Below, piece after piece: positions 1 to 30,999 of a DNA stretch of 30,999 nucleotides; position 1 is the stretch's first letter; the number at the start of each line of letters is the position of its first letter. A program made the translations under genes and the position numbers. The stretch is from Dehalococcoidia bacterium (lineage in GTDB: Bacteria; Chloroflexota; Dehalococcoidia; GIF9; AB-539-J10). The stretch is taken from contig JAWOGR010000105.1 in the NCBI GenBank assembly GCA_046496625.1, positions 1 to 30,999 on the forward strand, in the 5' to 3' direction. The notes under the pieces were generated by a model that ran no database searches, was not told the DNA's origin, and was given only the letters and a program-made list of their open reading frames with translations.

Positions 1-632
1 CTGAAGTCATCAAGCATGGCCTGATCCTCGATGAGGAGTTTTTCTTGTTCTTGGAGTCCAACGCAGAGCGGCTCAGGTCGCTGGAGCCGTAGGTGCTTAC
101 GCAGGCCATTGTCCGTAGCAGGGCGATCAAGGCCGGGGTGGTGAGCCAGGACGAGAAGGAGAGGGAGGGCAGGCGTACGATCCTGAACTTCGGACACACG
201 ATAGGCCACGGTCTCGAAGCTGCGACCGGATATCAGAGCTTCCTCCACGGGGAAGCCGTGGCCATCGGCATGATGGGCGCTGCCATGCTCAGCCGGCGAC
301 TGGGACTCCTGTCTTCGGTAGCGGTGGAACGGCAGCAAGCCCTGTTGGACGGGTTCGGGTTACCCACGTTGTTGAGCGCTACTGCCCTGAGGACGCAGCG
401 ATCGCCTTCACCCTCGTCATCGCGAGCAACATCATCCCTGTCATTGCGAGCGATGCGAAGCAACCTCACGGTGAGCATAGAAGGGATAACCAGGGCTATG
501 GAGCTGGACAAGAAGAAGAGGGGTAAGACGATCCGCTGGGTGCTCCTGGAGGATATCGGCAGAGCGGTGATCCGTACCGATGTGCCTCAGGAAGAAGTGC
601 TGGCAGTCCTTCACGAACTGGCGGAGTCGTGA
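1..632 (+). CDS. aroB: 3-dehydroquinate synthase, C-terminal part (5' end outside window); in-frame TAG at 90-92 and a ~27-aa repeat-derived insertion, possibly a pseudogene
   Basis: Frame from base 3 reads [10 protein letters not shown]...[12 protein letters not shown]...[11 protein letters not shown]...[13 protein letters not shown]...[10 protein letters not shown]...MELDKK, which are DHQ synthase motifs on both sides of the TAG. Confidence 0.88.
381..468 (+). repeat. Degenerate palindromic repeat element (GTCATTGCGAGC...GAAGCAA type) inserted in frame in aroB
   Basis: GTCATCGCGAGC at 416-427 and GTCATTGCGAGCGATGCGAAGCAACCTC at 440-467; low-complexity peptide [26 protein letters not shown] interrupts the AroB C-terminal region. 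Confidence 0.65.
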
Positions 633-734
633 GGATAAGATCGGTGTCTTGATGGGCAGGATGAGTTGCAGTACGGCTCGGTTATGCCTGTGCTGCGGGG
701 AGTCCTGTACTGCTCGGAGAATCGGAGGTCGTAT

Positions 735-1166
735 ATGGATGAGCTTCTGCGAATGGGGAAAGAGGCCGTGGCATCACAGCCTTTCAGCGCCCTTATCGGC
801 GCTGAACTGACAGGCCTATCTCCCGGGCAGGCTGAACTGAGGGTCCCTATCACACCTCAGTTAAGACAGCAGCACGGTTTCGTGCACGGAGGCGTCATCA
901 GCTATGCCGCGGATAACGTGCTCACCGCCGCAGGTGCCAGCGTGCTCGGCCCGGCGATCGTCACCTCGGAGTACAAGATCAACTATCTCAGGCCCGTGGT
1001 GGGGACGGGTTTGGTCGCCAGGGCAACGGTCGTTCACTCCAGCAGGTCGCAGGCCGTCTGCCGTTGTGACGTCTTCATGGTCGAGGAGGGGGGCACGGAG
1101 GTTCTATGTGCTGCCGCCCAGGGCACCATCGCCAGGATCGGGCAACCATCCGGATCTCAGTCCTGA
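735..1166 (+). CDS. PaaI-family hotdog-fold thioesterase
   Basis: GGAGG at 724-728 before ATG 735; QQHGFVHGGVISYAADN and TSEYKINYLRP motifs. Confidence 0.88.
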   Translation: MDELLRMGKEAVASQPFSALIGAELTGLSPGQAELRVPITPQLRQQHGFVHGGVISYAADNVLTAAGASVLGPAIVTSEYKINYLRPVVGTGLVARATVVHSSRSQAVCRCDVFMVEEGGTEVLCAAAQGTIARIGQPSGSQS

Positions 1167-1228
1167 ATGCGTATGGATTGGCAGTGTTCATCTGAGATCA
1201 TTGGCTGCGACTCCTGTAGGTTCTGCGA

Positions 1229-1257
1229 TTGAAAGGGCGTCCTGCATAGGCTATAAT
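1229..1257 (+). promoter_or_regulatory. sigma70-type promoter for aspS-tig-clpP
   Basis: TTGAAA (1229-1234), 17 nt spacer, TATAAT (1252-1257). Confidence 0.7.
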
Positions 1258-1283
1258 TGCGAATCTACTGAGGTACAATATCG

Positions 1284-3095
1284 TTGCTTAAGAACCACAA
1301 TTGCGGTGAACTGGGTGAAAGGCATGCAGGACAGGAGGTCACTCTGGCCGGCTGGGTGCACCGGCGTCGCGACCATGGTGGCAAGGTGTTCATCGACCTG
1401 CGCGACCGCGAGGGGATCGTTCAGGTGGTTTTCAACCCCCAGGTCTCGGAAGAAGCATGCCGGCTCGCCGGTTCGCTTCGCAGCGAGTTCGTGATTCAGG
1501 TCCGGGGAGAGGTCGTGCCGCGTCCCGGAGGGACGCAGAATCCGAAGCTGAGCACCGGGGGCGTCGAGGTCGTGGCCACAGATCTTGTTATCCTCAATCC
1601 GTCGAAGACGCCACCCTTCTACATAAGCGAAGACGAGGACGTGGAGGAGTCGCTTTGCCTCAAGAACCGTTACCTGTACCTGAGAAGAGAGCGCATGAAG
1701 GACAACCTGCTCCTCCGGCACAGGATGATCAAGTTCATCCGTGATTTCCTCGACACTAAGGGGTTCGCCGAAATCGAGACACCTATTCTGATCAAGAGTA
1801 CACCGGAAGGAGCGCGCGACTACCTTGTGCCTAGCCGGGTCAACCCCGGCAAGTTCTATGCCCTTCCGCAGTCTCCGCAGCAGCTCAAGCAGATTCTCAT
1901 GGTGGCCGGGTTCGACAGGTACTTCCAGATAGCGCGTTGCTTCAGGGATGAGGATCTGCGGGCGGACCGCCAGCCTGAGTTTACCCAGCTTGACCTGGAG
2001 ATGAGCTTCGTCGAAATGGACGACATACTGCACCTCATGGAGGAACTGTTTGTCTCGCTGGTTGAGGCCACCAGGCCTGAGTTGAGCGTGCTGAAGCCCT
2101 TCCCCCGTCTTACGTACGTGGAGGCGATGGATAAGTACGGTACGGACAAGCCCGACATCAGGTTCGGCATGCAGATCAGCGATGTATCCGACATCGCAGC
2201 CACCACCGACTTCCAGGTTTTCCGCTCCGTGCTTGAGAACGGTGGTAGAGTGAAGGGGATATCCGTTCCCGGTTGCAGTCACTATACCCGCCACCAGGTA
2301 GATGAACTGATCGATCTGGCAAAGGGTTGCGGCGCCCGTGGCCTGACTACCGTGGCCTTTACCGGGGAGACGATGAGCCCGGACGGAGTGAAGTCGGCGG
2401 CCGCCAAATACCTGGAGCCACGGCATTTCGGGGAGATGGCCGGGAGGTTCGAAGCCGGGCCGGGCGACCTCTTGCTTATCGTGGCTGACAGGTTGGAAGT
2501 AGTGAACAGAACACTTGATGAACTGCGCCGGGAGATGGCACGCAGGCTCAACTTGGCCGATCCCGCACTGCTGGCCTTCGCTTTCGTGGTTGACTTCCCG
2601 CTGCTTGAGTGGAGCGAAACGGCCGGACATTGGGACACCATGCACCATCCCTTTACCTCGCCGCGGGAGGAGGATCTGCCGTTTCTGGAGACACAGCCGG
2701 CACGGGTCTACGGTCAGCACTACGATGTCGTTTGCAACGGCTGTGAACTGGGCAGCGGCAGCATCAGGGTTCACAACCGCGAGCTTCAGGAGAGGATATT
2801 CAGTCTCCTCGGTTATGTCAAAGAGGAGGCGGAGAGCCGCTTCTCGGGCCTTCTGGAGGCACTGGAATACGGCGCGCCGCCCCACGGCGGAATAGCCATA
2901 GGTCTCGACCGCCTGGTTATGCTTTTCGCCGGAGAGCAGAGCATCAGGGAAGTCATAGCATTTCCGAAGAACCAGAACGCCGTGGATGTCATGCTGGGCA
3001 GCCCTTCCTATGTCGATACCAATCAGCTCGACGAACTCAACCTCAAGCTGAAGCACGAAATCGTGCGGCAGGATGAGAAGGAGCATGGTGTATGA
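1284..3095 (+). CDS. aspS: Aspartyl-tRNA synthetase, probably non-discriminating
   Basis: TTG start; [62 protein letters not shown] motifs. Confidence 0.97.
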
Positions 3096-4384
3096 AGGTT
3101 AACAGAGAGAATCTGGAGAACTGCCAGGCGGTTCTCACGATTGAGGCTGAGGCCGGTGAGCTTGATGAGTCGATGGATGCGGCGTATCGACACCTCGTAA
3201 AAAGGGTATCCATACCGGGCTTCCGCAAGGGCAAGGCGCCGCGCGCCATTCTTGTGCAGCACATCGGAAGGCAGAGTCTGCTGGAGGAGGCAACCGAGCA
3301 TCTTGTACCCGAGCTATACAGACAGGCGATCGAGTCCGAGGAACTCCAGCCTGTTGCCAGGCCGGAAGTGGAGATCACGCAGATCGAGCCCCTGGTATTC
3401 AAGGCTGTGGTGCCTCTTAGGCCTGAGGTCAAGCTCGGTGACTACCACGGCATGAAGCTGGAACCCGCTCCCGCGGTGAAGATCGGCAAGAAGGAGGTCA
3501 CCGCTGCCCTGCAGGGGTTTCGCGAGGGGCAGGGCACTTGGGTGCCCGTTGATCGGCCGGCTAAGTCGGGCGATCTGGTTACCATGGATGTTGAGGCCAG
3601 TGTGGAGGACAAGCCCTGGCTGAGCCGCAAGGGTGTCGTGTATGAGATGGACGAGGACTCGCGTTTTCCCGTTCCCGGGTTTACTTCTCAACTGCAGGGC
3701 GCGGAGAAGAACAAAGAGATGGCCTTCACCCTGCCCATACCTGAGGACTATCCGATCAAGGACATCTGTGGCAAAGAAGCATCCTTCAAGGTCACAATAG
3801 GCGAGACCAAGGAGAGGGAACTGCCCGAACTGGATGATGAGCTGGCCAGGAGCGCCGGCTATGATAGCCTTGCAGACATGAAAGAGAAGGTAGCTGCCGA
3901 TCTGAAAGTTCAGACTGAAGCCAGGAGGAACTCCGAGCAGCGGCAGAAGGCGCTCGATGCCCTGGTCGATATCAGCGAGGTCAGCTATCCGCCCGTATTC
4001 GAAGAGGAAGAGATCGCCGGTATCCTCAAGGAAGAGGCGCGCCGCCTTGGTTTCACCGAGGTAGAGGAGTATCTGAAGGTCAGGAACAAGACGGAGGAAG
4101 AACTCAAGGAGGAGATCGGTCCCGTAGCCAGGAAGCGGCTGGTTCAGGGGCTGGTTCTGGATAAGCTGGCCGAAGAGGAGAAGATTGAAGTCGACTCATC
4201 AGAGGTGGATAACAGAGTAGGTGAAATCGCGGGTGGCGTTGAGGACCAGGAGAAGGCCGAGCAGTTCTTCTCACATCCCCAGATCAGGCAATCGATTGAA
4301 CACTCTCTGCTAACGCAGAAAACGCTGGACCGATTGCTGGAGGTGACAGCCGGCAATGCAGAGGCCAGGACAAAGGAGGAATGA
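3092..4384 (+). CDS. tig: Trigger factor
   Basis: [10 protein letters not shown] ribosome-binding signature; FKBP-like middle domain; ATGA overlaps with aspS and clpP. Confidence 0.95.
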
Positions 4385-4995
4385 TGGAAACAGTATCGCA
4401 AGTCATAATCCCTACGGTGACCGAGAGCAGTGCTCGCGGTGAGCGTATCTTCGACATATACTCGCTTCTGCTCAGGGAGAGAATCGTCTTCCTGGGCACT
4501 CCCATCAACGATCAGATAGCCAATCTGATCATCGCTCAGCTTCTCTACCTGGAGAGAGAGGATCCCGAGAAGGACATAAATCTGTATGTCCATTGTCCCG
4601 GTGGCATTATCAGCGCGGGCCTGGCTATCTACGACACAATGCAGATTCTGCGCTGCCCTGTCTCGACGATCTGTGTCGGACTGGCGGCCAGCATGGGGAC
4701 CGTGCTCCTCTGTGCGGGAACGAAAGGCAAGAGGTACGCTCTGCCCAACTCGACTATACATCTGCACCAGGCAGTCGGTGGTGCTCAAGGGCAGGCGGCG
4801 GACATCGAGATCGCCGCCAGGGAGATCATGAGAATCCAGGAGGTGATACGCAATATCATAGCCAATCACACCGGTCAGCCGGTAGACAAGATCGCCCACG
4901 ATGTCGATAGGGACTTCTACCTGAACGCTGAACAGGCGGTCGAGTACGGCATCGTCGATGAGATACTCAAGAAACCGCCCAAGAAGGGCTCATGA
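4381..4995 (+). CDS. clpP: ATP-dependent Clp protease proteolytic subunit
   Basis: [22 protein letters not shown] (Ser), LHQ (His), DRDFYL (Asp); follows tig. Confidence 0.97.
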
Positions 4996-5081
4996 CGCGC
5001 CTTGCTCCTGCTGCCCGCCGGACCGGCCTGTCCTGGCGGAGTCTACTCAGATAAGGGTGTTCTGCGAGCGGAGGCGGTAGC

Positions 5082-5249
5082 ATGATAGTCGGAGTGCTGG
5101 ACTATATGGGAGCGATCGCGTTGGCTTATGCCGCGGGAGAACCGTACGGCGGCCTGGGCAGAGGCGGACTGATCACAGTGATAATAGTCTCAGTGATTGC
5201 CATCGTCACCTTCTGGTGGATATTCCGCGAGACCGGAAAGCGCGAGTAG
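5082..5249 (+). CDS. Small membrane protein, 55 aa, below the ORF-track cutoff
   Basis: GGAGG at 5070-5074, ATG 5082; MIVGVLDYMGAIALAYAAGEPYGGLGRGGLITVIIVSVIAIVTFWWIFRETGKRE*, one clear TM segment followed by a charged tail. Confidence 0.6.
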   Translation: MIVGVLDYMGAIALAYAAGEPYGGLGRGGLITVIIVSVIAIVTFWWIFRETGKRE

Positions 5250-5307
5250 ACCACAGGCTGATACGGCAGATCAACCCTCCCTGCCTGAAACGGCTCTCGT
5301 TTACCGA

Positions 5308-5419
5308 CTGACAGTTGATATCTGACTGCTGACAGCCGGCCGCTGAAGACTGACTGCTTCCTGCTGATGGCTGACTGTGGACCGCTGATGGCTGATAACT
5401 GATTACAGACCGCTGACAT
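5308..5419. repeat. Tandem heptamer array, 16 units, consensus CTGAYWG
   Basis: ctgacag ttgatat ctgactg ctgacag ccggccg ctgaaga ctgactg cttcctg ctgatgg ctgactg tggaccg ctgatgg ctgataa ctgatta cagaccg ctgacat, exact 7-nt register. Confidence 0.85.
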
Positions 5420-5424
5420 CCCTG

Positions 5425-5478
5425 TGTAACTGTGAGTCCCGACCTATCAGGGCGAAGAATCTCCACTCGGCTCAGGGC
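5425..5478 (-). repeat. Degenerate palindromic repeat at the 3' end of the PHP gene
   Basis: Minus strand GCCCTGAGCCGAGTGGAGATTCTTCGCCCTGATAGGTCGGGACTCACAGTTAC resembles the GTCA(C/T)(C/T)CTGAGC...GAAGAATCT / AGATTCTTCG...CTCAGAATGAC class of small repeats. Confidence 0.45.
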
Positions 5479-6143
5479 GAACTATCCGACGAGTGGCCCA
5501 GCACCGTCTTCCTTATCCTGGCCCATGTGCTGGAGAGGTGAGCGGTGTAGCCGGACTTCCGTCCGAAGACCGTGCCTCTGGACAGAGATTCGAGGAAGTC
5601 CCGGGGCCCGTCGAACTCCTCCATCTCCACGTATGCCCGGCCGATTTCCTGCGCGGTATGGGCATCGCTGCCGGCGCTGGCAGCCTTGCCTTGTTCGAGG
5701 GCCAGTTCCCGTGCTCTTGCAATGTCGCGGGAGAGCGCGGTGCGTGAGTTGAAGGCCTCGATGATATCCACCCGGGATAGAACATCCGGCGAGGTCAGCC
5801 TGGTGGTGTTAGTGAAGGGTGGCCTGCCGAACGGATGGGGAATGGCGACCAGGCCGCCCTGCGTCCTGATGCGCGATATCGTCTCCTGAGGAGACAACCC
5901 CGGTGGGACTCTCTCACTAAGAAAGAGCCCCATTATCTCGCCGGCTGGCGTCTGGACCTCCTCGGCCACGATCACCTTGAACGGTGCCATTTCCCTCAGC
6001 TTCATGGCACCATCAATCGTATTGTGGTCGGCCACCGCAACACAGCCTATGCCTATCTTCAAGCAGCGCTCGACTATTTCATCCAGAGATGTGAAACAGT
6101 CTATGGAGTAGCATGTGTGGATGTGCAAATCTGCTCTTATCAA
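5472..6143 (-). CDS. PHP-domain metal-dependent phosphoesterase
   Basis: DLHIHT, DHN, EEV, PHP and GSDAH metal-binding motifs; extended -10 TGGTATAAT on the minus strand at 6177-6185. Confidence 0.9.
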   Translation of the reverse strand: MIRADLHIHTCYSIDCFTSLDEIVERCLKIGIGCVAVADHNTIDGAMKLREMAPFKVIVAEEVQTPAGEIMGLFLSERVPPGLSPQETISRIRTQGGLVAIPHPFGRPPFTNTTRLTSPDVLSRVDIIEAFNSRTALSRDIARARELALEQGKAASAGSDAHTAQEIGRAYVEMEEFDGPRDFLESLSRGTVFGRKSGYTAHLSSTWARIRKTVLGHSSDSSP

Positions 6144-6282
6144 CAGGCTGACCAGTACCTTCCTTAAGCAGCCCTGATTATACCAGATTCGGCCAGGATT
6201 ACCCCGTGACTTTGGGGCGCGGCCGGCATTATCGGGGTGGCCGAGTCGGCCAGGGTCTCATAGCAGCATCTGTCAGCCGCTG

Positions 6283-6843
6283 TTAGCCGGCCTTTTCCTG
6301 GTACTCGCCGGTGCGGGTGTTGACTTTGATGACGTCGCCTGTGCTTATGAAGAGGGGAACCTGGACGGTTGCCCCCGTTTCCAGTTTGGCAGCCTTGGTG
6401 CCCGCTGTAGCCCTGTCCCCCTTGAATCCGGGATCTGTCTCCGTAACCCGAAGCTCCACGGAAATGGGCATCTCCACAGCCACCGTCTCTCCTTTGGCGG
6501 TCAGGACCTCCAGCACCATCCCCTCTTTGAGATAGGCTACGCCTTCTCCTATCTGGACAGCGGTCAAGACGAACTGGTCGTAGCTCTCGTTGTCCATGAA
6601 ATTGTAGAGGTCGCCGTCGTTGTAGAGGTACTGGACGGGACGGTGCTCCAGGAAAACCGGCGTGACTTTGTCCCCCGACTGGAGATTGCGCTCAGCGACG
6701 TTCCCCGTGCGGGCATCGCGGAGCCTCAGCTTAATCACAGGTTGCCTCTGCTGCATCTTGACATGCTGGTATTCGATGACTGTATAAATGCCGCCATCCA
6801 TCTCTATGGTGGCTCCCTTTCTCAGTTCTCCGGCATCGATCAT
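6283..6843 (-). CDS. efp: Elongation factor P with atypical loop (KMQQR)
   Basis: ELRKGATIEMDG, QYLYNDGDLYNFMDNESYDQF, TDPGFKGDRA, KLETGATVQVPLFI and KVNTRTGEY are EF-P motifs. Confidence 0.95.
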   Translation of the reverse strand: MIDAGELRKGATIEMDGGIYTVIEYQHVKMQQRQPVIKLRLRDARTGNVAERNLQSGDKVTPVFLEHRPVQYLYNDGDLYNFMDNESYDQFVLTAVQIGEGVAYLKEGMVLEVLTAKGETVAVEMPISVELRVTETDPGFKGDRATAGTKAAKLETGATVQVPLFISTGDVIKVNTRTGEYQEKAG

Positions 6844-6859
6844 GTGGTATCCTCCCTGT

Positions 6860-6965
6860 TTAGCATTCAGCGCTCGGTATTCAGTTGTCAGCCATCAGCC
6901 GGGTGCATCCGACCTCGTTGCCCGCCGTAATCCAAAGGTCGCTGAGCGCTGACAGCTACAGGCTA
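6860..6965. repeat. Inverted pair of heptamer arrays between the Xaa-Pro peptidase gene and efp
   Basis: TCAG-type units at 6860, 6867, 6874, 6881, 6888, 6895 and CTGA-type units at 6942, 6949, 6956, 6963; tcagcgctc (6867-6875) is the exact reverse complement of gagcgctga (6944-6952). Confidence 0.75.
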
Positions 6966-8068
6966 TGCTTTTGTGCTCTCGTGAGAACTCTCGCCTTTCC
7001 GTCCTCCAGGACTACGATGTCCTCGATCCTGACACCGCCTTCTCCCGGCAGGTAGATTCCGGGCTCAATGGTGAAGACCATGTCGTTCGAGAGAGTGCCG
7101 TTGGATGACGGGCCTACAGTGGGCAGTTCATGAACTGCCAGCCCGACGCCGTGTCCCAAACCGTGCCCGAAGTTGTCCCCGTAGCCGGCCTGTTCAATGA
7201 CGCTGCGGGCCAGTCGGTCCACCTCTGCACCCTCCATGCCCGACCGCACTCCCTCGATGGCAGCGATCTGCGCCCTGAGCACTATATCATAGATCTTCTG
7301 CATGTTGTCGCCTGCTCCACCCAGGAACAGGGTGCGGGTGAGATCGCTGCAGTAGCCGCCGATCCTTGCTCCCATATCGATGACCACCGGCTGGCCGGTG
7401 CCCAACTTCTTGTCTGTCGGGCGGGCGTGTGGTAGGGCCGCGTTCGGACCCGAGGCAACGATGATCTCGAAAGCTACTCCCTCACTCCCTCCCTGGCGAA
7501 GGAGCTTCTCTATCTCCCATGCCGCCTGCTTCTCCGTCATATCGGGGTGTATCAGCCCCTTCGCTTCTTCGAGGGCGGCATCTCCTAGCTGAACAGCCTT
7601 AGTGATGAGCGCAAGTTCTTCAGGCTCTTTGACGGCGCGCAGACCCTCCACCAGGCCGTTGGCAGGAACGAATTCCAGGCCGATCTGTGCGGTCTTCATT
7701 GCTTGATTGAGCTTTTGATGACTATCGAATGATACGAAGTCCGCTTCGAATCCCAGTTTCTGCAGTCCCAGGTCGGACACAAGCCCCGGAAACCAATCGC
7801 CCAACTCCCTTTTGGTCTGAACGATGGTGAAGTCCGGTGACTCCGCCCTGGCCTGCTCGACGTAGCGGAAGTCGGTGGTCATAACGGCCTCTTTCGCCGA
7901 GACGAGCAGCCATCCTGAGGAGCCGGTGAATCCTGAAATGTAGCGACGGTTTTCCGGCTGGCATACAAGGATCCCATCGAGTTCCCTGTCCGCCATGGAC
8001 GTTCGCAGCTTCTGCAGCCGGCTCATCCCCGTCTTCCCTTTCGGACTGCTAACCGTTGTTCCTTTCAT
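6956..8068 (-). CDS. M24-family Xaa-Pro aminopeptidase/dipeptidase (start at 8068 or 8026)
   Basis: Creatinase-like N-domain; IDMG, YCSDLTRT, GHGLGHGVGLAVHE, FTIEPGIY and GVRIED metal-ligand motifs; directly upstream of efp, a common pairing. Confidence 0.93.
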   Translation of the reverse strand: MKGTTVSSPKGKTGMSRLQKLRTSMADRELDGILVCQPENRRYISGFTGSSGWLLVSAKEAVMTTDFRYVEQARAESPDFTIVQTKRELGDWFPGLVSDLGLQKLGFEADFVSFDSHQKLNQAMKTAQIGLEFVPANGLVEGLRAVKEPEELALITKAVQLGDAALEEAKGLIHPDMTEKQAAWEIEKLLRQGGSEGVAFEIIVASGPNAALPHARPTDKKLGTGQPVVIDMGARIGGYCSDLTRTLFLGGAGDNMQKIYDIVLRAQIAAIEGVRSGMEGAEVDRLARSVIEQAGYGDNFGHGLGHGVGLAVHELPTVGPSSNGTLSNDMVFTIEPGIYLPGEGGVRIEDIVVLEDGKARVLTRAQKHSL

Positions 8069-8147
8069 CTTGCATATCCTTCCTTTTCTTGAGACAGACT
8101 GTGGGTGTGGCATATGCCACGCCCGTGCGAATCATACCACAGGCGGG

Positions 8148-8210
8148 TCACATCAGTATCACGTGGGTGATGCCGAAGCGGAGCATCACGTCCGACAATC
8201 TGAGGAAGAC
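8148..8210 (-). pseudogene. Relic second copy of an MgtE C-terminus directly behind the mgtE stop
   Basis: 8155-8190 matches 8227-8262 at 29/36 nt with a 72-nt offset; reads VMLRFGITHVIL versus VLLYFGIAHTIL. Confidence 0.6.
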
Positions 8211-9590
8211 TCAGGGTAACAGCCTTAGTATCGTGTGGGCGATGCCGAAATAGAGCAGCACGCCGAATATGTCCATTACCGTCGTTATGAAGGGTGCGGA
8301 CACAAGGGCCGGGTCGGTTCTGAGTCGACGGAAGAGAAAGGGTAAGGCGCCCCCTATCAGGGTTGCCATCACTGATATACCGAACAGGGTGGTGCTTACG
8401 ATTATCGCTACCCGCAGGTCACCGCTGAGCATACGCGACCAGGCGAGGGTAATGGCGCCGAGTACAACGCCCAGGATGGCACCTATTCCTACCTCGCGCA
8501 TGATGACAGATAGGGCTCTTCTCGGGTTCACCTCCCCGGTGGCCAGCCCGCGGATAACGACGGTGGCCGACTGTGCACCCACGTTCCCACCGGTGCCAAT
8601 CAGTAGAGGGATGAATGCGGCCAGTATGAGTATCTCCCCGAGCAAATCTCCTTCTCCGGCGATGATGGAGCCGGTGATCGTGTTGACCACGATAAGCAAT
8701 AGCAGCCAAGTGGCCCTCCGGCGTACTACGCTGAGGATGCGGCTGGCGAAGTAGCCTCGCTCGGTACCGGACACGGCACCGAAGCGGTAGATATCTTCGG
8801 TGGCCTCCCGCTCGACGATGTCGACTACGTCGTCGTAGGTGATGATACCGACGAGGCGCTGTTCCGCGTCGACCACGGGAATGGCCAGGAGTTCGTGCTC
8901 CCGGAGTTCCTTGGCCGCTTCCTCACGGTCGGTGTAGGTATATACGAATGGTGGCTCCGGAGTCATAATGTCGGACACCCTGGCGTCGGGATCGGCGATG
9001 ACCATGTCCTTGAGTGAGATGGTACCTATGAGGTGACGTCGGCGGTCCATTACGTAGCATTCGTAGACTGTTTCGCGGTTGATGGCGAGGCGTCTGACTC
9101 TATCCAGGGCCTGTGAGACGGTCATGTCGCCGTGCAGGTCGACGAAGAGGGGAGTCATCTCACGTCCGGCTGTCCCATCCTCGTAGCCCAGCAAGCGCAT
9201 GGTGAGGCGGCGCTGATCGGGTGAGAGTATCTGCAGGAGCCTTCGGGCTACCTTGGCGGGGACCTCGTCCAGCAACTCGGCTCTGTCGTCGGGAGGCATT
9301 GCTTCGAGAAGGCTTCTTGCTGCCTGGTCGCTGAAGGCCTCAAGAAGGAGGTTCTGCAGGGCGCCGTCCATCTCGTCAAAGACATCAACAGCGAGGTCCT
9401 TGGGGAGTAGGCGAAACGAGATGACAGCCTTGTCGGCCGGTGCGGCGGCCAGCAGATCCGCGATGCCGGAGGGGTCCAGAGTTGCCAGCCTCTCCCGCAA
9501 CGCTCTGTACTGCCTGTTATCCAGGAGTTCCCTGAAGGTGTCTTCGTTGAGGGTCTCCTTCTGTTGCCTGTCCTGAGTATCCTCGCTCAT
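8211..9590 (-). CDS. mgtE: Magnesium transporter MgtE
   Basis: N-domain, tandem CBS domains, GTGGNVGAQS and DPALVSAPFITTVMDIFG (conserved Mg-binding Asp) motifs. Confidence 0.96.
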   Translation of the reverse strand: MSEDTQDRQQKETLNEDTFRELLDNRQYRALRERLATLDPSGIADLLAAAPADKAVISFRLLPKDLAVDVFDEMDGALQNLLLEAFSDQAARSLLEAMPPDDRAELLDEVPAKVARRLLQILSPDQRRLTMRLLGYEDGTAGREMTPLFVDLHGDMTVSQALDRVRRLAINRETVYECYVMDRRRHLIGTISLKDMVIADPDARVSDIMTPEPPFVYTYTDREEAAKELREHELLAIPVVDAEQRLVGIITYDDVVDIVEREATEDIYRFGAVSGTERGYFASRILSVVRRRATWLLLLIVVNTITGSIIAGEGDLLGEILILAAFIPLLIGTGGNVGAQSATVVIRGLATGEVNPRRALSVIMREVGIGAILGVVLGAITLAWSRMLSGDLRVAIIVSTTLFGISVMATLIGGALPFLFRRLRTDPALVSAPFITTVMDIFGVLLYFGIAHTILRLLP

Positions 9591-9597
9591 GCTACTA

Positions 9598-9635
9598 CAG
9601 AAACAAAAGGCCCCACGTCCGGTGGGACGTGGGGC
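9598..9635 (-). terminator. Intrinsic terminator/attenuator hairpin just upstream of the mgtE start
   Basis: Minus strand GCCCCACGTCC-CACC-GGACGTGGGGC (perfect 11-bp stem) followed by CTTTTGTTTCTG. Confidence 0.85.
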
Positions 9636-9659
9636 GCATACGCCTTAATCAGTGGCGTT

Positions 9660-9743
9660 CTATGGCAAACCCCACCACCATCGAACGAAAACAGAAATCT
9701 GTTGCCGCTTATGATATGGATCCGGTGATCCCTTCGTTTCCAT
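9660..9743 (-). CDS. Putative mgtE leader peptide, 27 aa: METKGSPDPYHKRQQISVFVRWWWGLP
   Basis: ATG at 9743 lies about 18 nt after the predicted transcription start; TAG at 9660-9662 lies 25 nt before the terminator stem; PDP and WWW motifs. Confidence 0.7.
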   Translation of the reverse strand: METKGSPDPYHKRQQISVFVRWWWGLP

Positions 9744-9767
9744 TCTCAATATCTCGTTCCAGCTTCG

Positions 9768-9796
9768 ATTATAGCTCCCTCATACTATGATGTCAA
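9768..9796 (-). promoter_or_regulatory. Consensus sigma70 promoter driving the leader peptide and mgtE
   Basis: TTGACA (9796-9791), 17 nt spacer, TATAAT (9773-9768) on the minus strand. Confidence 0.9.
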
Positions 9797-9930
9797 TCGA
9801 GAAGAGCCCGTTTCTTGGCATCTGCCTGTTGTCTGTGCGGGTTGATATCAGCCCGTTCGATCATAGTGTCACCAGTTCCTTTCGGGCAGGGAGCGTGTCT
9901 GGAGCCTGGCCCGAGCAGCGAGCCCCGAGG

Positions 9931-9961
9931 GTTAACAATTTGTTAACATTTCTGATATAAC
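9931..9961 (+). promoter_or_regulatory. Putative OmpR-family binding site plus extended -10 for the two-component operon
   Basis: GTTAACA at 9931-9937 and 9942-9948 (11-nt period) over the -35 position; TGaTATAAC at 9953-9961. Confidence 0.6.
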
Positions 9962-9998
9962 ATGAAAGTGACAGCGAAGATACCCGGGAGGTCGGAAG

Positions 9999-10688
9999 TT
10001 GACTGAGAAGAAGGTTCTCGTAGTTGATGACGATGTTAAGACCGTGGATCTGATCAAGCTGTACCTGAACAGGGACGGCTACGAGGTTCTAACTGCTCAT
10101 GATGGGTTTGAGGCGCTGCGAGTAGCCCGGGATGGGAATCCCGACCTCATTGTGCTCGACCTTATGCTTCCCGACATGGATGGCCTGGAGGTCTGTCGCA
10201 CTCTCAGAGATGAGTGCGATGTGCCGATCATAATGCTTACCGCCAGGACAACCGACCAGGACAAGCTGACTGGACTCGACTCTGGAGCAGATGACTATGT
10301 GACGAAGCCGTTCAGTCCCAGGGAGCTGGCGGCCCGGATACGGGCGGTGCTGAGGCGTCTTCCGGGAGAACGCGGCCCGGTGGAAGTCACACATGGCGAG
10401 CTTACTATGAATTTCGTCAGACGGGAAGCCTGGCTTGCCGGAAAGCCGCTGACTCTGACGGATGTTGAGTTCAAGTTGCTGGGGGTTCTCTGCCGGGAGC
10501 CGGCCCGGGTCTTCAGCCGGGGAGACCTCATTGAAAGAGCTCTGGGCTATGACTTTGCGGGTTTCGATCGCACCATAGATGTTCATATACTTAACCTGCG
10601 CCGCAAGATCGAGCCATCGCCGAACCATCCCAGGTACATAAGGACGGTGTACGGAGCGGGCTACAAGTTCGTGGGAGATGAGGAGTGA
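9999..10688 (+). CDS. OmpR/PhoB-family response regulator
   Basis: [16 protein letters not shown] (phospho-Asp), DDYVTKPF, and winged-helix [27 protein letters not shown]. Confidence 0.96.
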
Positions 10689-12061
10689 CACACAGCCTGT
10701 GGTTCCGGTTGCTGATAGCTTTCGCGCTGGTTATCGTGGTGACCATCGGCACCGTCTACGGCTTCGTCAGCAGGGGCATCAGAGGAGAAATCGAACGTTA
10801 CGAGGAGATAAAGGAGCAGATCTACATCGTTGAGACACAAGAAGTGCTGGCCGGTCATTATCATGATTCCGGTAGCTGGGATGGTGTTCAGTATGTTGCC
10901 GGGAACATGTCGGCCGTGTCAGGGTCGCGTATCATATTGACTGATGTGGCCGGCGTGGTAATCGCTGACTCGAAGAATGAATTGCGAGCAGGGCAGCAGT
11001 TTCAGCCCGACTCAACTGACGCTCTTCGGGGCAACTACTTCGTGGTATTCTCCGAGGACTGGGAGGAGCCGATCACTCTCAGCCTCTATATGGAGCCGGG
11101 GCAGTTGGGCGGCGACGATGCTGGTTCGCCGCAGGTATTCGCTGCTGCCATTAACCGCTTTCTCATGCTGGGTGGGTTGCTGGCCGTTGCGATCGCTTTG
11201 TTGTTGACGTTTGTCTTATCGCGAAGGATGTCCTCGCCCATAGGTGTCCTTGCCACGGCTGCCAGGCGATTGGGAAGCGGGGAGTTGTCGCAGAGGGTGA
11301 GACTCAGGGAGAAGGGCGAGGTACAGGAACTCGCTCAAGCGTTTAACACGATGGCAGCTGATCTGGAGCACGCAGAGCAGTTGAGGCGCAACCTGGTTGC
11401 AGATGTTGCCCATGAACTGAGAACTCCTCTATCCAATATCCGGGGCTACCTGGAAGCTATCCATGATGGAGTGATGAAACCAGATGTGGCCACCATCCGT
11501 TCTCTGAATGAGGAGGCAGGTCTTCTGTCGCGGCTGGTCGATGAGCTGCAGGAGTTGAGCCTTGCCGAGGCCGGTGAGCTTAAGATGGTCTTCCAGGCGG
11601 AGGATGTCGCTGACCTTATCAGGCAGGCGGTGGCCTCCTGGCAGCCACAGGTTGCAGCTAAGGATATATCCCTTTCGACGGACCTACCCGAAAAGCTCCC
11701 GCCGGTGAAGATCGACTGGCAACGAGTAAGCCAGGTGCTGTATAATCTGCTCGAGAATGCTGTGTCCCATACGGGCAGGGGCGGCACCATCGTTGTCGCT
11801 GCTGCGAAGCAGGGCCATTGGGTGGAGGTTAGTGTATCTGACACGGGGGAAGGCATTCCCGCCGCTGATCTGCCCAATGTCTTTGAGCGTTTCTACCGGG
11901 TCGATAGGTCACGTGCCAGGGCTACCGGGGGCAGCGGCCTGGGACTCACCATCGCCAAGCGCATGGTGGAAGCTCACGGCGGGAGGATCGAGGCCCAGAG
12001 TAAGCTTGGAAGAGGCAGCCGCTTTTTTTTCACCGTCCCCATCTCGGGGGGACTGCTGTGA
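10685..12061 (+). CDS. Sensor histidine kinase (BaeS-like; two TM segments, HAMP, HisKA, HATPase)
   Basis: [10 protein letters not shown]-box, NLLENA N-box, DTGEGI and GGSGLGL G-boxes; GTGA overlap with the regulator. Confidence 0.95.
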
Positions 12062-12143
12062 ACTGCTACACAGGGGGGTTTAGATCATGCGCTCCTGCCG
12101 GTCGACGGCGTTGCTGCGAGGGTTTCTCGGAAGGAATCTGCGT

Positions 12144-12233
12144 ATGAGCATGAAGCTGTTGGTCGGTCTACTGGCCCTGGGGGTGACCATGATAGTGGTG
12201 GGTCTGGTGATAGTGTTTGTGGGACTGCCGTAG
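12144..12233 (+). CDS. 29-aa single-TM small protein MSMKLLVGLLALGVTMIVVGLVIVFVGLP
   Basis: GGAAGGA about 8 nt upstream of ATG 12144; almost entirely hydrophobic; TAG at 12231-12233. Confidence 0.55.
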   Translation: MSMKLLVGLLALGVTMIVVGLVIVFVGLP

Positions 12234-12320
12234 TTCGGCCCGGTCCTTCAGCCTCCATTCCGGCTGCTCCGGCTCTAGGACTGTGGCATGGAGGCAGTCC
12301 GGTTGATCCGGGTATCAGGG

Positions 12321-14159
12321 TTAGCCGGTGGCCGGGCGTGGTGCCAGACCTTCGAAGATTCGCTTGAGGTCGGGTTCGTCCAATGTCTCGCGAGATATAA
12401 GCTCTTGAGAGAGCTGTTTCAGTTTCTCCTTGTTCGCGGTAAGGACCTTCTTGGCGGTATTGTAGGCCTGCTGGACGATGGCGTGAACCTCGGCATCGAT
12501 GGCATCGGCTATCTTGTCGCCATAGTCCTTGTGCTCGCTGATCTCGCGGCCCAGAAAGACAAGTTCCTGTTTCTGGCCGAACGTCCGTGGACCCAGCTTC
12601 TCGCTCATGCCGTACTCAACGACCATCTTTCTGGCCAGCTTGGTCGCCCTCTCGAGGTCGTCTTGAGCACCGGTAGTTACGTCGCCGAATATGATCTCCT
12701 CGGCCACACGTCCGCCCAGGCCCACGGCCAGCCTATCGTGGAATTGCGACTTTGTCCAGAGATAGCGGTCTTCCGCCGGCAAAAAGCGCGTCCAGCCACC
12801 TGCCATGCCACGAGCGACAACTGAGATCTTGTGGACGGGGTCGGCATTAGGCAACATCCTCGCGGTAAGGGCATGTCCGCTCTCGTGGTAGGCGATTATC
12901 TCCTTCTCCCTGGGGCTTATCACCCGGCTTCTCCTCTCCGGTCCGGCCATAGTGCGGTCGGCGGCATCCTCAAGCTCCTTCAGTGTTATGTCCTTGCGGT
13001 TACGGCGGGCAGCCAGGATGGCGGCTTCATTGACAAGATTGGCCAGGTCGGCGCCGCTGAATCCGGGCGTACCCTTGGCAACGGTCTCCAGATCGGTGTC
13101 CTTGGCCAGCGGCTTGCCTTTGCCATGTACCTCCAGGATCGCCTTGCGGCCCTTTATGTCGGGCAGGTCGATTACTATGTGGCGGTCGAAGCGGCCGGGA
13201 CGGAGCAGGGCCGGATCGAGGATGTCGGGGCGGTTGGTGGCAGCCATGACGATGATGTTCACGCTGGTATCGAAGCCGTCCATCTCGGCCAGAATCTGGT
13301 TGAGCGTCTGTTCCCTTTCGTCGTGCCCTCCACCCAGACCCGCTCCACGGTGTCGGCCTACGGCGTCTATCTCGTCGATGAACATCAGGCACGGCGCATT
13401 GCGCTTGGCCTGCTCGAACAGGTCCCTGACCCTGGCCGCCCCCACACCGACGAACATTTCGACGAACTCACTTCCACTGATGGAGAAGAATGGTACCCTG
13501 GCCTCTCCGGCTATGGCCTTGGCCAGCAAGGTCTTGCCCGTTCCCGGAGGGCCTACGAGGAGCACACCCCTTGGAATACGTCCACCGAGAGCCTGGAACT
13601 TCTGGGGAGCCTTGAGGAACTCCACTACTTCCTGCACCTCCTCTTTGGCCTCCTCTGCCCCGGCGACATCGGCAAACGTAACATCGGGTCTGTTGTCGAG
13701 ACGCAATCGTGCCTTGCTCTTGCTGAAGTTAAAGGCCTGAGTGCCGGCCCCGCGCGCGGCGCGGAAGAAGAGAAAGTAGAACAGGGCACCGAGCAGAACA
13801 ATCGGCAGGAGCACTGTAAGGGCTATCGAGCCCCAGTCAAAGCCGCTCTCTACAGCAAAAAACTGTATCCCGTTGGCTTGCAGGTTCACTCCACGGCCCT
13901 CCAGGTAATCGACAACAGCATCGGTATCACCCCTGAACACCGTCGTGATCAGAGCCTTGTCGTCCTTCAGGCCGGTCAGCTTCTGGCCGTCATGTTCTAT
14001 GGTGTCGATCTCCTGTTGCTGAGCCGCCTCAACGAACTGGAACAGGCTTACCTCCTCAGGTCTCAGGGCTAAGCTGTTCAAGGCGAAGAGAACGAGAGCC
14101 ACCACTGCTACCAGCAGTAGCATGTAGAAGAAGCCGCTACGCCACCATTTTGCCTGCAT
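12321..14159 (-). CDS. ftsH: ATP-dependent zinc metalloprotease FtsH
   Basis: Two TM segments, Walker A GPPGTGKT, Walker [36 protein letters not shown] zinc motif. Confidence 0.98.
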
Positions 14160-14329
14160 ACGCTCTAACCGTGTTAGTATAGCAGAAATATGTCAAGCTG
14201 AGAAACGATGCTATCTGGCCGGCCTGAGAGTATGCCGTCTCAGGTGCGGAGCCTCGCTGTTCACAGGCCAGATCGGGCTGTTCACGGTTTGCCGCAGGTG
14301 ATATACTAGAGGAGGAGGTTATCGGCTTT

Positions 14330-14674
14330 CTGGAAGCAGAGGGAATAGCGCGCCTGGCGACGGAACTGGCGTCCGACAAGCAAGCAAGGGATATTGCTCT
14401 GCTGGACGTGAGGGCCGTATGCTCCTTTGCCGACTACTTCGTCATCTGCACAGGAGATAACTGGCGTCATATCGAAGCTATCTGGAAGGACATCGCTGAG
14501 GTCCTCAAACGCAAGGGCGTGTTGCCTCTTCACAATGAAGGAACTCCTGACTCCGGCTGGGTGCTGACCGATTTCGGCCCGGTTATCGTTCACATATTCG
14601 CGCCAACAGAGAGGGACTATTATCAACTGGATAAGCTGTGGGATAAGGCGGTCCCGGTGGTCAGGATTCAGTAG
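14330..14674 (+). CDS. rsfS: Ribosome silencing factor; likely CTG start at 14330
   Basis: ASDKQARDIALLDV, FADYFVICTG, GWVLTDFGPVIVHIF, RDYYQLDKLW; AGGAGGAGG at 14310-14318. Confidence 0.92.
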   Translation: MEAEGIARLATELASDKQARDIALLDVRAVCSFADYFVICTGDNWRHIEAIWKDIAEVLKRKGVLPLHNEGTPDSGWVLTDFGPVIVHIFAPTERDYYQLDKLWDKAVPVVRIQ

Positions 14675-15114
14675 ATCCAGCGATCAATCTCGCGGTCGTA
14701 GCTCAAGATGTCCTCCGCTGTGAAGAACAGGTCTATCTCCGTCGAGGCGTTCTCCAGCGAATCCGAGCCGTGTATCAGGTTGTGCCCTATGTCCATGCCC
14801 ATGTCACCCCTTATTGTGCCCGTGGAGGCCTTAGTCGGATCAGTCTGCCCCGCCATCTGCCTTATCGCCTCCACTGCATTGTTGCCCTGAAAGACTATGG
14901 CGACGATCGGGCCTGAGGTGATGAAACGCACCAGGTCTTCGTAGAACGGTTTCCCCGTGTGAATGGCATAGTGCCTCCGGGCCAGGGCTTCATCCATTCG
15001 CAGCATTCTCATGGCAACGATCTTGAGTCCCTTCTTCTCCAGGCGGGAGATGATCTCACCGGCCAGACCGCGTTGTACCGCATCCGGTTTGATGAGTACC
15101 AGGCTCTTCTCCAT
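14668..15114 (-). CDS. ndk: Nucleoside diphosphate kinase
   Basis: SLVLIKPDAVQRGL, GTIRGD and NLIHGSDS (catalytic His). Confidence 0.97.
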   Translation of the reverse strand: MEKSLVLIKPDAVQRGLAGEIISRLEKKGLKIVAMRMLRMDEALARRHYAIHTGKPFYEDLVRFITSGPIVAIVFQGNNAVEAIRQMAGQTDPTKASTGTIRGDMGMDIGHNLIHGSDSLENASTEIDLFFTAEDILSYDREIDRWIY

Positions 15115-15131
15115 CTTCAAATGGCTCCTTT

Positions 15132-16193
15132 CTAGACCCTCATGAGGAGGGTGATCAAATCCAGGTTCTCCAGCGAATCGACTACTCTGTCGGCCTCCTC
15201 GAGTTCCTGCGGGGGACGCGTGCTCGCTACGGCCAGGCATCTCATTCCCGCAGCTCTGGCTGCCTTTACGCCGAGGGGAGAGTCCTCGATCACCAGACAA
15301 TCACCGGGCGTCAGCCCGAGCCTTTCGGCAGCCGTAAGGCATATCTGCGGGCTGGGTTTGCTTTCGGAGACGTCTCGACCGCAGATAATGCAGTCAAACA
15401 CCCCTTCCAGGCCTAGTTCACCCAGGACCAGTTCGATGTTCTCAACGGGCGCCGAAGATATGAGGCCCAGCCTGAAGTTGCCTTTTCTGATGCTGTGCAG
15501 CAGGCTTACCGCCCCGGGAAGGGGCTTGATATTCCCTGCGGCCTTCCTTCGAAACGCCTTTTCCTTGTCCCCTGCTATGGATGTCACATCCTCTGGGGAG
15601 AGGTTGTCATTGATCACGCTTCTGACTATGAAGTCGCTTCGTGCACCGAAGAGCCTGGAGAAGTCCTCCTCGGTAAACTGTATTCCGCTCCTGGCGAAAG
15701 TCTCCTCCCATGCGGCGAAGTGGATCGGGCCGGTATCCGCGATCACGCCGTCCATATCCCAGAGGATGGCCCTATTCGTGTGTCTCATGACGTAGTACAG
15801 GAAGTCGCCTTCGGCTATAACCGAACCATCGCCGTGGGTAAGCAGGGCCCGGACTTCCACCAGTCTTCTCGTCAGTTTGGTAACCCGGGCGGAGGCACGC
15901 AGGGGCTCGCTGACCGATGCTATCTTCTTGAACTTCACCTCGCTCTTACCGGTAACGGCGAACTCAACGCCTTTGCAGAGGATGGCGTAGAAAGCGAGTT
16001 CATCAAGGAGTGTAAACAGAATGCCGCCGTGTATCGCATCGTTCCAGCCCTGGTGAAACTGCCCGGGGGTGAAGTCTGCGATGACCTGATCTCCATCGTG
16101 AACCGGCTTCAGCTTGAGACCTATAGGGTTCTCCTGCCCGCAGGCGAAGCAGAATCTCGTCGTGTACTCGACAGTTAGTCTGGAGATTTCCAC
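15132..16193 (-). CDS. Fusion of a hotdog-fold thioesterase and a HAD-family (beta-phosphoglucomutase-like) phosphatase
   Basis: N-terminal CFACGQENPIGL..HQGWNDAIHGGILFTLLDE; C-terminal WDMDGVIADT, SSA, KPSP and VIEDSPLG. Confidence 0.88.
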   Translation of the reverse strand: MEISRLTVEYTTRFCFACGQENPIGLKLKPVHDGDQVIADFTPGQFHQGWNDAIHGGILFTLLDELAFYAILCKGVEFAVTGKSEVKFKKIASVSEPLRASARVTKLTRRLVEVRALLTHGDGSVIAEGDFLYYVMRHTNRAILWDMDGVIADTGPIHFAAWEETFARSGIQFTEEDFSRLFGARSDFIVRSVINDNLSPEDVTSIAGDKEKAFRRKAAGNIKPLPGAVSLLHSIRKGNFRLGLISSAPVENIELVLGELGLEGVFDCIICGRDVSESKPSPQICLTAAERLGLTPGDCLVIEDSPLGVKAARAAGMRCLAVASTRPPQELEEADRVVDSLENLDLITLLMRV

Positions 16194-16912
16194 TTGTCCT
16201 TCTCCCTGGTTTCGCTGACGGTGACAAAACGGGGTGTCCTGGCTCTCGGCTTCGTTATGTTAGGAGGCCGAAGGTACAGCGGCTGGAGCGCCGCCGGATC
16301 GTCCCGTGCTCCTTTGCTCAACCGTCGGTATCCTAACGCAGCCAGAGCGCCGCCCCTGAACGGGGTGTTACCCGTGGGAATTATAGCCTTCTTACCCAAA
16401 ATCTGCAGCATGTCGCTCATAACATCCGCAGGTATTTCGCCGCAGAAGAGCGTCCTCCGCCTGGTCTGGCGGCACAGAGCCCTCACCGTAGTTAGGTGTG
16501 TCTCTTCCAGGCAGTGCCATTCATCATTCTCCTGTCGGTAGAGTGCTGTGGCTATCTCTTCGCGGCCGGCCTTGTGAATCGGCCGAAGAGGAAATCCGGT
16601 GAAGCCGAAGGTGAAAGCCTCGGCCTCCAGCGTGTCTACAGCGAGCAGCGGGACCTCCAGGACAAGTGCCAGCCCCTTGGCAGCGCTCATGCCCACGCGG
16701 AGCCCGTTGAAGCTGCCCGGGCCTCTGGCTACGATGACTGCCTCCAAAGAGCTCAGCCTGACTCTCGCCTGCCTTAGCAGGCTGATCAGATTAGGAAGCA
16801 GTTCCCTGCTGTGGTTGCTTGCAGTGAGCCAGGCAAACGAAGACTGCGCCTCACCCTTATGAGAGAGGGTGACGCTGGTCCTATTGGAGGAGGTATCTAT
16901 CGTCAGTTCCAT
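16175..16912 (-). CDS. tsaB: tRNA t6A biosynthesis protein TsaB
   Basis: LTIDTSS, HSRELLP, GPGSFNGLRVG and LQPLYLRPP. Confidence 0.94.
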   Translation of the reverse strand: MELTIDTSSNRTSVTLSHKGEAQSSFAWLTASNHSRELLPNLISLLRQARVRLSSLEAVIVARGPGSFNGLRVGMSAAKGLALVLEVPLLAVDTLEAEAFTFGFTGFPLRPIHKAGREEIATALYRQENDEWHCLEETHLTTVRALCRQTRRRTLFCGEIPADVMSDMLQILGKKAIIPTGNTPFRGGALAALGYRRLSKGARDDPAALQPLYLRPPNITKPRARTPRFVTVSETREKDKWKSPD

Positions 16913-16999
16913 AGGGACAACCCCGAACGCCCTTCCTGAGGCGATGTTGTGCGCCGTGTTGGGACACAGGGCGAGCATGATAGAACAAGATCCATGAGG

Positions 17000-17500
17000 T
17001 CAAGCATACTGCATCTTCAGGCTGAGCCCTGCCCTCCTTTTCAGATCACCCGTCAGTTGCAGGTAGCGTTCGCCCCGCGGCCTCAGGACGATGCTGCGTT
17101 TCATCTGAGATTCCGGGTCATATTGCATCGAGACATGCATGCCCTCATCGGGTACTATCCCCGGCCCCTTATCCGCCCATTCGACGACGCAAACTCCGTC
17201 GCCGTATAGATAGTCCTCCAGACCCAGGTCGGCGACCTCGCTGACGTGCTCCAGGCGGTAGAGGTCGATGTGGTACAGGGGAAGCCTGCCGTGATACTCC
17301 CTGAGTAAGACGAAGGATGGACTGAAGGCATGTTCCTTTACCGCCAGTCCCTGCGCGATGCCCTGGACAAGGCAGGTCTTTCCCGCTCCCAACTCGCCTA
17401 CGAGCAGGAAGACGTCAGCGCTCCGGGACAGTTCTCCCAGATAGCTTCCCAGGAGTTGAGTTTGGTCCGGGCTGTCTGAATCCACTCTTAGAGATCTCAT
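17000..17500 (-). CDS. tsaE: tRNA t6A biosynthesis ATPase TsaE
   Basis: GELGAGKT, SPSFVL, YHIDLYRL and VVEWAD. Confidence 0.95.
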   Translation of the reverse strand: MRSLRVDSDSPDQTQLLGSYLGELSRSADVFLLVGELGAGKTCLVQGIAQGLAVKEHAFSPSFVLLREYHGRLPLYHIDLYRLEHVSEVADLGLEDYLYGDGVCVVEWADKGPGIVPDEGMHVSMQYDPESQMKRSIVLRPRGERYLQLTGDLKRRAGLSLKMQYA

Positions 17501-18500
17501 CGCTGAAGTGTTGCCATCCTCCTCTATCATAGGGAACGGCATCTCCCTTACTATCCACCACGGTCACCCTTGTTCCATGATCATCTTCTGTGATCTCACC
17601 GATCACGGTCACCGGGCAATCCAGGGCCAGCCTTACCCGGGCCAGGCGATCCTCATCGGCGGTGAACAGAAGCTCGTAGTCCTCCCCGCCGCAGAGGGTC
17701 AGTTCCCTGTGGTTGGGAAAATGGGCTTTGAGTGCCTGGTGTACCGGCACCCGGTCCACCCAGATTCGGGCGTTGACCCCGCTCATCTCGCATATGTGGT
17801 CGAGGTCGGCAACAAGTCCATCGCTTGTGTCTGTAGCGGTTCTGATCCCATGGTCGACAAGGATCTGTCCCTCTCTTATCCTCGGAACCGGTCTGAAGTG
17901 AGCCCGTCTCAGGATTACGGCTACGTCTTGATTCAGCACTGTCTTGCGTGTAAGCATCTCCAGCCCTGCCGCCGAGAGCCCCGGATATCCGGTGATGGCG
18001 ATCCTCTCTCCGGGGGAGGCTGTCGATCGTCTCAGTATCGTACTGCCTCTGGAGCGGCCTATGACTGTTCCGGTTACCACCACGAGTGGCGCGGTGGAGA
18101 TGTTGCCTCCGACTATCGCCACTCCGCATTGGCGGGCGAAGTGTGCCAGGGCTCTGCAGAACTCAGATACGTCATCTGCGTCGAGTTGGCCGGGGAGCGC
18201 CAGGGATATCAATGCGTATTCGGGAACCCCACCCATAGCGGCTATGTCGCTGAGGTTCACTGCCAGCGCCTTCCAGCCCAACTCCTCCCAACTGACGATG
18301 TCCAGGTCGAAGTGTACATCCTGCACAAGAGTATCTGTAGTAGCCATCTGAACTGTGCCGTCGCTCTGCCAGGCTGCCGCATCGTCACCTGTGTCCACCA
18401 GGATCTTCTGCCACGGGGTCTGCGCGCAGTCACGGTATTCGGCGATGATGGTTCTTATGCGGTCGATCAGGCCGAACTCCCCTAAGTCAGATACTCTCAT
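17415..18500 (-). CDS. thiL: Thiamine-monophosphate kinase
   Basis: GEFGLI, TGDDAA, DTLVQDVHF, AVNLSDIAAMGG, DTSDGL and GGEDYELLFT. Confidence 0.96.
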   Translation of the reverse strand: MRVSDLGEFGLIDRIRTIIAEYRDCAQTPWQKILVDTGDDAAAWQSDGTVQMATTDTLVQDVHFDLDIVSWEELGWKALAVNLSDIAAMGGVPEYALISLALPGQLDADDVSEFCRALAHFARQCGVAIVGGNISTAPLVVVTGTVIGRSRGSTILRRSTASPGERIAITGYPGLSAAGLEMLTRKTVLNQDVAVILRRAHFRPVPRIREGQILVDHGIRTATDTSDGLVADLDHICEMSGVNARIWVDRVPVHQALKAHFPNHRELTLCGGEDYELLFTADEDRLARVRLALDCPVTVIGEITEDDHGTRVTVVDSKGDAVPYDRGGWQHFSDEISKSGFRQPGPNSTPGKLSGRTVPER

Positions 18501-18507
18501 CGAAGGC

Positions 18508-18516
18508 ATTATAGCA
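18508..18516 (-). promoter_or_regulatory. Extended -10 promoter; probable leaderless thiL transcript
   Basis: TGCTATAAT followed by 7 nt and then ATG 18500. Confidence 0.65.
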
Positions 18517-18636
18517 CCGGCTTCATATGCTGTTCTAGCATCCGGGCAGTTCGGCTGAGCGTGGCAGCATCATTGGGCAACATGGCCGGATGGGGTTCAT
18601 CGTTGAGAACCCGCCTTGTTGTCATTTTTCGCGCTG

Positions 18637-18645
18637 TGATATAAT
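18637..18645 (+). promoter_or_regulatory. Extended -10 promoter of the rpsF operon
   Basis: TGATATAAT 9 nt before ATG 18655; no SD sequence. Confidence 0.65.
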
Positions 18646-18654
18646 GACTGGGTT

Positions 18655-18942
18655 ATGCGCGATTACGAATTGGTAGCTATAGTCAACCCTGAGCTTGATG
18701 AAGACGGAGTCTCCCGGATCATCGATAGGGTGGCTGAATCTATAGGCGGGCGCGGCGGAGAGGTGGAAGAGGTCAAGAGATGGGGGAGAAGAAAGTTCGC
18801 CTATCCTATAGATAGGTTCATGGAGGCGGACTACTTCCACGCGCGCTTCAAGTTGGGTCCGAAGCCGGTCAAGGAGTTGGAGGCAGAGATGACCGCCTCA
18901 GGAGACATTCTACGGTATCTTGTGGTGAAGCTGAGCGACTGA
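18655..18942 (+). CDS. rpsF: 30S ribosomal protein S6
   Basis: MRDYELVAIVNP, WGRRKFAYPI and ILRYLVVK. Confidence 0.96.
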   Translation: MRDYELVAIVNPELDEDGVSRIIDRVAESIGGRGGEVEEVKRWGRRKFAYPIDRFMEADYFHARFKLGPKPVKELEAEMTASGDILRYLVVKLSD

Positions 18943-18943
18943 G

Positions 18944-19333
18944 ATGGCAAGTCTGAACAAGATCATGCTGATCGGCAATGTAGGTGGTGACCCGGAGATG
19001 AGGTACACACCCAATGGCAAGGCCGTTACGTCATTCACTGTGGCGACTAACCATCGTTACAGTACCGCCTCCGGAGAGACCAGGGAGGAAACCGATTGGT
19101 TCAGCACCAGCGCCTGGGGTAAGCAGGGTGAGATGTGCAATCAGTATCTGTCCAAGGGCAGGCAGGTTTACGTGGAGGGGAGACTCCATGCCAGGAATTG
19201 GGAAGCGCAGGACGGGCAGATGCGGACCAGCCTTGAGGTGACTGCAGACAGGGTGCTGTTCCTAGGCAAGCGAACTGCGGCTGCCCTTTCTGAGGACGGG
19301 GACATCGAGCCTGAGGACATACCTTTTGACTAG
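18944..19333 (+). CDS. ssb: Single-stranded DNA-binding protein
   Basis: LNKIMLIGNVGGDPEMRYT, KGRQVYVEGRL and an acidic tail ending DIPFD. Confidence 0.97.
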   Translation: MASLNKIMLIGNVGGDPEMRYTPNGKAVTSFTVATNHRYSTASGETREETDWFSTSAWGKQGEMCNQYLSKGRQVYVEGRLHARNWEAQDGQMRTSLEVTADRVLFLGKRTAAALSEDGDIEPEDIPFD

Positions 19334-19350
19334 AATGGAGGAGAGAAGAT

Positions 19351-19638
19351 TTGGCTGATTTCGTACGACCAAGAAGGAGGGGTTTTACGCCCCGGCCAGC
19401 GATTTGTCCCTTTTGTAAGGGCAAAGTGAGGATTGACTACAAGGATGCCTCGATGTTGGCTCGCTATATCACCAATCAGGGCAAGATAGTGTCGCGACGG
19501 AGGGGCAGAGCCTGTGCCAGGCACCAGAGAGCCCTGTCACACGCTATCAAGAGAGCTCGCTACCTTGCTATGTTGCCTTATGCACCAACTCATATTTGGA
19601 GAACAGGAGGCGTAGGCCTATCACGGTCGACGGTGTAA
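19351..19638 (+). CDS. rpsR: 30S ribosomal protein S18 (Cys-containing, Zn-binding type)
   Basis: CPFC..IDYKD..CARHQR..AIKRARYLAMLPY; TTG start after GGAGGAG. Confidence 0.94.
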   Translation: MADFVRPRRRGFTPRPAICPFCKGKVRIDYKDASMLARYITNQGKIVSRRRGRACARHQRALSHAIKRARYLAMLPYAPTHIWRTGGVGLSRSTV

Positions 19639-19641
19639 GGA

Positions 19642-19782
19642 ATGCCAAAGCGTACTTATCAACCCAAGAGGATTCCCCGTAAGCGCAGCCTTGGGTTTCG
19701 TGCTCGAATGTCCACCAGAGGGGGAAGAGGGGTGCTCAGGGCAAGGCGTCTTAAGGGGAGGTACAAGCTCACTCCAGTCTAG
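19642..19782 (+). CDS. rpmH: 50S ribosomal protein L34 (46 aa, not in ORF track)
   Basis: [46 protein letters not shown]. Confidence 0.96.
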
Positions 19783-19795
19783 CGCCATCCTGTGT

Positions 19796-20134
19796 ATGAA
19801 GGAGCCGCGAGCCTTAAACACCAGGGCGCAGTACACGCTGGTCTATCAACAAGGCAGAACATGGGTGAATGGCTTGGCTGTGATGAAGGCGACACCCAAT
19901 AACCTGTCCCTTAGTCGGTACGGTTTCTCTGTGAGCAAGAAGGTGGGCAAGGCGGTGCGGCGCAATCGCGTGAAGCGGTTGCTTAGGGAGATAATGAGGG
20001 AGCAGCCGCTGAAGCCCGGATGGGATATCGTCTTCATCGCGCGGCCGCAGGCGGCCGGTACCGGCTTTCGCCAGATGCAGAGGGCGGTAACCGGGCTCCT
20101 GGCACGAGGGCACCTGCTGGAGAGCCACGAATGA
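19796..20134 (+). CDS. rnpA: Ribonuclease P protein component
   Basis: RYGFSVSKKVGKAVRRNRVKRLLRE (RNR motif) and DIVFIAR. Confidence 0.95.
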   Translation: MKEPRALNTRAQYTLVYQQGRTWVNGLAVMKATPNNLSLSRYGFSVSKKVGKAVRRNRVKRLLREIMREQPLKPGWDIVFIARPQAAGTGFRQMQRAVTGLLARGHLLESHE

Positions 20135-20340
20135 GTCGAATAGCTCTGGGTTTGATAAAGCTGTACCAGAACACCCTGTCCAGGGTCATGCCCAGCGTAT
20201 GTCGTTTTAGCCCTACATGCTCTCAGTATGCTTCTGAGGCCATAGTGAGATACGGGTTTGCTCGAGGCATCGCTCTGGCAACAAAGAGGTTGGTCCGCTG
20301 TAACCCCTTCACCGAAGGGGGATATGACCCTGTACCCTAG
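20131..20340 (+). CDS. yidD: Membrane protein insertion efficiency factor
   Basis: CRFSPTCSQY and RCNPF..GGYDPVP. Confidence 0.95.
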   Translation: MSRIALGLIKLYQNTLSRVMPSVCRFSPTCSQYASEAIVRYGFARGIALATKRLVRCNPFTEGGYDPVP

Positions 20341-20352
20341 CTGGCTATCGAG

Positions 20353-21507
20353 ATGAAGCGAATCAAGATATCGTTCCTTATTATGGTGGTGCTGCTGACA
20401 TCGCTCATGGCCTCCTGCATTCCGGGGCAGGGGCAGCCGGCGAGCGGATGGTCGGGAACAGCGTTTCACGACGGCGTCATCTACGTCGGCACCGGCGATG
20501 GGAAGGTGGTTGCCATCAACGCAACCAGTAGGGAAGAGCAATGGCCTAATCCTTATTCCTTTGCTACTGAGGGTAGTGGGGGCTTGGCGTGTGGTCCGGC
20601 GACCGTTGCTGATGCTATATATACCACACCGGTAGTGGACGGAGGTTCAGTTCATGTCGGCACCTATAGTGGCAAAATATACGCGCTAAGCACAGCTACG
20701 GGTGCCCGCAGGTGGTCTTACCCTGAAGACGGCAATATCGGGGCCGTTGTGGGTAGCCCGGTTGTAGCTGATGACACTATCTATGTCAGTACCTCTGATG
20801 GCATGGTTTATGCGCTGTACATAGGTAATGGGGACGTTAGGTGGCAAGATCGACTCCAGTGGAAATCGGAGCCCCTGGCAGACAAGCTCTGGACCAGTCC
20901 GACCGTTACTGGCGACACCCTATATGTAAGCACGTTCGATGGTCACATCTATGCGCTGTCTGCTGAAGACGGCGGACTGCTTGACTGGACCTTCCAGTTG
21001 GAGGCGGGCCTTGCCTCATCCCCGGTCATCTACGGAGATACCATATATGTGGGTTCCTTTGACAACAACCTGTATGCGATTAAGATCGGTGCCAGTGAAC
21101 ACAGGTGGAGATTCCAGGGAGGCAGATGGTTCTGGGGTGCTCCACTGGTTCACGATGGAGTCGTCTACGCAGGCTCTCTCGACGGTAGACTGTACCTTAT
21201 TGACTCAGAGACGGGTGACAAGCTTGGGGAGTTCGATGCTGGAAGTCCCATCGTGTCGTCACCCGTCATCATGGATGACCTACTAATAGTTGCTAGCCAA
21301 TCGGGCGATGTCTATGTGTTTGACCTCAGTTCTGCACTCCAGGATAGGACGGTGCCTGTGATGAGTGTTCAGCTGGATGCGAAAGTTGAGAGTACGTTCT
21401 GCGCCAGCGAGGGCCTGGCCTACATTCGGGCAGAAGACAAACTGTATGTTGTGGATGTGGAGAAGGGTTGGATAACCTGGGAACTCTCCTTGATGGCTGA
21501 AGAATGA
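20353..21507 (+). CDS. PQQ-repeat (BamB-like) beta-propeller lipoprotein
   Basis: Signal peptide with lipobox-like LMAS-C; about eight repeats of S(S/P)Pxxxxxx(V/I)YVG(S/T)xDGx(L/V)YA...G...W. Confidence 0.85.
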   Translation: MKRIKISFLIMVVLLTSLMASCIPGQGQPASGWSGTAFHDGVIYVGTGDGKVVAINATSREEQWPNPYSFATEGSGGLACGPATVADAIYTTPVVDGGSVHVGTYSGKIYALSTATGARRWSYPEDGNIGAVVGSPVVADDTIYVSTSDGMVYALYIGNGDVRWQDRLQWKSEPLADKLWTSPTVTGDTLYVSTFDGHIYALSAEDGGLLDWTFQLEAGLASSPVIYGDTIYVGSFDNNLYAIKIGASEHRWRFQGGRWFWGAPLVHDGVVYAGSLDGRLYLIDSETGDKLGEFDAGSPIVSSPVIMDDLLIVASQSGDVYVFDLSSALQDRTVPVMSVQLDAKVESTFCASEGLAYIRAEDKLYVVDVEKGWITWELSLMAEE

Positions 21508-21519
21508 GAATAGCGTCCA

Positions 21520-22275
21520 ATGCTTGAGATATGGTATCTGATCATACTGAACCCGGTACTGAATGTGCTTGTCGCCTTGAGTCACATTCTGGCCGGTGAG
21601 TTCGGACTGGCGATCATCGCCCTTACCGTTATTGTTCGTCTTGCCTCCTGGCCTCTCAACAAGCGGCAGCTGAAGTCGACCAAGGCTCTGCAGGACCTGC
21701 AACCGAAGATGCAGGAATTGCAGAAGAAACACGGCAAGAATCAGCAAAAGCTCCAGCAGGAGATGATGAAGCTCTACAAGGAAGCAGGAGTGAATCCTCT
21801 GGGCTGTCTGTGGCCGATGCTGGTTCAGTTTCCCATCTGGATTGCTCTCTACCAATCGATCATGAGAGCTCTGGCCACCACGCCTGAGAACCTGCTTGCT
21901 TTGCATCGTCATCTCTACTCCTGGGAGGTGGTCAGGAACGCGATTCCCTTGAGTAGTCGGTTCCTGTGGCTGGACCTGGGAAGCCCCGACCCTTACTTCA
22001 TCCTGGCCATAGTAGTAGGCGGCACAATGTGGGTGCAGCAGAAGATGACACAGGCGCCGTCGGCTGATCCAAGGCAGCAGTCGACAGCGAGGATGATGAC
22101 GCTTATGATGCCGTTGATGTTCGGCTTTCTAACCCTGATGTTCCCCAGCGGCCTGGCTCTGTTTTGGGCTGTTTCAAACATAATCGGCATCATAACTCAG
22201 TATTTTGTCACCGGTGGCTGGGGTTATCTTAAGATCAGTTCTCCGTTTCAGTCCGCCGCGCCTAAGGGGAGATAA
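21520..22275 (+). CDS. yidC: Membrane protein insertase YidC/Oxa1 (short form)
   Basis: GLAIIALTVIVR, LQPKMQELQKK, NPLGCLWPMLVQFPIWIALY and GLALFWAVSN. Confidence 0.96.
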   Translation: MLEIWYLIILNPVLNVLVALSHILAGEFGLAIIALTVIVRLASWPLNKRQLKSTKALQDLQPKMQELQKKHGKNQQKLQQEMMKLYKEAGVNPLGCLWPMLVQFPIWIALYQSIMRALATTPENLLALHRHLYSWEVVRNAIPLSSRFLWLDLGSPDPYFILAIVVGGTMWVQQKMTQAPSADPRQQSTARMMTLMMPLMFGFLTLMFPSGLALFWAVSNIIGIITQYFVTGGWGYLKISSPFQSAAPKGR

Positions 22276-22323
22276 GCCGGCGTCGTGTAGGGGGCGGCAA
22301 ATCGGGAAGAGAGGTTCTACGCT

Positions 22324-22980
22324 ATGGAAGAGATCGAAGTATCTGCCACCACGGTGGAAGAAGCTATAAAGAAGGCAGAAGCACAACTGGGGATCCCGCG
22401 TGATGGATTCGAGGTGGAAGTTATCAGGGAGGCGAAGGCCGGGCTTCTCGGGGTAGGAGGCAGGGATGCGGTCATACGGGTTATCCCTCTACCTGCTACA
22501 GAGGAGGCTCCTGCCGGGGCCGCTGAAGATGAGATGATAGACGTCGCAACAGATGTCCTGAATAACCTGCTCGAACTCCTGGATGTCACTGGCAAGGTTG
22601 ATCTGCTGTCTGCTGAGATCCCGGTGGCTTTCGACATCACGGGTGATGACCTGGGAATCCTCATCGGTCGCAGGGGCCAGACACTTGCTTCTCTCGAGTA
22701 CATCACAAAGCTGATAGTTACCAGGCGCTTGGAGGCCTGGGTGCCCTTGAGTGTTGACGTGGCGGGGTATAGACGGCGTCGCTATGAGTCGCTTCAGAGG
22801 CTGGCACTATATCTTGCCGAGCAGGTGAAATCGGAGCGCCGTTCCATAGATATGGAGCCGATGCCCGCTAACGAGCGACGTATCGTTCACCTGGCGCTGG
22901 CTGACAATCCGGATGTTACGACTCATAGTATCGGTGATGGCGAGGAGAGAAAGGTCGTTGTCCAGCTGAGGCAGAGCTAG
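22324..22980 (+). CDS. jag: Jag/EloR/KhpB RNA-binding protein (Jag_N, KH, R3H)
   Basis: ATTVEEAI, GILIGRRGQTL (KH GxxG) and PMPANERRIVH (R3H). Confidence 0.94.
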   Translation: MEEIEVSATTVEEAIKKAEAQLGIPRDGFEVEVIREAKAGLLGVGGRDAVIRVIPLPATEEAPAGAAEDEMIDVATDVLNNLLELLDVTGKVDLLSAEIPVAFDITGDDLGILIGRRGQTLASLEYITKLIVTRRLEAWVPLSVDVAGYRRRRYESLQRLALYLAEQVKSERRSIDMEPMPANERRIVHLALADNPDVTTHSIGDGEERKVVVQLRQS

Positions 22981-22982
22981 CC

Positions 22983-25900
22983 ATGTTCCGGCAGGTAGAC
23001 GCCAGGGTCAACTTCCCTCAACTCGAAGATAGCATCCTTAGCTTCTGGAAGGAGCGGCGTATCTTCGACAAGAGCGTTCAAGCAAGAAGGGGTGGTCCGC
23101 ACTTCGCCTTCTATGAGGGGCCGCCCTCCGTCAACGGCAGCCCCGGCGTTCATCATGTGCTGCCTCGTCTGTACAAAGATGTCGTGTGCCGGTACCGGAC
23201 GATGAAGGGATGTCACGTGCCCCGTAAGGGGGGGTGGGATGCCCACGGCCTGCCTGTCGAGCTGGAGGTGGAAAAGGCTCTGGACATAACCAGTAAGACT
23301 CAGATCGAAGTATACGGGGTGGCTCGATTCAACGAGCACTGTCGTCGTACGGCGCTCAAGTATATTCAGGAGTGGGAAGCCGTGACTGAACGGCTTGGCT
23401 ACTGGTTAGATATGGGTGCGCCCTATGTAACTATGGACAACACCTACATCGAGTCATGCTGGTGGATTGTGAAGCAGCTATGGGACAAGGGATTGATATA
23501 TCAAGGCTACAGGGTAACTCCGCATTGCCCCAGGTGTGGCACCTCTCTCAGTTCTCACGAGGTTGCTCAAGGCTACGAGGACGCCGAGGATCCCTCGGTC
23601 TACATCAAGTTCAGACTGGACCCAGCCTCGTTTAAGAAGAGAGCGGAGTTTCACACCCTCGGTAAGCCTTCCGACCCGGCCAGCAAGCCGGTGTTCCTCC
23701 TGGCCTGGACGACAACGCCATGGACGCTGCCAGGAAACACCGCACTGGCAGTCGCTCCCGATGCCGAGTATTCCGTGCTGGAGGGCGATCGGGACTGCCT
23801 GGTGTTGGCGACGGCGCTTGTGGATGCGACCGGATGTGAAGGGTATACGCAGGCCGCGGTTGTCTCCGGGGCAGCTCTTGTTGGCCTTCAGTATGAGCCC
23901 CTGTTCAACCCTCATGGTTTTGACGTGCAACGGCTTGAGTTGCCGACGCTACGCGCACAGGAGCCAAGGGATGACCTAAACTATCCTGTTATCGGAGCCG
24001 ACTTCGTCTCGCTTGATGAAGGTACGGGTGTGGTGCATGTTGCCCCTGCCTTCGGAGAGGTTGACTTCGATATCGGCATGAGCAGCGGACTGGACTTCGT
24101 TCAGCCGGTAGACCTGGATGGCAGGGTGATCGGCGGCTATTCCTTTGCGGGAAGGTTCGTCAAGGATGCTGATGCTTCGATTTTGGAGGACATTGAAGGG
24201 CGTGGCCTTCTCTATCGAAGCGATAGAATCGTCCACACCTACCCGTTCTGCTGGAGATGCGAGACTCCTCTGCTCTACTTTGCCAAACCGGCGTGGTACA
24301 TCAGAACCACAGCTATGAAGGATGAACTCATCTCCGGCAACAGGGAGATCAACTGGTTCCCCGAGTACATAAAACACGGCCGTTTTGGCGACTGGCTGGA
24401 GAACAACGTTGACTGGGCTTTTTCTCGAGAGCGATACTGGGGGACTCCACTTAACGTCTGGCGCTGTTCTTCCTGTGGCACGTGCGAGTGCATCGAAAGC
24501 GTTGACGGGTTGAGCAGACAACCCGGAGTTAGCGGTCTGAACAGTCCTCTGGATCTGCATAGGCCGTCTGTAGATGGAGTCACATATTCATGTCCAAAAT
24601 GCATTGGTAGGATGCAGCGAGTGCCCGAGGTGGTTGACTGCTGGTTTGATTCCGGAGCCATGCCACTGGCTCAGTGGCACTATCCTTTCGAGAACCAGTC
24701 CAGTTTCAACTTGAGTTTCCCCGCTGACTTCATCTGCGAGGCCGTGGATCAGACCCGGGGCTGGTTCTATAGCCTGCATGCCATATCCACTCTGCTGTTC
24801 AGCCGCCCCTGCTACAGAAACGTGATCTGTCTCGGGCATGTCGTTGATGTCCGTGGCGAGAAGATGAGCAAGTCAAAGGGCAATGTTGTTGCGCCCTGGG
24901 CAGTACTCAGCAAGTATGGTGCTGATGCCTTGAGGTGGTATATGCTCGTCTCGACTGCGGGAGAGGACACCCATCGCTTCTCCACCAAGGTGCTTGAGGA
25001 AACCACCCGGAAGTTCCTTCTTACACTGTGGAACACCTATTCCTTCTTCACTCTCTATGCCAACATAGACTTCGGTGATAGGACTGCTATGACAGGGGAG
25101 CACCTGGTCAGGGCTCACCTGACACAGCGGACTGGGACTGAGCTTGATAGATGGATCGTCTCAGAGCTTAACCGGCTGGTGAGCGAAGTGTCGAAATTGC
25201 TGGACAACTACAACCCCACTGCCGCTACGCGCAAGATCGAGGGATTCGTGGACGTTCTCTCTAACTGGTATGTTAGGAGAAATCGCCGCCGCTTCTGGAA
25301 GAGCGAGAGCGATGCTGATAAGCTGGCAGCATACACCACGTTGTACGAATGCCTGACTACCCTGTCCAGACTGCTAGCTCCCTTTGTGCCTTTCGTGGCT
25401 GAAGAGCTGCATCAGAACCTGGCCCGCTCGGTCGATCCTGCGGCTAGCGAGAGCGTTCATCTGACTGATTTTCCGACAGCCGATGAGGCTAAGATAGATG
25501 ACAGGCTGAACGATGACGTTGTGCTGGCAATGAAGGTATCCAGCCTGGGCAGGGCGGCGCGAGCCAAGGCAGGCATCAAGGTGCGCCAGCCTTTGCAGGA
25601 AGCCGTCGTCAGAGTGGAGACCGAAGGTGAAAAGAGATCTCTGGAGCGCCTTGCGGAAGAAGTGATCGAGGAGATAAATGTCAAGCAGCTGGTGGTTGTG
25701 AGTGCGGGAGAAGGACGAAGTGCCTCGAAGGCGGATTCGGACATGCCCGACTATAGCGCTGCAAACGACGTCAGGTACCGGGTGGCGGTGTGCACGCGGT
25801 TGACACCCGAGTTGCTGGCTGAGGGAGTGAGCAGGGAACTCGTGCGCCATCTACAGAATATGCGGCGCAGTGCCAGGTTTGACGTGACAGACCAGATCAT

Positions 25901-26084
25901 CACCTACTATCAGACTGAAGAGCCGTTGCTCAAGCAAGTGCTAGACGATTTCGCCAACTACATCAAGCAAGAGACATTGTCTCAGGAGCTCATCAACGAT
26001 GTGCTGCCTGAAGACTGTTATTGTGAGAAGCATCGCGTGTCGAGCGGCGACATCTCTCTAGCCATCAGGCGGATGAATCAGTGA
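22983..26084 (+). CDS. ileS: Isoleucyl-tRNA synthetase, type 2
   Basis: FYEGPP..G.PGVHH, GWDAHGLPVE, WTTTPWTLPGN, DQTRGWFYSL and KMSKS. Confidence 0.97.
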   Translation: MFRQVDARVNFPQLEDSILSFWKERRIFDKSVQARRGGPHFAFYEGPPSVNGSPGVHHVLPRLYKDVVCRYRTMKGCHVPRKGGWDAHGLPVELEVEKALDITSKTQIEVYGVARFNEHCRRTALKYIQEWEAVTERLGYWLDMGAPYVTMDNTYIESCWWIVKQLWDKGLIYQGYRVTPHCPRCGTSLSSHEVAQGYEDAEDPSVYIKFRLDPASFKKRAEFHTLGKPSDPASKPVFLLAWTTTPWTLPGNTALAVAPDAEYSVLEGDRDCLVLATALVDATGCEGYTQAAVVSGAALVGLQYEPLFNPHGFDVQRLELPTLRAQEPRDDLNYPVIGADFVSLDEGTGVVHVAPAFGEVDFDIGMSSGLDFVQPVDLDGRVIGGYSFAGRFVKDADASILEDIEGRGLLYRSDRIVHTYPFCWRCETPLLYFAKPAWYIRTTAMKDELISGNREINWFPEYIKHGRFGDWLENNVDWAFSRERYWGTPLNVWRCSSCGTCECIESVDGLSRQPGVSGLNSPLDLHRPSVDGVTYSCPKCIGRMQRVPEVVDCWFDSGAMPLAQWHYPFENQSSFNLSFPADFICEAVDQTRGWFYSLHAISTLLFSRPCYRNVICLGHVVDVRGEKMSKSKGNVVAPWAVLSKYGADALRWYMLVSTAGEDTHRFSTKVLEETTRKFLLTLWNTYSFFTLYANIDFGDRTAMTGEHLVRAHLTQRTGTELDRWIVSELNRLVSEVSKLLDNYNPTAATRKIEGFVDVLSNWYVRRNRRRFWKSESDADKLAAYTTLYECLTTLSRLLAPFVPFVAEELHQNLARSVDPAASESVHLTDFPTADEAKIDDRLNDDVVLAMKVSSLGRAARAKAGIKVRQPLQEAVVRVETEGEKRSLERLAEEVIEEINVKQLVVVSAGEGRSASKADSDMPDYSAANDVRYRVAVCTRLTPELLAEGVSRELVRHLQNMRRSARFDVTDQIITYYQTEEPLLKQVLDDFANYIKQETLSQELINDVLPEDCYCEKHRVSSGDISLAIRRMNQ

Positions 26085-26277
26085 CCCTAGCTAGCTGCGC
26101 TGTACGGGTCTGAACCAGGTGTCCGATGGCGAGGCTTGATGGGTGGTTGCGGAGGTCTGGGTCGAAACTCACTCCAATCCTCCTGGTTGCTTTCAGTGGC
26201 CGCTCCGGCGATTCTGGGTCTCGCCGTCGGTCATGAGATGGCGTCAAGGCCTTGGACGTAAGTGAAGCGACCCGGAC

Positions 26278-27372
26278 CTAAGGTGCCGGCCGCTCAACGA
26301 GGCGTGCGGAGGTCGTCCTGGTATCATCTCCTCTGACGAAGATCACCTCCGTGTCTTCGCCGAGCCTGCTTCTGCGGATGGCTTTGACGAGGTCTCCGAC
26401 GCTGCTTATCTCGTAGCCTCCAAAGCCGATTATGATGTCGTCCTCTCTCAACCCGGCTATGTCTGCGGGGCTGTCAGGCACCAACTCCACAATGATGGCT
26501 CCCCTGTCCACAGCCAGGTCCATTGCCGCAGCCAGCGATGGGTCTACGGAGTACAACCCGACACCCAGCCAGGGATACGTAACATGGCCGTAACGGATCA
26601 GATCCGGGATAATGATCCTGGCTTCATCGCTGCTGATGGCGAAGCCCATGCCCTCCACCCCGCGGGCAACTATCTTAATGCTGGTGATGCCTATCACCTC
26701 GCCGGCCATGTTCACAAGCGGGCCGCCGCTGTTGCCGGGCACTATGGCGGGCGTGGTCTGGATCAGGCCGTAGAGGACATTGCCCTCGACATTCACCGAT
26801 ACATCCAGGCGACTGACTATCCCTTCAGTCACGCTCATTCCCTCTCCGAGGGCATTCCCGATCGCTATCACCCATTCGCCCAGATCAAGCGAGCTTGAGT
26901 CGCCCCACTGAGCGTAGGGCAGATCCCCGGCGTCCACTCTGATCACCGCGAGGTCAGACAGTGGGTCGCTGCCCACGATATCTGCCTGAAAGACCTGTCC
27001 GTCGTTGGTTTCCACGAATATGGTCTGGGCATCCTCAAGCACGTGGTTGTTTGTGACTATGTATCCTCTGTCATCGATGATTATCCCGGATCCGGCCCCG
27101 TATTCGGTCCGCTGGCCAAAGAAGCCGGATAAGACCCTTTCTGTCGTTACCGAAACCACTGAAGGCATTGCCCAGGTGATCACGGGACGGAAATCGGGCA
27201 GTGGAGTGGCGGGTTCGCTCTGTAGAGGGAAGGTCCAGTCAGGATCGGTGTGTAGATCATGGGTGTCCTGCCGGGGCGGGCTGTCTACGGGAGAAGTGGA
27301 GAGAACGCAGCTTCCTATGCTGAACGCGAGCGCTAGCGGTACCAGGACGGCAAGTATGAACCTTCTGGACAT
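26278..27372 (-). CDS. HtrA/DegP-like serine protease with PDZ domain, probable lipoprotein
   Basis: SIGS-C lipobox-like; VTNNHV, DLAVI and PGNSGGPL triad; PDZ; extended -10 TGGTATAAT at 27388-27396. Confidence 0.93.
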   Translation of the reverse strand: MSRRFILAVLVPLALAFSIGSCVLSTSPVDSPPRQDTHDLHTDPDWTFPLQSEPATPLPDFRPVITWAMPSVVSVTTERVLSGFFGQRTEYGAGSGIIIDDRGYIVTNNHVLEDAQTIFVETNDGQVFQADIVGSDPLSDLAVIRVDAGDLPYAQWGDSSSLDLGEWVIAIGNALGEGMSVTEGIVSRLDVSVNVEGNVLYGLIQTTPAIVPGNSGGPLVNMAGEVIGITSIKIVARGVEGMGFAISSDEARIIIPDLIRYGHVTYPWLGVGLYSVDPSLAAAMDLAVDRGAIIVELVPDSPADIAGLREDDIIIGFGGYEISSVGDLVKAIRRSRLGEDTEVIFVRGDDTRTTSARLVERPAP

Positions 27373-27500
27373 TTGGCCTCGCCTCAAATTATACCATCGG
27401 TTCATTGTGTTCGCGAAGCGGCTGGCAGGTCAATGGAGAGCGGCGTCATACAGTGAGTATGGGTGACTGGGCCACTGTATGATTCTGCGAAGTGGGGAGT

Positions 27501-28040
27501 CTACTGCGCCTGTCGTGAGATAAGGAACATGAGCAGGGCGGCGATGCTCTTCGCGTCACAGATCTCACCCGAGCTGATGAACTGCAGTATCTGTTCCACG
27601 GGGACCCGGACCAGCTCGATGCCTTCGGTATCTTCGGCTGTAAGCCGACTGCACACAAGGTCGGTAGCTACGAAGCAGTGGAGGTACTCAGTGCCGTAGC
27701 CGGGGATGGCGTAGAATCCGCCCAATCTGTCGATTTTGCGCGGGAGATAGCCGATCTCCTCCTGCAACTCGCGACGCACGGCGTCCAGTGGGTCCTCTCC
27801 GGGGTCGATTCCGCCGGCCGGTATCTCGAGAAGGAACCTGCCGACCGCATAGCGGAATTGGCGGACAAGAAGTACGGTATCCTCTTCGCCAATGGCCACT
27901 ACAGCCACACACTTGCTGTGCTCTACCACCTCCCTGATCGTCTCCTTGCCGCTGGAGGTCTCTACGGTGTCCACACGCATGCCTACCGCGTGCCCGCGAT
28001 AGATCCGTCGTGTGGCTGTCTTCCTCTCTGGCTTCAGCAT
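27501..28040 (-). CDS. nudF: NUDIX hydrolase, ADP-ribose pyrophosphatase-like
   Basis: LVRQFRY, LEIPAGGIDPGE..AVRRELQEEIG Nudix box, and ICDAKSI. Confidence 0.88.
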   Translation of the reverse strand: MLKPERKTATRRIYRGHAVGMRVDTVETSSGKETIREVVEHSKCVAVVAIGEEDTVLLVRQFRYAVGRFLLEIPAGGIDPGEDPLDAVRRELQEEIGYLPRKIDRLGGFYAIPGYGTEYLHCFVATDLVCSRLTAEDTEGIELVRVPVEQILQFISSGEICDAKSIAALLMFLISRQAQ

Positions 28041-28161
28041 TGGGCACCTGGATCCGAGGGTGTACTGTGAGACCGACCAGGGATCTTCGGTCGTTCAGGT
28101 TCAACCCGACTGTGCATCGCGGTGATTCGGCGCGGGTCTCGCAGGAGTTGCCGTCTCCGGT

Positions 28162-28998
28162 CTATGAACCCCTGTACGAGCTTCCGGTTGCTCCTCCTCT
28201 CAGCTTTGTACCTAGCAAGCTGTAGAAGTAGGCTGGATCATGGGCTCTGAGAAAGCGAACTGTGTGATGGCTGAGGCGTACAATGATGCTCTGTCCCGCC
28301 GATAGCGGTACCTCGACTTGCCCGTCAATGCAGAGAACGACGCTGTCTCTGTGCGCAACTCTGAGGTTGACGGTGCTATCTGGAGGCAGGACTATGGCAT
28401 GGCTCAACCCGAGATGACAGGATATTGGCTGGAGGACGATGTTCCTGGATTGAGGGTGCAGGATCGGTCCGCCGGATGCCAGCGAGTAGCTAGTGCTGCC
28501 CGTAGCTGTAGCCGCGATCATCCCATCCGCCCTGTAAGTGGCTATGGCAGTGCCGTCAACTTCTGCCTCTATGCTGACAAGACGGACAGCGATGCTGCGC
28601 AGTACCACGTCGTTCAGTGCGTGAAAGCTCTTGTCTTCAACCCGGCTCTCCACCATTGCTCGCTCCTCTATCCACCCATCGCCTTCGAGCAAGCCGGGCA
28701 GGCTCGAGAGAACCTCGTCGCCCCTGATCTCTGTGATGAACCCCAGCTTGCCTAAGTTGACCCCCAGGATGGGCACCGATGATGGAGTTATGATTCGGAC
28801 CACTCGCAGGATAGTGCCGTCTCCGCCGATGCTTAGGATTAAGTCCGTGTCCGCCAGCTGTAGTCTGGCTTTGTCTTCGTCGTTAGTTGAGCATTGCCAG
28901 GAAGAGACTCCCCGGGACGACAGATAGTCCTCGAGTTGTTGAGACAGGGTCTGGGCTTTCTCCAGCAGAGGGTGGTACAGAATGCCGATGCGCTTCAC
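28162..28998 (-). CDS. nadK: NAD(+) kinase (GTG start at 28998, or TTG at 29037)
   Basis: SIGGDGTIL, GVNLGKLGF, ALND, DGMIAATATGSTSYSLASGGPI and IDGQ. Confidence 0.95.
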   Translation of the reverse strand: MKRIGILYHPLLEKAQTLSQQLEDYLSSRGVSSWQCSTNDEDKARLQLADTDLILSIGGDGTILRVVRIITPSSVPILGVNLGKLGFITEIRGDEVLSSLPGLLEGDGWIEERAMVESRVEDKSFHALNDVVLRSIAVRLVSIEAEVDGTAIATYRADGMIAATATGSTSYSLASGGPILHPQSRNIVLQPISCHLGLSHAIVLPPDSTVNLRVAHRDSVVLCIDGQVEVPLSAGQSIIVRLSHHTVRFLRAHDPAYFYSLLGTKLRGGATGSSYRGS

Positions 28999-29272
28999 AG
29001 ACGATGGCAGTGTAGCATCGGCCCATGCCCCTGTCAAACGAACCAGTAGTCAGTGGTCTGCGACTAGATAGCATTGGTAGCGCGGTCCAGGCACCCCGCC
29101 CGTCATGTTTGCCTCGTCGGTTCGTAATCCGAGGCGACTTGCGGGGGCACTGATAACAATGACCCGACTGTCCTCACGGTCACAGATCACACTGACTTGG
29201 CCGGGTGGACTTGTTGCGGTGGTCTGCCGAGCTTGCTACAATAACCGCAGTACTGACAGAAGGGTCGCGGCC

Positions 29273-29782
29273 ATGACAGAAGCGCCGGTTCTAGTGCTTA
29301 ACCAGAGCTATGAGCCCCTCAACCTGTGTCGCACGCGCCGGGCCATAGTACTGGTCTTTCGGGGCAAGGCTGAGGTCCTGGAGAACAGTAGAGGGGATCT
29401 CCGCTCTGTCAGAGAGGTTTTCCAGATACCATCCGTTATCCGGCTGGTCTACATGGTAAGCCGTCCTCGACATGAGAGAAGAATGAGTAGGTATGAGGTG
29501 TTCAGTCGCGATCATTACACCTGCCAGTATTGCGGGCGGCAGACCAGAGAACTAACTCTGGATCACGTCATACCCCGGAGATGGGGAGGTGTGCACACTT
29601 GGGAGAACGTGGTCAGCGCCTGCATTCCCTGTAACAGACGCAAGGGCGGACGCAGCCCTGATGAGGCGAGAATGAGATTGCTGCGACAGCCTCGTTCTCC
29701 GCGTAGCGATGGCTTTCATGTCCCGTATCATCTGGTCACGAATCATGTCGAGTGGCAGAAGTATCTACCCTCCCTGAACTAG
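29273..29782 (+). CDS. Standalone HNH endonuclease (McrA-like)
   Basis: VLVLNQSYEPL N-terminus; CQYCG..TLDHVIP..GG..TWENVVSACIPCNRRKG; extended -10 TGCTACAAT at 29234-29242. Confidence 0.92.
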   Translation: MTEAPVLVLNQSYEPLNLCRTRRAIVLVFRGKAEVLENSRGDLRSVREVFQIPSVIRLVYMVSRPRHERRMSRYEVFSRDHYTCQYCGRQTRELTLDHVIPRRWGGVHTWENVVSACIPCNRRKGGRSPDEARMRLLRQPRSPRSDGFHVPYHLVTNHVEWQKYLPSLN

Positions 29783-30550
29783 CTCATCAAGAGGCATCTC
29801 AGTGACAGTCTGGTTCTCCAGGAGCACTGTCACCGTTTCCTTCAGCAGGTTAGTGCTGATCACAGTGGCCTTGCCTCGAGGCGTCAGGATTTCCTGTTTC
29901 AGTCGGGGCATCCTCTTCTTCACCGCAGCGTACTCCTTGCTCTCATACGATAGGCAACAGAGGAGCCTTCCGCAGATACCCGATATCTTCATAGGATTGA
30001 GGGCCAGGCTCTGTTCTTTAGCCATCTTGATGGACACGGATGCAAAGCCGGGGAGGAAACTCCGGCAACACAAAGAATAGCCGCATCTTCCTGCGCTGCC
30101 GAGCAGTTTGGCCTCATCCCTTGCCCCGGCTTGCCTTAGCTCAACCCGCATCTGAAGGGCGTGATTCAGTTTCCGAACAAGATCCCGGAAATCGATCCGC
30201 TCCGGGGCACTGAAGAACACCGTCAGGCGTTCGCTTTCGGGATCGTGACGCGCCAACAAGGGCTTCATGTCGAGGCCTAGTTCGGTCGCCATTTCTGCAC
30301 ACGTGCTCATAGCTTCCTCTCTGAGCTTGAGACTGGCTAGCTCCAGATCATCCGGTTCAGCAAGGCGCACTATCATCAGTAATTGCTCACCAGGCCGGGC
30401 AGAGGCCTCCAAAGTAGTCACCTTTGCTACGGCGGGTCCGTGATCGGTATCTACAACCACATAGTCGTTCACCTGCAGAGCTAGATCATGAGCATCGCAG
30501 CCGACTACTCTCCCTCTTGAGCGGAACTTCACCCCTATTGCTGCCGCCAT
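29765..30550 (-). CDS. ricT: PSP1-domain protein (RicT/YaaT)
   Basis: RIDFRDLVR, RVELRQ.GARDEAK, GRCGYSLCC, SIKMAKEQ, KISGICGRLLCCLSYE; follows holB. Confidence 0.92.
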   Translation of the reverse strand: MAAAIGVKFRSRGRVVGCDAHDLALQVNDYVVVDTDHGPAVAKVTTLEASARPGEQLLMIVRLAEPDDLELASLKLREEAMSTCAEMATELGLDMKPLLARHDPESERLTVFFSAPERIDFRDLVRKLNHALQMRVELRQAGARDEAKLLGSAGRCGYSLCCRSFLPGFASVSIKMAKEQSLALNPMKISGICGRLLCCLSYESKEYAAVKKRMPRLKQEILTPRGKATVISTNLLKETVTVLLENQTVTEMPLDELVQGG

Positions 30551-30575
30551 AAATGCCTATTATAACCTCTTCCGT

Positions 30576-30999
30576 CTATTTTAAGAACTCCGCCCGTATG
30601 TTCGCTGTACGGGTGTGTGTCCCTGGACCTCGAGGCAGATCGAGCATGAGCGATTCGAGCGCCAGGCGGGGGTTGACATTCGTCGAGGCTTCTCGCTGAA
30701 GCCTAACGAGACTCGTGAGGAATTCTCTGATGTCCGTTGGATCAAGCCGTTCTGCTTGCTCCTCCAGGACCGCCGCATGCTCGGCGTTGACAATAGCATC
30801 CCCGCCCCCGGCTTTGATAAGCATCAGGTCTCGCCACCAGTCGAGCCAGACTTCCATGATCTCTGCCCCCGTTCGGCGATCCTTGCCTAACTCGCTCGCT
30901 AGTTCTTGGGCATAAGCGAACCTCTCTGGCAGGCTGGCGGTCAGTAAGGGGAACAGCCCTGCAATCCGTTGGGAGCGCCGCTCGAGCATGTCATCACCG
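30576..30999 (-). CDS. holB: DNA polymerase III delta' subunit, C-terminal part (5' end outside window)
   Basis: WLDWWRDLMLIK and NVNPRLALESLMLDLP; frame is open to the window edge; holB-ricT adjacency. Confidence 0.85.
   Translation of the reverse strand, partial: GDDMLERRSQRIAGLFPLLTASLPERFAYAQELASELGKDRRTGAEIMEVWLDWWRDLMLIKAGGGDAIVNAEHAAVLEEQAERLDPTDIREFLTSLVRLQREASTNVNPRLALESLMLDLPRGPGTHTRTANIRAEFLK

Follow-up and report, generated by a model that had tools for sequence, protein, structure and literature searches.

The window, by which we mean the whole stretch of 30,999 nucleotides analyzed here, comes from an uncultured bacterium and carries a gene (efp) for translation elongation factor P (EF-P), which sets ribosomes stalled at runs of proline going again, on the minus strand at 6283..6843. 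This open reading frame encodes a protein of 186 amino acids from an ATG start codon, and a Shine-Dalgarno sequence, GGAGG, can be read on the same strand at 6851-6855, 7 nt 5' of that ATG. The product scores 219.9 bits against TIGR00038, the NCBIfam equivalog model for EF-P (cut-off 185.8), and its three domains, EFP_N, EFP, and Elong-fact-P_C (PF08207, PF01132, and PF09285), all lie above their cut-offs; two EfpL/YeiP models gave scores far below theirs (154.1 versus a cut-off of 216, and 142.8 versus a cut-off of 264). The AlphaFold model of the protein has the L-shaped, tRNA-like fold of EF-P, with Foldseek TM values of 0.91 to the Thermus thermophilus structure 1UEB and 0.84 to the ribosome-bound structures 4V6A and 6ENJ. 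The gene is thus a bona fide, full-length efp. The source assembly is a metagenome-assembled genome (MAG) of 1.13 Mb that is 79% complete, and its close database relatives are labelled Dehalococcoidia or Dehalococcoidales MAGs, mostly derived from sediment.

Two co-oriented genes flank efp on the minus strand. Directly upstream lies pepP (6956..8113), encoding an Xaa-Pro aminopeptidase of family M24 with Peptidase_M24 and Creatinase_N domains, and directly downstream lies a gene for a PHP-domain phosphoesterase (5472..6143; PHP and PHP_C domains). The complete gene order is mgtE, pepP, efp, and PHP, converging on clpP, tig, and aspS. The pepP-efp-PHP order recurs in 13 relatives, and PHP follows efp in relatives with either of the two loop types described below.

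The tip loop and its predicted structure

The beta3-beta4 loop of EF-P is encoded at 6739-6759 (minus strand) by codons K29-M30-Q31-Q32-R33-Q34-P35, the first base of codon n being at 6843-3(n-1), and in context it reads Y-Q-H-V-K-M-Q-Q-R-Q-P-V. The motif KMQQRQP noticed in the earlier note therefore corresponds exactly to codons 29-35 of a full-length EF-P. Canonical EF-Ps carry at the tip of this loop either Lys34, which is beta-lysylated or aminopentanolylated, or Arg32, which is rhamnosylated by EarP; YmfI likewise acts on the Lys tip. In ungapped phmmer alignments to EF-Ps of solved structure, KPGKG of Clostridium thermocellum and Staphylococcus aureus and KLGRG of T. thermophilus lie opposite KMQQR, which puts Gln32 (codon CAG, 6748..6750, minus strand) in the same column as the modified Lys34 of Escherichia coli and Arg32 of Thermus and Pseudomonas, and the invariant Arg33 (codon AGG, 6745..6747, minus strand) one residue past the tip. 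The product thus has Gln32 where a Lys or Arg tip would be expected. Both this alignment column and the AlphaFold turn, which is formed by Q31-Q32, bear out the proposal that Gln32 rather than Arg33 occupies the tip.

Structure predictions for the present protein and for a sister EF-P with the loop KMGRGSA (protein P0122), both built from the same 84-sequence alignment, differ in this region. In the Gln-type model (pLDDT 91), strand beta3 spans residues 18-30 and beta4 residues 33-43, leaving a two-residue turn at 31-32, while in the sister model (pLDDT 90) beta3 spans 18-28 and beta4 36-43, leaving seven unpaired residues, 29-35, in the canonical seven-residue loop. Q31 and Q32 stand at the apex of the Gln-type model, M30 and R33 form the closing cross-strand pair, and R33 opens the returning strand, directly under the Q31-Q32 turn; the confidence of this model, given per ten-residue block, is 87 for residues 31-40. 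From the contrast between the two models, loss of both glycines is predicted to close the loop up as a tight hairpin, and the Gln-type loop would accordingly be the more rigid of the two.

Gln tips are rare. Among 1166 EF-Ps, the tip residue was K in 81%, R in 15%, and Q in 0.6% (Volkwein et al. 2019, PMC6544042); the same study accepts A, M, N, or Q at the tip as rare EF-P variants, and Gln is again listed among rare tip residues by Sieber et al. 2024 (PMC11611912). The present loop, with Met30 at position -2, Gln32 at the tip, and no known modifier, belongs to the Gln-tip (M-x-Q) class of Volkwein et al. 2019. The same class contains YP_002248247 of Thermodesulfovibrio yellowstonii, with QHVKMQQRAP, for whose genome neither EpmA nor EarP is listed (PMC6544042). 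That protein shares the K-M-Q-Q-R-x-P loop, with Met at -2 and a Gln tip, but belongs to another phylum, and its overall identity is only about 40%, whereas the present clade groups with the Arg type of its own order. The Gln-tip loop class, including the same motif in Thermodesulfovibrio, is therefore already catalogued, and none of its members is functionally characterized; 2026 reviews (PMC12856214, PMC13602936) describe no functional work on Gln-tip EF-Ps. The possibility allowed for in the earlier note, that this is the ordinary, well-characterized EF-P type of its clade, consequently stands in part: the loop is a fixed type of the clade and Gln tips have been tabulated (PMC6544042, PMC11611912), but the type is not well characterized.

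Conservation and origin of the Gln-type loop

KMQQRQP was found in 120 of the 120 best clusters (76-92% identity) of a search of 5.8 billion proteins, in all 24 genomes of the genus first sampled, and in 31 named Dehalococcoidia MAGs. A survey of 119 genomes from 20 genera of one Dehalococcoidales family placed the Gln-type loop in genera g1 (that of the source genome), g16, g19, g20, g22, g25, g28, and g29, and thus, counting one g18 genome, in at least nine genera of the family; the Arg-type loop, K-[MIVL]-G-R-G-S-A, occurs in eleven other genera and in the sister families of the order. The recurrence of the same seven residues across clusters, genomes, and genera argues against either chance or sequencing error. 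Within the Gln-type clade, conservation of the loop columns is 1.0 (0.97 for Q34) against a whole-protein mean of 0.84, the sole deviation being one Q34K, while overall EF-P identity falls to 65%. An invariant loop in a protein that otherwise diverges to this extent over at least nine genera points to strong purifying selection and not to decay.

No intermediates between the Gln-type and Arg-type loops were found among more than 200 sequences. The positions fixed differently in the two types are only 28 (V/I), 31-36 (QQRQPV in the Gln type versus GRGSAQ in the Arg type), 53, and 56. Asn53 is invariant in the Gln type and absent from Arg-type relatives, which have S, A, or V, and Ser56 also co-varies with loop type; apart from the loop block and position 28, the two types differ in a fixed manner at N53 and S56 only (N53-S56, 6676-6687 of the window). 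Three further observations concern loops in the same family and order. The g18 genome mentioned above encodes KMQQRKP (G109:C16:211537-212091) in an efp that groups with those of Gln-type genera, and the remaining g18 genomes in which efp was recovered are of the Arg type; the KMQQRKP genome could owe its loop to gene transfer inside the family, or could have been wrongly binned or classified. A third loop type, K-M-K-[RK]-T-A-L, which lacks one residue relative to the canonical loop, occurs in other Dehalococcoidales MAGs. One Arg-type genome of the family has a second efp of the Lys type (KPGKGRA, 35% identical; G110:C1:356-901), which is probably the horizontally acquired Lys-type gene reported for Dehalococcoidaceae.

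In a tree of 138 EF-Ps from which the loop columns were left out, the genus (itself a starred clade) and the Arg-type EF-Ps of the same order come out as sister groups (SH-aLRT 88). The family-level EF-P tree can be explained by a single change of loop type; support is 92 for its main Gln-type clade, which has 37 rows, and only 70 for a single origin overall. As read from these sequence phylogenies, the Gln-type loop is shown to be derived among Arg-type (KMGRGSA) relatives. A compensated frameshift converting GRGSAQ into QQRQPV was considered as a route and rejected: gapped nucleotide alignments of 34 Arg-type with 10 Gln-type loop DNAs had a mean score of -2.0, no better than nulls obtained with synonymously recoded (-1.55) or order-shuffled (-1.08) sequences.

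Related loops also occur well beyond this order. Among the best 150 representatives at 50% identity, 11 have x-[QA]-Q-R-x-[PA] loops, including, judging by source names, KMQQRAP in SAR202 (cluster P0140) and RCQQRKP and RTAQRKP in Patescibacteria; the Q-R dipeptide is the only part common to all 11. An AU test rejects a single clade uniting all x-Q-R loops with the genus (p 0.024, for a group named after the tree had been seen) but does not reject one for the narrower M-Q-Q-R set (p 0.44). Repeated origin is therefore likely for the broad x-Q-R class, and the exact M-Q-Q-R motif may have arisen either once or several times.

Copy number, modification enzymes, and polyproline load

The whole source assembly holds one efp, and so does each of the 52 species genomes of the genus, 18 of which are of high quality. 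This contradicts the suggestion of the earlier note that the gene might be one of two paralogues, and as the sole efp in 52/52 genomes it has to provide any EF-P function that is present in these cells.

Genes for the known modification enzymes were sought at three levels. The source genome gave no match for EarP, EpmB, or deoxyhypusine-synthase-like (DHS-like) genes. No EpmA match exceeded the cut-off in the 52 genomes of the genus, where the matches to the genX model are lysyl-tRNA synthetases (LysRS) of about 490 amino acids that score below it; the best match in the source genome, on contig C106, resembled a truncated EpmA but proved to be a LysRS of which the end of the contig leaves only the C-terminal half. 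EarP (PF10093) had no match in the 52 genomes, a weak negative since none of 14 control genomes has EarP either. DHS-like genes were found in none of the 119 family genomes, while control genomes gave matches. The protein is thus neither of the Lys type modified by EpmA and EpmB (there is no P32, no K34, and no epmA or epmB was found in these searches) nor of the Arg type modified by EarP (the tip is Gln, and PF10093 was without a match, again a weak negative), and its loop, M-Q-Q-R-Q-P, is not the P-G-K-G-P loop. As far as EpmA, EpmB, EarP, and DHS-like genes go, these searches are in keeping with the idea that this EF-P is independent of modification.

The genes downstream of efp were considered as a possible loop-specific modification system. 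In Arg-type relatives the genes after PHP encode a formyltransferase-fold protein, a HAD phosphatase, and a PfkB kinase, and the formyltransferase-like and HAD genes are kept with PHP in four of the five other Gln-type genomes of the genus that were examined. In the window, around 4995-5472, PHP alone is kept before the convergent clpP, and a search of the rest of the 79%-complete source genome found neither the formyltransferase-like gene nor the HAD gene. The candidate was rejected as loop-specific, the PHP/formyltransferase-like/HAD/PfkB cluster being present with both loop types.

The polyproline load was compared, using a crude set of open reading frames, between the source genome and 400 kb of each of two Arg-type relatives. 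Pro-Pro (PP) occurs 2.47 times per 1000 amino acids in the source genome (observed/expected 1.04), 2.72 times in the Arg-type relative from the same family (1.02), and 2.64 times in that from a sister family (1.23). The source genome has 46 PPP motifs against 37 expected, and PP counts in reciprocal-best orthologue pairs (Gln type versus Arg type) are 51 versus 51 and 73 versus 77, such that no genome-wide depletion of PP or PPP is seen in the source genome relative to these two. IleS (1033 amino acids, plus strand, at about 22.9-26.1 kb of the window) keeps the Pro-Pro beside its HIGH region in EGPPSVNG, and FtsH of the source genome keeps GPPG. Taken together, the unchanged load, the IleS GPP, and the FtsH GPPG give no indication that the proteome is moving away from polyproline.

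Valyl-tRNA synthetase (ValRS) presents a different picture. Adjacent prolines occupy one particular site of ValRS in 99.8% of more than 3,000 genomes, with exceptions reading PLP in Planctomycetaceae and one cyanobacterium, and their loss has been read as a trace of past EF-P perturbation (Brewer and Wagner 2024, PMC11388002). The sole ValRS of the source genome, encoded outside the window (contig C16:4102-6723), reads MPLPNVTG at this site and not the near-universal MPPPNVTG. Across 44 scored genomes of genus g1 the motif is PPP in 13, PLP in 14, PPT in 16, and PPS in 1; the triplet is thus lost in 31, and in the 14 with PLP adjacent prolines are lost altogether. Other Gln-type genera have PPP in 10 genomes and PPA in 4, and Arg-type genomes of the family have PPP in 33, PPA in 4, and PPL in 2 (for a third family genome with PPL the EF-P loop was not recorded). 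Over the family, PPP is therefore kept in 23/58 Gln-type and 33/39 Arg-type genomes, which are related and not independent, and in a large sister family the DNA pattern PPP-N-[VIM]-T-G is present in 67/77 genomes. Among genomes with the K-M-K-[RK]-T-A-L loop, five of seven keep PPP in ValRS and two have a divergent HPPTNITG.

PLP was seen only together with the Gln loop, and changes from triplet to doublet with both loop types. As a signature specific to the Gln type, loss of the ValRS PPP is only partly upheld, for Arg-type genera g21, g24, and g26 have lost the triplet too (PPA, PPL), and the early-branching Gln-type genera g16, g19, g20, and g22 keep it, which indicates that the change of loop long preceded that of ValRS. 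PLP itself looks like a single event, as it is linked to other changes in ValRS. The erosion of ValRS hints at limited PPP rescue throughout the family, and perhaps to a greater degree in g1; given that the genomes are not independent, it is not proof of a weaker Gln loop.

Functional interpretation of the Gln-type EF-P

We interpret the gene as encoding an unmodified, still functional housekeeping EF-P in which a stiffened Gln-Gln turn and the adjacent Arg replace the modified tip, a reading that we hold to be somewhat probable. The ancestral, glycine-flanked Arg loop K-M-G-R-G-S-A-Q would have been replaced as a block by K-M-Q-Q-R-Q-P-V. With both glycines lost and Pro35 gained, a flexible loop of seven residues may have become a rigid, fully paired beta-hairpin, and Arg33 is a candidate functional counterpart of the ancestral Arg32. 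The amides of the glutamines and the guanidinium group of the arginine could then supply contacts made elsewhere by beta-lysyl-Lys, rhamnosyl-Arg, or aminopentanolyl-Lys. Such a factor would carry no modification at all, would be active on polyproline stalls, and would work by a logic resembling that of the PGKGP EF-Ps of Actinobacteria and of the Arg33 loop of EfpL.

Several known EF-Ps can be set beside the present one. The closest backbone is that of the sister Dehalococcoidales KMGRGSA EF-Ps, which are 57-65% identical, of the same length and three-domain fold, and share the pepP-efp-PHP synteny; they differ from the present type in six consecutive residues, by which both glycines are lost and the Arg is moved by one position, and in a predicted loop of seven unpaired residues in place of a two-residue turn. 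T. thermophilus EF-P (KLGRGGA; 1UEB, 4V6A), the structural match at TM 0.91, is an Arg-type factor without EarP. EfpL/YeiP (8S8U; PMC11611912) is unmodified, and its functional Arg, at residue 33, lies as far from the N-terminus as the present Arg33 when residues are counted; however, EfpL is an accessory paralogue with an extended loop, SPTARGAAT, and a conserved Pro at -3 from the Arg, whereas the present protein has an unextended loop, is the product of the sole efp, and scores below the EfpL cut-offs. The Actinobacteria PGKGP EF-P (6S8Z; Pinheiro 2020), as far as it is summarized in PMC12856214, shares the principle of a loop stiffened by its own sequence for which modification is unneeded, but it has a Lys tip and two flanking prolines where the present protein has a Gln-Gln tip, an Arg next to it, and one Pro.

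Against an unmodified, functional factor stands the inactivity of E. coli EF-P once its Lys34 is replaced by Gln (K34Q; PMC6544042), from which a Gln tip alone is insufficient in another loop context; furthermore, the rigid hairpin rests on two AlphaFold models, the ValRS PPP is missing from 31/44 scored genomes of the genus, and the sequence is also compatible with a modification of some other kind. Several of these points fit an alternative that we regard as rather unlikely, namely that the loop change weakened or re-specialized EF-P, which would still bind the ribosome but rescue PPP more poorly, or act on another set of motifs, while the proteome adapts. The inactivity of E. coli K34Q agrees with it, as do the PLP of the source genome in a position of 99.8% conservation (PMC11388002), the distribution of ValRS motifs in the genus (PLP 14, PPT 16, PPS 1, and PPP 13 of 44), the restriction of PLP to Gln-type genomes, and the lower retention of PPP in these (23/58 versus 33/39). 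The counted genomes are, however, related and not independent, the PLP change has the appearance of a single event, the Arg-type g21, g24, and g26 have lost the triplet as well while the Gln-type g16, g19, g20, and g22 retain it, and the proteome shows neither depletion of PP or PPP nor loss of the IleS GPP and FtsH GPPG.

We consider it less likely still that the loop is modified by an enzyme not yet tied to EF-P, for example on Arg33, or by N5-methylation or another change of Gln31 or Gln32. The known modification classes leave out about half of bacterial EF-P types (PMC13602936), Q-R is kept without exception in the loops of the x-Q-R class, and a conserved PHP gene follows efp, often with formyltransferase-fold, HAD, and PfkB genes after it; yet that cluster is common to both loop types and is cut to PHP alone here, no gene turned up whose presence goes specifically with the Gln loop, and the nearest precedents lacking a Lys tip or EarP, namely EfpL, are unmodified (PMC11611912). 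That the gene is a specialized second, EfpL-like paralogue or is decaying hardly seems credible, and this idea was rejected: beyond the unusual loop nothing speaks for it, and it would have to be reconciled with one efp in each of 52/52 genomes, EfpL scores of 154 versus 216 and 143 versus 264, a loop without extension, and an open frame whose protein and loop are both under purifying selection.

More broadly, the Q-R loop, as a rigid turn of two Gln residues with an Arg behind it, might represent a third sequence-encoded, modification-free solution for EF-P that has arisen more than once (in the Dehalococcoidales family, SAR202, Thermodesulfovibrio, and Patescibacteria), with a shifted spectrum of stall motifs leaving its trace in the change of ValRS from PPP to PLP, as in Planctomycetaceae; this broader proposal is put forward tentatively, and we think it rather doubtful as a whole.

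The sister proteins, 57-65% identical and differing essentially in one block of six residues, offer a clean natural comparison, and the contrast of GRGSAQ with QQRQPV bears on the ability of a Gln/Arg hairpin to stand in for a modified tip. The Gln-tipped type is among the roughly half of bacterial EF-P types without a known activation route, and modification-free EF-Ps are of practical interest for engineered translation. As the type occurs in abundant uncultured SAR202 and in Patescibacteria, it also bears on how runs of proline are translated in a sizeable share of environmental bacteria.

What the first reader, a model, noticed from the sequence alone, without database searches (positions are those of the whole stretch)
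9590..9796. Candidate leader-peptide attenuator controlling mgtE
Seen on the minus strand, in order: TTGACA-N17-TATAAT; a 27-aa ORF METKGSPDPYHKRQQISVFVRWWWGLP* (9743-9660); a small hairpin ACGCC..GGCGT; a perfect 11-bp terminator with a U-rich tail; the mgtE ATG about 19 nt after the stem. The W-W-G codons contain GTGGGGT (9675-9669), which copies the terminator 3' arm and can pair with its 5' arm GCCCCAC (6 WC pairs plus 1 GU). Established: Salmonella/E. coli mgtA is controlled by the Pro-rich leader MgtL (DPEP/PDP) through translation speed, EF-P and Mg2+, with Rho-dependent termination. Inference: a ribosome slowed at S-P-D-P leaves GUGGGG free, the antiterminator forms and mgtE is transcribed. 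A ribosome at the stop or stalled on WWW masks it and causes termination. This would be an intrinsic-terminator Mg2+ sensor using a leader peptide rather than an M-box riboswitch. I do not know of one described in this lineage.
Basis: partly seen in the sequence, partly recalled or inferred. Interest (0 to 1): 0.88.

Follow-up and report, generated by a model that had tools for sequence, protein, structure and literature searches.

The report
Leader-peptide attenuator upstream of mgtE
A conserved 27-codon mini-gene and a transcription terminator sit in front of a magnesium-channel gene in uncultured Dehalococcoidia, arranged so that a ribosome that finishes the mini-gene should switch the channel gene off and one that lags at an acidic/proline site should leave it on, much like the MgtL magnesium sensor of E. 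coli but built differently.

Summary
On the minus strand there is a perfect TTGACA-17-TATAAT promoter, a 27-codon ORF (9743..9660), an 11-bp terminator (9635..9610) and the mgtE start at 9590. No Rfam family matches, so it is not an M-box.

The whole unit is conserved upstream of mgtE in 36 distinct leaders from two clades of Dehalococcoidia MAGs. It was found in 30 of 31 sampled genomes of the genus and nowhere else in the order or class samples.

The ORF behaves as coding. Start and stop are conserved, all indels inside it are multiples of 3, and Pro9 is invariant while all four third bases occur. A D/E/P-rich window at residues 5-10 is present in 32 of 36 leaders.

The Trp/Gly codons pair with the terminator's 5' arm (98.5% paired, two compensatory changes). 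Ensemble folding gives antiterminator probability 0.91 for free RNA, 0.95 with a ribosome on Pro9 and 0.00 with a ribosome at the stop.

The second clade uses different sequences with the same logic, in classic trp style.

Where mgtE was deleted (at least two or three times), the leader ORF decays.

Verdict: a real translation-coupled attenuator and a new variant of the MgtL idea (intrinsic terminator, MgtE, Chloroflexota). Mg2+ as the signal is inferred, not shown.

The parts
9768..9796 (-). Sigma-70-type promoter: TTGACA (9796..9791), 17-nt spacer, TATAAT (9773..9768). The transcription start is inferred near 9761.
   Evidence: 12 of 12 consensus matches. Both hexamers are invariant in 16 and then 37 orthologous leaders, while the spacer and the upstream DNA vary.
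9752..9759 (-). 5' UTR strand GAACGAGA of helix P0. It pairs with codons 18-21 (9690..9683).
   Evidence: 94.2% of cells paired in 28 leaders, with three compensated pairs in one sequence (L041). It is the consensus helix of RNAalifold. Its role is unknown.
9660..9743 (-). Leader ORF of 27 codons plus TAG.
   Evidence: The start is conserved in 36 of 36 leaders, the stop interchanges between TAG and TAA, indels inside it are multiples of 3, and third-position entropy is about twice that of positions 1 and 2 in codons 2-11.
9714..9725 (-). Proposed slow-translation site, codons 7-10 (P-D-P-Y here; P-D-P-D in most relatives; K-E-P-D in the second clade). The invariant Pro9 codon is at 9719..9717.
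   Evidence: Pro9 is present in 36 of 36 leaders with all four third bases, D/E8 in 34 of 36 and D10 in 35 of 36. At least 4 D/E/P residues in a 6-residue window occur in 32 of 36 leaders, against a mean of 6.6 in shuffles; the window's own leader has 3 of 6.
9683..9690 (-). 3' strand of helix P0 (TTTCGTTC, codons 18-21).
9669..9679 (-). Antiterminator 5' strand inside the Trp-Trp-Trp-Gly codons (GGTGGTGGGGT; core GTGGGGT at 9675..9669).
   Evidence: It pairs with 9635..9629. 98.5% of cells are paired in 28 leaders, with two pairs compensated on both sides. Pair probabilities for the window are about 0.9 free, 0.95 with a ribosome on Pro9 and 0.00 with a ribosome at the stop.
9640..9658 (-). 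Small hairpin between the stop codon and the terminator (ACGCC...GGCGT). It lies inside the antiterminator loop.
   Evidence: Relatives have a longer 8+3-bp hairpin enclosing the stop codon, 85% paired, with two pairs changed on both sides.
9600..9635 (-). Intrinsic terminator: 5' arm 9635..9625, loop 9624..9621, 3' arm 9620..9610, T-rich tail 9609..9600.
   Evidence: 99% paired in 28 leaders, with compensatory A-U to G-C and G-C to A-U changes. The second clade shows three pairs changed on both sides.
8211..9590 (-). mgtE (459 aa), the regulated gene. It has no Shine-Dalgarno sequence, and its ATG lies 19 nt after the terminator stem.
   Evidence: Pfam MgtE_N, CBS and MgtE domains. Orthologues at 67-86% identity all carry the leader.
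6283..8026 (-). pepP (Xaa-Pro aminopeptidase, about 8026..6956) and efp (6843..6283), co-oriented downstream and possibly co-transcribed.
   Evidence: Pfam. Synteny holds across the main clade only. No terminator-like site was found between mgtE and pepP. In genomes that lost mgtE the leader sits directly upstream of pepP.

Best explanation
This is a translation-coupled transcription attenuator for the Mg2+ channel gene mgtE, and probably for pepP-efp behind it in this genus. A strong, near-constitutive promoter makes a roughly 165-nt leader. A ribosome translates a 27-codon ORF in that leader. The G-rich Trp/Gly codons near the ORF's end (GUGGGGU) are the only good partner for the 5' arm of the terminator. 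If no ribosome covers them when the 5' arm emerges, the antiterminator forms and RNA polymerase reads into mgtE. If the ribosome has kept pace and sits on the last codons or the stop, those codons are masked, the 11-bp terminator forms and transcription ends. The timing element is an acidic/proline site at residues 7-10, with an invariant Pro9 in [D/E]-P-D. It lies very near the N-terminus, the context in which E. coli MgtL (M-EPDP...) translates poorly or aborts when Mg2+ is low. The inferred outcome is that low cytoplasmic Mg2+, or anything else that slows or aborts translation at this site, increases mgtE. What is shown: the anatomy, conservation, coding signature, complementarity, covariation and ribosome-mask thermodynamics. 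What is inferred: that the ORF is translated in vivo, that the D/E-P-D site is slow, and that Mg2+ is the physiological signal.
For: The anatomy is confirmed. No Rfam family matches at gathering threshold or at E<=10, so neither the M-box nor the enterobacterial Mg sensor is present. The unit is conserved in 36 distinct leaders and is always single-copy. Coding signature: ATG in 36 of 36; TAG/TAA interchange; in-frame 3-nt indels inside the ORF against 1-2-nt indels outside it; Pro9 invariant with third-position entropy of 1.79 bits; position-3 entropy of 11.5 against 5.4 and 4.9 for positions 1 and 2 in codons 2-11, summed by hand from the per-codon table. The terminator shows covariation. 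The antiterminator is 98.5% paired, with compensatory A:U in L014 and U:A in L038. Ensemble folds of the pre-terminator transcript give a median antiterminator probability of 0.91 free, 0.95 with a ribosome on Pro9 and 0.00 with a ribosome at the stop, across 28 leaders; the window gives 0.91, 0.95 and 0.00. The second clade uses different sequences. GYGG:CCRC shows three-way covariation with the terminator 3' arm. AUGGG:CCCAU forms at 0.72-0.86 only when a ribosome sits on E-P-D, against at most 0.04 free and at most 0.06 at the stop, in 5 of 7 leaders. A D/E/P-rich window of at least 4 in 6 residues starting at residue 5 occurs in 32 of 36 leaders against a shuffled mean of 6.6. That is the operational definition used for MgtL-like ribosome-destabilising sequences, and N-terminal position is required for their effect (bioRxiv 10.1101/2021.02.02.429294). 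uORF translation is inversely related to mgtA and corA expression in E. coli (PMC11552253). After loss of mgtE (2-3 events on the pepP tree) the leader ORF loses its start, its stop or the motif in 9 of 13 genomes. All 16 sampled mgtE-bearing genomes of the genus keep an intact ORF, 15 of them with the full [D/E]-P-D (one has G-P-D, and the window has P-D-P-Y).
Against: There is no expression, Ribo-seq or Term-seq data. The public runs holding this DNA are contig-only and told nothing about transcripts. The leader ORF has no convincing Shine-Dalgarno sequence: only GAGA or AAGG 1-3 nt before the ATG. The CC of Pro9 and the flanking Asp codons can also pair with the Trp codons (helix 1:2, 94% paired; 100% in the second clade). 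RNA-level constraint therefore partly confounds the peptide-level reading of the motif. Only one Pro is invariant and there is no Pro-Pro, so EF-P dependence is doubtful. The window's own motif is weakened to PDPY, with 3 of 6 D/E/P. In the main clade thermodynamics predicts antitermination even without translation, so stalling is not strictly required there and control could lie at initiation. Promoter and terminator persist in genomes without mgtE, so the element may serve pepP-efp too. MgtE channels are also gated directly by Mg2+ (my own knowledge, not tested here), so transcriptional Mg2+ control is not obligatory.
Confidence: 0.6

Rival explanations
1. The attenuator is the same, but the sensed variable is not Mg2+. 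Instead it is general capacity to translate Pro/Asp codons: prolyl- or aspartyl-tRNA supply, EF-P or ABCF activity, or hyperosmotic or proline limitation. Its main purpose would be to tune pepP-efp, with mgtE as a passenger.
For: mgtE-pepP-efp synteny holds across the genus. The leader, promoter and terminator are retained directly upstream of pepP-efp after mgtE deletion, and four such genomes keep an intact D-P-D ORF. MgtL in Salmonella also responds to proline codons and acidic residues.
Against: The second clade has the leader on mgtE with no pepP or efp downstream. After mgtE loss the ORF decays in 9 of 13 genomes even though efp is still downstream. There is no Pro-Pro motif, and no run of one codon as in amino-acid attenuators.
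Confidence: 0.2
2. The leader is a ligand- or ion-binding structured RNA (a new riboswitch with a terminator expression platform) and the ORF is incidental.
For: The leader is strongly structured (z = -4.1). The 3' half of the ORF shows no codon periodicity and near-invariant nucleotides, including third positions. mgtE is a classic riboswitch target (M-box), and another mgtE riboswitch candidate exists in Thioalkalivibrio (PMC11109978).
Against: No Rfam match. Start and stop are conserved at homologous positions in 36 of 36 leaders, indels are in frame, and there is three-fold periodicity with synonymous change in codons 2-11, which lie in no supported helix. The ORF decays once mgtE is lost, while the RNA helices persist. 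No multi-stem junction with covariation was found.
Confidence: 0.05
3. The ORF encodes a free-standing small protein, for example a partner or regulator of MgtE like MgtS or MgtR for MgtA and MgtC. The hairpin is then just its terminator, with leaky read-through into mgtE.
For: The peptide sequence is conserved across two clades. It has a hydrophobic, Trp-rich C-terminal half. Small proteins do regulate Mg2+ transporters in enterobacteria (my own knowledge).
Against: The hydrophobic stretch is about 12 residues, too short for a membrane span, and it differs between clades. mgtE has no promoter of its own: only 19 nt separate the terminator from the ATG. The antiterminator complementarity and its compensatory changes would be unexplained. 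The C-terminal half evolves under RNA constraint, not codon constraint.
Confidence: 0.06
4. The nascent peptide is a ligand-dependent arrest peptide (TnaC or SpeFL style). It would sense a small molecule in the exit tunnel and stall at or near the stop.
For: The amino-acid sequence is conserved, including M-E-T-K-S and V-[RQ]-W. Many copies end in Pro-stop.
Against: The C-terminus is not conserved: P, L, Y, C, G, S and E all occur before the stop. A ribosome held at the stop would mask the antiterminator and give constitutive termination. There are only 27 residues, with the conserved part at the N-terminus.
Confidence: 0.04

Closest known systems
MgtL leader of mgtA (E. coli and Salmonella); related CorL-corA and MgtM/MgtP-mgtCBR leaders
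   Same: A short uORF precedes a Mg2+ transporter gene. It has an acidic/proline motif within the first ~10 residues (E. coli M-EPDP...; here S-PDPD or K-EPD), followed by a basic cluster. Efficient uORF translation gives repression and impaired elongation gives expression, through alternative RNA helices that overlap the uORF.
   Different: Termination here is by an intrinsic terminator, not Rho. The transporter is the MgtE channel, not the P-type ATPase MgtA or CorA. The phylum is Chloroflexota. There is no detectable sequence or Rfam relationship. The ORF is longer (26-30 codons against 17; the figure of 17 is from my own memory). The motif is preceded by 5-6 residues. Nothing here has been tested experimentally.
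Classical amino-acid operon attenuators (trp, his, leu, pheA; Corynebacterium ilvB uORF)
   Same: Promoter, then leader ORF, then mutually exclusive antiterminator and intrinsic terminator. In the second clade there is a full 1:2 / 2:3 / 3:4 arrangement, in which only a ribosome parked on segment 1 frees segment 2. The ilvB uORF is described in the same terms in PMC11109978.
   Different: There is no run of codons for an end-product amino acid, and the regulated gene is an ion channel. The Trp codons serve here as RNA (the antiterminator strand), not as sensing codons. In the main clade the 1:2 helix is thermodynamically disfavoured, so untranslated RNA is predicted to read through.
M-box (ykoK) riboswitch, the known regulator of mgtE in Bacillus
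   Same: It has the same target gene family and the same output (an intrinsic terminator in the 5' leader), and presumably the same physiological purpose.
   Different: There is no match to the M-box covariance model in the window or in 12 related loci. Sensing here would go through the ribosome and a peptide rather than through direct Mg2+ binding by RNA.

Membership tests
Leader-peptide transcription attenuator with intrinsic terminator | Short ORF in the 5' leader with conserved start and stop and a coding-type substitution pattern | tested here: met
   36 of 36 starts conserved, TAG/TAA interchange, in-frame indels, third-position excess in codons 2-11.
Leader-peptide transcription attenuator with intrinsic terminator | Intrinsic terminator between the leader ORF and the structural gene | tested here: met
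   11-bp stem plus T tract. 99% paired, with compensatory changes.
Leader-peptide transcription attenuator with intrinsic terminator | Antiterminator mutually exclusive with the terminator, and occluded by a ribosome at the end of the ORF | tested here: met
   98.5% paired, with 2 compensatory pairs. Probability 0.91/0.95/0.00 under no mask, Pro9 mask and stop mask. Three-way covariation in the second clade.
Leader-peptide transcription attenuator with intrinsic terminator | Tandem regulatory codons for the amino acid made by the operon | tested here: not met
   There is no cognate-codon run. The gene is mgtE. The Trp codons vary (W to G, R or V) while keeping the G-rich RNA.
Leader-peptide transcription attenuator with intrinsic terminator | Read-through depends on translation of the leader in vivo or in vitro | not testable with these tools
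   The public runs are contigs only.
MgtL-type Mg2+-sensing leader peptide | D/E/P-rich motif close to the N-terminus of the uORF product | tested here: met
   At least 4 of 6 D/E/P residues starting at residue 5 in 32 of 36 leaders; the window has 3 of 6.
MgtL-type Mg2+-sensing leader peptide | Lies upstream of a Mg2+ transporter gene | tested here: met
   MgtE_N, CBS and MgtE domains. All mgtE orthologues at 67% identity or more whose upstream region is on the contig carry the leader.
MgtL-type Mg2+-sensing leader peptide | Rho-dependent termination governed by stem-loops A/B versus C | tested here: not met
   An intrinsic terminator is present instead. Rho dependence itself is not testable here.
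MgtL-type Mg2+-sensing leader peptide | Sequence or structure homology to the enterobacterial mgtA leader | tested here: not met
   No Rfam hit of any kind at E<=10 in 9500-10050.
MgtL-type Mg2+-sensing leader peptide | uORF translation and downstream expression respond to Mg2+ | not testable with these tools
   This needs bench assays.
M-box riboswitch (RF00380) | Match to the M-box covariance model | tested here: not met
   No match in the window at gathering threshold or at E<=10, nor in 12 related loci.

The most novel reading that the evidence does not exclude
A D/E-P-D leader peptide has evolved independently in Chloroflexota as a ribosome-based Mg2+ sensor. That would show that Mg2+-sensitive translation of N-terminal acidic/proline sequences is a general bacterial sensing principle rather than an enterobacterial oddity. 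In this genus the same sensor would co-regulate Mg2+ import with EF-P and a Xaa-Pro peptidase (mgtE-pepP-efp) as one ribosome-health operon.
Probability: 0.3. Interest if true: 0.8.

Novelty: new variant of a known kind. Interest (0 to 1): 0.62.

Why it matters
Known Mg2+-responsive control of mgtE is by the M-box riboswitch. Known peptide-based Mg2+ sensing (MgtL, CorL) is confined to enterobacteria and works through Rho. A leader peptide with the same kind of N-terminal acidic/proline motif, wired to an intrinsic terminator in front of MgtE in a distant phylum, would be independent evolutionary support for the idea that the ribosome itself is the Mg2+ sensor.

It would also give a compact, Rho-independent system of about 165 nt. 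That system can be tested in purified transcription-translation reactions.

The two clades give two natural wirings of the same logic: default-on and trp-like default-off. The repeated loss of mgtE gives a natural experiment on which parts depend on mgtE.

Tried and rejected
1. M-box or any other Rfam family: no match in the window (gathering threshold, and E<=10 on 9500-10050) or in 12 related loci.
2. Extra copies of the leader elsewhere in the genome: none. The covariance model R1 finds one copy per genome.
3. A trp-like 1:2 helix (P-D-P-D-H codons with R-W-W-W codons) in the main clade: complementary (94% paired) but with no compensatory change, and an ensemble probability near 0. I keep it only for the second clade, where it is 0.82-0.95. 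An alternative register (S-S-P codons with Trp codons) is no better.
4. Trp-codon sensing: rejected. A ribosome on WWW masks the antiterminator, only one W is conserved across clades, and the gene is not a trp gene.
5. Transcript evidence from public runs: the six runs that hold the DNA are contigs of unknown library type. They show only strain variants, with no ends or depth steps.
6. Shine-Dalgarno assessment for the leader ORF: inconclusive.
7. Literature: no paper describes a leader-peptide attenuator for mgtE. The 'mgtE motif' of PMC11109978 is a Thioalkalivibrio riboswitch candidate, and the M. tuberculosis case is M-box based.
8. Wider taxonomic search with R1: no full-length hit in 47 other genera of the order or 110 genera of the class that were sampled. 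The only matches there were two short terminator-only ones, in genera g20 and g86. More distant mgtE orthologues (60-64% identity) lack the leader.
Full report
OBSERVATION. All coordinates are on the minus strand.
- The window carries TTGACA (9796..9791), a 17-nt spacer and TATAAT (9773..9768). This is a 12 of 12 match and the only promoter-like site in 8000-10800.
- A 27-codon ORF runs from ATG 9743 to TAG 9662..9660.
- A small hairpin lies at 9658..9640.
- An 11-bp terminator with 9 G-C pairs and a loop of 4 lies at 9635..9610, followed by a T-rich tail.
- The ATG of a 459-aa MgtE (Pfam MgtE_N, CBS, MgtE) is at 9590, 19 nt after the stem.
- GTGGGGT at 9675..9669 is complementary to GCCCCAC at 9635..9629.
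- The leader folds 4.1 sd better than shuffles.
- No Rfam family matches the window at gathering score, and none matches 9500-10050 even at E<=10 apart from a meaningless lncRNA hit on the other strand. It is therefore neither an M-box nor the enterobacterial Mg sensor.

WHO HAS IT.
- The window lies in a 1.13-Mb, 79%-complete MAG. By the titles of its relatives it is an uncultured member of Dehalococcoidia/Dehalococcoidales.
- Extracting the region upstream of mgtE orthologues gave 37 distinct leader regions, 36 of them with a recognisable ORF.
- Promoter hexamers, ORF and terminator are conserved. The DNA upstream of the -35 and the promoter spacer are not.
- There are two clades. The main clade is the window's genus. 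Its peptide consensus is M-E-T/I-K-S-S-P-D-P-D-H-K-R-R-Q-I-A-I-F-V-R-W-W-W-G-L-P/L.
- The second clade (loci L054-L062, with L052 intermediate) has mgtE at 67-71% identity. Its peptide is M-E/K-T-K-S-D-K/R-E-P-D-K-R ... V-Q-W-V-M-P-x-V-A-L.
- A covariance model of ORF plus terminator (R1) finds one copy in 30 of 31 sampled genomes of the genus. It finds no full-length copy in 47 other genera of the order or 110 genera of the class, and one copy in each second-clade genome.
- mgtE orthologues at 60-64% identity have neither this leader nor an M-box.

IS THE ORF TRANSLATED? Comparative evidence says yes.
- The ATG is present in 36 of 36 leaders.
- The stop is at the homologous place and switches between TAG and TAA.
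- The indels inside the ORF are multiples of three: one Trp codon lost in four leaders, one codon gained in L031, one lost in L034, and larger in-frame differences between clades. Indels after the stop are 1 or 2 nt.
- Pro9 is invariant in 36 of 36 leaders, while its third base has 1.79 bits of entropy, so all four bases occur. D/E8 is present in 34 of 36 and D10 in 35 of 36.
- Over codons 2-11 the summed entropy at position 3 is about 11.5, against 5.4 and 4.9 at positions 1 and 2. I summed these by hand from the per-codon table.
- Over codons 19-30 there is no such periodicity and third positions are nearly frozen. The 5' half therefore evolves as a coding sequence and the 3' half as structured RNA.
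- Caveat: the CC of Pro9 and parts of the Asp codons can also pair with the Trp codons. RNA constraint therefore partly confounds the peptide reading of the motif. The D-to-E replacements and the conserved, unpaired M-E-T-K-S codons argue for selection on the peptide as well.

THE SWITCH, MAIN CLADE.
- On 28 leaders (alignment A2) the terminator is 99% paired, with compensated pairs.
- The antiterminator GUGGGGC:GCCCCAC is 98.5% paired. Two pairs are changed on both sides.
- In L014 an A in the Gly/Asp codon is matched by a U in the terminator arm, and that U still pairs as G-U in the terminator. In L038 a U:A pair forms in the antiterminator at the cost of a mismatch in the terminator.
- Sliding the partner strand by 1-3 columns drops pairing to 32-53%.
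- I folded each transcript up to the terminator loop, that is, before the 3' arm exists. The median probability of the antiterminator core is 0.91 for free RNA, 0.95 with 27 nt masked around a P-site Pro9, and 0.00 with the mask on the last sense codon and stop. The window's own values are 0.91, 0.95 and 0.00.
- A trp-like 1:2 helix (P-D-P-D-H codons with R-W-W-W codons) is complementary but never favoured here.
- A different helix is favoured instead. P0 joins the 5' UTR (GAACGAGA, 9759..9752) to codons 18-21 (9690..9683). It is 94% paired, with three compensated pairs in L041.
- P0's role is open. It could shut off re-initiation once the first ribosome has left the start.

THE SWITCH, SECOND CLADE.
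- The sequences differ but the logic recurs.
- A GYGG element 3' of the stop pairs with CCRC in the terminator 5' arm. The Y/R pair covaries (C-G three times, U-A three times, U-G once), and the same R covaries with the terminator 3' arm. This three-way pattern is diagnostic of mutually exclusive helices.
- AUGGG, which overlaps the invariant Trp codon, pairs either with ACCCG (the E-P-D codons) or with CCCAU, the end of the terminator 5' arm plus its oddly invariant loop.
- In 5 of 7 leaders AUGGG:CCCAU has a probability of at most 0.04 in free RNA, 0.72-0.86 when a ribosome sits on E-P-D, and at most 0.06 when it sits at the stop. The 1:2 helix holds at 0.82-0.95 in free RNA.
- This is the classical three-state trp design, and its stall site is exactly the invariant [D/E]-P-D.
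- In both clades, slow passage of that site predicts ON and completed translation predicts OFF. They differ only in the predicted state of untranslated RNA.

WHAT IS SENSED. This part is inference.
- The regulated gene is a Mg2+ channel.
- The peptide has at least 4 D/E/P residues in a 6-residue window starting at residue 5 in 32 of 36 leaders, against a shuffled mean of 6.6 and a maximum of 14.
- That is the operational definition used for intrinsic-ribosome-destabilising sequences.
- E. coli MgtL carries EPDP right after its Met. Its translation aborts there more often when Mg2+ is low, which raises mgtA. The effect needs an almost empty exit tunnel, so an N-terminal position matters, and constructs with 5 residues inserted before the motif were still used to measure the effect (bioRxiv 10.1101/2021.02.02.429294, citing Chadani 2017).
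- For mgtL and corL, uORF translation and transporter expression are inversely related (PMC11552253).
- The window's own copy has P-D-P-Y (3 of 6), a slightly weakened motif.

A NATURAL EXPERIMENT.
- Thirteen sampled genomes of the genus lack mgtE but keep the promoter, leader and terminator. Behind these sits a roughly 14-codon remnant of the mgtE 5' end, seen in the four loci I read through, and then pepP-efp.
- A pepP tree needs 2-3 separate losses.
- In the two recent losses the leader ORF is intact with D-P-D.
- In the older ten-genome clade it has lost its start (ATG to AAG), gained a premature stop, lost its stop, or lost the motif. In total 9 of 13 are altered.
- By contrast, all 16 mgtE-bearing genomes in the same sample keep an intact ORF. 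Fifteen have the full [D/E]-P-D; one has G-P-D and the window has P-D-P-Y.
- Relatives are not independent, so this is qualitative. It indicates that selection on the peptide is tied to mgtE rather than to efp.
- It also shows that in this genus the leader probably heads an mgtE-pepP-efp transcript. No terminator-like site lies between mgtE and pepP, although an extended -10-like TGGTATGAT at 8139..8131 could give pepP its own promoter.
- The second clade has no pepP-efp behind mgtE.

COMPARISON AND NOVELTY.
- It works like MgtL-mgtA and CorL-corA: a uORF with an N-terminal acidic/proline motif, with transporter expression inverse to uORF translation.
- It works like trp-type attenuators in having an intrinsic terminator and an antiterminator.
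- It is not a member of the mgtA leader family. There is no sequence or structure match, it uses an intrinsic terminator rather than Rho, and it controls MgtE rather than MgtA.
- It lacks the cognate-codon run of amino-acid attenuators, and it is not an M-box.
- I found no description of such an element.
- I rate it a new variant of a known kind. It is well supported as an attenuator (about 0.85) and moderately supported as a Mg2+ sensor (about 0.55-0.6).

LIMITS.
- There is no transcript or ribosome data.
- The Shine-Dalgarno sequence of the leader ORF is weak or absent.
- Covariation is limited because the sequences are close.
- The ribosome-mask folds are equilibrium calculations, not kinetics.

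Noticed in passing
loci L108-L124 (genomes G003, G004, G014, G015, G019, G021, G045, G072, G074, G076, G082, G121, G128, G147): mgtE has been deleted at least 2-3 times within the genus. The leader and terminator stay directly upstream of pepP-efp, with about 14 codons of the mgtE 5' end left in the four loci I read through. The leader ORF then decays through start loss, premature stop, stop loss or motif loss. Two altered copies have acquired Pro-Pro (S-P-P-A and H-P-P-T).
   Followed up: partly
window 9752-9759 with 9683-9690 (minus strand): A conserved helix P0 joins the 5' UTR to codons 18-21 of the leader ORF. It is 94% paired, with three compensated pairs in L041. Its function is unknown; it may block re-initiation.
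   Followed up: partly
window 9591-9609 (minus strand): mgtE has no Shine-Dalgarno sequence. Its ATG follows the terminator's T tract by about 9 nt. In the second clade a GGAAGAGG-type Shine-Dalgarno sequence is present, and the spacer is about 35 nt.
   Followed up: no
window 8027-8210 (minus strand): The mgtE-pepP spacer holds a 7-bp hairpin (8189..8167) with no T tract, a 14-nt palindrome GTGGCATATGCCAC (8120..8107) and an extended -10-like TGGTATGAT (8139..8131). Whether pepP-efp have their own promoter is open.
   Followed up: no
loci L065-L069, L073, L093: mgtE orthologues at 60-64% identity have neither this leader nor an M-box. L067 has a different G+C-rich hairpin with a T tract about 45 nt before its mgtE, which may be another unrelated leader.
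   Followed up: no
window 9999-12061 (plus strand): A response regulator and histidine kinase pair is transcribed divergently from the leader promoter, and this arrangement is conserved in much of the main clade. The leader promoter is a perfect consensus, so any input from this pair is not obvious.
   Followed up: no
window 9703-9739: Public-run contigs (X2, X4) from a 95-96% identical strain carry a cluster of substitutions inside the leader ORF, including in codon 10 (the Tyr that replaces the consensus Asp here). I did not reconstruct the variant peptide.
   Followed up: no
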